Of a stretch of DNA of 5,226 nucleotides, positions 1 to 5,226 are shown one piece after another. The stretch is taken from the IMG/VR virus record IMGVR_UViG_2529292907_000022, one strand, 5' to 3'. Under the pieces are notes generated by a model. That model searched no databases and was not told where the DNA came from. It saw only the letters and a program-made list of their open reading frames with translations. The stretch is from a virus. Its lineage: Duplodnaviria; Heunggongvirae; Uroviricota; Caudoviricetes. The position numbers were made by a program, and so were the translations under genes. Positions within the stretch are counted from its first letter, which is position 1. The number at the start of each line of letters is the position of its first letter.

Positions 1-249
1 ATGCGTATTGAAATCTGCATAGCCAAAGAAAAAATGACTAAAATGCCAACCGGTGCTGTGGATGCGTTAAAGGAAGAATTAACCCGACGCATCAGTAAAC
101 GTTATGACGATGTAGAGGTGATCGTAAAAGCTACCAGCAACGATGGCCTTTCTGTTACGCGCACCGCCGATAAAGATTCAGCTAAAACTTTTGTTCAGGA
201 AACTCTGAAAGATACCTGGGAGTCTGCTGACGAGTGGTTTGTTCACTAA
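1..249 (+). CDS. DinI-like protein (DinI family SOS modulator), complete 82 aa
   Basis: ATG at 1, TAA at 247-249. Translation [82 protein letters not shown] has the DinI hallmarks as I remember E. coli DinI (MRIE..IAK start, RRI, LSV, ETWESADxWFV C-terminus) and the right length (~81 aa). Promoter and any LexA box would lie upstream of the window. Confidence 0.8.
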
Positions 250-317
250 TTAGCACGTAAAATCTGTAACGGCTGGAAATCATTCAATACTCGCACTATC
301 GAAAGTTCACCATCCAA

Positions 318-350
318 CCGCAGCACGTTCTTGCTTAAGACGTGCTGCGG
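318..350. terminator. GC-rich stem-loop between the convergent dinI-like gene and the invertase remnant; candidate terminator or structured element
   Basis: Perfect 10-bp inverted repeat ccgcagcacg (318-327) / cgtgctgcgg (341-350) around a 13-nt loop containing the palindrome cttaag. No convincing T-tract follows on either strand, so the terminator call is weak. Confidence 0.3.
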
Positions 351-379
351 CATAATCCCAATGATTACTCCCTGACAGG

Positions 380-715
380 GTTCGTAGGCCACTCAATATC
401 AGGTGCAGTTGATGTATCAACACGGTTCAGTAACACCCGATACTTTTTCTAGGCTTCCACCACCAGCACGACAAGATGCCGCATACAGTGAACCAGTCAG
501 TCCAGTTTTCAGACAACCAGTGCGTCACCTTTTTGAAGGCGCTTTAAAGCACGTTTTAATCCAGGTCGGCCTGTCCTTGTTCCGCTTAATTTATCTTCAA
601 ATATTTGTTCATATCCTGCACAAACAAGAGCGTTTCGTTGCAGATCTGTATTCTGGTCATTTGTTGATACCCTTACATAGCCAATCAGCACGCTGAATCT
701 CCCGTCCAAAAGCAC
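380..715 (-). pseudogene. Din-family serine recombinase / DNA invertase (Gin/Pin/Cin/Hin-like), disrupted remnant
   Basis: Minus-strand ORF 509-715 encodes (M)LLDGRFSVLIGYVRVSTNDQNTDLQRNALVCAGYEQIFEDKLSGTRTGRPGLKRALKRLQKGDALVV, which matches the N-terminus of Gin/Pin-type invertases including the catalytic-serine motif YVRVSTNDQ. The likely true start is the in-frame GTG at 689-691 (VLIGYVRV = canonical MLIGYVRV), preceded by gggag. The same frame continues *KLD*LVHCMRHLVVLVVEA*KKY...: TGA at 509-511 where the conserved Trp of VVWKLDRLGRS is expected, TGA at 497-499 where Arg is expected, TAG at 449-451, and further stops. Recognisable similarity fades by about position 400. The C-terminal helix-turn-helix domain cannot fit before the dinI-like stop at 249. 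Confidence 0.8.
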
Positions 716-745
716 AAATCATGCCATGCAGGCCAGAAACCGCCA

Positions 746-771
746 TTATCTAAAACCTCGGTTTACAGGAA
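746..771. other. Left crossover site for the invertase (26-bp gix/pix/cix-like)
   Basis: ttatctaaaacctcggtttacaggaa: two imperfect inverted half-sites around a central tc (758-759). It differs by one base from the Mu gix sequence as I recall it (TTATCCAAAACCTCGGTTTACAGGAA). It is an inverted match (22/26, 12-bp core identical) to the site at 3743-3768 and lies about 30 bp upstream of the invertase start. Confidence 0.8.
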
Positions 772-1953
772 ACGGTAAATCAGGCTTCTGGCGCATTACA
801 GAAAAAACAGAACGGCGCAGATATTCCAGGAAAAGATACCTTCATCAAAAATATTGGGGCCTGCCGCGCATATAGCGCATGGCTGAATATTGGTGGCGAT
901 AGTCAGGTCTGGACAACCGCGCAATTTATTTCGTGGCTGGAGAGTCAGGGAGCATTTAACCATCCTTACTGGATGTGCAAAGGCTCATGGACTTATGCAA
1001 ATAATAAGGTCATTACAGATACAGGTTGCGGAAATATTTGTCTTGCAGGTGCTGTGGTGGAAGTTATTGGCACTCGCGGCGCAATGACCATACGCGTTAC
1101 CACGCCGAGCACGTCCAGCGGTGGCGGAATTACTAACGCTCAATTCACTTATATTAATCATGGTGATGCTTATGCTCCTGGCTGGCGACGAGACTACAAC
1201 ACGAAAAATCAACAACCTGCATTTGCTTTAGGGCAAACAGGAAGCACTGTCGGAAATGATAAAGCTGTTGGCTGGAACTGGAATAGCGGGGTCTATAACG
1301 CAAACATTGGTGGCGCATCGACATTAATCCTCCACTTCAATATGAATACGGGGAGCTGCCCTGCTGTACAGTTCCGCGTGAATTACAGGAACGGCGGTAT
1401 TTTTTATCGTTCAGCCCGTGATGGTTATGGTTTTGAAGCCGACTGGTCCGAATTTTACACCACCACCAGAAAACCTTCAGCAGGAGATGTTGGTGCACTG
1501 CCGTTATCTGGTGGTCAACTGAATGGTGCACTGGGTATCGGAACATCCAGTGCTCTTGGCGGTAATTCGATTGTATTGGGTGATAATGACACGGGCTTTA
1601 AACAAAATGGCGATGGTAATCTGGACGTTTATGCTAATAACGTCCATGTTATGCGCTTTGTTTCCGGCGGCATTCAAAGTAATAAAACCATAAATATTAC
1701 AGGGCGTGTTAACCCCTCGGATTACGGTAACTTTGATTCCCGTTATGTGAAAGATGTTCGACTTGGTTCACAGCAATATTATGGAGTGAACAACTGGCAA
1801 ACATGGAATTTCCAGTGCCCTTCAGGTCATGTATTGTCTGGTATTAATGTTCAGGATACAGGGTCTAACTCTGCCGATAATATAGCGGGCGTTTATTACA
1901 GACCCGTTCAAAAGTATATAAATGGCACCTGGTATAATGTAGCGAGCGTTTAA
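754..1953 (+). CDS. Silent alternative tail-fibre C-terminal (receptor-binding) cassette, Sv'-like; promoterless, starts inside the crossover site
   Basis: Frame 1 is open from 754 to TAA at 1951-1953 with no start codon until 973: [79 protein letters not shown]... It shares a near-identical core ([48 protein letters not shown]) and the C-terminal motif INGTWYN with the expressed fibre tip. Inversion at the central dinucleotides would fuse it in frame to the constant part: ...AAVIEYLGL + QETVNQ... Confidence 0.8.
1360..1436 (+). repeat. Internal inverted repeat, copy A (77 bp, perfect) within the silent Sv' cassette
   Basis: cctgctgtacagttccgcgtgaattacaggaacggcggtattttttatcgttcagcccgtgatggttatggttttga is the exact reverse complement of 3327-3403. 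Flanking sequence stays similar with mostly synonymous differences. Confidence 0.8.
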
Positions 1954-1954
1954 T

Positions 1955-2483
1955 ATGATGCACTTAAAGAACATAAAAGCGGGTAATGCTAAAACACTGG
2001 AACAGTATGAGTTAACAAAGAAACACGGAGTTATCTGGCTTTACTCTGAGGACGGAAAAAACTGGTATGAGGAAGTGAAAAACTTTCAGCCAGACACCAT
2101 AAAGATTGTTTACGATGAAAATAATATTATTGTCGCCATCACCAGAGATGCCTCCACGCTTAATCCCGAAGGTTTTTAGCGTCGTCGAGGTTCCCGATAT
2201 AACGGCCAATCGTCGGACCGATGATTCCGGTAAGTGGATGTTTAAGGATGGAGCTGTGGTTAAACGGATTTATACGGCAGACGAACAGCAACAACAGGCC
2301 GAATCACAAAAGGCCGCATTGCTTTCCGAAGCTGAATCAGTCATCCAGCCGCTGGAACGCGCTGTCAGGTTGAATATGGCAACAGACGAGGAACGCACAC
2401 GACTGGAAGCATGGGAACGCTACAGTGTTCTGGTCAGCCGTGTGGATACGGCAAATCCTGAATGGACACAAAAGCCTGAATAA
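1955..2483 (+). pseudogene. Tail fibre assembly chaperone Tfa' (Mu U'-like), split by a +1 frameshift at a T5 run
   Basis: ATG at 1955 overlaps the Sv' stop (taATATGATG). The N-terminal frame [74 protein letters not shown] stops at TAG 2177-2179. The protein continues in the +1 frame as [32 protein letters not shown]...PEWTQKPE to TAA 2481-2483, colinear with the minus-strand paralogue ([18 protein letters not shown]). The break is at ttttt 2173-2177; T4 would restore the frame. Confidence 0.7.
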
Positions 2484-2488
2484 AAATT

Positions 2489-2508
2489 AAGGCCCGCTAT
2501 CGGGCCTT
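2489..2508. terminator. Hairpin at the centre of the invertible segment between the convergent tfa genes; likely intrinsic terminator, best on the minus strand
   Basis: aaggcccg-ctat-cgggcctt: perfect 8-bp stem, 4-nt loop. It lies 5 nt after the tfa' stop (2481-2483) and 3 nt after the tfa stop (2512-2514). On the minus strand the stem is followed by aattttta; the plus-strand tail (gtctcatt) is weaker. Confidence 0.5.
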
Positions 2509-2511
2509 GTC

Positions 2512-3044
2512 TCATTCAGGTTGTTCGGGAAATGTTACTGGCAGGCTGGAGGTGTCTGTAGATTCGACTTTCTGCGCATAGAGCATCCACCCGGTTAATT
2601 TTTGTTTATTCTCGTCGGAAATGATGCCCAGCCGTAGCTGTGAGTCCCATAGCTGGGTTTTATCCCTGACAAGTTGCAACAGGCTTTGCTTTTCATTCTC
2701 TGCCTGCTGCCTCTGTTCCTCCTCGGTATAAGTTCGCTTTATCACTGCGCCATCTTTGAACATCCATTTACCCGAAATATCAGCACGGCGATTTGCTGTA
2801 ATATCAGGTAATTCAACGACGCTTGCGCCTTCCGGATTAATTGCTGAAACATCCTTTTCAATACAAATAATAACGCCGTTATGGTCATAGGCCATTTTCA
2901 ATGTGTCTGGCCGGAAATTCTTTTGTTCCTCATACCAGTTTTTCCATCATCTGAATAAAGCCATTTGATGTTAAATTGCTTTGTTAGCTGGTATTGCTCT
3001 TTTGTTTTAGGATTGCCAGCAGTAATGTTTTTTAAGTGCATCAT
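2512..3044 (-). pseudogene. Tail fibre assembly chaperone Tfa (Mu U-like) for the expressed fibre, split by a -1 frameshift at an A5 run
   Basis: Minus-strand ATG at 3044-3042, 2 nt after the fibre stop. The N-terminal frame [35 protein letters not shown] runs into junk and a TGA at 2898-2900. The rest, (W)[50 protein letters not shown]...FPEQPE, is in another frame (ORF 2512-2901). The break is at ggaaaaactgg (plus-strand ttttt 2939-2943); the intact paralogue at 2053-2063 has ggaaaaaactgg (A6). Confidence 0.7.
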
Positions 3045-3046
3045 GA

Positions 3047-5226
3047 TTAAATACTCCCCGCGTTATACCACGTCCCATTAATGCAATACTGAATTGGCCT
3101 TGCCTGAGTTGTATCAATTAATTCATCACGGTTTCCGTTAACTGAACCCGTAACGACATAACCTGACCTGTCAGACCAGCCGGGACCATTCCATGTCCGA
3201 ACAGATGACAGACCGCCAAGGCGAATACCTGTAATAAACCTTGAGTTACATTCTGCCTGCGTGTATGCACCAACATCTCCCGCAGAGGGTTTGCGGGTCG
3301 TGGTGTAAAACTCTGACCAGTCAGCCTCAAAACCATAACCATCACGGGCTGAACGATAAAAAATACCGCCGTTCCTGTAATTCACGCGGAACTGTACAGC
3401 AGGACAACTTCCTTCTCCCATATAAAAATGAATAATTAACGTTGATGCACCACTAATAGTTGCGTTATAAGCTCCGCTACTCCAGTTCCATCCAACTGCT
3501 TTATCATTCGCAACGGTGCTTCCTGTTTTCCCTAAGGCAAACGCACCAACATGACTTGCTTTTAATGTGATATCGGAGGAACCATCAAAAGCCACATTGC
3601 TTATTTTCCTGGCAGTTTTTAATTTTGCAGCTGTAGAAGCATTGCCGGATAGTTCACCAGAAAGGCCACTGCTGAATGTTTGTCGATTAGTCCAGGTATT
3701 CGCTGTACTGAGTAACGGTATTTTCTCCCCTCTTGTGCCGAGTTCTCGTAAACCGAGGTATTCGATAACGGCAGCAACGGTCGATTTCGCAAGAATATCC
3801 CGCCCGACTTTTGTCAGGGTTGCCAGGCTGGCGACATCATTCCCCGTAAAATACGGAAACTTGCCTGCCGCAGTAGTAAGTCCGGCCAGCGCCGTCAGGG
3901 TGGCATCTTTCGGTTGCTTACCCGCAAGCGCGTTAGTCATGGTGGTCGCAAAATTCGGGTCGTTGCCCAGCGCCGCAGCCAACTCGTTCAGCGTATTCAG
4001 TGCATCAGGTGACGAATCTACAAGGGCGGCAATCGCAGCCATAACGAAAGCCGTGCTTGCGATTTGGGTATTATTCGTTCCCTGTCGCGCAGTTGGCGTT
4101 GTTGGCGTTCCGGTCAGTGCAGGACTATTTAAGGGCGCTTTCTTGTTCGTTTCACCCATTACCGCCTTAACCGCTTTTGGCGTTGCCGCCAGTGACTCGG
4201 AAGTGCTGTTGGTCGCACTGCTGAGCTGTACTATCACCTTTTTCGTCGTGCTCGCATCCTCCAGCGCCACGGCGGATGCAATATCCTCTGCCCGTTTTGC
4301 TGCTGTCTCGGCGCGCGTTGCCGCGGATTCAGCAGCAACTTTGCTCTGAGATGCAGCCGTCGCACTGCCTGCCGCCTCTGATGCTTTCGTTGTTGCTGTC
4401 GTGGCACTACCTTTCGCTGCTGACGCTTGTCTGGTCGCCTCATCTTTTGAAGCAGACGCAGATGATGCCGATGACGCCGCTGAACTGGCTGACGATGCGG
4501 CTGCCGCCTTAGAGGAAGCAGCATTGTCTGCTGAAGTCTTTGCATTTGTTTCAGAGGTTTTTGCTGCAGAAGCAGACCTCGCTGCTGCAGTGGCTTGCTC
4601 AGTGGCTTTGCCAGCCTTCGTGTGGCTGTCGAAGCGGATGATGCGGCGCTTTCTGCCGATTTTCCGGCGGCGGTGGCACTGGCTGAGGCCTGCCCCGGCA
4701 CTTGTTGACGCGGCACTGGCAGATAATGCAGCCGCTGTTTTGAACCTGCCGCAGCTGAGGCGCTCTGTCCCGCTGCTGTTTCAGAAGACTTAGCGTTCGT
4801 CTCGGACGTTTTTGCCGCCTTCGCGGAATTTCCTGCCGCCGTTGCCGAGGAAGCTGCACTACTGGCACTTGATGATGCATTCGTTTCTGAAGATTTCGCT
4901 GCCTCTTTTGAGGCCGCCGCACCCCGTGCCGAGGTGGCAGCTTCTGACGCCTTCGTGGTCGCTGTGGATGCAGAAGTGGCTGCCGATTTTTGTGATGCTG
5001 CGGCATTCGTTTCTGACGTTTTCGCGGCACTGGCGCTGGTAGCTGCCGCGCTTTTTGATGACTCTGCAGCAGCAGCACTTTTTGCTGCTTCACGGGTCTT
5101 TGTCGATGCCGTTCCTGCGCTGGAAGACGCTGACTGAGCCGACGACGCGGCCTGTCCGGCTGACGTGCTGGCTGCACGTGCTGAGCCTGCAGCATCAGTC
5201 GCATGAGTTGCCGCCTCGCTGGCTGA
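3047..5226 (-). CDS. Side tail fibre protein (lambdoid Stf-like shaft with Mu S-like invertible C-terminus); 5' end outside window; frame disrupted around 4620-4745
   Basis: Minus-strand ORF 3047-4270 ends ...[12 protein letters not shown] with stop at 3049-3047. Its frame stays open upstream and carries the Stf-like stretch [41 protein letters not shown]...[31 protein letters not shown]. From 5226 down to about 4742 a different frame carries the repeat shaft ([26 protein letters not shown] and similar). The right crossover site lies inside the coding sequence at ...[19 protein letters not shown]. Confidence 0.85.
3327..3403 (-). repeat. Internal inverted repeat, copy B (77 bp, perfect) within the expressed fibre tip
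   Basis: Reverse complement of 3327-3403 equals 1360-1436 exactly. Both copies encode the shared core ...[28 protein letters not shown]... Confidence 0.8.
3743..3768. other. Right crossover site (26 bp), inverted relative to the left site, inside the fibre coding sequence
   Basis: ttctcgtaaaccgaggtattcgataa compared with the reverse complement of the left site ttcctgtaaaccgaggttttagataa: 22/26 identical, 12-bp core gtaaaccgaggt identical. It sits at the constant/variable boundary of the fibre (VIEYLGL). Confidence 0.8.
4280..5226 (-). repeat. Ala/Ser/Thr-rich low-complexity repeat region of the fibre shaft (degenerate [12 protein letters not shown]-type repeats)
   Basis: Hand translation gives runs such as [99 protein letters not shown]-rich GCN-codon composition leaves long spurious open frames on both strands. 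Confidence 0.7.

Follow-up and report, generated by a model that had tools for sequence, protein, structure and literature searches.

The five single-base frameshifts that interrupt the tail-fibre locus of a lambdoid prophage in the draft genome of E. coli DEC6B would, with a probability of about 0.85 and judging from sequence, be run-length miscalls in the draft consensus and not biological lesions. This reading is supported because the same type of lesion splits the essential gene aspS on the same contig, a near-identical paralogue in the same genome is intact, the changes lie towards a contig end and the truncated products are unique to this assembly. The original prediction had proposed either a decaying cryptic prophage or an assembly prone to homopolymer errors; the latter is strongly supported for all five indels, whereas the indels lend no support to the former.

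The window, that is, the whole stretch of 5,226 nucleotides analysed here, is the final 5.2 kb of contig AIFW01000027.1 of the DEC6B draft (2012), so that the earlier mention of Shigella was wrong as to the source. It corresponds to positions 9029 to 14254 of locus L006, and the 76,191-bp contig terminates at L006 position 14255, 1 nt past the window. The right end of the prophage lies here beside yecD/aspS, and the contig breaks off within the tail-fibre gene. The outermost gene of the right arm, adjoining chromosomal yecD, is an intact dinI-like gene (positions 1 to 249, plus strand; 82 aa), an open reading frame with a Pfam DinI match whose product has exact matches on at least 1000 contigs and which occupies the equivalent position in SF-088 and JX2. 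Positions 1 to 459 are 99.6% identical to SF-088. Genomes were compared against a set of 5,426 finished E. coli genomes, and protein look-ups were made among about 15 billion proteins. The best match of the whole window by megablast in the finished genomes was 95% identity over 82% of its length; the tfa/tfa'/Sv stretch reached at best 96.7%, leaving no sister genome in that set for a site-by-site comparison. An exact match to 60 nt across the junction of dinI and the tfa remnant was likewise absent from a contig collection with one genome for each species, of which DEC6B is not a member.

The side tail fibre gene of this lambdoid prophage would bear an invertible host-range module of the Mu G / P1 C type, in the order constant shaft, crossover site, Sv, tfa, tfa', Sv', crossover site and invertase. 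As seen in the window, two 26-bp crossover sites are inverted relative to each other and fit the consensus of the Gin/Cin/Pin family. The left site (TTATCTAAAACCTCGGTTTACAGGAA; 746 to 771, plus strand) was identified as an inverted repeat with 25/26 positions identical to Mu gixR, and its half-sites are identical to those given for EC958 Phi4 (PMC4134206). The right site (3743 to 3768, minus strand; coding strand TTATCGAATACCTCGGTTTACGAGAA) has half-sites that match EC958 Phi1/Phi4. Next to the left site, the Sv' cassette (754 to 1953, plus strand) is an alternative fibre C-terminus that does not begin with its own start codon; its translation is open throughout, and it is free of indels against locus L004 (over 1 to 1497) and against L001 (over 1218 to 1953). 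By protein look-up this open reading frame was found in DEC6B only, where it is annotated as bv' protein. The variable fibre tip joined at present, Sv (3047 to 3755, minus strand), forms part of a 407-aa open reading frame that extends across the proximal constant part (3047 to 4270), and shows zero indels against L001 or L007. The open or intact frames reported earlier for Sv', the Sv tip and the dinI-like gene were thus borne out. Between the cassettes, tfa' (1955 to 2483, plus strand) and tfa (2512 to 3044, minus strand) are convergent tail fibre assembly genes, both with Caudo_TAP Pfam matches and with homology to Mu U' and U, respectively, and both are frameshifted. The constant, Ala/Ser-rich fibre shaft occupies positions 3756 to 5226 (minus strand) and is partial. 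At the crossover site, VIEYLGL is now followed by RELGT and, after inversion, would be followed by QETVNQ; both cassettes, Sv' once inverted, are in frame with the constant part across the site.

At the other end of the module lies the 5' stub of a serine DNA invertase (460 to 715, minus strand), recognized by alignment with Mu Gin and with the invertase of phage 503458. Its start codon, a GTG homologous to that of Mu gin, is at 691, and a further in-frame GTG is found upstream at 715. From 691 to 460, the gene keeps about 77 of some 194 to 199 codons, fused to the last 31 or so codons of a lambda-type tfa (365 to 459, minus strand), which correspond to the end of the intact 585-bp tfa in SF-088. 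A diverged invertase had also been considered for positions 365 to 459 and was ruled out by this match to an intact tfa. The first 60 invertase codons are identical to Mu Gin at 57 positions, the stub lacks the E-helix and HTH domain, and no complete invertase gene is adjacent. One TGA (509 to 511) is a nonsense substitution within the stub, with TGG in relatives. Another, at 497 to 499, occurs in all four lambdoid loci compared (the window, L001, L002 and L004); it marks the point where close identity to intact invertases stops and ends the 72-aa recombinase open reading frame annotated in L002 and L004. A TAG at 449 to 451 sits in the tfa remnant, where intact genes have TGG. The invertase/tfa junction is identical in NCTC86, ET76 and JX2, and the 60-aa invertase product is present on 999 contigs, S. 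sonnei among them. The invertase lesion described earlier is therefore real and no sequencing error, but what remains is a stub truncated by deletion, not a gene of full length interrupted by nonsense substitutions. This is an ancestral truncation and fusion common to many E. coli, uninformative on this strain. An old deletion fused the stub to what was left of the original lambda-type tfa, its 3' end, and the dead stub is inherited by many E. coli prophages, the segments of which would be flipped, if at all, by an invertase acting in trans. In Mu, P1 and Hin, the 5' part of the invertase gene contains a Fis-dependent enhancer. Between the crossover site and codon 64 or so, the window is about 95% identical to the 5' region of Mu gin, and the enhancer has probably been retained.

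By analogy, the biology of this locus would be that already described for EC958 Phi4, namely, an orphan host-range switch of the Mu type that is carried by a lambdoid fibre, whose invertase survives as a dead stub and which is flipped in trans. The truncated invertase is an old, widespread and already described feature that matches EC958 Phi4 (PMC4134206). In both, the invertible tail-fibre segment measures about 3 kb (3,023 bp in the window and 3,106 bp in Phi4; PMC4134206); the two share the same four half-sites, TTATCTAAAACCTC / TTATCGAATACCTC paired with GGTTTACAGGAA / GGTTTACGAGAA, and carry severely truncated invertases without the HTH domain. In Phi4 the segment inverts in culture despite this truncation, which the authors credit to an enzyme in trans (Forde et al. 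2014, PMC4134206), and we infer that inversion in trans applies to DEC6B as well. The orientation of the segment in ET76 is the reverse of that in JX2, although both share the invertase stub. Unlike in Phi4, the half-site pairing is reversed here, and the segment in the window is therefore inverted with respect to the EC958 reference; no close match elsewhere exists for the Sv' and tfa' alleles of the window, and the window as deposited has five frameshifts. The arrangement also follows the Mu G segment with Gin (and P1/P7 C with Cin and e14 P with Pin) in the order Sc, crossover site, Sv-U, U'-Sv', crossover site and invertase, the module DNA being about 89 to 92% identical to that of Mu, D108 and P1. 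In contrast to Mu G, however, the fibre onto which the module has been grafted is a lambdoid side tail fibre, whose long shaft is rich in Ala and Ser; of the invertase, 77 codons are all that is left, joined to a lambda-type tfa 3' end, and no cognate enzyme is encoded. The lambdoid prophage at the yecD/aspS site of E. coli SF-088 lacks the switch. It has the same chromosomal flank, with 99.6% identity in the dinI-like gene and the 3' end of tfa and 98% in the shaft; it carries a plain stf-tfa pair, whereas in the window the invertible module takes the place of most of tfa and of the 3' end of stf.

Relative to every intact reference, the five single-base indels reported earlier do exist, and each is a change of ±1 in a mononucleotide run. 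In tfa', an extra T turns T4 into T5 (2173 to 2177); in tfa, one T is missing and T6 becomes T5 (2939 to 2943; A6 to A5 on the coding strand). The shaft carries the other three, TT to T at 4621, C3 to C4 at 4693 to 4696 and T5 to T4 at 4738 to 4741. The change at 4621 is less typical of run-length errors and counts against a miscall. Correcting the run lengths fully restores the frames, giving a clean tfa' of 175 aa, a tfa of 177 aa and a fibre of 726 aa, with 0 stop codons in about 1,080 codons. The repaired N-terminal shaft reads as the open frame of a second DEC6B contig; farther downstream, a few residues differ. In the look-up among about 15 billion proteins, the truncated products as deposited (74, 129 and 370 aa) were confined to a single contig, the 74-aa one, from tfa', being found in DEC6B only. 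An exact protein look-up with the repaired Tfa and Tfa' sequences returned zero matches, and the repaired alleles are without an independent assembly confirming them.

A control for assembly error is provided by aspS, an essential, single-copy gene 1.5 kb upstream on the same contig, which is split by a T7 to T6 change at L006 position 7555, the same class of lesion. Among the 5,426 finished E. coli genomes, none matches the 151-nt stretch around this lesion at 100%; the best matches are 99.3% identical and align 152 nt of the record with the 151-nt query, corresponding to one gap. An identical 85-aa AspS fragment is present in the drafts of the unrelated strains DEC4F and DEC8D, and comparable fragments of 81 to 85 aa occur in several Shigella and STEC assemblies. 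The DEC drafts were presumably made by pyrosequencing. Lesions of this kind resemble homopolymer errors of early drafts, in which ±1 run errors split genes, essential ones too, and recur at the same run in unrelated strains. For EC958, differences in homopolymeric tracts are listed between the 454 draft and the PacBio assembly (PMC4134206).

The second DEC6B contig, AIFW01000052.1, contains a copy that is 99.8% identical to the shaft and differs from window positions 4200 to 5226 by 2 substitutions and 3 indels, a 3:2 ratio of indels to substitutions that is unlike the outcome of sequence evolution. Its run lengths equal the reference at 2939, 4621, 4693 and 4738, and its tfa paralogue has T6 and is an intact gene of 177 aa. 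It terminates at the same homologous base as the window contig. On this contig an Sv' cassette is joined to a constant part that, however, represents a third copy and is not identical. AIFW01000052.1 has two single-base T-run deletions of its own, in tfa' (3257) and Sv' (4105), and therefore "silent" parts are also affected. A contig end inside sequence with at least two or three near-identical genomic copies would worsen miscalls.

If the indels were instead real, this prophage copy would be decaying, with fibre, tfa and tfa' each inactivated by slippage on top of the old invertase truncation, which we regard as improbable. In its favour, the truncated invertase and two substitution stops are genuine and have been inherited. 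Defects are frequent among the lambdoid prophages of E. coli (the split fibre of the NCTC86 relative, for example, is annotated as a pseudogene), and the indel density, at 5 in 2.6 kb, is about 16 times that of the 8.4 kb of chromosomal DNA alongside, which holds one frameshifting indel. Because of this density, the miscall reading needs the added assumption that a contig end in a repeat degrades the consensus. Against decay, however, no stop appears in the repaired codons, the shaft differs from the intact paralogue of the same genome by more indels than substitutions, every truncated product is confined to this one assembly, and aspS, which is essential, carries the same type of lesion on the same contig; moreover, the three shaft indels crowd into 120 bp, about 500 bp short of the contig end. 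The disrupted genes show neither extra stops nor larger deletions, and inherited inactivating lesions are restricted to the truncated invertase with its TGA, seen on 999 contigs. We give a slightly smaller chance to the more specific version in which the joined fibre and both chaperones of one copy were lost very recently in DEC6B by slippage, beside a near-identical intact paralogue.

The same results bear on the claim that every expressed component is disrupted while the silent ones are intact, a pattern that proved not significant (P of about 0.04 to 0.22). The probability that five random indels spare dinI, Sv' and Sv is 0.04 to 0.08, and it is 0.14 to 0.22 when the three indels within 120 bp are counted as one event. 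Moreover, the grouping was picked after the fact, since the clean Sv tip itself belongs to the expressed fibre. This distribution is the sole support for the idea that selection silenced the expressed fibre and chaperones and kept the silent cassette, leaving, for example, no receptor-binding protein yet a reserve allele. That idea is very improbable, as the distribution fits chance, tfa' is broken even though it is one of the silent parts, and the lesions of the paralogous contig fall in tfa' and Sv'; in addition, the segment flips in relatives (PMC4134206), so "silent" and "expressed" are interchangeable states. Under the miscall reading, the contrast between broken expressed and intact silent parts would be an accident of where a few errors landed. 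Still more remote is a function for the run-length changes themselves, as phase-variable tracts or programmed ribosomal frameshift sites. The changes are indeed located in mononucleotide runs, but these are only 1 to 6 nt long, shorter than the tracts of known contingency loci. Every relative examined has all three proteins as single continuous open reading frames, and the three shaft shifts total -1 without compensating one another; on these grounds, phase variation and programmed frameshifting were rejected.

Should the frameshifts nevertheless be real, they would show tail-fibre decay at its very beginning, or else selection acting against the expression of one fibre where two are redundant. 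Read as miscalls, they call for caution, in that frameshift "pseudogenes" in early drafts can imitate prophage decay, above all at contig ends in multi-copy tail-fibre genes, and can also hint at selective patterns that do not exist. An essential gene nearby, such as aspS in this case, serves as a quick internal control when it too is frameshifted.

An exact protein look-up found the truncated tfa' product (74 aa) and the Sv' ORF (326 aa) each in a single assembly, E. coli DEC6B, where the two are carried on one 76,191-bp contig, AIFW01000027.1 (GCA_000249615.2; L006). We fetched this contig and found that the window corresponds to L006 9029 to 14254, with the contig stopping one base past it, within the tail-fibre gene. 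The genes upstream are chromosomal (znuB, ruvBA, ruvC, yebC, nudB, aspS and yecD), so the window forms the right-hand end of a prophage. At this site, strain SF-088 carries J-lom-stf-tfa-dinI. ET76, JX2 and NCTC86 carry lom-stf, then an invertible module and a recombinase fragment. Compared with SF-088, the contig also has 125 bp inserted in the interval separating the aspS stop from the nudB start (L006 5895 to 6019). By eye the insertion resembles an ERIC/IRU intergenic repeat, and it cuts the annotated NudB down to 125 aa; this form is present on 741 contigs, so the insertion is a common polymorphism. In addition, a 48-aa ORF on the minus strand (window 246 to 392) extends from the dinI-tfa intergenic region to a point shortly beyond the tfa-remnant stop. 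Public records for hundreds of contigs label it "hypothetical protein" or, in some cases, "nucleocapsid protein", and it is probably a propagated spurious call.

The module is approximately 89 to 92% identical to the G/C segments of Mu, D108, P1 and P7. Its 26-bp crossover sites lie at 746 to 771 (left; 25 of 26 positions identical to Mu gixR) and 3743 to 3768 (right), and between them are Sv' (754 to 1953) and tfa' (1955 to 2483), followed on the minus strand by tfa (2512 to 3044) and Sv (3047 to 3755). The constant Ala/Ser-rich shaft (3756 to 5226, minus strand) is outside the invertible segment, and the crossover joint stays in reading frame in either orientation. Neither the Sv' cassette nor the Tfa' allele after repair has a close full-length match, and at 90% identity the Sv' ORF clusters with no other protein. 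The cassette has a mosaic make-up, resembling the joined Sv of ET76 at 754 to 1497 and the NCTC86 cassette at 1218 to 1953.

As originally noted, the module carries five single-base indels, seen when the window was compared with every intact reference, all of which agree at the five sites, and translation confirmed that the Sv' frame is open. The changes are T4 to T5 in tfa' (2173 to 2177), T6 to T5 in tfa (2939 to 2943) and, in the shaft, TT to T (4621), C3 to C4 (4693 to 4696) and T5 to T4 (4738 to 4741). Correcting these five bases yielded a Tfa' of 175 aa, a Tfa of 177 aa and 726 fibre codons, with no stops in any of them; no independent assembly of the same Tfa and Tfa' alleles was found to confirm the repair.

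Two causes had been proposed for these lesions, prophage decay and a homopolymer-error-prone assembly, and a control 1.5 kb upstream on the same contig bears on both. There, a T7-to-T6 change at L006 7555 breaks the essential aspartate-tRNA ligase gene aspS into two parts of 85 and 504 aa. The stretch is present in all 5,426 finished E. coli genomes, none of which has the change: no match reaches 100%, and the best, at 99.3%, cover 152 nt of the record for 151 nt of query, or one gap. The identical 85-aa AspS N-terminal fragment is annotated in drafts of the unrelated strains DEC4F and DEC8D, with similar 81- to 85-aa fragments in several Shigella and STEC assemblies. Because it recurs, in an essential gene and in drafts only, the aspS frameshift appears to be a systematic miscall. 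For the DEC drafts (Hazen et al. 2012), a pyrosequencing-era pipeline was reportedly used. DEC6B has a second contig, AIFW01000052.1 (4,401 bp), with a paralogous fibre-tfa module that differs from window 4200 to 5226 by 2 substitutions and 3 indels. Its run lengths at 2939, 4621, 4693 and 4738 are those of the references, and the whole of its fibre frame is open. This contig has lesions of its own, with one base deleted from a T run in tfa' and one from a T run in Sv', so run-length lesions in this assembly are not limited to "expressed" parts. Moreover, the truncated products of 74, 129 and 370 aa occur on one contig only among approximately 15 billion proteins. Given the aspS control, the paralogue with reference run lengths and deletions of its own, and these assembly-unique products, the five indels are best explained as assembly error, superimposed on an invertase truncation that is real, ancestral and already described; decay is not favored as their source. 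Eight frameshifting run-length changes were found in the 18.6 kb of DEC6B sequence examined, and indel density in the module is approximately 16 times that of the adjoining chromosomal 8.4 kb, which we attribute by inference to a contig end inside a multi-copy repeat. Both contigs terminate at the same homologous base and thus break at one repeat boundary. AIFW01000052.1 is ordered constant shaft, Sv and tfa, then tfa' and Sv' on the opposite strand, with Sv' leading in frame into a further fragment of the constant part. Since its terminal 260 nt differ from the two other constant-part copies by 9 and 7 mismatches, either DEC6B contains three or more related fibre copies or this contig is chimeric, combining different orientations or copies.

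The noted pattern, with expressed components disrupted and silent ones intact, has little statistical weight and is best explained as assembly error on top of the invertase truncation. The probability that five independent hits miss dinI, Sv' and Sv is 0.04 to 0.08, rising to 0.14 to 0.22 when the three shaft indels within 120 bp count as one event, and the categories were defined after the fact. Nor do they fit every part: tfa' is disrupted although it belongs to the silent side, and the Sv tip is clean although it is part of the expressed fibre. Because inversion of such segments occurs in relatives, neither "silent" nor "expressed" is a fixed state.

The invertase had been described as carrying nonsense substitutions, the one point on which the original reading of the sequence was correct only in part. 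Alignment with the intact invertases of phage 503458 and Mu (Gin) showed approximately 64 near-identical codons and some 13 more that are weakly similar, beyond which lies a junction with a different gene. Window 1 to 459 is 99.6% identical to SF-088, in which the counterpart of 365 to 459 is the last approximately 31 codons of an intact lambda-type tfa; because of this, the gene is a 5' stub that keeps approximately 77 of 194 to 199 codons and is joined to what remains of the 3' end of tfa. The same junction is found in NCTC86, ET76 and JX2, which points to a single ancestral event. Of the three stops, which differ in nature, the TGA at 509 to 511 is a true TGG-to-TGA substitution shared with NCTC86, and its 60-aa product occurs on 999 contigs, including Shigella sonnei, but it lies in a stub and not in an otherwise whole gene. 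The TGA at 497 to 499 marks the point beyond which intact invertases are no longer closely identical. Each of the four lambdoid loci that were compared (window, NCTC86, ET76 and JX2) has it, and it terminates the 72-aa recombinase ORF annotated in ET76 and JX2. The TAG at 449 to 451 falls within the tfa remnant. The DNA around window 691 to 771, reaching from the left crossover site to approximately codon 64 of the invertase, shares approximately 95% identity with the 5' region of Mu gin, which contains the Fis-dependent recombinational enhancer. Retention of this cis element could account for the survival of the dead stub in many prophages.

The architecture of the module is already published for prophage Phi4 of EC958, which has a truncated invertase without the HTH domain (PMC4134206) and shares all four crossover half-sites with the window. 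The Phi4 segment was seen inverting in culture, which its authors credit to an enzyme acting in trans (PMC4134206). ET76 (L002 6950 to 9223) and JX2 (L004 8742 to 11015) carry an approximately 2.3-kb segment in opposite orientations, with the same truncated 72-aa stub and the same flanks. The two orientations are consistent with inversion after the truncation, with the invertase supplied in trans as proposed for EC958 Phi4.

Follow-up and report, generated by a model that had tools for sequence, protein, structure and literature searches.

The stretch of DNA analysed here (the window, 5,226 nucleotides) is the right end of a lambdoid prophage. From the end of the prophage inwards it holds a dinI-like gene, the remnants of a tail-fibre assembly gene and of a DNA invertase, and an invertible tail-fibre segment that reaches into a side-tail-fibre gene, arranged as follows.

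1-249, plus strand: dinI-like gene (Pfam DinI, E=1e-19), the prophage end
318-350: GC-rich hairpin, CCGCAGCACG..CGTGCTGCGG, read from the sequence, between the tfa fragment and the dinI-like gene
365-462, minus strand: 3' end of a lambdoid tfa gene, its last ~31 codons (..EA(W) followed by 27 residues), with the stop TAA at 367-365
456-486, minus strand: pin-type invertase piece (MRHLVVLV), 30/31 identical to e14 pinE
487-500, minus strand: densely substituted 14-nt patch over the catalytic DRLGRS, containing TGA 499-497
501-691, minus strand: gin-type invertase 5' coding stub, codons 1-64, GTG start at 691-689
607-670: putative Fis-dependent recombinational enhancer from a motif scan, with Fis-like site I at 655-670 and Fis-like site II at 607-621
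746-771: invertase-proximal crossover site, 26 bp, gix/pix type, TTATCTAAAACC-TC-GGTTTACAGGAA, central dinucleotide at 758-759
759-3755: invertible tail-fibre segment of about 3.0 kb, recognised from ORFs, translations and homology to the Mu G, P88 and SfMu cassettes
~760-1953, plus strand: Sv', from ORFs and translations
1955-2483, plus strand: tfa', frameshifted
2512-3044, minus strand: second tfa, frameshifted
3047-3742, minus strand: Sv, the variable C-terminal part fused to stf
3743-3768: distal crossover site, 26 bp, TTCTCGTAAACC-GA-GGTATTCGATAA, inside the stf reading frame
5226 down to 3047, minus strand: stf (side-tail-fibre gene), which crosses the distal crossover site and continues into Sv

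In the closest E. coli relative (L001) the corresponding gene is annotated as DinI-like and adjoins an integrase, and the hairpin beside it in the window has the look of a probable terminator. The N-terminal part of stf (window 4167-5226) showed 89% identity to Rac stfR, placing the cassette inside a lambdoid stf gene. Its architecture is that of invertible tail-fibre segments: two C-termini are mirrored, each with its own tfa, with one set on the constant N-terminus, and they are bounded by two inverted 26-bp sites that have a central GA/TC and an identical core of 12 bp, the proximal site (746-771) being an inverted repeat of 3743-3772. We compared the half-sites with those tabulated for prophage Phi4 of E. 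coli EC958 (PMC4134206, Table 3). The outer half of the proximal site is that of the Phi4 3' site and its inner half that of the Phi4 5' site, so the pairing in the window is opposite to that in the EC958 reference; the outer half of the distal site is that of the Phi4 5' site. Among relatives of the window, half-site combinations swap exactly at the crossover site.

The two tfa genes are split by frameshifts, and the constant part of stf shifts frame near 4620-4740. With stf and both tfa genes frameshifted, the window copy is a decaying relic in which flipping of the segment may be without consequence; the ST131 Phi4 copy, unlike this degraded prophage copy, has stf and both tfa genes intact. 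Within the segment, 280-nt inverted repeats (84% complementary) occur in both Sv genes, at 1218-1497 and 3266-3545, and the sequence between them (~1498-3265), which holds both tfa genes and the C-termini of Sv and Sv', runs the opposite way in the window to that in Mu, P88 and the closest E. coli copies, L001 and L002. This inner inversion is a second one, apparently made by homologous recombination, and it swaps the receptor-binding tips between both Sv genes.

We then examined the invertase remnant. A reading made from the letters alone (the sequence-only reading) had described its first ~60 codons as free of stops and almost identical to functional invertases, and this description was borne out. 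No stop interrupts codons 1-60 (GTG at 691 down to 512), and the first 191 nt differ from Mu gin at 7 positions (7/191) and from P88 and the EC958 Phi1 invertase at 10 each (10/191); over 501-691 identity to these three was 93-97%, with homology stopping at 501. After repair of the stops, the translation matched Pfam Resolvase at residues 3-83 (E=2.7e-21, profile positions 2-91 of 145). Set against the Gin/Pin/Hin/Cin invertases, the remnant keeps an N-terminal resolvase domain with the active-site Ser9 (..YVRVSTNDQ.., with the VRVSTNDQ motif present). The catalytic domain is incomplete, lacking the DRLGR arginines and the E helix (DRLGRS now reads D*LVHC); invertase-derived sequence stops at about codon 79, where the tfa 3' end follows, and there is no C-terminal HTH_7 DNA-binding domain. 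The absence of HTH_7 marks the remnant as a pseudogene stub and not a functional member of the family, and with catalytic arginines, E helix and DNA-binding domain all missing, the stub cannot encode an invertase.

Three in-frame stops interrupt the remnant. TGA 499-497 is fixed in every copy examined, while TGA 511-509 and TAG 451-449 are polymorphic and occur in about half of 36 copies, the TAG lying in the tfa-derived part, where it replaces TGG. The copies fall into two main stub haplotypes, distinguished by three linked sense-strand G-to-A differences at window positions 612, 509 and 450 (also 644 and 492). Haplotype CGGGG has only the fixed TGA 499-497; haplotype TAATA, that of the window, adds C27Y inside Fis-like site II together with the two polymorphic stops, and was found beside both inner half-sites.

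The sequence-only reading had also seen a sharp step in conservation after the open codons, and here the statistics agree. Against Mu and against P88, the maximum chi-square breakpoint fell at nt 191, that is, window 500/501, at a level reached in 0/2000 permutations, and BLAST matches to intact Mu-like/P2-like phages and prophage cassettes all end exactly at 501. Per-site divergence from the intact genes is abrupt at 500/501, a pattern that uniform decay cannot give, as had been argued. Rightward from 501, homology extends to 3545-4250 in intact cassettes. What had been read beyond the step, some 40 codons of colinear but decayed invertase with three in-frame stops, survives only in part: the stops are there, but just ~15 codons (500-456) are invertase-derived, and they are not a decayed continuation of the gene before them.

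The dense substitutions attributed to all of those ~40 codons are confined to the 14-nt patch at 500-487. Only 3/14 positions separate gin from pinE here, whereas the patch is 9/14 away from gin and 8/14 from pinE, and its codons at the DRLGR motif are of the GACYGACTGGGTCRC type. The nearest patch allele we found, that of the frameshifted invertase of plasmid p13P477T-2, is 5/14 from the window and 4/14 from the L001 remnant; the patch may go back to a third allele that was inactivated by three or four changes, and among the sampled lineages none fully accounts for it. A search of the phage collection for a closer relative of 452-530 returned a best match of just 82.7% over 75 nt. Next comes the pin-type piece, 486-456, which differs from gin-type genes at 13-14/31 positions (about 55-58% identity); being 30/31 identical to pinE, it is not decayed.

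The remainder is not invertase. The tfa fragment showed 88% identity to the tfaR 3' end and, together with all sequence down to position 1, 98.9% identity to phage PhiR49_2. Since PhiR49_2 has the same tfa fragment, hairpin and dinI module without any invertase, the tfa scar predates the invertase fusion or is independent of it. In this inducible lambdoid phage (L045), positions 2477-2962 correspond to window 462-1, and the fragment is 24 nt longer upstream. The repaired translation matched Pfam Caudo_TAP at residues 79-105 (E=3.7e-12, profile positions 104-130 of 131), so that of the full-length Tfa domain only the last 27 profile positions are represented, as in a 3' gene fragment, and PGAP annotates a partial tfa gene at the fragment in E. 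coli copies. The motif VDTS, taken earlier for an invertase remnant, is part of a 21-residue string of the Tfa C-terminus, and its likeness to invertase is coincidental. Decay in place of 380-511 was rejected, 368-462 being tfa-derived. The pin and tfa parts are joined in frame on a TGG microhomology (..GTGCTGGTGG/TGGAAGCC..). The step is a mosaic (recombination) junction, and the remnant a gin/patch/pin/tfa chimera.

We traced the gin-type part in the other direction to establish the extent of the conserved block. Window 501-1497 showed 97% identity to P88, 501-4243 matched phages 503458 and 520873, and 1218-4250 matched EC958 Phi1. The high-identity block runs from 501 via the leader, the crossover site and the whole cassette to about 4250. 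The step at 501 thus marks where a P2/Mu-type module of ~3.7 kb ends; its opposite end lies near 4170-4250 in stf, where Rac-like sequence takes over. Position 501 is also the end of the longest DNA stretch common to gin- and pin-type genes (..CTGGTTGTCTGGAA.CTGGA..). The alternative that the sequence-only reading had offered to enhancer selection, exchange with an intact paralogue, essentially matches these data, with a mosaic junction at 501.

These observations suggest a course of events. The block from ~4250 to 501 is of P2/Mu lineage; it takes in the C-terminal part of the tail fibre, all of the invertible segment, the crossover site and nt 1-191 of the invertase. Its boundary would stem from homologous exchange with a P2/Mu-type cassette, since a crossover between diverged gin and pin invertase genes would be expected to resolve at 501. 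Past 501 there follow the scrambled patch, the pin-type piece and then an illegitimate in-frame fusion to tfa at TGG, the tfa fragment with its downstream hairpin and dinI forming a module already present at the prophage right end. The donors, and whether truncation or exchange came first, can be inferred at most, because no intact gin-then-pin gene was found: searched with a synthetic hybrid, 5,426 complete E. coli genomes yielded no intact gene that begins as gin-type and continues as pin-type, and the best match over the full length was pinE at 89.5%, the level expected of a chimeric query.

That the recombinational enhancer lies inside invertase genes is textbook knowledge, and a 48-bp spacing between the centres of its Fis sites was reportedly described by Johnson and colleagues in 1987. 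An enhancer in the 5' part of this gene had been proposed from the letters alone, and a scan for paired Fis sites did return two Fis-like 15-mers 48 bp apart, at nt 23-37 and 71-85 of the gene (centres nt 30 and 78), matching 6/7 and 7/7 consensus positions. The pair sits at the same positions in Mu gin, P88, pinE and Chris1, whose invertase genes are all intact, and the putative enhancer is identical to Mu gin at 62/64 nt. Measured from the crossover centre (758/759), its site centres at 662 and 614 are about 97 and 145 bp away. As in sis enhancers, the candidate element lies within the invertase 5' part, about 100 bp from one crossover site, and has two Fis-like sites at the ends of ~65 bp, a feature that is weak alone. 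The loose Fis motif matches about 2 times per 100 nt of the window, and 5% of shuffles produce a pair at 48 bp, so that positional homology carries the enhancer argument.

Known enhancers of this kind are 65 bp long with a Fis site at each end, stand about 100 bp from a hix site and are required in cis by wild-type Gin/Hin-type invertases (PMC3798978); their location inside the invertase gene is given in that article and in the title of Kahmann et al. 1985 cited there. The window has a stretch homologous to the Hin/Fis enhancer (Johnson & Simon 1985; Kahmann et al. 1985; McLean et al. 2013, PMC3798978), with the difference that this copy, a putative enhancer, resides in a pseudogene. Homology and motif together indicate that an enhancer homologue is present in the stub, and it is plausible that this putative element serves in cis for an invertase acting in trans.

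The sequence-only reading had gone further and made the enhancer a possible cause of the step: the invertase would have decayed in place while purifying selection on the enhancer, used by a trans-acting invertase, kept the 5' stretch. In keeping with this, the enhancer homologue is inside the conserved part, the segment flips in strains whose cis invertase is dead (below), and wild-type invertases of the Gin/Hin type require the enhancer in cis (PMC3798978). The extent of the conserved block decides otherwise. It spans about 3.7 kb (501 to ~4250) and not 64 bp, about 60 times the enhancer length, and it ends 106 bp past the enhancer, at a point beyond which the sequence is foreign (pin-type, then tfa) and not decayed gin. 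With high identity reaching far beyond the 64-bp enhancer on both sides, enhancer selection does not explain the step. We also looked for constraint on the enhancer in 36, then 57, remnant copies from viral, metagenome and genome collections. Neither set gave a signal of enhancer-specific constraint in this underpowered test: among the 57 copies, variable sites numbered 4/64 in the enhancer and 18/181 in the stub and leader on either side of it (Fisher p=0.45; low power), and pi was 0.0177 in the enhancer against 0.0200 in the flanks. We consider selection on the enhancer an improbable cause of the step, and the mosaic junction the better account.

A protein-level explanation, in which the stub is kept as a small protein (a 60-64-aa resolvase-domain fragment that might, for example, modulate trans invertases), would draw on the 60-64 open codons with the native start in all copies and on the 64-72-aa 'recombinase family protein' that PGAP calls in many genomes. 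The end of this reading frame is polymorphic, however, falling at TGA 511-509 in about half of the copies and otherwise at the stop 499-497. The fragment has amino-acid changes relative to gin (C27Y, D41G, T57A) and is without catalytic arginines, dimerisation helix and DNA-binding domain, and its preservation is already explained by the young age of the block. A retained small protein therefore seems scarcely credible to us.

We next asked whether the segment still inverts where this dead gene is present. We located the pin-tfa junction in 36 viral and 25 metagenome contigs. The illegitimate join being unique, every copy with it goes back to an already truncated gene. Among species representatives the sole match to the junction was L050 (JAEWTL010000008.1, 2.5 kb), from a MAG labelled 'Bacillota bacterium' and most likely a mis-binned Escherichia prophage fragment, so that this match is uninformative on taxonomic range. 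In the viral contigs, each type of inner half-site (TTCCTG.. or TTCTCG.., together with its inside flank) was seen attached to one outer half-site or the other, with reciprocal pairs among them. Two of the relatives, L025 and L027, match at 99.5-99.9% identity once a clean inversion of 3119 bp, bounded by both crossover sites, is allowed for. Of the complete E. coli genomes, 152 showed one junction state and 376 the other, with many ST131 on both sides. The ST131 isolates U12A (2012) and U15A (2015) come from one patient and have near-identical chromosomes (PMC6692316). Between them, the flanks are 100% identical over 5,097 and 8,138 bp, the 3,119-bp segment is inverted with an interior identical apart from the crossover sites, and the stub translates exactly as in the window, all three stops included. 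The segment is thus present in both orientations in relatives with the same stub, and these strains show that ~3.1 kb invert precisely at the crossover sites next to an identical dead allele.

Both orientations could in principle arise from RecA-dependent recombination or from import of whole cassettes, without site-specific inversion in trans, and the enhancer would then be irrelevant. The cassette does have long inverted repeats (280 nt, 84% identity), and the window is inverted between them when compared with Mu and L001. Yet exchange is always confined to the identical 12 bp at the core of the 26-bp sites, despite the much longer inverted repeats inside the segment, which favours site-specific over homologous recombination, and half-sites re-assort there repeatedly and across cassette types. 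The identity of U12A and U15A in flanks and interior likewise speaks against such an origin, as does the occurrence of both orientations in a single EC958 culture, where the Phi1 segment was inverted in ~50% of reads and the Phi4 alternative was recovered as a separately assembled contig (PMC4134206). We regard RecA-dependent recombination or cassette import as a highly improbable source of the two orientations. The enzyme behind the site-specific inversion is most likely encoded by another prophage, such as Phi1 in ST131: an intact gin-type invertase that acts in trans and would use Fis and the enhancer kept in cis in the stub. EC958 Phi1 encodes an intact gin-type invertase of 199 aa, whose DNA is 95% identical to stub nt 1-191 with homology ending at 501.

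Several relatives show other states of the locus. In L013 (IMGVR_UViG_651053022_000007, ~3460 in invertase orientation) decay has gone further: a deletion of ~113 bp has brought the inner half of the crossover site up against ..CTGCAACGAAACG.. within the enhancer, removing the outer half-site, the stub start and Fis-like site I. L035 (IMGVR_UViG_2695420708_000013, 5498-7400 in invertase orientation) has the stub and tfa fragment and, ~1.2 kb downstream of the stub, a second identical crossover site with a complete gin-type invertase gene, so that dead and live invertase copies stand in tandem. Beside the tail-fibre segments of phage vB_EcoM-606R2 (L048, 540-854) and plasmid p13P477T-2 (L049, 540-1098), the pin-type invertase is a truncated ORF of 104 aa in the former and frameshifted in the latter; the two were damaged independently, and both retain the enhancer region.

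The locus and its flipping in trans have already been described in E. coli ST131, and in this respect it is ordinary and largely known. For EC958 Phi4, Forde et al. (2014, PLoS One 9:e104400, PMC4134206) reported a 3106-bp invertible tail-fibre segment and a 'severely truncated' invertase without the HTH domain (EC958_1582), and proposed that the Phi1 invertase acts in trans on the Phi4 segment. The window holds the same element, with identical outer half-sites (TTATCTAAAACC.., TTATCGAATACC..) and the same HTH-less truncated invertase. It differs from Phi4 in being another, more decayed prophage copy with a dinI-integrase flank, in its frameshifted stf and both tfa genes, in having a different Sv' allele beside the stub, and in the inversion of its inner part between the 280-bp repeats. 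Invertases that act in trans between prophages are also known from PinQ/PinR/PinE and from Fin of Fels-2, which acts on the Salmonella H segment (PMC12529663). To this the present analysis makes modest additions, namely the enhancer, the chimeric make-up of the stub and the tfa scar; the EC958 report (PMC4134206) makes no mention of an enhancer, of gin/pin/tfa chimerism or of a tfa scar.

Comparison with intact systems places these additions. The Mu Gin/G segment and the P88 and EC958 Phi1 cassettes are 90-97% identical to the window from 501 to ~4250 and share its crossover sites, its mirrored Sv-tfa sets, an invertase reading away from the segment and an enhancer at the same position, in the first ~90 nt of the invertase gene. 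In contrast to them, the window has a non-functional invertase, cut after codon 64 of the gin-type part, and a cassette grafted onto a lambdoid stf. The e14 Pin/P segment resembles the window in the 31-nt pin-type piece of the stub, and differs in that its cis invertase is intact while the window keeps just the enhancer-bearing stub. Taken as a whole, the locus is very probably a dead invertase stub with a mosaic step, left beside a Mu-G/P2-type cassette in a lambdoid prophage, with a segment that flips in related strains, most likely in trans.

For the reading of pseudogenes, this locus shows that what looks like graded decay may in fact be several recombination junctions in a row, and that short colinear motifs can mislead, VDTS having come from a different gene. 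For the biology of invertible switches, it is a clean natural case of a switch that has outlived its own recombinase: in the pandemic clone ST131 the segment still flips, and in one patient it did so between isolates taken three years apart. Should flipping require the stub's enhancer, the locus would be evidence that a piece of a dead gene can survive as a cis-regulatory element. It is a doubtful but conceivable step further that the stub is kept as the only cis enhancer of an orphan switch, with selection acting on its DNA after the death of the invertase. Were that so, host or prophage would keep varying a tail-fibre-derived product by means of invertases borrowed from other prophages, and the varied product would be a determinant of host range or an anti-phage decoy like StfE2.

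Follow-up and report, generated by a model that had tools for sequence, protein, structure and literature searches.

A Mu G-type fibre-tip inversion cassette with a truncated invertase gene in a lambdoid Escherichia coli prophage

The window, i.e., the whole 5,226-nt stretch of virus record IMGVR_UViG_2529292907_000022, is the distal end of a lambda-like (lambdoid) E. coli prophage. It carries an invertible segment of ~3.0 kb between sites at 746-771 and 3743-3768, with two alternative fibre tips and two convergent chaperone genes. The cassette is of the Mu G-segment type and exchanges the tip of the side tail fibre. The contig stops within the fibre shaft, and the strain is represented by a single assembly with one orientation. 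This contig was identified via the 326-aa ORF, while the 407-aa ORF gave no exact protein match. The features are as follows.

365..448, minus strand: 3' remnant of an older tail-fibre assembly (tfa) gene, translation ending in YRVLLNRVDTSTAPDIEWPTNPVRE and a stop, like the Mu U C-terminus
509..691, minus strand: invertase stub, GTG start at 691, 60 codons, TGA stop at 511-509
607..670: putative recombinational enhancer (sis) inside the stub, with Fis-type 15-mers at 656-670 and 607-621
746..771: left crossover site, TTATCTAAAACCTCGGTTTACAGGAA, identical to Mu gix at 25/26 positions
759..1953, plus strand: silent alternative fibre tip, comprising a Mu S'v N-terminal part, the shared middle domain and a different receptor-binding tip
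1218..1497, plus strand: left copy of the shared middle domain, 280 nt, 84% complementary to its inverted-repeat partner at 3266-3545
1955..2483, plus strand: silent-cassette chaperone gene, Mu U type (Caudo_TAP, E = 1.6e-31), extra T at ~2173
2489..2508: GC-rich terminator-like hairpin between the convergent chaperone genes (terminator scan)
2512..3044, minus strand: expressed-cassette chaperone gene, Mu U' type (Caudo_TAP, E = 3.7e-32), base missing at ~2938-2943
3047..3755, minus strand: expressed (currently fused) variable tip, comprising an N' linker, the shared domain at 3266-3545 and a Mu S'-type receptor-binding end
3743..3768: right crossover site, TTCTCGTAAACCGAGGTATTCGATAA, the same as the right site of intact phage 503458 and of NCTC86
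3769..~4300, minus strand: distal constant part of P2-like H type, Phage_fiber_2 repeat (Pfam PF03406, E = 2.7e-15)
~4260..5226, minus strand: Ala/Ser/Thr-rich lambdoid Stf shaft, running off the contig end, 1-nt indels at 4620, 4693 and 4737

The crossover sites lie in 30-nt inverted-repeat arms (742-771 and 3743-3772) that were found by a repeat search and are 83% complementary. As 26-mers, the left and right sites have 1/26 and 4/26 mismatches to Mu gix, respectively, and the right site matches the reverse complement of the left one at 22/26 positions. Both contain the AAACC-GA-GG core with an identical central dinucleotide, and the pair thus has the two inverted 26-bp sites with conserved half-sites that are typical of the Din family. 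Mononucleotide shuffles gave a chance expectation of 0.145 gix-like matches at ≤9 mismatches. The left site is identical to that of ES1 and ES6, loci in which inversion has been seen (see below). The right inner half-site CGGTTTACGAGAA has two positions unlike ES1/ES6, yet it is identical to that of the intact phage 503458. No third gix-like site occurs within the window, and a shufflon or a Min-like system with extra internal crossover sites was ruled out, since only two gix-like sites were found.

Two alternative fibre C-termini are encoded on opposite strands, each with its own chaperone gene, and each joins one constant N-terminal part in frame, as in Mu G-type modules. The left cassette matches Mu S'v at 98% identity over residues 1-248 and the left cassette of NCTC86 at 95% over residues 156-399. 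In the right cassette, the C-terminal 165 aa are 93% identical to Mu S'v, and the expressed fibre at ~4300-3047 has 86% aa identity over 419 residues to the H protein of Xuanwuvirus 503458. Pfam domains gp37_C and Phage_fiber_2 are present in the fibre sequences. Inversion between the sites in silico joins the silent tip in frame and with read-through. The silent tip has no in-frame start codon before 973. A promoter scan gave 4 promoter-like sites vs 6.4 expected, i.e., no enrichment, and none between the left crossover site and the silent tip, which fits a promoterless silent cassette but is weak evidence for it. After 1-nt corrections, the silent-cassette and expressed-cassette chaperones have 175 and 177 aa and are collinear with Mu U and U', respectively. 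Terminators are annotated in D108 at the position equivalent to the hairpin. The preliminary description of this DNA had proposed inverted 26-bp sites, expressed and silent fibre tips, an in-frame fusion of the latter on inversion, and two convergent chaperone genes; these are borne out by the data above.

The constant part of the fibre has two origins. The shaft at 4260-5226 is 89-90% identical at the nt level to side tail fibre genes of the lambdoid phages mEp460, mEp332, and PhiR, and 97% identical to NCTC86, whose intact J-lom-stf region encodes a 934-aa fibre. With its three indels corrected, a reading frame of 726 aa is opened. The shaft is classed as lambdoid Stf by this homology, together with J, lom, and the stf N-terminal domain upstream in NCTC86. 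The lambdoid J-lom-stf context is seen in NCTC86, 504239, 20AR0300, and ES1/ES6, and the same gene order is deduced here from these relatives because the upstream genes of the window are off the contig. By contrast, the ~0.5 kb next to the crossover site (3769-~4300) has 86% protein identity to the P2-like Xuanwuvirus 503458 H, starting at H residue 243, and the blastn match to this phage reaches 4250. Hence, the earlier view of a lambdoid Stf-type shaft as the constant part stands for ~4260-5226 and fails for the site-proximal stretch. Nucleotide identity to the Mu gin 5' end, gix, S'v, U, and U' is 89-95%. By these homologies, the fibre gene is a three-part mosaic of lambdoid Stf shaft, P2-like H-type distal constant part, and Mu-type cassettes. 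The broader proposal of a mosaic Din-family (Gin-lineage) tail-fibre inversion module, ~3.0 kb long as in Mu G and joined to a lambdoid Stf-type fibre, therefore holds.

Only a fragment of the invertase gene is found outside the left site. It starts with GTG at 691, includes the catalytic-Ser region (MLIGYVRVST), and ends after 60 codons where TGG has become TGA in place of Trp61 (W61). Alignment with Mu, Xuanwuvirus 503458, and NCTC86 shows that gin homology ends at ~501, corresponding to gin nt 191. At the protein level, the stub is 95% identical to residues 1-60 of Mu Gin and 75% identical to e14 PinE. The Pfam Resolvase N-terminal domain is detected (E = 4.6e-15), covering only profile positions 2-69 of 145. 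A functional Din-family serine invertase of ~190 aa has a catalytic domain, helix E, and a C-terminal HTH, and only codons 1-60 are present here. With a nonsense codon and the remainder deleted, the module's own invertase gene is dead. The preliminary description had listed an 'invertase gene' here and had called the switch 'complete', with 'every part' in place; both statements must be withdrawn for this non-functional 60-codon remnant (691-509). The stub adjoins the tfa remnant, which marks the left edge of the acquired module and is annotated in relatives as 'tail fiber assembly protein, missing N-terminus'. The stub/tfa junction is identical in 536/5,426 complete E. coli genomes; the same gin truncation is present in complete genomes.

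Din-family switches have a Fis-dependent enhancer in cis, ~100 bp away from one site and within the 5' part of the invertase gene. The 5' 191 nt of gin, with the putative enhancer region, is kept here at ~94% identity. The Fis-type 15-mers at 656-670 and 607-621 are candidate enhancer sites, and the sis assignment is a putative one. The candidate 15-mers lie ~95 bp from the left-site centre, in agreement with Hin, whose enhancer is ~100 bp from hixL (PMC3798978). By position and sequence similarity, the enhancer is probably retained in the stub, where it may function.

The closest system is Mu G/Gin, with D108 and P1 C/Cin: the left site and the stub match gix and Gin as given above, homologues of S'v, U, and U' are 89-98% identical, the 3.0-kb segment has convergent chaperone genes with a hairpin between them, and the fibre C-terminus is swapped through in-frame fusion at the site. 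In contrast to Mu G, the invertase is truncated here, the constant part is not Mu Sc, and another cassette takes the place of Mu Sv. Of the two cassettes, one is a hybrid that joins the S'v N-terminal part to a different tip, and the second puts the S' tip behind a different linker; both share the 280-nt domain, which Mu does not have as an inverted repeat. P2-like Xuanwuvirus (Escherichia phage 503458; strain 605 prophage) shares the order fibre, tfa, tfa', silent tip, invertase; 503458 has an identical right site, and its H residues 243-661 are collinear with the expressed fibre at ~4300-3047, at 86% identity. However, Xuanwuvirus prophages and phages have an intact invertase of ~195-200 aa where a stub joined to a tfa remnant is found here, and their fibre N-terminus is a myovirus baseplate-attached H instead of a lambdoid Stf shaft.

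The e14 P segment with PinE (E. coli K-12, a lambdoid-type defective prophage) is similar in being a Din switch on a prophage tail-fibre C-terminus, and other prophages' invertases can flip it in trans (PMC4272514; PMC12529663). It differs in the size of the segment (1.8 kb), in retaining an intact pinE, and in PinE being only 75% identical to the stub. The comparison with e14 that had been suggested earlier was negative: neither StfE nor StfP shows BLASTP similarity to the cassettes, and the sequences of pix and gix differ at 8-9/26 positions; e14 is thus ruled out as the closest relative.

Among near-identical relatives that share this stub, inversion has taken place in nature. ES1 and ES6, whose loci are 99.8% identical and both carry the dead stub, differ by a 3.05-kb stretch flipped exactly between the sites, with breakpoints mapping to the 26-bp sites and overlaps of only ~42 nt. 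This inversion must have been driven in trans, because both loci have the dead invertase stub. Behind the same stub, one junction was found in 97 genomes and the other in 58, many at 99.5-100% identity. A whole-window search of complete E. coli genomes gave coverage of ≤77% for the simulated inverted isomer vs 82% for the real orientation, a comparison that is uninformative because the segment interior is mosaic. Homologues of the missing 3' part of gin occur in 3,173/5,426 genomes, and trans invertases are therefore common. Din invertases are known to cross-act: the e14 P segment is a substrate for PinQ, PinR, and PinE, Mu G for PinE, and the H segment for Fin (PMC12529663).

The most probable explanation, with good confidence, is that of a lambdoid prophage with a G-type switch, a dead invertase in cis, and flipping only in trans. 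A lambdoid side tail fibre gene on the minus strand has gained a P2/Mu-type distal half along with its G-type invertible segment. As the segment now lies, the right gix-like site joins the Stf shaft and H-type part to the tip with the Mu S'-type receptor-binding end; the U'-type chaperone gene comes next, and the plus strand carries the other tip and the U-type chaperone gene in silent form. One inversion, catalysed at the pair of 26-bp sites by a serine invertase of the Gin/Pin type, would swap the tips with the frame kept; the enzyme would be activated via Fis bound at the enhancer probably kept in the stub. Since its recombinase is a non-functional remnant, the module cannot invert itself, and flipping would need the invertase of another prophage acting in trans, which is presumably available in this strain. 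The fused fibre would presumably be expressed at present.

A 'state of decay' had also been suggested for the locus. This applies to the invertase; it is doubtful for five 1-nt homopolymer indels at ~2173, ~2938, 4620, 4693, and 4737, which break the shaft and both chaperone genes. If these indels are real, there is no functional fibre or chaperone in either orientation and the switch is a relic: the fibre, chaperone, and invertase genes would be genuine pseudogenes and the segment would not invert in this strain. The dead invertase agrees with such a frozen locus, as does the frameshift density, 5 in ~4.5 kb of the locus vs 2 in 7.8 kb of the housekeeping flank. However, all five are homopolymer-length changes in otherwise pristine genes without nonsense mutations, and correction restores full-length products that are collinear with Mu U, U', and an NCTC86-type Stf. 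None of the five is present in NCTC86, the closest relative compared, and the two chaperone indels, the only ones that can be checked against Mu, were called against both NCTC86 and Mu. The indels may be assembly errors, because aspS, an essential gene of the same draft contig, has a frameshift of this kind as well (T6 vs T7), which cannot be real. As relatives with the same stub also invert, a frozen relic is unlikely. Apparent decay in draft assemblies can stem from homopolymer error, and caution is needed in such cases.

The variable tips have in addition a history of exchange inside the segment. The two copies of the middle domain form a reciprocal mosaic of Mu-type and NCTC86-type sequence with an identical centre of ~75 nt, and the segment interior (~1498-3265) has the opposite orientation to that in 504239, Mu, and a P2-like prophage, the boundary falling within the shared domain. 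The switch points of the copies differ (index ~178-198 in the left and ~142-147 in the right copy); therefore, a simple intramolecular homologous inversion was not adopted as the sole origin of the tip swap, and gene conversion or separate exchanges are equally possible. RecA-dependent homologous recombination between internal repeats (the 280-nt domain and ~390 nt of tfa/tfa' homology) as the main route of inversion would fit this mosaic, but it is very improbable, given that ES1 and ES6 differ at the 26-bp sites and not at internal repeats, that the 280-nt repeat is missing from ES-type and 504239-type segments, and that the internal swap is a one-off evolutionary event which exchange between co-resident prophages could also yield.

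Site-specific inversion in trans and internal exchange may be joined in one tentative reading, which is given somewhat less than an even chance. A lambdoid prophage lineage found in ~10% of complete E. coli genomes would keep an orphan G-type switch, with sites and enhancer-bearing stub but the enzyme lost, and its state would be set by the invertases of co-resident prophages. Homologous inversion at the shared domain would add a second layer of diversification by re-pairing linkers with tips and chaperone genes. If this is true, co-resident prophages' invertases would set the host-range state, or else some surface or defence phenotype that benefits the host, of the kind reported for e14 StfE2 and PinQ.

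The cassette with a dead 60-codon stub is an ordinary, widespread variant of a textbook system. It is of little import for the mechanism, which is textbook Din-family inversion, in agreement with the earlier remark that this is established biology. It is a clear example of fibre-gene modules exchanged among lambdoid, P2-like, and Mu-like phages. Since the dead-invertase module is common in E. coli and both orientations are found, it is also a natural case of a prophage switch run by the recombinase of another prophage. Such an orphan switch is relevant to predicting the host range of induced prophages and to recent anti-phage-defence claims for such inversions.

The module is best regarded as an orphan switch: a G-type inversion segment for the tail fibre, attached to a lambdoid Stf, that can be operated only in trans. 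Its crossover sites, cassettes and reading frame are those of a Din switch; its invertase is not. The kind is well known and the configuration common among E. coli genomes. The mildly new points are confined to how common the invertase-less version is, its flipping in nature, and a nested swap of the fibre tips. The module's lineage is that of Gin and the G segment, not that of the e14 P segment. Comparison with e14, which the preliminary description had named, detected no similarity to either StfE or StfP; the invertase remnant shares 75% identity with PinE, and the e14 pix sites are unlike gix at 8–9 of 26 positions.

Contig AIFW01000027.1 (76,191 nt; assembly GCA_000249615.2) ends in 5.2 kb that are identical to the window. 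The adjoining chromosome carries znuCB, ruvAB, ruvC, nudB, aspS and yecD and is 99.5% identical to E. coli, which is therefore the host. The whole window was absent from every complete E. coli genome searched, the top coverage being 82% at 95% identity. In the closest relative, strain NCTC86, the corresponding homologous stretch forms the last part of a lambda-like prophage, in which the genes run J, lom, stf, tfa, tfa', silent fibre piece, recombinase fragment and tfa fragment (tfa and tfa' being chaperone genes); a J-lom-stf prophage occupies the same yecD-dinI position in strain 20AR0300. The features are as follows.

1–249, + strand, DinI-like gene (Pfam DinI, E = 1e-19), first gene of the window
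246–392, − strand, 48-codon ORF, hypothetical in the annotation of relatives
509–691, − strand, invertase remnant (stub)
746–771, left crossover site
759–1953, + strand, left cassette, silent alternative fibre tip
2489–2508, GC-rich hairpin between the two chaperone genes
3047–3755, − strand, right cassette, fused fibre tip
3743–3768, right crossover site

The DinI-like gene and the 48-codon ORF form the usual terminus of this prophage family, beside yecD.

The preliminary description regarded the switch as complete; this is refuted by the invertase, a stub of 60 residues (95% identity to Gin) with TGA in place of Trp61. Similarity to gin is gone eight bases further on, the remainder of the gene being lost, and the final ~27 codons of an older tfa gene lie next to the stub. 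A 68-codon ORF is listed at 509–715, and its start by homology is GTG 691; Mu gin likewise starts with GTG. Pfam matches only positions 2–69 of the 145-position resolvase catalytic domain. The stub/tfa-remnant junction (window 420–580) is identical in the related lambdoid prophages of NCTC86, 504239, ES1 and ES6 and was counted in 536 of 5,426 complete E. coli genomes, in many of them at 100% identity. The junction is thus a genuine and old feature rather than an artefact of assembly, and the orphan configuration is widespread. The stub spans the place where Din invertase genes hold the Fis-dependent enhancer. Segments 656–670 and 607–621, at a distance of ~95 bp from the left-site centre, are candidate Fis sites. 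In Hin the enhancer is roughly 100 bp from the site (PMC3798978). The distance here fits that of Hin; position and likeness to Fis-site sequences suggest that a putative enhancer is kept in the stub.

The inverted repeat at the crossover sites is real, its 30-nt arms (742–771 and 3743–3772) being 83% complementary by repeat search and alignment. The left site, TTATCTAAAACCTCGGTTTACAGGAA, has one mismatch to Mu gix and the right site, TTCTCGTAAACCGAGGTATTCGATAA, four; the latter is identical to the right sites of NCTC86 and of phage 503458, a P2-like Xuanwuvirus with an intact invertase. Both contain the AAACC-GA-GG core, in opposite orientation, and their outer edges are 3,023 bp apart. The window holds no third gix-like site, with shuffled sequences giving 0.145 hits even at 9 mismatches. 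Simulated exchange of the cores gave a reading frame without interruption, which bears out the proposal that the silent tip would fuse in frame; the TAA at 751–753 is part of the outer half-site, which stays put on inversion. All four half-sites occur in evidently working loci, three in ES1/ES6 and the fourth in phage 503458.

Natural flipping is seen in the E. coli isolates ES1 and ES6, both taken from the same frog-farm sediment. At bioA-ybhB each has a lambdoid prophage that contains the same stub, in a locus 93–96% identical to the window. The two loci are 99.8% identical, but 3.05 kb is inverted exactly between two gix-like sites (locus 3637–6723), and their identical chaperone proteins have swapped positions. 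When the tfa remnant and stub joined to either inner sequence were used as queries, one junction was found in 97 genomes and the other in 58, many at 99.5–100% identity. The shared truncation is almost certainly older than these orientation differences, and inversion has thus happened with no enzyme encoded in cis. For the missing 3' two-thirds of gin, homologues are present in 3,173 of the 5,426 genomes. Din invertases are also published to act on one another's segments (PMC12529663): the e14 P segment is inverted by PinQ, PinR and PinE alike, Mu G by PinE, and the Salmonella H segment by Fin. In E. coli cultures, segments of e14, Mu-like and P2-like prophages are documented to invert (PMC4272514).

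Judged by its sequence, the fibre is a mosaic of three parts. Positions 4260–5226 have 89–90% identity to lambdoid side tail fibre genes (mEp460, mEp332, PhiR series, ev099). Between ~4300 and 3047 the encoded product shares 86% identity over 419 residues with positions 243–661 of the phage 503458 H fibre, a stretch that takes in about 0.5 kb of constant sequence ahead of the crossover site. The silent cassette is Mu-like. The lambdoid Stf shaft of the preliminary description is thus right for the proximal part only, since the constant part near the site is H-like. Within 4350–5226 the shaft contains imperfect direct repeats of about 26–33 nt, 62–82% identical and spaced mostly by multiples of 3 (84, 126, 147 and 150 nt), which reflect a repetitive Ala/Ser/Thr-rich protein. 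The window and contig stop together within this shaft, probably owing to its repetitiveness.

Identity to Mu is 94.5% over 501–1497 (the opening 191 nt of gin, gixR and the S'v N-terminal part) and 89% over 1891–3545 (the Sv end, U, U' and the S'v C-terminal part). Residues 1–248 of the left cassette have 98% identity to Mu S'v and are followed by a different tip (95% identity to the NCTC86 left cassette), and the final 165 residues of the right cassette have 93% identity to Mu S'v. Both chaperone genes match Caudo_TAP in Pfam (E about 1e-31 to 1e-32) and, with a 1-nt correction each, give proteins of 175 and 177 aa collinear with Mu U and U'.

As assembled, the chaperone genes are each split, one near 2173 and the other near 2938, and the shaft frame shifts at 4737, 4693 and 4620. 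Each of the five indels changes a homopolymer by 1 nt relative to NCTC86, and the two in the chaperone genes differ from Mu as well. Correction of the three shaft indels leaves a 726-aa frame open to the contig end; the NCTC86 fibre is intact at 934 aa. The essential aspS gene, 1.5 kb upstream of the window on the same contig, is broken into two ORFs, a homopolymer in it differing in length from that of other E. coli genomes (T6 versus T7; about 7554 in the compared contig stretch). Such a frameshift cannot be genuine, and the assembly therefore contains homopolymer errors, of which the five indels may be further cases. Across the 7.8 kb of housekeeping DNA just one further indel occurs, an intergenic A7-versus-A6 at about 3468 of that stretch; because the density in the window exceeds that in the flank, some of the five could be real.

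Both cassettes share a 280-nt domain, present as an inverted repeat (1218–1497 and 3266–3545, 84% identical) that was not found in Mu, 503458, 504239 or ES6. Compared with 504239, Mu and the strain 605 P2-like prophage, the segment interior is inverted, and the boundary falls within this domain. The left copy is Mu-type to about position 177 and NCTC86-type beyond, the right copy NCTC86-type to about position 146 and Mu-like beyond, and the central ~75 nt are identical between them. This reciprocal mosaic suggests a homologous crossover between the inverted copies, with some gene conversion, that would have swapped tips and chaperone genes; a series of exchanges with other prophages would account for it as well. 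The two NCTC86 cassettes (6432–7743 and 9429–8138 of the compared locus) share 85% identity over 1.3 kb and have a common linker, the shared domain and similar tips, so that inversion there would alter the fibre far less than in Mu.

Follow-up and report, generated by a model that had tools for sequence, protein, structure and literature searches.

An invertible tail-fibre cassette of the Mu type in Escherichia coli DEC6B whose two tips appear to have exchanged their outer ends at a 280-base repeat

The window (the whole stretch of DNA analysed, 5,226 nucleotides) comes from contig AIFW01000027.1 of E. coli DEC6B and covers the tail-fibre end of a lambdoid prophage. A pattern search of the window found two 26-bp crossover sites of the gix/cix type, against 0.00 expected; pattern searches of the whole window found no crossover sites beyond these canonical two. 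The invertase-proximal site (746-771, plus strand; TTATCTAAAACC TC GGTTTACAGGAA) codes for ..LGLQE.. of the silent tip and falls within a 30-nt inverted repeat. The second site (3743-3768, minus strand; TTATCGAATACC TC GGTTTACGAGAA) lies at the junction between the constant and the variable part of the fibre gene and codes for ..YLGLRE.. Centre to centre, the two sites enclose a cassette of 2,997 bp. Their half-sites are those published for prophage Phi4 of EC958, with the inner halves exchanged. Thus the crossover point from which the original prediction had measured two alternative fibre tips is real. Outside the cassette, and given only as context, a DinI-like gene lies at the prophage edge (1-249, plus strand; Pfam PF06183, E = 1.1e-19; called as an 82-aa gene on AIFW01000027.1).

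The lambdoid side tail fibre (Stf) is represented by its constant part (3756-5226, minus strand; Pfam Phage_fiber_2, E = 2.9e-15; 97% identity to the Stf of NCTC86), which continues beyond the window and the contig, both of which end here. Its frame is interrupted by homopolymer indels near 4621, 4693 and 4738; with these three corrected, it is open from 5226 to a stop at 3047. Counted from the crossover, the minus-strand frame ending at 3047 gives an expressed tip of 236-237 amino acids, where about 236 had been predicted. This tip starts with a proximal part, A (RELGTRGEK...KASHVG; 3546-3755, minus strand), which is continuous with the constant part, has 97% identity to NCTC86 and resembles the start of Sv and Sv' in P7 and P1. 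A core follows (3266-3545, minus strand) and then a knob of the Mu S' type, consisting of the last 72 amino acids and the stop (3047-3265, minus strand). The knob is identical to that of contig L023 at 217 of 219 nucleotides and has 99% identity to S', the Mu G(-) fibre (8JU3); residues 70-237 of the tip align with residues 321-488 of 8JU3 (E = 5.8e-102) with one substitution in the knob. At the DNA level, Mu, P1, P7 and D108 are colinear with positions 1899-3545 of the window at about 92%, with 89% in the alignment with Mu.

The silent tip is an open plus-strand frame of 399 amino acids (754-1953), in line with the predicted length of about 400. Its residues 1-155 (754-1217, plus strand) are the proximal part of the Mu S' variable region (Sv'prox) and are identical to L023 at 441 of 442 nucleotides. 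Together with the core (residues 156-248; 1218-1497, plus strand; weak Pfam gp37_C match), this part makes residues 1-249 nearly identical to residues 169-417 of the Mu S' chain 8JU3; the DNA of 501-1497, which spans Sv'prox, is 94.5% identical to Mu. As predicted, a Gly-rich insert is exclusive to the silent tip (79 amino acids, residues 249-327; 1498-1734, plus strand). This optional stem module, which neither the expressed tip nor Mu S' contains, is found in both NCTC86 tips, in P0001 and in P0003, and is missing from P0005 and P0006 despite similar knobs. It matches Pfam gp37_trimer and the S16 gp37 distal fibre (6F45) weakly. The silent knob (variant D2, residues 328-399 and stop; 1735-1953, plus strand) matches the C-terminal domain of Mu S, and its protein sequence is identical to that of the NCTC86 silent tip. 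Stem and knob together have 86% identity to the C-terminus of P2 gpH.

Behind each tip lies its own tail-fibre assembly gene, and the two genes converge. The gene cognate to the silent tip (1955-2483, plus strand; Mu U-like; Pfam Caudo_TAP, E = 1.6e-31) is split by an extra T in the T-run at 2173-2177, an indel placed by comparison with Mu and NCTC86. Minus this T it encodes an intact protein of 175 amino acids with 99% identity to the Tfa behind the same knob in NCTC86. The gene cognate to the expressed tip (2512-3044, minus strand; Mu U'-like; Caudo_TAP, E = 3.7e-32) is one base short in a homopolymer at about 2937-2944; with this base added it encodes 177 amino acids and has 94-97% (N-terminal) and 96-98% (C-terminal) identity to Mu U' and relatives. 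The two Tfa proteins share 69% identity over the N-terminal 95 amino acids and 40% over the C-terminal part. All five single-base indels in coding sequence of the window are homopolymer length changes, and the essential gene aspS on the same contig carries a T6-versus-T7 frameshift; hence the frameshifts are evidently homopolymer errors of the draft assembly. Between the convergent genes a GC-rich, terminator-like hairpin with an 8-bp stem (2489-2508; fold -25.7 kcal/mol, z = -6.5) is likely to serve as a bidirectional terminator. In phage D108, terminators are annotated at the equivalent position.

The gene for a serine invertase of the Gin/Pin family is present as a 5' remnant (509-691, minus strand) of 60 codons followed by TGA, which covers only positions 2-69 of the 145 of the Pfam Resolvase N-terminal profile (E = 4.6e-15). 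Over its first 183 nt it has 96% identity to Mu gin, the match to which ends at about 501. Kept in the stump is an enhancer-equivalent stretch of 68 nt, which corresponds to nt 19-86 of P7 cin (the annotated enhancer) and has 97% identity to Mu gin. The truncated invertase is joined to the C-terminal fragment of a further tail-fibre assembly gene (294-462, minus strand; 88% identity to the tfa pseudogene of NCTC86 and EC958), the equivalent of which is annotated as 'tail fiber assembly protein, incomplete' in NCTC86, WS1933D, ET76, CT30 and EC958. Positions 311-766 are 100% identical to EC958 Phi4. With a stump of 60 codons, flipping of the cassette would require a Gin/Pin-family invertase supplied in trans by a second prophage of the cell. 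In the near-identical cassette of EC958 Phi4, where the sites are the same and the invertase is likewise truncated, about half of the PacBio reads were inverted (Forde et al. 2014, PMC4134206). Probably the DEC6B cassette still flips as well.

The in-frame fusion at the crossover site and the separate assembly gene behind each end support the reading of the cassette as an alternation device, in which the constant Stf part would be joined in frame to either variable end. The same reading follows from the homology of the whole cassette to the Mu G segment, the P1/P7 C segment and EC958 Phi4. In the sequenced orientation the fibre would consist of Stf, A, core and Mu S'-type knob, followed by the Mu U'-like assembly gene; after inversion it would consist of Stf, Sv'prox, core, Gly-rich stem and P2 H-type knob, followed by the Mu U-like assembly gene. 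Judged by its sequence, this is an ordinary invertible tail-fibre device of the Mu/P1 type (the Mu-G, P1-C and EC958-Phi4 kind), the biology of which is already known. What appears to be new is the particular mosaic of modules in DEC6B.

The common core that had been predicted was recovered as 93 amino acids with 89% identity (BLASTP of tip against tip, E = 2e-57). At the DNA level the cores form an inverted repeat of 280 nt (1218-1497 and 3266-3545) with 84% identity, in which the longest run identical between the copies is 77 nt (1360-1436, partner 3327-3403; core positions 143-219). By its informative sites, core copy 1 is of the S' type at positions 1-219, where 219 of 219 nucleotides are identical to core 1 of L023, and of the NCTC86 type at positions 220-280 (61/61). 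Core copy 2 is of the NCTC86/A type at positions 1-142 (141/142) and identical to core 1 of L023 at positions 143-280 (138/138). In both copies the parental type thus switches across the 77-nt run. Between L023 and the window the flanking modules are 98.5-99.8% identical, whereas the inner block is oppositely oriented and 97% identical as a single continuous inverted piece. L023 is a short-read contig of 2.5 kb that ends 60 nt into its second core, and that copy is unreadable across the exchange interval. The parental layout, in which 'A - core - stem - P2-type knob' stands beside a complete Mu S', occurs in other E. coli, in L023 and, with two cores and an intact invertase, in a P2-like prophage of strain fS58a, whose genome is complete.

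By these alignments the inner block (the stem, both knobs and both tfa genes) is inverted relative to the arrangement of other E. coli, and recombination at the 280-base repeat appears to have swapped the outer ends of the tips. One inversion by homologous recombination between the core copies would bring this about. The position of the exchange point inside the identical run argues for homologous recombination rather than a designed scaffold, and the swap was probably the product of a single intramolecular event. In fS58a the cores share an identical run of just 21 nt, so that the 77-nt run of the window would have needed an earlier conversion event.

The core itself is one module of a mix-and-match family made up of proximal part, core, optional stem, and knob with cognate Tfa. 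It occurs with many partners; all four combinations of A or Sv'prox with a direct knob or a stem plus knob exist, and there are at least five knob variants. The gene form A-core-knob was present in 313 of 5426 complete E. coli genomes. Elsewhere, the common A-core-S'-knob form (L017-type) has another junction, at core positions 224-232, which indicates that such recombinants also arise and spread independently. Starting from what the analysis shows directly, namely how the cassette is built, what it is homologous to, that the mosaic is reciprocal and that the other arrangement exists, we regard the full account (a cassette of the Mu-G type with modular tips, a swap by core recombination and flipping in trans) as the best explanation, with a probability of roughly 70%.

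Alternatively, the swap could be an artefact of assembly, if the assembler crossed in the 77-nt run or merged a mixed population, and the true layout in DEC6B would then be the parental one of L023 and fS58a. The swapped arrangement is present in one draft assembly: the exact proteins of the silent and the expressed tip are on record from the single contig AIFW01000027.1 only, and 0 complete E. coli genomes covered the silent gene to at least 80%. This assembly has proven errors, the homopolymer indels including that in aspS, and the type switch sits in the sole stretch that is identical between the copies, where a misjoin would also be expected. However, misjoins differ in kind from homopolymer errors, the identical run is just 77 nt with many differences on either side, and the contig is unbroken through both cores and all flanks. 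Independent core recombinants moreover occur in 313 complete genomes. The DEC6B strain collection was sequenced by 454, and reads of a few hundred bases would bridge a 77-nt run. An artefact therefore seems unlikely to us.

About equally unlikely is that the two chimeric genes arose independently, each in an intermolecular exchange of its own with another prophage of the cell, and not by a single inversion within the cassette. Cores, knobs and tfa genes of the family occur at up to 5-8 places per genome and in Mu-like, P2-like, P1-like and lambdoid contexts, and the differing junction of the L017-type gene attests to repeated independent core recombination. Yet two such exchanges would have had to coincide, since both junctions share one 77-nt interval, and the two copies of the window jointly equal both parental copies exactly, with no gain or loss. 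A single inversion suffices for an inner block that matches L023 as one inverted piece.

The original prediction had interpreted the tips as a common scaffold with two distal receptor-binding domains of different structure, which have only an INGTWYN tag in common. Of this, the shared core and the differing ends are real, and the ends are, by homology, of different known types, Mu S' (expressed) and P2 H (silent), with different Tfa partners. However, the divergence of the tips is not complete down to the last ten or so residues; rather, their last 72-75 or so amino acids are homologous (35% identity; BLASTP, E = 3e-8), and both ends match one solved domain, the C-terminal domain of Mu S (5YVQ, residues 425-503 or thereabouts; silent E = 1.2e-18, expressed E = 8.6e-4). 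The INGTWYN motif is conserved, but it belongs to a wider skeleton: in an alignment of 22 sequences S329, R336, L337, G358, R383, P384, Q386 and I389-N395 were invariant. The distal ends are thus best described as variants of one family and not as different domains. Upstream of the core the proximal parts differ completely too, and the tips differ by the proximal part, the optional stem insert and the variant of one knob family. Alternation is supported, whereas the core is a shuffled module and probably the joint for the exchange, not a purpose-built, fixed scaffold, and we consider the scaffold interpretation improbable. The two tips may bind different LPS-core receptors.

Inversion of the inner block by the invertase at a weak quasi crossover site within the core, as with Min of p15B, is very improbable: GAATTACAGGAA lies inside the identical run and agrees with a true half-site at 10 of 12 positions, and a P2-like prophage in which three inverted repeats give four variants offers a precedent (PMC4272514), but the other half is poor (16/24 in total), 17 further positions of the window equal this score of 16, four more reach 17 (true sites aside), and only the two canonical sites emerged from the pattern searches.

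Among known systems, the window shares with the Mu G segment (S/U, S'/U', Gin) the type of 26-bp site at the constant/variable junction with LGL(Q/R)E, the convergent tfa genes and the near-identity of the invertase stump to gin. The expressed knob and core are near-identical to Mu S' (8JU3), and the silent proximal part and core are of Mu S' as well. Unlike in Mu, the constant part is a lambdoid Stf and not Sc, and there are two inverted cores instead of a single one in S' only; relative to Mu S', knob and tfa have moved to the other tip, and the invertase is truncated. EC958 Phi4 has the same lambdoid context, truncated invertase, tfa remnant and crossover half-sites, and its Stf constant part is 96% identical. 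Its segment, however, is 3,106 bp long instead of 2,997 bp, the inner half-sites are in the opposite state, and EC958 and NCTC86 both have A-core-stem in both tips and a long terminal inverted repeat, without the Mu S' proximal part.

The P1/P7 C segment (Sv/U, Sv'/U', Cin) likewise has two alternative tips that differ after an initial inverted-repeat portion common to both; the 5' end of its invertase gene contains the enhancer, and P7 Sv combines an A-like part, Sv'prox, core and S' knob in one gene. There, however, the repeat common to both tips adjoins the crossover sites directly and only one copy of the core is present, whereas the window has its shared repeat inside the tips, at distances of 460 nt and 210 nt from the sites. 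P2 gpH/gpG resembles the silent stem and knob. Classical P2 is not known to have an invertible segment. The P2-like prophage of fS58a shares the modules and the two cores of the window, with an intact invertase, but its layout is un-swapped and the identical run of its cores shorter. Finally, Min of p15B, the shufflons and the three-repeat P2-like system (Goldberg et al. 2014, PMC4272514) also re-assort proximal and distal fibre parts by nested inversions, giving more than two variants. These systems use several recombinase crossover sites, whereas the window has two only and its nested exchange maps to plain homology.

The cassette lies at the end of contig AIFW01000027.1 (assembly GCA_000249615.2), of which the window forms the final 5,226 bases. 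After a DinI-like gene (1-249), a fragment of a tail-fibre assembly gene (tfa; about 294-462) and, on the minus strand, the 60-codon stump of a Gin/Pin-family invertase (509-691) comes a crossover site of 26 bp (746-771). It is followed on the plus strand by the silent fibre tip (754-1953), whose product is named "bv' protein [Escherichia coli DEC6B]" in one source, and by a tfa gene (1955-2483). Behind a strong hairpin (2489-2508) lie, on the minus strand, a second tfa gene (2512-3044) and the expressed fibre tip (3047-3755), which reaches into the second crossover site (3743-3768). The constant part, the Ala/Ser-rich portion of a lambdoid side tail fibre (Stf), also on the minus strand, runs off the window. 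The two crossover sites lie on opposite strands with 0 mismatches in the first and 2 in the second (0.00 expected by chance), and the invertible segment measures 2,997 bp from site centre to site centre. Both reading frames are open across the sites (..NLGLQETV.. and ..YLGLRELG..), and the constant 5' part fuses in frame to either 3' end. A multi-site system of the Min or shufflon type is ruled out: neither a pattern search with up to 3 mismatches nor a search for the central motif found any site in the window besides these two, and the best internal candidate (16/24) is at the window background. The cassette belongs to the long-known family of invertible tail-fibre segments that includes Mu G, P1/P7 C, e14 P, the B segment of S. 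boydii and EC958 Phi1/2/4, and it reveals no new mechanism or new kind of system.

Translation gave tips of 399 aa (silent) and 236-237 aa (expressed) with the end sequences that the original prediction had listed. The shared core is real as well. It comprises 93 aa with 89% identity (E 2e-57), and in the DNA it corresponds to an inverted repeat of 280 nt (1218-1497 on the plus strand, 3266-3545 on the minus strand) that is 84% identical. The Gly-rich insert of the silent tip, here called the stem, spans residues 249-327. The complete divergence of the tips after the core was, by contrast, not borne out: the last ~72 aa, here called the knob, align with 35% identity (E 3e-8), and both tips match the C-terminal domain of Mu S (5YVQ, residues ~425-503). 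The conserved skeleton of the knob is wider than the INGTWYN motif; in an alignment of 22 sequences S329, R336, L337, G358, R383, P384, Q386 and I389-N395 were invariant. Both tips carry in their C-terminal ~70 aa the pattern S-R...RLG...RP.Q..INGTWYN with a cognate tfa gene next to it, and by their sequence would thus be members of the Mu S / S' / P2 H knob family. Hence the knobs are variants of one family, and the core is a shuffled module, instead of distinct distal domains on a common scaffold. The proposed alternation of host range is broadly right, and only its distinct distal domains and complete divergence have to be dropped.

The modules were identified by sequence matches to solved chains in place of a fold model. 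The AlphaFold2 monomer of the silent tip (22-sequence alignment) was too poor to use (mean pLDDT 36.5, pTM 0.18), which is to be expected because the fibre is an intertwined trimer. Residues 1-249 of the silent tip match residues 169-417 of Mu S' (8JU3) almost exactly, and the silent tip departs from S' afterwards. Residues 70-237 of the expressed tip correspond to residues 321-488 of 8JU3, the knob differing by a single substitution. Each tip is therefore half a Mu S': the silent tip has its proximal part and core, the expressed tip its core and knob. Neither is a colinear Mu S' (gp52) tip with proximal part, core and S' knob as in 8JU3. The silent knob resembles that of Mu S, the G(+) fibre, and insert and knob together (151 aa) are 86% identical to the C-terminus of a P2-type gpH.

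How the two halves came to be separated is suggested by an E. coli contig (L023, from GCA_028862515.1). It contains the same modules with 98.5-99.8% identity, but the block between the cores has the opposite orientation. A complete gene with the S'-like proximal part (Sv'prox, 754-1217 in the window), core and S' knob is followed by U', and a convergent U follows a gene ending in core, stem and P2-type knob; the contig ends 60 nt into this second core. The S'-type core of L023 is identical to the plus-strand copy of the window at positions 1-219 (219/219) and to the minus-strand copy at positions 143-280 (138/138). The remaining parts of both window copies are of the type found in strain NCTC86: positions 1-142 of the minus-strand copy (NCTC86/A-type, 141/142; A being the proximal part of the expressed tip, 3546-3755) and positions 220-280 of the plus-strand copy (61/61). 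Between these, at positions 143-219, the plus- and minus-strand copies do not differ at any of the 77 nt (window 1360-1436 and 3327-3403). Since the core type switches in both copies, the tips are reciprocal recombinants with the exchange point within this identical run. A crossover plus a conversion tract was considered first and then given up: over these 77 nt the S'-type core of L023 agrees with either window copy, and a plain crossover within them suffices.

The simplest reading of these comparisons is that a single inversion by homologous recombination between the core copies produced the arrangement in the window. The un-swapped layout with two cores is also found in the complete genome of fS58a, in a P2-like prophage with intact invertase. 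The swapped layout is known from a single draft contig; no other contig on record encodes exactly these silent-tip and expressed-tip proteins, and no complete E. coli genome covered at least 80% of the silent gene. Among species-representative genomes no close copy was found, only distant relatives in Yokenella, Citrobacter, Xenorhabdus and Salmonella. Genes with A, core and S' knob are common in other strains, and there the junction lies elsewhere, at core positions 224-232. This indicates that recombination in the core is recurrent and not always intramolecular. The core would then be a shuffled module which serves here as a recombination joint.

A more far-reaching possibility is that the inverted core pair serves as a second switch, independent of any invertase. 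Homologous recombination in the 77-nt run would flip the inner block (stem, both knobs and both tfa genes) and re-pair the proximal parts with the knob/Tfa sets; together with the invertase flip, one cassette could yield four fibres instead of two, and the core-pair switch would stand in one state in DEC6B and in the other in L023/fS58a, with no frozen evolutionary accident involved. We consider this unlikely, with a probability of roughly one in eight. A sequence within the identical run, GAATTACAGGAA (window 1366-1391, core positions 149-174), matches a true crossover half-site at 10/12 positions. Its second half is poor and, the true sites aside, 21 other positions in the window score equal or higher, so the likeness is probably due to chance.

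Returning to the single inversion between the cores, what is mildly new is that both reciprocal products of a module exchange are kept in one cassette, that the exchange can be mapped to 77 nt, and that the un-swapped layout exists in other strains. Tail-fibre tips decide which bacteria are attacked by a phage, a tailocin or an engineered delivery particle. The locus shows in a clean natural case how new tips come about, the conserved 93-aa core letting proximal parts and knob/chaperone sets recombine, and the mapped exchange point can guide the choice of fusion points when Mu-, P2- or lambda-type fibres are engineered.

Other loci and proteins follow one fibre scheme: a proximal part, the core, an optional stem insert, and a knob with its cognate tfa gene. 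Mu S' itself has the order Sv'prox-core-S' knob, for which there were several hundred partial matches. The expressed form, A-core-S' knob, was present in 313 of 5,426 complete E. coli genomes; P2-like prophages with intact invertase are one setting. Both NCTC86 tips and fS58a have A-core-stem-knob, the silent form Sv'prox-core-stem-knob recurs with other knobs in two further proteins (P0001, P0003), and two more (P0005, P0006) have core and knob without a stem. At least five knob variants exist. In Sv of P7/P1 an A-like part, Sv'prox, core and S' knob are all present in one gene. At its end the core has the joint motif KPSAGDVGA (window 1471-1500 and 3263-3292), and two close variants, KPTAAEVGAL and KPTAADVGAL, mark this module boundary, ahead of the stem, in core-less fibres (Mu-like prophage L026, P0006). 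It looks as if fibre modules are generally spliced at this motif. The two tips of NCTC86 (locus L001, 3432-4394 and 5488-6700) share A, the core, with 100% identity between its copies, and the stem, and differ in the ~70-aa knob alone. The internal inverted repeat of NCTC86 is much longer than that of the window. In a P2-like prophage of strain WAT (L016, 5466-6035) Sv'prox and core are apparently followed by most of an S' knob and the end of a P2-type knob. As this record has many frameshifts, the hybrid knob may be an assembly problem.

No complete serine invertase, with catalytic domain and helix-turn-helix, adjoins the segment; the reading frame stops after 60 codons. The Pfam match covers only profile positions 2-69 of 145, and because homology to gin ends at about 501, the gene is truly truncated. 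EC958, NCTC86, WS1933D, ET76 and CT30 have the equal truncation. The junction of the stump with the C-terminal tfa fragment (294-715) is shared as well: positions 311-766 are 100% identical to EC958 Phi4, and the junction is near-identical in NCTC86, WS1933D, ET76 and CT30. Its presence across these strains indicates that the deletion is old and widespread among the lambdoid prophages of E. coli. The stump retains a putative Fis-dependent enhancer, a stretch equivalent to the annotated enhancer of P7 (cin nt 19-86) with 97% identity to Mu gin. In EC958 Phi4, inversion was seen in PacBio reads even though the invertase is truncated, and the authors credit this to an invertase acting in trans (PMC4134206). 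The four half-sites are the same in the window and in the published EC958 Phi4, with the inner halves exchanged. This fits with one kind of segment that stands in opposite orientations in the two records.

Caudo_TAP matches were obtained on both strands, and the tfa genes are convergent, one after each alternative 3' part. Five single-base indels (2173-2177, 2937-2944, 4621, 4693 and 4738) break both tfa genes and the constant part of Stf. Decay into pseudogenes was rejected as the cause. Compared with close relatives, all five alter the length of a homopolymer, and a difference of T6 versus T7 from a 99.9% identical reference shifts the frame of aspS, an essential gene on this contig (L019, 7555). 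The indels are thus best read as draft-assembly errors, systematic in homopolymers, and apparent pseudogenes of this draft are not to be trusted. With the indels corrected both tfa genes and Stf are intact; in Stf it takes three such corrections of homopolymer length to open the frame as far as the window edge.

After a one-base correction the plus-strand tfa gene encodes 175 aa, 99% identical to the NCTC86 protein encoded after the same knob, and the minus-strand gene, likewise corrected by one base, encodes 177 aa, of which the N-terminal 95 aa are 94-97% identical to Mu U' and its relatives. Between the two Tfa proteins of the window, identity is 69% over the first 95 residues and falls to 40% beyond them. 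The tfa type tracks the knob type, as each window tfa matches the tfa after the same type of knob at other loci. For Mu, the literature describes a Tfa whose N-terminal domain binds the fibre tip and which is retained in the virion, and two fibres that differ in the part of the LPS core they recognise. By homology to the Mu fibres and Tfa it is plausible that silent and expressed tip differ in specificity.

The hairpin between the convergent tfa genes (folded as 2470-2525) is GC-rich, with -25.7 kcal/mol, z = -6.5 and an A-run at one flank. Its probable role is that of a bidirectional terminator insulating the silent half. Outside the cassette, the end of the prophage adjoins yecD (L019, 8756-9028; L021, 11723-12199), at the place that in a related strain is taken by a truncated yecE (DUF72) with another phage remnant; the integration site seems to be yecE.

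Follow-up and report, generated by a model that had tools for sequence, protein, structure and literature searches.

A 77-bp perfect inverted repeat between the alternative fibre cassettes of an Escherichia coli DEC6B prophage as a probable footprint of homologous exchange

Introduction

Invertible tail-fibre segments alternate between two fibre tips by site-specific inversion. In the segment described here, two copies of a 77-bp sequence lie in inverted orientation between the crossover sites, one in each cassette, and they are identical to the last base. How did two otherwise distinct cassettes come to share this tract, and could the repeat support, or has it already supported, an inversion nested within the main one? 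A sequence-only reading had proposed recent gene conversion between the cassettes and a second, homology-driven switch. The window, i.e. the whole stretch of DNA analysed, comprises 5,226 nucleotides of IMG/VR record IMGVR_UViG_2529292907_000022. It forms the terminal part of one draft contig, which stops at the constant part of the fibre gene.

Results

Carried by a lambdoid prophage of E. coli DEC6B, the locus is an invertible tail-fibre module of the Mu G-segment type, with two crossover sites, two opposed fibre-tip/chaperone cassettes and a truncated invertase gene arranged as follows:

1–249, plus strand: dinI-like gene, flanking the prophage end on the left (PF06183 DinI, E 1e-19; annotated in relatives as DinI-like family protein)
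365–469, minus strand: tail-fibre assembly gene fragment adjoining the invertase truncation junction (homologue in JX2 and ZH142: partial tail fiber assembly protein)
509–715, minus strand: truncated Gin/Pin-type serine invertase (N-terminal part of PF00239 only; ~60 codons from a GTG at 691)
746–771, plus strand: left crossover site of the pix/gix type, TTATCTAAAACCTCGGTTTACAGGAA (0 mismatches to the Din-family site pattern; half-sites 12/12)
772–1217, plus strand: proxA, proximal module of cassette A, the silent cassette; counterpart of the Mu S' proximal part
1218–1497, plus strand: conserved fibre-domain block, copy A; inverted repeat arm with a weak Pfam gp37_C match
1360–1436, plus strand: 77-bp perfect repeat, copy A, by exact alignment with copy B
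1498–1953, plus strand: tipA, distal tip of cassette A (100% identity to NCTC86 cassette 1)
1955–2483, plus strand: tfaA, chaperone gene of the Mu U type (PF02413 Caudo_TAP; 99% identity to NCTC86)
2489–2508, no strand assigned: GC-rich hairpin terminator between the convergent chaperone genes tfaA and tfaB
2512–3044, minus strand: tfaB, chaperone gene of the Mu U' type (PF02413; 92–99% identity to relatives)
3047–3265, minus strand: tipB, distal tip of cassette B; counterpart of the Mu S' tip
3266–3545, minus strand: conserved fibre-domain block, copy B; inverted repeat arm
3327–3403, minus strand: 77-bp perfect repeat, copy B, by exact alignment with copy A
3546–3742, minus strand: proxB, proximal module of cassette B, the expressed cassette (99–100% identity to NCTC86 and L087)
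3743–3768, minus strand: right crossover site, TTATCGAATACCTCGGTTTACGAGAA on the minus strand (central TC dinucleotide, as in the left site)
3769–5226, minus strand: constant N-terminal part of the side tail fibre (PF03406; alanine-repeat-rich), running off the window and the contig end

Each cassette combines a variable fibre C-terminus with a Caudo_TAP chaperone gene, the constant part reads in from outside, and the order of the cassette modules is collinear with Mu S'/U'/U. The proxA module is 97% identical to Mu S' and 97–99% identical to many prophages, and it aligns with PDB 8JU3 from residue 175 on. The tipB module (98–100% identity to Mu S' and many prophages) aligns with the same structure up to residue 488, and the C-terminus of tipA aligns with Mu S (PDB 5YVQ). 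In cassette B, the reading frame is unbroken across the right crossover site, joining proxB in frame to the constant part. Five apparent frameshifts in the fibre and chaperone genes are all homopolymer-length indels: one in tfaA at 2173 (T5 in the window, T4 in relatives), one in tfaB at 2944 (A5 versus A6) and three in the constant part at 4620, 4693 and 4737. They are probably sequencing errors, and the apparent gene decay would then not be real. A Chi site is located at 460–467 on the minus strand, within the tail-fibre assembly gene fragment.

The two crossover sites are inverted relative to each other and are the sole matches to the 26-bp Din-family pattern in the window, where none is expected by chance. 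The left one differs from Mu gix at a single base. No intact serine invertase gene was found beside the segment, where ~60 codons remain. The remnant is 95% identical to the 5' end of Mu gin, with 204 nt matched and the first ~190 nt of the gene retained; a TGG to TGA change creates a stop at 509–511, and homology to gin is gone beyond ~500. The retained first ~190 nt presumably contain the recombinational enhancer with its Fis sites. The same truncation junction occurs in 19 other loci, in which the segments are present in both orientations, implying that the invertases are supplied in trans. Such flipping by invertases acting in trans has been described (PMC12529663). As both 26-bp sites are intact as well, the main switch of the DEC6B locus should still be flippable in this way, and the locus appears to be a derivative that depends on an invertase from elsewhere. 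The idea that a nested switch deserves particular attention because the invertase is dead thereby loses most of its force.

The inverted repeat itself is exactly as first described: 1360–1436 is the reverse complement of 3327–3403, the run cannot be extended beyond 77 bp, as a mismatch flanks it on each side, and the copies enclose an interval of 1890 bp (1437–3326), in line with the ~1.9 kb given before. The repeat is embedded in a longer ungapped one, 1218–1497 against 3266–3545, in which 236 of 280 nt are identical (84%). Within this block, 49 codons (1351–1497, 147 nt) specify the same amino acids in both cassettes. The 13 nucleotide differences among them comprise 12 third-position changes and one first-position change in an Arg codon (AGA/CGC). 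The earlier estimate of roughly 150 bp was thus accurate in length, while its "mostly synonymous" differences are in fact all synonymous. That everything outside this stretch has diverged holds only in part, since homology extends over 280 rather than 150 nt, and the 5' parts of both chaperone genes also form inverted repeats, of 69 and 59 nt with 75–77% identity. The 77-bp run is not due to chance: with the 44 mismatches spread uniformly over the 280 nt, P is ~2e-5, and with the synonymous differences at random third positions of the 147 nt, P is ~4e-4.

Comparison with 163 homologous block copies revealed that the 77-mer is chimeric, and that it is so in both copies: its left 33 nt carry the haplotype of the proxA lineage and its right 44 nt that of the proxB lineage. 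Close proxA-lineage blocks (n=55) have 0–2 differences in 1360–1392 and at least 2 in 1393–1436. All 33 other proxB-lineage blocks have 10–11 differences in the left part and, with the exception of one block, none in the right part. Copies A and B of the window have no difference in either. Copy B contains 11 proxA-lineage bases that are absent from each of the 33 other proxB-lineage blocks.

The same pattern emerges from the complete cassettes. Cassette A is identical to a cassette of the proxA-tipB type (L007) over 1174–1415 and to NCTC86 cassette 1, of the proxB-tipA type, over 1393–1625. Its switch from one parental type, proxA-block-tipB as in Mu S', to the other, proxB-block-tipA, is hence located at 1393–1415, within the repeat. 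Between cassette B and its best orthologue, L087, there are 17 differences in 722 nt. Of these differences, 11 fall into 28 bp of the repeat (3371–3398) and 2 directly beside it; apart from a short tract within the repeat that carries cassette A sequence, cassette B matches its orthologues. At its right flank, cassette B has the bases of the proxA-tipB lineage (G1437, T1440), as expected for a reciprocal product. The identical tract ends abruptly, between 1359/1360 and 1365 on the left and at 1431–1437 on the right, where lineage-specific sequence resumes.

The exact 77-mer is absent from all related sequences searched: IMG/VR, the GTDB species representatives, 5,426 complete E. coli genomes (best match 75/77) and the 163 related block copies (minimum distance 2); a 67-mer query gave no match in JGI metagenome contigs. 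The exact protein of cassette A is recorded in one contig only.

Discussion

The two copies share variants that have no counterpart in their orthologues, which is the signature of conversion within a locus. The 77-bp repeat is thus probably the footprint of a recent homologous exchange between the inverted block copies of the alternative cassettes. The proposal of recent gene conversion is borne out in this respect, as the 77-mer is private to the locus, occurs in copies A and B alike and has replaced the cassette B haplotype.

How the exchange might have proceeded can be outlined from the arrangement of the modules. An ancestor would have carried a Mu-S'-type cassette beside the invertase and a proxB-block-tipA cassette beside the constant part. 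Pairing of the blocks, mediated by RecA or a phage recombinase, could then have led to a crossover inverting the 1.9-kb interior with both tips and chaperone genes, and a conversion tract of ~67–77 bp would have rendered the copies identical. Compared with common cassettes, the flanking modules are in a recombinant configuration, and so the present arrangement may stem from such a crossover, i.e. the interior may already have been inverted once by reciprocal exchange at the repeat. Since a simple reciprocal crossover alone does not leave the same chimeric tract in both products, it has to be supplemented by a further short conversion, by patchy mismatch repair or by a parental variant that was not observed. 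Among the complete E. coli genomes, no locus was found that combines both parental cassettes as this ancestor would; the re-inverted window reached at most ~83% coverage there. Two loci (L100 and L121) have the interior in the orientation opposite to that of the window; their blocks are 74% identical with no run above 15 nt. That the DEC6B locus bears the mark of a nested inversion driven by homology and independent of the invertase, swapping tip-plus-chaperone units between cassettes, is accordingly a tentative reading, which we hold somewhat less probable than its opposite. If it were true, prophages lacking their own invertase would have, besides flipping by invertases acting in trans, a second route to host-range switching, one that depends on a recombinase and runs through conserved fibre-domain blocks.

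Minimal lengths for efficient pairing (MEPS) have been put at 31–34 bp for RecA and 23–27 bp for Red-beta (cited in PMC3945230). With 77 bp inverted on one molecule, the repeat exceeds both, and a homology-driven inversion of the 1.9-kb interior would be plausible. The repeat is best described as a recombination product, not as a programmed second switch. It may remain a substrate for low-frequency, invertase-independent inversion, which would swap tip-plus-chaperone units between the proximal modules. That such an inversion would create chimeric receptor-binding domains, as had been suggested, is not supported: tip and chaperone would travel as intact units, and both reciprocal products already exist as natural cassette types, proxA-block-tipB in Mu S' and proxB-block-tipA in the NCTC86 type.

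The alternative that survives best dispenses with intramolecular inversion. All four combinations of proximal module and tip are found in nature, and each cassette could therefore have been built separately through homologous recombination or conversion with (pro)phages, co-resident or infecting, that carried Mu-S'-type cassettes, the block serving as a joint and the identity reflecting a tract from a common donor. Fibre modules do reassort at the block across Mu-like, P2-like, P1-like and lambdoid prophages, the joints of other cassettes also fall into the 49-codon stretch (e.g. at 1440–1449 in L087), and an E. coli genome offers a median of 3 related places. Moreover, phage Rad52-type recombinases swap short diverged segments with prophage fibre genes (PMC3945230). 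However, this patchwork would require that each arm of one locus received a separate patch, the two patches being complementary halves of the same donor cassette. None of the collections searched (IMG/VR, GTDB representatives, complete E. coli genomes, JGI contigs) contains a donor with the 77-mer, and since the chimeric left/right tract is common to both copies, conversion within the locus would still be required. We therefore regard a purely intermolecular origin as unlikely, though worth bearing in mind.

Much less probable is an assembly artefact, in which the assembler collapsed or mis-paired the block copies so that the identity, the pairing of proxA with tipA and of proxB with tipB, or both, would not be physical. 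The position of the window at the end of a single draft contig, the five homopolymer indels typical of pyrosequencing-type data and the single contig on record for the cassette A protein would fit, and an assembly graph offers exactly two ways of resolving the repeat, the assembled arrangement and the re-inverted one. Yet the identical tract spans the region of greatest parental divergence (11 of 28 nt), which an assembler would not merge, while the more similar stretch to its right (1437–1497) stayed distinct. A misjoin does not produce the triple haplotype switch in cassette B, and, if the data are of the pyrosequencing type, 77 bp is shorter than a typical read.

Identity without recombination, through strong constraint on the motif that the stretch encodes or on a nucleic-acid signal within it, for instance a third crossover site of the Min/shufflon type, is largely refuted by the comparative data and merits hardly any credence: the 49 residues are identical between the cassettes and the repeat core has a 10/12 match to one crossover half-site, TTCCTGTAATTC, but relatives differ at no fewer than 13 positions of the 77-mer, with three amino-acid changes among them, so that constraint at the nucleotide level is absent, and no Rfam family matches. 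An extra crossover site in the inner repeat was rejected, as the partner half-site matches at only 5/12 positions and the full-site pattern only at the outer pair.

Comparison with known systems

The G segment of Mu, also present in D108 and SfMu (gix, Sv-U / U'-S'v, gin), has the same architecture and belongs to the same sequence family as the DEC6B module. Mu S' corresponds to proxA, block and tipB (93–98% per module), and Mu U and U' to tfaA and tfaB. In DEC6B, the S' cassette of Mu is thus divided between the two arms. Mu has no inner repeat because it contains a single block copy, in S', whereas DEC6B has two; DEC6B further differs in its truncated invertase and in using a lambdoid side-tail-fibre N-terminus as constant part.

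The segments of NCTC86-type lambdoid prophages at the ompW site share the truncated invertase junction and are 99–100% identical to DEC6B in proxB, tipA, tfaA and the constant part. Their two inverted block copies are identical throughout (280/280), whereas identity in DEC6B is limited to 77 bp. The arms of the NCTC86 type, 781 bp long and 99% identical, reach from the crossover site across the block as far as tipA; they share all 4 of the inter-strain SNPs lying between the arm ends, indicating concerted evolution. In contrast, the proximal modules of DEC6B differ from each other (proxA versus proxB).

In the cix-flanked C segment of P1, inverted repeats of ~0.6 kb make invertase-free recombination conceivable, as in DEC6B, and low-level, cin-independent but Rec-dependent inversion was reportedly seen in early work on P1. 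Located upstream of the proximal module, the P1 repeat (636 bp, 98%) excludes the block, of which P1 has one copy.

Nested or overlapping inversions yielding more than two C-termini are known from Min of p15B, the three-repeat P2-like prophage of EPEC E2348/69 and shufflons (PMC4272514). These systems use extra invertase crossover sites. The inner repeat of DEC6B is no such site, so that any inversion there would depend on homology.

Tail-fibre genes are known to evolve as mosaics, exchanging homologous parts where motifs are conserved (Haggard-Ljungquist 1992; Sandmeier 1992, 1994; cited in PMC3945230), and Rad52-like recombinases carry out relaxed recombination (PMC3945230). As in DEC6B, a conserved coding block serves as the joint for reassortment of proximal and distal parts, with tracts of ~100 bp. 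DEC6B departs from the usual case in that both partners are inverted within one locus; the exchange thus stays inside the locus, and the effect of a crossover is to invert DNA instead of swapping it between genomes. The DEC6B locus is a new instance of this known mode of evolution, an ordinary example of fibre-gene reshuffling and of modest interest as such.

Results

Organisation of the locus

The window is the final 5,226 bp of the 76-kb draft contig AIFW01000027.1 (GCA_000249615.2) from E. coli DEC6B and is organised as two convergent fibre cassettes between crossover sites.

Features of the window (prox, proximal module; tip, distal tip; tfa, chaperone gene; block, conserved fibre-domain stretch)
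1-249: dinI
between dinI and the truncated invertase gene: fragment of a fibre-assembly gene
509-715, minus: truncated Gin/Pin-type invertase gene
746-771: crossover site, 26 bp
772-1217, plus: cassette A, proxA
1218-1497, plus: cassette A, block
1498-1953, plus: cassette A, tipA
1955-2483, plus: cassette A, tfaA
2489-2508: hairpin, likely terminator, between the convergent chaperone genes
2512-3044, minus: cassette B, tfaB
3047-3265, minus: cassette B, tipB
3266-3545, minus: cassette B, block
3546-3742, minus: cassette B, proxB
3743-3768: second crossover site
right of the 3743-3768 site: constant part of a lambdoid side tail fibre, rich in alanine; its reading frame runs leftwards and continues into cassette B

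Since the constant fibre part reads leftwards into cassette B, this cassette is the expressed one. The structure of the Mu S/S' fibre (PDB 8JU3) spans proxA plus block and also block plus tipB. The hairpin at 2489-2508 is GC-rich with T and A runs on its flanks and, like its annotated counterpart in phage D108, is likely a bidirectional terminator. A Chi site (GCTGGTGG; 460-467, minus strand) lies at the truncation junction of the invertase gene, adjoining the invertible segment, in an orientation that suits RecBCD recombination stimulated into the segment; a lone Chi site is statistically ordinary (at least one in 26/200 shuffles).

Lambdoid prophages at the yecD-dinI site of other genomes carry a different, non-invertible fibre module (for instance L170 from E. 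coli 20AR0300, 7009-11080; 76 complete genomes) and thus offer no orthologous comparison. This difference indicates that the invertible module of DEC6B was swapped in as a unit.

Five frameshifts (2173, 2944, 4620, 4693 and 4737) give tfaA, tfaB and the fibre gene a decayed appearance, but each is a one-base homopolymer length difference from close relatives. Such differences are typical of pyrosequencing-type error, and the frameshifts are probably sequencing errors of the draft assembly, not real pseudogenisation. The constant part from 4350 to 5226 consists of degenerate alanine/serine-rich repeats, including a 33-nt unit present six times; the contig ends inside them, probably because the assembly broke off at a repeat.

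A 77-bp repeat within a longer block of homology

The reverse complement of 3327-3403 matches 1360-1436 exactly, and the match extends no further than these 77 bp. The sequence-only reading had placed and described the repeat correctly. Its estimate of roughly 150 bp of surrounding homology captured a real feature, as 49 codons (1351-1497) encode identical amino acids in both copies and all nucleotide differences in this 147-nt stretch are synonymous (13/13), but proved too short: the ungapped inverted repeat 1218-1497/3266-3545 extends over 280 nt (236/280 identical), and the 5' parts of tfaA and tfaB are also weakly repeated. The probability of a clean 77-nt run is ~2e-5 if the differences are spread evenly over the 280 nt, and ~4e-4 if they are spread over the third positions of the 147-nt stretch.

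For comparison, 163 further block copies were gathered from IMG/VR prophages, E. coli chromosomes, Mu and related loci. The variation among them, together with zero RNA family matches, led us to reject nucleotide-level constraint or an RNA element. A single block copy is the rule (162/168 other loci). Two copies occur in six loci besides the window. In three of these, of the NCTC86 type (lambdoid prophage segments at ompW), the blocks are identical (280/280) within 781-bp arms of 99% identity; in the three of the L100/L121/L122 type, the blocks are 74% identical with a longest exact run of at most 15 nt. L122, an IMG/VR prophage, has its blocks in direct orientation within one cassette (5013-6868, proxB-block-tipA(1-257)-block'-tipB-tfaB), which looks like a product of fusion or unequal exchange. 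L100, a 4.1-kb viral contig, carries the constant fibre part at both segment ends (478-962 and 3737-4110) and no invertase; its assembly may have merged the two orientations.

Within this sample, proxA-block-tipB-tfaB (Mu S'-U') outnumbers every other cassette. Full-length proxB-block-tipB is carried by 313 complete E. coli genomes, and proxB-block-tipA by NCTC86-type and related prophages. The combination of cassette A, proxA-block-tipA, was found in 0/5,426 complete E. coli genomes and elsewhere in diverged forms only.

The repeat is a private chimera shared by both cassettes

Neither IMG/VR nor GTDB representatives contained the exact 77-mer, JGI metagenome contigs had no match to a 67-mer, and no sister locus was found in these collections. 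The best match in the 5,426 complete E. coli genomes was 75/77, and none of the 163 block copies came closer than a distance of 2. Its two portions have different affinities. Positions 1360-1392 carry the proxA-lineage haplotype, from which close proxA-lineage blocks differ at 0-2 sites and 33/33 other proxB-lineage blocks at 10-11, three amino-acid changes among them. Positions 1393-1436 carry the proxB-lineage haplotype, with no differences in nearly all proxB-lineage blocks and at least two, at 1416 and 1431, in every proxA-lineage block. By this comparison, the 77-mer is a chimera of both haplotypes.

Cassette A matches L007 (proxA-tipB) without a difference over 1174-1415; over 1393-1625 its identical counterpart is NCTC86 cassette 1 (proxB-tipA). 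This makes cassette A a simple recombinant, joined within the 23 bp of 1393-1415. Cassette B differs from its closest proxB-tipB orthologue, L087, at 17/722 positions. Eleven of these fall within 28 bp inside the repeat (3371-3398) and two more adjoin it (3323 and 3326), where the bases are those of the proxA-tipB lineage; thus copy B has the sequence of copy A throughout the tract. When the two copies within a locus share a chimeric haplotype that is private to them, this is the signature of intralocus gene conversion. The data therefore support the conversion between the cassettes that the sequence-only reading had proposed, over a tract of about 70 bp.

Origin of the present arrangement

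The flanking modules have precisely the recombinant arrangement: each arm holds one half of a Mu-S'-type cassette, and at the repeat this half meets the complementary half of a proxB-tipA cassette. The most economical history would start from an ancestor with a Mu-S'-type cassette by the invertase gene and a proxB-block-tipA-tfaA cassette by the constant part. A crossover between the blocks would then have inverted 1437-3326, and a conversion of ~67-77 bp would have made the copies identical. A single crossover alone does not leave both products with an identical chimeric tract. Two-block segments whose interior has the opposite orientation exist (L100 and L121). Re-inverted, the window reached a best coverage of 83% in 5,426 E. 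coli genomes (82% as assembled), so that neither arrangement is present in full elsewhere in those genomes and the ancestor was not found. We give an intramolecular inversion of the interior about an even chance.

Two separate exchanges with other prophages could have produced the same patchwork, because all four proximal/tip combinations are in circulation; we consider this somewhat unlikely. An assembly artefact is very improbable, because the identical tract takes in the stretch of greatest parental difference whereas a more similar neighbouring stretch stayed distinct.

Discussion

Would the repeat act as a second switch? PMC3945230 quotes minimal pairing lengths of 31-34 bp for RecA and 23-27 bp for Red-beta. 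The 77-bp copies exceed both and are inverted on one molecule, which makes a further homology-driven inversion of the interior mechanistically possible. Recombination at such short homologies proceeds at low rates. The products would be in frame and of cassette types already found in nature, Mu S' and the NCTC86 type; each tip would travel with its own chaperone, and the expressed tip would change from tipB to tipA as in an ordinary flip, but on a different proximal module. The nested switch suggested from the sequence survives as a possible by-product of homology, not as a dedicated device, and the chimeric receptor-binding domains expected from it are not what such an inversion would create. 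A third, Min-like crossover site within the tract was rejected, as the full-site pattern matches the two outer sites only.

Over the first ~190 nt of gin, the truncated invertase gene retains 95% identity. A nonsense change relative to Mu gin (TGG to TGA, 509-511) lies directly ahead of the loss of gin homology. At several chromosomal sites, a further 19 loci share this truncation junction (window 300-745) with 97-100% identity (L001, L071, L078, L086, L088, L089, L091, L096, L101-L106, L113, L116, L117, L119 and L120). One of these sites is ompW; in the window, the junction adjoins yecD-dinI. Four segment types are represented among the 19, each in both orientations beside the truncated invertase gene, implying that trans-supplied invertases flip the segment; as single-block loci are included, an inner repeat cannot be responsible there. 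Both crossover sites of the window are intact, and the recombinational enhancer of the Gin/Pin family presumably lies within the 5' portion that the truncated gene still has. Gin/Pin-family invertases act in trans, and the e14 segment is inverted by PinQ, PinR and PinE (PMC12529663). Taken together, intact sites, both orientations in sister loci and trans-acting invertases mean that the main switch is probably still usable. The invertase gene described as dead is indeed truncated, but a frozen switch does not follow from it.

For annotation, a switch should not be called frozen merely because its invertase is truncated, and what looks like gene decay in an old draft assembly can stem from homopolymer frameshifts. 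The locus provides a base-by-base case of reshuffling in a phage receptor-binding gene, with a crossover point narrowed down to 23 bp, a ~70-bp conversion tract and both reciprocal partners preserved in one locus. If the inversion is true, general recombination alone can change the expressed tip in two-cassette fibre loci, which bears on host-range prediction for prophages and tailocins and on the reading of seemingly locked invertible loci.

None of these findings overturns current understanding. The locus belongs to the Mu G/P1 C/e14 P class, as a derivative whose invertase gene is truncated. It resembles the Mu G segment in that proxA, block and tipB together correspond to S', tfaB to U' and tfaA to U; Mu has one block copy, whereas the window has two. 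The 0.6-kb (636-bp) repeats of P1 were rejected as the same feature, being located elsewhere, upstream of the proximal module, and Min- and shufflon-type systems differ in their use of extra crossover sites (PMC4272514). Closest are the NCTC86-type segments, whose 781-bp arms (L001 6432-7212/8649-9429; L091; L101) are 99% identical and reach from the crossover site across the block into tipA. All inter-strain SNPs inside these arms (4/4) are common to both arms, indicating concerted evolution; for site-specific versus homologous inversion they offer one informative marker, which does not discriminate in the flipped strain. It has long been known that fibre modules are exchanged at conserved motifs (references cited in PMC3945230), and the 77-bp repeat is a well-resolved new instance of it, not a new kind of system.

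Follow-up and report, generated by a model that had tools for sequence, protein, structure and literature searches.

The stretch of DNA analysed here, which we call the window, comprises 5,226 nucleotides and is identical in sequence to the end of contig AIFW01000027.1 (76,191 bp) in the draft genome of E. coli DEC6B (GCA_000249615.2; genome announcement of the DEC collection, Hazen et al. 2012, PMC3370608). The contig ends one base past the window, within the Ala-rich part of a tail-fibre gene, and the 74-aa, 129-aa and 326-aa products of the window correspond exactly to the DEC6B proteins EHV57948.1, EHV57937.1 and EHV57927.1. Judged from its gene arrangement (Table 1), the locus is an invertible tail-fibre cassette of the Mu G-segment type, carried by a lambdoid prophage. 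In the homologous region of E. coli NCTC86 the cassette comes after lom and J of a lambdoid prophage, and the exact protein encoded by the dinI-like gene at the edge of the element is present on at least 1000 contigs.

Table 1. Features of the 5,226-nt window, with the state of the homopolymer runs in DEC6B and in homologues.
Feature	Coordinates	Strand	Remarks
dinI-like gene, intact	1..249	+	Pfam DinI, E = 1e-19; prophage edge, adjoining chromosomal yecD
Truncated Pin/Gin-type serine invertase, 68-codon ORF	509..715	-	Pfam Resolvase profile positions 2-69 of 145
gix-like 26-bp crossover site, left boundary of the invertible segment	746..771		25/26 vs Mu gix
Alternative variable C-terminal tail-fibre part (S'v-like)	754..1953	+	Open frame, stop 1951-1953
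Mu U-type tail-fibre assembly gene, 529 nt vs 528	1955..2483	+	One extra T at 2173-2177
T5 run, frameshift site 1	2173..2177	+	Homologues: T4, or CTTT or TTAT; NCTC86 homologue T4
GC-rich hairpin between the convergent chaperone genes	2489..2508		T-run on the - strand
Mu U'-type tail-fibre assembly gene, 533 nt vs 534	2512..3044	-	One base short at 2939-2943
A5 coding-strand run, frameshift site 2	2939..2943	-	A6 (GGAAAAAAC) in 5/7 homologues; GGGAAAAAC in Mu and SfMu; + strand T5, NCTC86 homologue T6
Variable C-terminal tail-fibre part (Sv), intact, now joined to the constant part	3047..3742	-	Continuous frame; Pfam gp37_C
Second gix-like crossover site, inside the tail-fibre frame	3743..3768		22/26 vs Mu gix
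Constant (Sc) part of the side tail-fibre gene, Ala-rich, leaves the window	3769..5226	-	Three further +/-1 indels
Fibre-gene indel	4621		DEC6B T, NCTC86 homologue TT
Fibre-gene indel	4693..4696		DEC6B C4, NCTC86 homologue C3
Fibre-gene indel	4738..4741		DEC6B T4, NCTC86 homologue T5

The invertible segment is bounded by two inverted 26-bp sites of the gix/pix type, contained in a 30-nt inverted repeat (I4; 742-771 and 3743-3772). The left site reads TTATCTAAAACCTCGGTTTACAGGAA and the right site TTCTCGTAAACCGAGGTATTCGATAA, to be compared with TTATCCAAAACCTCGGTTTACAGGAA for Mu gix. On the minus strand the fibre gene crosses the right site in frame (...IEYLGLRE...), and on the plus strand the frame past the left site stays open up to the end of the alternative fibre part. 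The constant part of the fibre gene lies outside the segment and two alternative, in-frame variable parts lie inside it, each of these tips being followed by its own chaperone gene, one of the U type and the other of the U' type. The S'v-like part has no start of its own, runs through the crossover site with its reading frame intact, and would join the constant part only once the segment inverts; its Pfam matches, to gp37_C and gp37_trimer, are weak. In addition, positions 1218-1497 and 3266-3545 form an inverted repeat that is 84% complementary. The hairpin between the two chaperone genes coincides with a terminator-like site and is probably a terminator, and in D108 terminators are annotated at the equivalent place.

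The invertase gene next to the segment has 68 codons, against about 193 codons in Mu Gin, and a functional serine invertase adjacent to the segment was not found. In an alignment with Mu Gin made by eye, the ORF keeps approximately the first 60 residues but lacks the C-terminal ~130 and with them the DNA-binding domain. Positions 311-766 of the window are 99.6% identical to NCTC86, where the annotation describes this gene as a recombinase without a C-terminus, and a similarly short recombinase gene is present at the equivalent place in 504239. The truncation of the pin gene is real and, unlike the homopolymer lesions described below, is common to NCTC86 at 99.6% identity; the cassette is predicted to be locked by the truncated invertase. 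Since the invertase is truncated, and the truncation is common to other strains, the prophage element is at least partly defective. By analogy with established cross-complementation, inversion in trans by another enzyme of the Pin family could occur.

Neither chaperone gene has an uninterrupted reading frame as given, which is probably an artefact. In the plus-strand gene, frame 1 runs from the ATG at 1955 to a TAG at 2177-2179 after 74 codons, ending in ...NPEGF, and the break falls in the TTTTT run at 2173-2177 (context GAAGGTTTTTAGC); deletion of one T from this run gives an ORF of 528 nt encoding 175 aa, with the conserved peptide restored. In the minus-strand gene, which starts at 3044, the frame is lost after codon 35 (...DDGK) and a stop is reached after 48 codons; here the site reads GATGATGGAAAAACTGG on the coding strand (TTTTT on the plus strand at 2939-2943), and the addition of one base gives an ORF of 534 nt encoding 177 aa that reads ...DDGKNWYEE.... 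The paralogous plus-strand gene has GACGGAAAAAACTGG, with A6, at 2051-2065. The sequence-only reading of this DNA had already placed the two breaks at these runs, with T4 as the repair of the first and A6 in the DGKNWYEE codons of the paralogue as the guide to the second, and all of this is borne out. As deposited, the plus-strand gene yields the 74-aa product and then ORFs of 81-125 aa, and the minus-strand gene yields products of 48 aa and 129 aa; the annotated 81-aa and 129-aa fragments also match the Caudo_TAP profile.

That both genes encode tail-fibre chaperones, as had been read from the sequence, is well supported by homology. The repaired products match Pfam PF02413 (Caudo_TAP) over positions 2-131 of 131 (E = 4e-36), at 124.6 bits each against a gathering cut-off of 22.1, and NCBIfam returned no family for the chaperones. 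The repaired plus-strand product aligns with Mu U (PDB 5YVQ, 5YVQ_B) from residues 1-175 to 1-175 without gaps (E = 5e-102), and the repaired minus-strand product from residues 1-177 to 1-175 of the same protein (5YVQ; E = 3e-63). The labels tfa and tfa' are arbitrary, and by homology the plus-strand gene corresponds to Mu U and the minus-strand gene to Mu U'. Each gene lies directly downstream of its fibre tip: on the plus strand the fibre stop ends at 1953 and U starts at 1955, and on the minus strand the fibre ORF ends at 3047, stop included, and U' starts at 3044. In Mu, Tfa attaches to the distal fibre through its N-terminal domain and remains part of the virion, and its conserved helical domain at the C-terminus probably drives trimerisation (PMC9608196, which summarises North et al. 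2019). By analogy with Mu, each chaperone would bind its own fibre tip via the N-terminal domain, with the C-terminal helices driving folding of the trimer.

A comparison of run lengths in homologous genes had been proposed as a check on the two breaks. We aligned each chaperone gene with seven homologues (identity 83-99.4%), namely those of Mu, D108, SfMu, P1 and three prophages of E. coli, all of which are in frame, exactly 528 or 534 nt long and free of internal stops (7/7); in both alignments the sole gapped column is the DEC6B homopolymer position. In NCTC86 and 504239 the recombinase gene at this position is likewise truncated or short, yet their chaperone genes are intact, at 528 and 534 nt.

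The chaperone genes are not the only genes of the window affected. In an alignment with its homologue in NCTC86, the window shows exactly five indels, each of a single base and each in a homopolymer (Table 1); three of them lie in the fibre gene, within 121 bp. Through these three, the frame of the fibre gene switches from 1 to 3, back to 1 and again to 3, and their repair gives one open frame of 727 codons; with all five repaired, U, U' and the fibre fragment are free of stops and of further indels. The lesions run both ways, some runs being longer and others shorter than in the homologues. The frameshifts at 4621-4741 were absent from the sequence-only reading, as were the origin of the DNA at the end of a draft contig and the locking of the cassette by the truncated invertase.

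The main alternative to sequencing error is that these are real slipped-strand mutations in a locked, decaying prophage cassette, which would make U, U' and the fibre gene pseudogenes and leave the prophage no longer able to make functional side tail fibres, or that one break is real and the other an error; we regard this explanation as unlikely. It agrees with the invertase being truly truncated, and with that truncation being common to other strains, with the occurrence of one of the events in a run of two bases, and with the E. coli annotations, which often show prophage tail-fibre and tfa genes as pseudogenes. However, once the five runs are corrected, U, U' and the fibre part (approximately 3.3 kb together) contain no nonsense mutation, no larger deletion and no IS, and NCTC86 and 504239 show that a truncated or short recombinase gene can be combined with intact chaperone genes. 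Three indels within 121 bp are also unlikely to be independent: a clustering of independent mutations at 4621-4741 is not expected, whereas the three fit a consensus of poor local quality, in a repeated gene close to the end of a contig.

An internal control is provided by aspS, which lies on the same contig, 1.5 kb to the left of the window, and which the annotation divides into two genes, of 85 and 504 aa. The split results from a one-base deletion, at about contig position 69,490, in a T7 run (A7 on the coding strand, GACGAAAAAATATT), of which DEC6B has A6. In a comparison of an 8-kb flank with two finished genomes, the aspS deletion was the one shared length difference, both finished genomes having A7, and with an 81-nt stretch of aspS as query all matching complete E. 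coli genomes (5425/5425) were below 99% identity, the matches listed being one base longer. Aspartyl-tRNA synthetase (AspRS, encoded by aspS) is essential in E. coli, so the aspS frameshift cannot be real, and homopolymers are therefore miscalled in this assembly at a distance of 1.5 kb from the window. A lesion of the type seen in the window is thus found in a gene that a living cell cannot lose, and since this neighbouring essential gene has the same type of one-base error, the breaks in the chaperone genes are most likely base-calling errors. The aspS case also weighs against slipped-strand mutation, as in that gene a lesion of the same type cannot be real.

Two other differences in the flank were considered and set aside. 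A second core gene, nudB, seemed to be frameshifted (125 aa, instead of ~150 aa for the 453-nt gene of the finished reference), but its alignment contains no indel, so the gap in length reflects only a different start-codon call. An intergenic run of A7 instead of A6 was not counted as an error, as it agrees with one of the two finished references.

Altogether, the 13.3 kb of contig examined contain six single-base indels, of which five belong to the window and the sixth to aspS, and all of the lesions are changes of +/-1 in homopolymer runs. The true lengths of these runs are 4, 6, 2, 3, 5 and 7. Were the frequency of indels simply proportional to the length of the run, at least four of six would fall in runs of at least 4 with a probability of 1.3e-4, and this concentration on homopolymers speaks for an artefact. 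Indels are somewhat denser in the window, which is prophage DNA (5 in 5.2 kb), than in the flank of core genes (1 in 8 kb), with binomial p values of ~0.04 by length and ~0.08 by number of runs of at least 4, a difference that speaks to some extent for real slippage. Such a pattern would also arise if selection were relaxed on a prophage whose invertase is dead, which counts against miscalls, and so does the event at 4621 (TT to T), a very short run that is less typical of pyrosequencing error.

In order to establish whether the lesions are inherited, we searched for them in other genomes. With 81-nt queries, no match of at least 99% identity was found among 226 records for site 1, 644 for site 2 and 3611 for the fibre cluster, and the best rows differ from the queries by exactly the gaps. 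With 31-nt queries, for which every megablast match necessarily includes the run, the T5 31-mer of site 1 was found in none of 5426 complete E. coli genomes, and the T5 state of site 2 in two of the 5426 (SCU-387 and YSP8-1), on different alleles. The SCU-387 copy shows 59 gap openings in 2.4 kb when aligned with the window, and its consensus is clearly poor. In YSP8-1, whose allele has 21 mismatches to that of DEC6B, the one-base deletion is the sole indel in the U' gene, which belongs to a degraded prophage that contains an IS1 and whose terminase is truncated. As these two carriers hold the site 2 state on different alleles, this state is recurrent and not inherited.

The YSP8-1 case, in which the same change from A6 to A5 is the sole indel of U' in a clearly degraded prophage, is what would be expected of real slippage, and it counts against miscalls, since the genome is finished and the change stands by itself. 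On the other hand, none of the 5426 complete genomes shares the DEC6B states by descent, and the lesions are private to the DEC6B assembly; this privacy is weaker evidence than it would otherwise be, because the complete genomes include no close relative of DEC6B (the closest core flank among them being only 99.0% identical).

The truncated products of 74 and 129 aa occur as complete genes in DEC6B alone. Five other places with the 74-aa product were considered as possible further sightings of the frameshift, but these are short-read contigs that end at codon 74/75 of U or, where they extend beyond it, read GGTTTTAG, that is, T4, and for this reason they are not independent sightings. The exact repaired proteins of 175 and 177 aa, which sister strains such as DEC6A, C, D or E might have shown, are absent from a collection of 15 billion proteins; the intact alleles are therefore not confirmed from a sister assembly, and the absence speaks neither for nor against them.

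We also considered whether the shifted runs could be functional, either as recoding sites or as phase-variable contingency tracts that tune the supply of chaperone. At site 1, a +1 slip at GGU UUU UAG C would give F-S-V-V, and at site 2 a -1 slip of tRNA-Lys (A-AAA-A; GGA AAA ACU) would give K-N-W-Y, in each case leading to exactly the full-length protein. In prfB a stop codon comes right after the slippery codon, and the same arrangement is found at site 1. However, the shifted state is not conserved among relatives, the seven homologues being all in frame and without length variation, and the complete genomes have the site 1 state in 0/5426 cases and the site 2 state in 2/5426. Moreover, runs of five bases are far below the known contingency or transcriptional-slippage tracts, and the identical type of lesion in aspS and in the fibre gene indicates a technical cause. 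A functional role of the shifted runs is in our view highly improbable. A variant drawn from the same codon arithmetic (a prfB-like +1 slip on Phe and a -1 slip of tRNA-Lys) would have the run lengths real and both sites leaky, so that full-length chaperones would be made at a low level, as a trickle from a locked cassette; we give this variant hardly any weight.

In our view, both frameshifts are very probably homopolymer-length miscalls in the DEC6B draft assembly and not mutations of the strain, and we infer that the indels of the window share the cause of the aspS error. The DEC drafts were presumably made by 454 pyrosequencing. The strain itself would then have T4 at 2173-2177, T6 at 2939-2943, TT at 4621, C3 at 4693-4696 and T5 at 4738-4741, and both chaperone genes, as well as the fibre gene, are probably intact in DEC6B. 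The choice between slipped-strand mutation and sequencing error, which the sequence-only reading had left open, is now tilted towards error by the aspS frameshift, the three fibre indels and the lack of shared descent.

Several entries in the DEC6B annotation are probably artefacts of this kind, namely EHV57948.1 (74 aa, "hypothetical protein"), the Caudo_TAP fragments of 81 and 129 aa, and the divided fibre and aspS genes, and the DEC6B fragments are unfit to be counted as prophage pseudogenes or as cases of fibre or chaperone loss. If the frameshifts were true, the prophage would be unable to fold either alternative fibre tip, which would amount to ordinary prophage decay. More generally, homopolymer frameshifts can be judged cheaply and without reads by asking whether any essential gene of the contig carries a lesion of their type.

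The cassette is of a known kind, a switch of the Mu G / P1 C type placed on a lambdoid side tail fibre and with a dead invertase. Its likeness to the Mu G segment includes the ~3 kb enclosed between inverted 26-bp sites (25/26 and 22/26 identical to Mu gix), the constant fibre part outside the segment, and the two variable parts with convergent chaperone genes inside it. In Mu, D108, P1 and SfMu, U and U' are 528 and 534 nt long, matching the repaired genes described here, and the DNA of the segment is 89-93% identical to that of these phages over 53-62% of its length. The repaired products align end to end with TfaMu (Mu U), but the genes as deposited encode only fragments. Unlike in Mu, the cassette is on a side tail-fibre gene of the lambdoid type, the N-terminal part of which is Ala-rich, the invertase has only 68 codons, and the chaperone genes and the constant part are frameshifted as written. 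Side tail-fibre loci of cryptic prophages, such as the e14 P segment (pinE) and the stf/tfa/pin loci of Rac and Qin in K-12, also combine tfa with a Pin-family invertase and often carry pseudogenes; e14, Rac and Qin are considered here from their general description, and the best matches of the chaperone genes are U and U' of the Mu/P1 type. The frameshifts, in turn, are most likely not a biological feature, and resemble the homopolymer errors of flow-based or single-molecule sequencing in being changes of +/-1, in both directions, in essential and prophage genes alike, clustered in repeated sequence near a contig end. None of them is inherited, the site 2 state alone recurring, in two unrelated genomes, and they differ from such errors in that one event lies in a run of two bases.

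The DEC6B contig that carries the window (AIFW01000027.1) provided a control for the two chaperone frameshifts. aspS is an essential gene, and in this contig a one-base deletion at an A7 run breaks it into two genes of 85 and 504 aa. Over an 81-nt stretch of aspS, all of the matching complete E. coli genomes (5425 of 5425) differ from DEC6B, and among the matches listed the complete-genome sequences are longer than that of DEC6B by one base. The split is a clear assembly error, and was used as the control in judging the single-base frameshifts that the sequence-only reading had noticed in U and U', the tail-fibre chaperone genes.

Three further homopolymer indels, spread over 121 bp, are found in the tail-fibre gene, where the reading frame passes from 1 to 3, back to 1 and again to 3; with the three repaired, the gene is a single open frame of 727 codons. 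These indels did not form part of the earlier finding.

Features of the window and of the compared loci
Feature	Position	Strand	Details
aspS A-run lesion	L002 (DEC6B contig locus) 6566-6572, AIFW01000027.1		lies ~1.5 kb to the left of position 1 of the window
Truncated pin/gin-type invertase	509-715		~60 Gin-like residues left
gix-like crossover site	746-771		25/26 identical to Mu gix
S'v-like ORF	973-1953		326-aa product; whole frame 754-1953
8-bp GC-rich hairpin	2489-2508		AAGGCCCG-ATAG-CGGGCCTT; between convergent U and U'
gix-like crossover site	3743-3768		22/26 identical to Mu gix
+/-1 homopolymer indels, tail-fibre gene	4621, 4693-4696, 4738-4741	-	
SCU-387 homologous invertible cassette	L016, NZ_CP051688.1 2152516-2157546		E. 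coli
YSP8-1 U' gene	L017 2087-2619, NZ_CP037910.1		E. coli

Although the SCU-387 genome is labelled "complete", its cassette shows 59 gap openings in 2.4 kb against the window, and several genes of the region carry frameshifted annotation; the assembly consensus is poor there. In YSP8-1, the A6-to-A5 deletion seen at the second window site is the only indel in U'; the surrounding prophage is a degraded remnant, carrying an IS1 and a terminase that is truncated. The YSP8-1 allele is unlike that of DEC6B, and its A5 state, be it mutation or error, is an independent occurrence.

Each of five unrelated short-read assemblies (Logan and ENA, L003-L007) has contigs ending 0-2 nt from codon 74/75 of U, which suggests a repeat boundary within this gene, where assembly graphs branch, the part downstream apparently being common to the paralogues.

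When ~15 billion proteins are clustered at 90%, the S'v-like product forms a singleton, and window 767-1217 has no match in NCTC86, otherwise the closest complete genome. The fibre tip could represent an uncommon allele; the rarity of the product may also be simply an effect of start-codon choice.

The invertase is truncated, both crossover sites are retained, and the fibre switch is locked unless another Pin-family invertase acts in trans. The truncation is shared with NCTC86 (99.6% identity). Between dinI and the pin stump, window 250-508 contains remnants that the NCTC86 annotation lists as a fragment of a tail fibre assembly protein and as a small hypothetical gene. They suggest that pin lost its 3' part in an old rearrangement.

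The hairpin separating U and U' has a T-run on the minus strand, and at the equivalent place phage D108 has annotated terminators.

Follow-up and report, generated by a model that had tools for sequence, protein, structure and literature searches.

The side-tail-fibre gene (stf) of a lambdoid prophage in the Escherichia coli DEC6B draft genome contains three single-base frame changes, all of which lie close together in its repeat shaft. The changes are genuinely present in the sequence analysed here; they are a direct alignment result and not a chance pattern. Most likely, they are a sequencing or assembly artefact of the DEC6B draft consensus and not a biological feature. The evidence comes from alignment to intact homologues, from a search for the same indels in other genomes, from a second copy of the gene in the same assembly and from frameshifts of the same type in other DEC6B genes, one of them essential. 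The window, by which we mean the whole stretch of 5,226 nt that was analysed, is the terminal 5,226 bases of contig AIFW01000027.1 (76,191 bp; assembly GCA_000249615.2). The window end is the contig end, and the contig terminates within the stf shaft, 485 nt past the first of the three indels.

The fibre gene and its surroundings

Translation places the 3′ 2.18 kb of stf on the minus strand at 3047-5226, where the gene runs off the window. The encoded part comprises an Ala/Ser-rich repeat shaft, which carries a 33-nt repeat family (D1), followed by a C-terminal receptor-binding part. Directly downstream, on the minus strand at 2512-3044, is a tail-fibre assembly gene (tfa; Caudo_TAP, E = 4e-32), which completes the architecture of a lambdoid Stf; this tfa is split into open reading frames (ORFs) of 48 and 129 aa. 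A second tfa (Caudo_TAP) on the plus strand at 1955-2483 is likewise split, into ORFs of 74 and 125 aa. Beyond it, an alternative fibre C-terminus occupies 973-1953 of the plus strand and matches gp37_C (E = 2.7e-4; 21.5 bits, just below the Pfam cut-off of 22.5 bits). The window also holds a truncated gene for a resolvase-family invertase (509-715), located next to inverted sites, and a DinI-like gene (1-249).

The first-pass annotation, made from the sequence alone, had taken the gene for an Stf side tail fibre, and both the neighbouring tfa and the homologues bear this out. The top database matches of Stf after repair of its reading frame are proteins of Shigella sonnei and E. coli annotated as 'prophage tail fiber N-terminal domain-containing protein' (97-99%), and residues 42-356 of the repaired protein, in the shaft, are 99% identical to Stf of E. 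coli 042. The homologues at 97-99% bear PF08400 (phage_tail_N), and their genes are located after J-lom. The repaired 726-aa fragment itself has no match in Pfam, because its N-terminal domain falls outside the window.

The GC-rich, Ala/Ser-rich shaft (window 4230-5226) has long open stretches in the off-frames and on the opposite strand, for instance a minus-strand frame of 201 aa (4599-5204) and a plus-strand frame of 130 aa (4401-4793); several short spurious ORFs are called within the shaft in the source record. The closest Stf of S. sonnei (L060-L066, 9628-9778) comes in two forms, one gene of 925 aa or a gene of 875 aa with a 48-aa ORF behind it, which points to a polymorphic stop codon close to the C-terminus of the fibre. 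In NCTC86, RefSeq gives stf as a pseudogene fragment and a separate 'tail fiber protein' (L048, 5488-8292). This locus was considered as a second frameshifted stf and rejected; the split is an annotation quirk, since one continuous 934-codon ORF is present there.

A pair of 30-nt sites in inverted orientation (742-771 and 3743-3772; 83% complementary, with a TTCCTGTAAACCGAGG-type core), which resemble crossover sites, bracket a segment of 2,971 nt, in which the two opposed tfa genes lie together with two alternative C-termini of the fibre. The DNA matches the Mu-like phages SfMu and D108 as well as P1, with identities of 91-93%. The organization is that of an invertible host-range cassette like those inverted by Gin, Cin and Pin. 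As in the Mu G, P1 C and e14 P segments, inverted sites flank alternative fibre C-termini and opposed tfa genes beside a resolvase-family invertase gene. The difference lies in the invertase, which in the window is a truncated N-terminal resolvase remnant of 60-68 aa, so that inversion would need an invertase in trans. The cassette context has no bearing on the frameshifts in stf.

Three indels in the repeat shaft

The indels were placed by aligning the gene base by base with intact stf from E. coli 042, strain 600029, NCTC86, S. sonnei and a second DEC6B contig; with NCTC86, the seven S. sonnei loci and the DEC6B contig as comparators, the 1-nt indels are again these three and no others. On the minus strand, the first indel (4738-4741) is an A4 where all homologues have A5 (−1), and the second (4693-4696) is a G4 where all homologues have G3 (+1). 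The third (4620-4622) is a single A at 4621 in place of the AA of the homologues, by which ACAACG becomes ACACG (−1). The alignment also gives one substitution at 4630, TCG for the TCA of the homologues, which is synonymous. The second indel brings the frame back 15 codons after the first, and the three indels sum to −1. In three-frame translation of the minus strand, the path runs in frame 0 from 5226, in frame 2 for 16 residues, in frame 0 for 24 residues and finally in frame 2 (KAGKATEQ...) to the stop at 3047. As written, frame 0 carries on in the wrong register until it meets a stop at 4236-4234, and the product therefore lacks the C-terminal ~530 residues of the fibre.

The first-pass annotation had described the same alternation between two frames, and the translation reproduces its assignments exactly; the homologue alignment finds the segments that it assigned to each frame to be the conserved ones. 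Its two homopolymer junctions, at the A4 and G4 runs, are confirmed, as are the one-base loss that it had suspected near 4621-4626 and the net frameshift that would truncate the fibre. Three single-base repairs turn stf into one 726-codon ORF. The indels are also tightly clustered: under uniform placement in the 2,180-nt segment, three indels come to lie within a stretch of 120 nt with P ~0.009.

The position of two junctions on short homopolymers raises the question of recoding, by which a slippage-prone tract would allow read-through, or a phase-variable fibre, if the frame shifted on the A and G runs during translation or transcription. In its favour, long stretches of the shaft are open in each of the three minus-strand frames. 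Nevertheless, in a span of 40 codons, full-length Stf would need three separate events (−1, +1, −1). The runs, with lengths of 4, 4 and 1 nt, fall well short of the 7-9 nt or more that transcriptional slippage needs, and an X XXY YYZ heptamer is absent from all three sites. All homologues, moreover, are single-frame, with no conserved two-frame arrangement. Recoding was thus rejected on anatomy, namely the three events, the short runs and the lack of conservation, and we regard it as extremely improbable. An equally slim chance attaches to a mixed form, in which real indels would be combined with A and G runs that act as a switch; full-length Stf would then be made from a minority of transcripts, by a minority of ribosomes or in a slippage-revertant subpopulation of cells, giving a phase-variable fibre in a prophage with an invertible host-range segment.

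The indels in other genomes and the second stf copy

The indels are private to AIFW01000027.1. When window 4590-4780 (191 nt) was compared with 5,426 complete E. coli genomes, the best identity was 97.9%, which corresponds to the three indels together with one substitution; the segment is present in about 3,500 of these genomes, none of which reaches 99% or has any of the three indels. The pattern used for retrieval from IMG/VR tolerated either state at the first two indel sites, and all 45 contigs with matching flanks have the intact A5/G3/ACAACG, none being indel-bearing. The intact state was likewise found at the two E. coli loci with matching flanks and at all seven S. sonnei loci (Stf 99% identical), and a gapped pattern that accepted either state at the first two sites had no match among the GTDB representative genomes. 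Exact-product look-up of the 407-aa and 48-aa ORFs of the window returned no record, and that of the 326-aa ORF returned the source contig only. Against S. sonnei, stf of the window shows 3-nt indels at 3299 and 5066; as far as these sequences indicate, natural length variation between stf lineages is codon-sized.

DEC6B itself contains an intact paralogue. Contig AIFW01000052.1 (4,401 bp) starts at the repeat boundary at which the window ends, nt 2 of the contig corresponding to window 5226, and it carries a stf whose frame is open from nt 2 to the stop (nt 2-2182). Over the 990 nt of window 4237-5226, the sole differences between the two contigs are the three indels and the substitution at 4630, all of which fall within 118 nt. 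Clustered differences in otherwise identical sequence fit a consensus of poor local quality, such as would result if the repeat were entered by the tail ends of one or a few reads; they fit independent mutations less well.

The main rival of a technical artefact is genuine pseudogenisation. One of the two DEC6B stf copies would have gained three slippage mutations, a −1/+1 pair and then an uncompensated −1, with one more in each tfa, in a decaying prophage whose invertase is already truncated. We consider such a history unlikely, although several observations speak for it. The truncation of the pin invertase to a remnant of 60-68 aa is real, because it is common to NCTC86 and S. sonnei. The assembler kept the AIFW01000027.1 copy separate from AIFW01000052.1; two contigs held apart across a near-identical kilobase mean that some reads could really carry the differences. 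The three shaft indels lie in short runs. The nearest real analogue in biology is the stf frameshift of laboratory phage lambda, whose attribution to lambda PaPa and Ur-lambda reportedly goes back to Hendrix and Duda in 1992. Side tail fibres are dispensable and stf is readily frameshifted (PMC2762979); in a lambda selection experiment, frameshifts were found in 15 of the 19 isolates with mutated stf, and they recurred at hot spots (PMC2762979). The lambda case is similar to that of DEC6B in that, within the same gene family, a single-base frameshift parts the shaft from the receptor-binding part (orf401 and orf314 in lambda PaPa, the intact stf in Ur-lambda), and in that real frameshifts of a dispensable gene are tolerated and even selected (PMC2762979). 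The difference is that lambda has a single, experimentally verified mutation, whereas DEC6B has three within 120 nt that recur in no second sequence and conflict with the intact paralogue that the assembly also contains.

Further evidence weighs against pseudogenisation. The lesions occur in no other genome or contig examined, and no second sequence from their lineage repeats them, the comparators including no DEC6B sister strain with the same prophage. That all four differences in 990 nt should lie within 118 nt is unlike independent mutation, and for the three indels alone the probability is the low one stated above. Finally, one-base repair of the plus-strand tfa yields an intact product of 175 aa, and that of the minus-strand tfa one of 177 aa, both nearly identical to intact homologues; the three repaired genes are open throughout, at 97-99% identity to such homologues. 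Neither these genes nor stf, once repaired, contain a nonsense codon or a larger deletion as marks of relaxed selection; such changes would be expected had five frameshifts built up under neutral decay.

Homopolymer frameshifts across the assembly

Frameshifts of the same type recur in other DEC6B genes. The minus-strand tfa is split at 2939-2943 by a T5 (plus strand; A5 in gene sense) that is T6 in close homologues (−1), and the plus-strand tfa at 2173-2177 by a T5 that is T4 in close homologues (+1). On AIFW01000027.1, ~1.5 kb outside the window, A7 has become A6 at codon ~81 of aspS (L050, 2572), which is called as ORFs of 85 and 504 aa; a one-base repair gives a 590-aa AspS that is one residue off the reference. 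When 4.5 kb was aligned to a complete genome, no other gap appeared, and in a further 4 kb of housekeeping flank the genes appear intact, as judged by gene calls alone. In E. coli K-12 gene-knockout collections aspS is essential, and the aspS lesion therefore cannot be real. That a lesion of this type stands in an essential gene of the same contig is a further argument against pseudogenisation of stf. AIFW01000052.1 also has two undercalls, T6 to T5 and T7 to T6 (L067, nt 3257 and 4102), relative to a complete O111:H21 genome (99.2% identical over an aligned 3.4 kb), and each of them breaks a phage ORF, a tfa and a fibre fragment. In total, ~17.7 kb of DEC6B sequence contains eight indels; every one is a ±1 homopolymer change that breaks an ORF. 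Among the first six indels examined, five are in runs of at least 3 nt, and such runs make up 15.6% of bases.

The 74-aa tfa ORF was also found on five other contigs. A shared T5 frameshift was considered for these and rejected, the genes being cut at contig ends after codon 74. The five are short Logan/ENA contigs from unrelated samples (L051-L055) that end right past tfa codon 74, which is the convergence point of tfa copies; because the contigs end where tfa copies converge, the match is coincidental.

The pattern is that of the homopolymer miscalls of draft assemblies made with flow-based or pyrosequencing-type chemistry. The changes are ±1 in mononucleotide runs, private, and scattered over unrelated genes that include the essential, single-copy aspS, and every DEC6B lesion is removable by a single-base repair that gives an intact ORF. 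The assembly date suggests pyrosequencing-type chemistry, and the DEC6B collection was presumably sequenced by a flow-based method. Homopolymer length variation as a possible artefact is a general concern discussed in the literature (PMC4746626). From this we infer that the stf indels are of technical origin, from sequencing or assembly, and did not arise in the cell. Single-base homopolymer-length miscalls would have entered the consensus of AIFW01000027.1 at a site that would be a thinly or ambiguously covered stretch near the contig end, inside a repeat occurring at least twice in the genome. The true gene would then be a continuous, intact stf, like the AIFW01000052.1 paralogue and every homologue examined.

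Three further points count against a technical origin. The first is the indel density: the window has five in 5.2 kb and the remaining DEC6B sequence examined has three in ~12.4 kb, so that the density is higher in the window than in its flanks, which favours pseudogenisation. The second is that the shaft indels strike short runs (A5, G3 and A2), whereas the miscalls outside the window strike runs of 6-7 nt; three tightly clustered errors in runs of 2-5 nt would need a locally poor or low-coverage consensus and are not the usual long-run miscall. The third is that real replication slippage likewise favours homopolymers. An artefact of the draft consensus nevertheless remains our preferred reading. 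Sequencing error, pseudogenisation and, as less likely, slippage with some read-through had been offered as explanations in the first-pass annotation; the evidence ranks them in that order, the first being strongly favoured.

In the DEC6B draft, the splits in phage genes, and even that in an essential gene, are thus most likely consensus errors and not biology. If the frame changes are artefacts, pseudogene calls, prophage-intactness scores and host-range predictions drawn from the DEC6B assembly would be wrong. If the indels are real, stf of this prophage would be one more decayed side-tail-fibre gene, a well-known fate of a dispensable gene.
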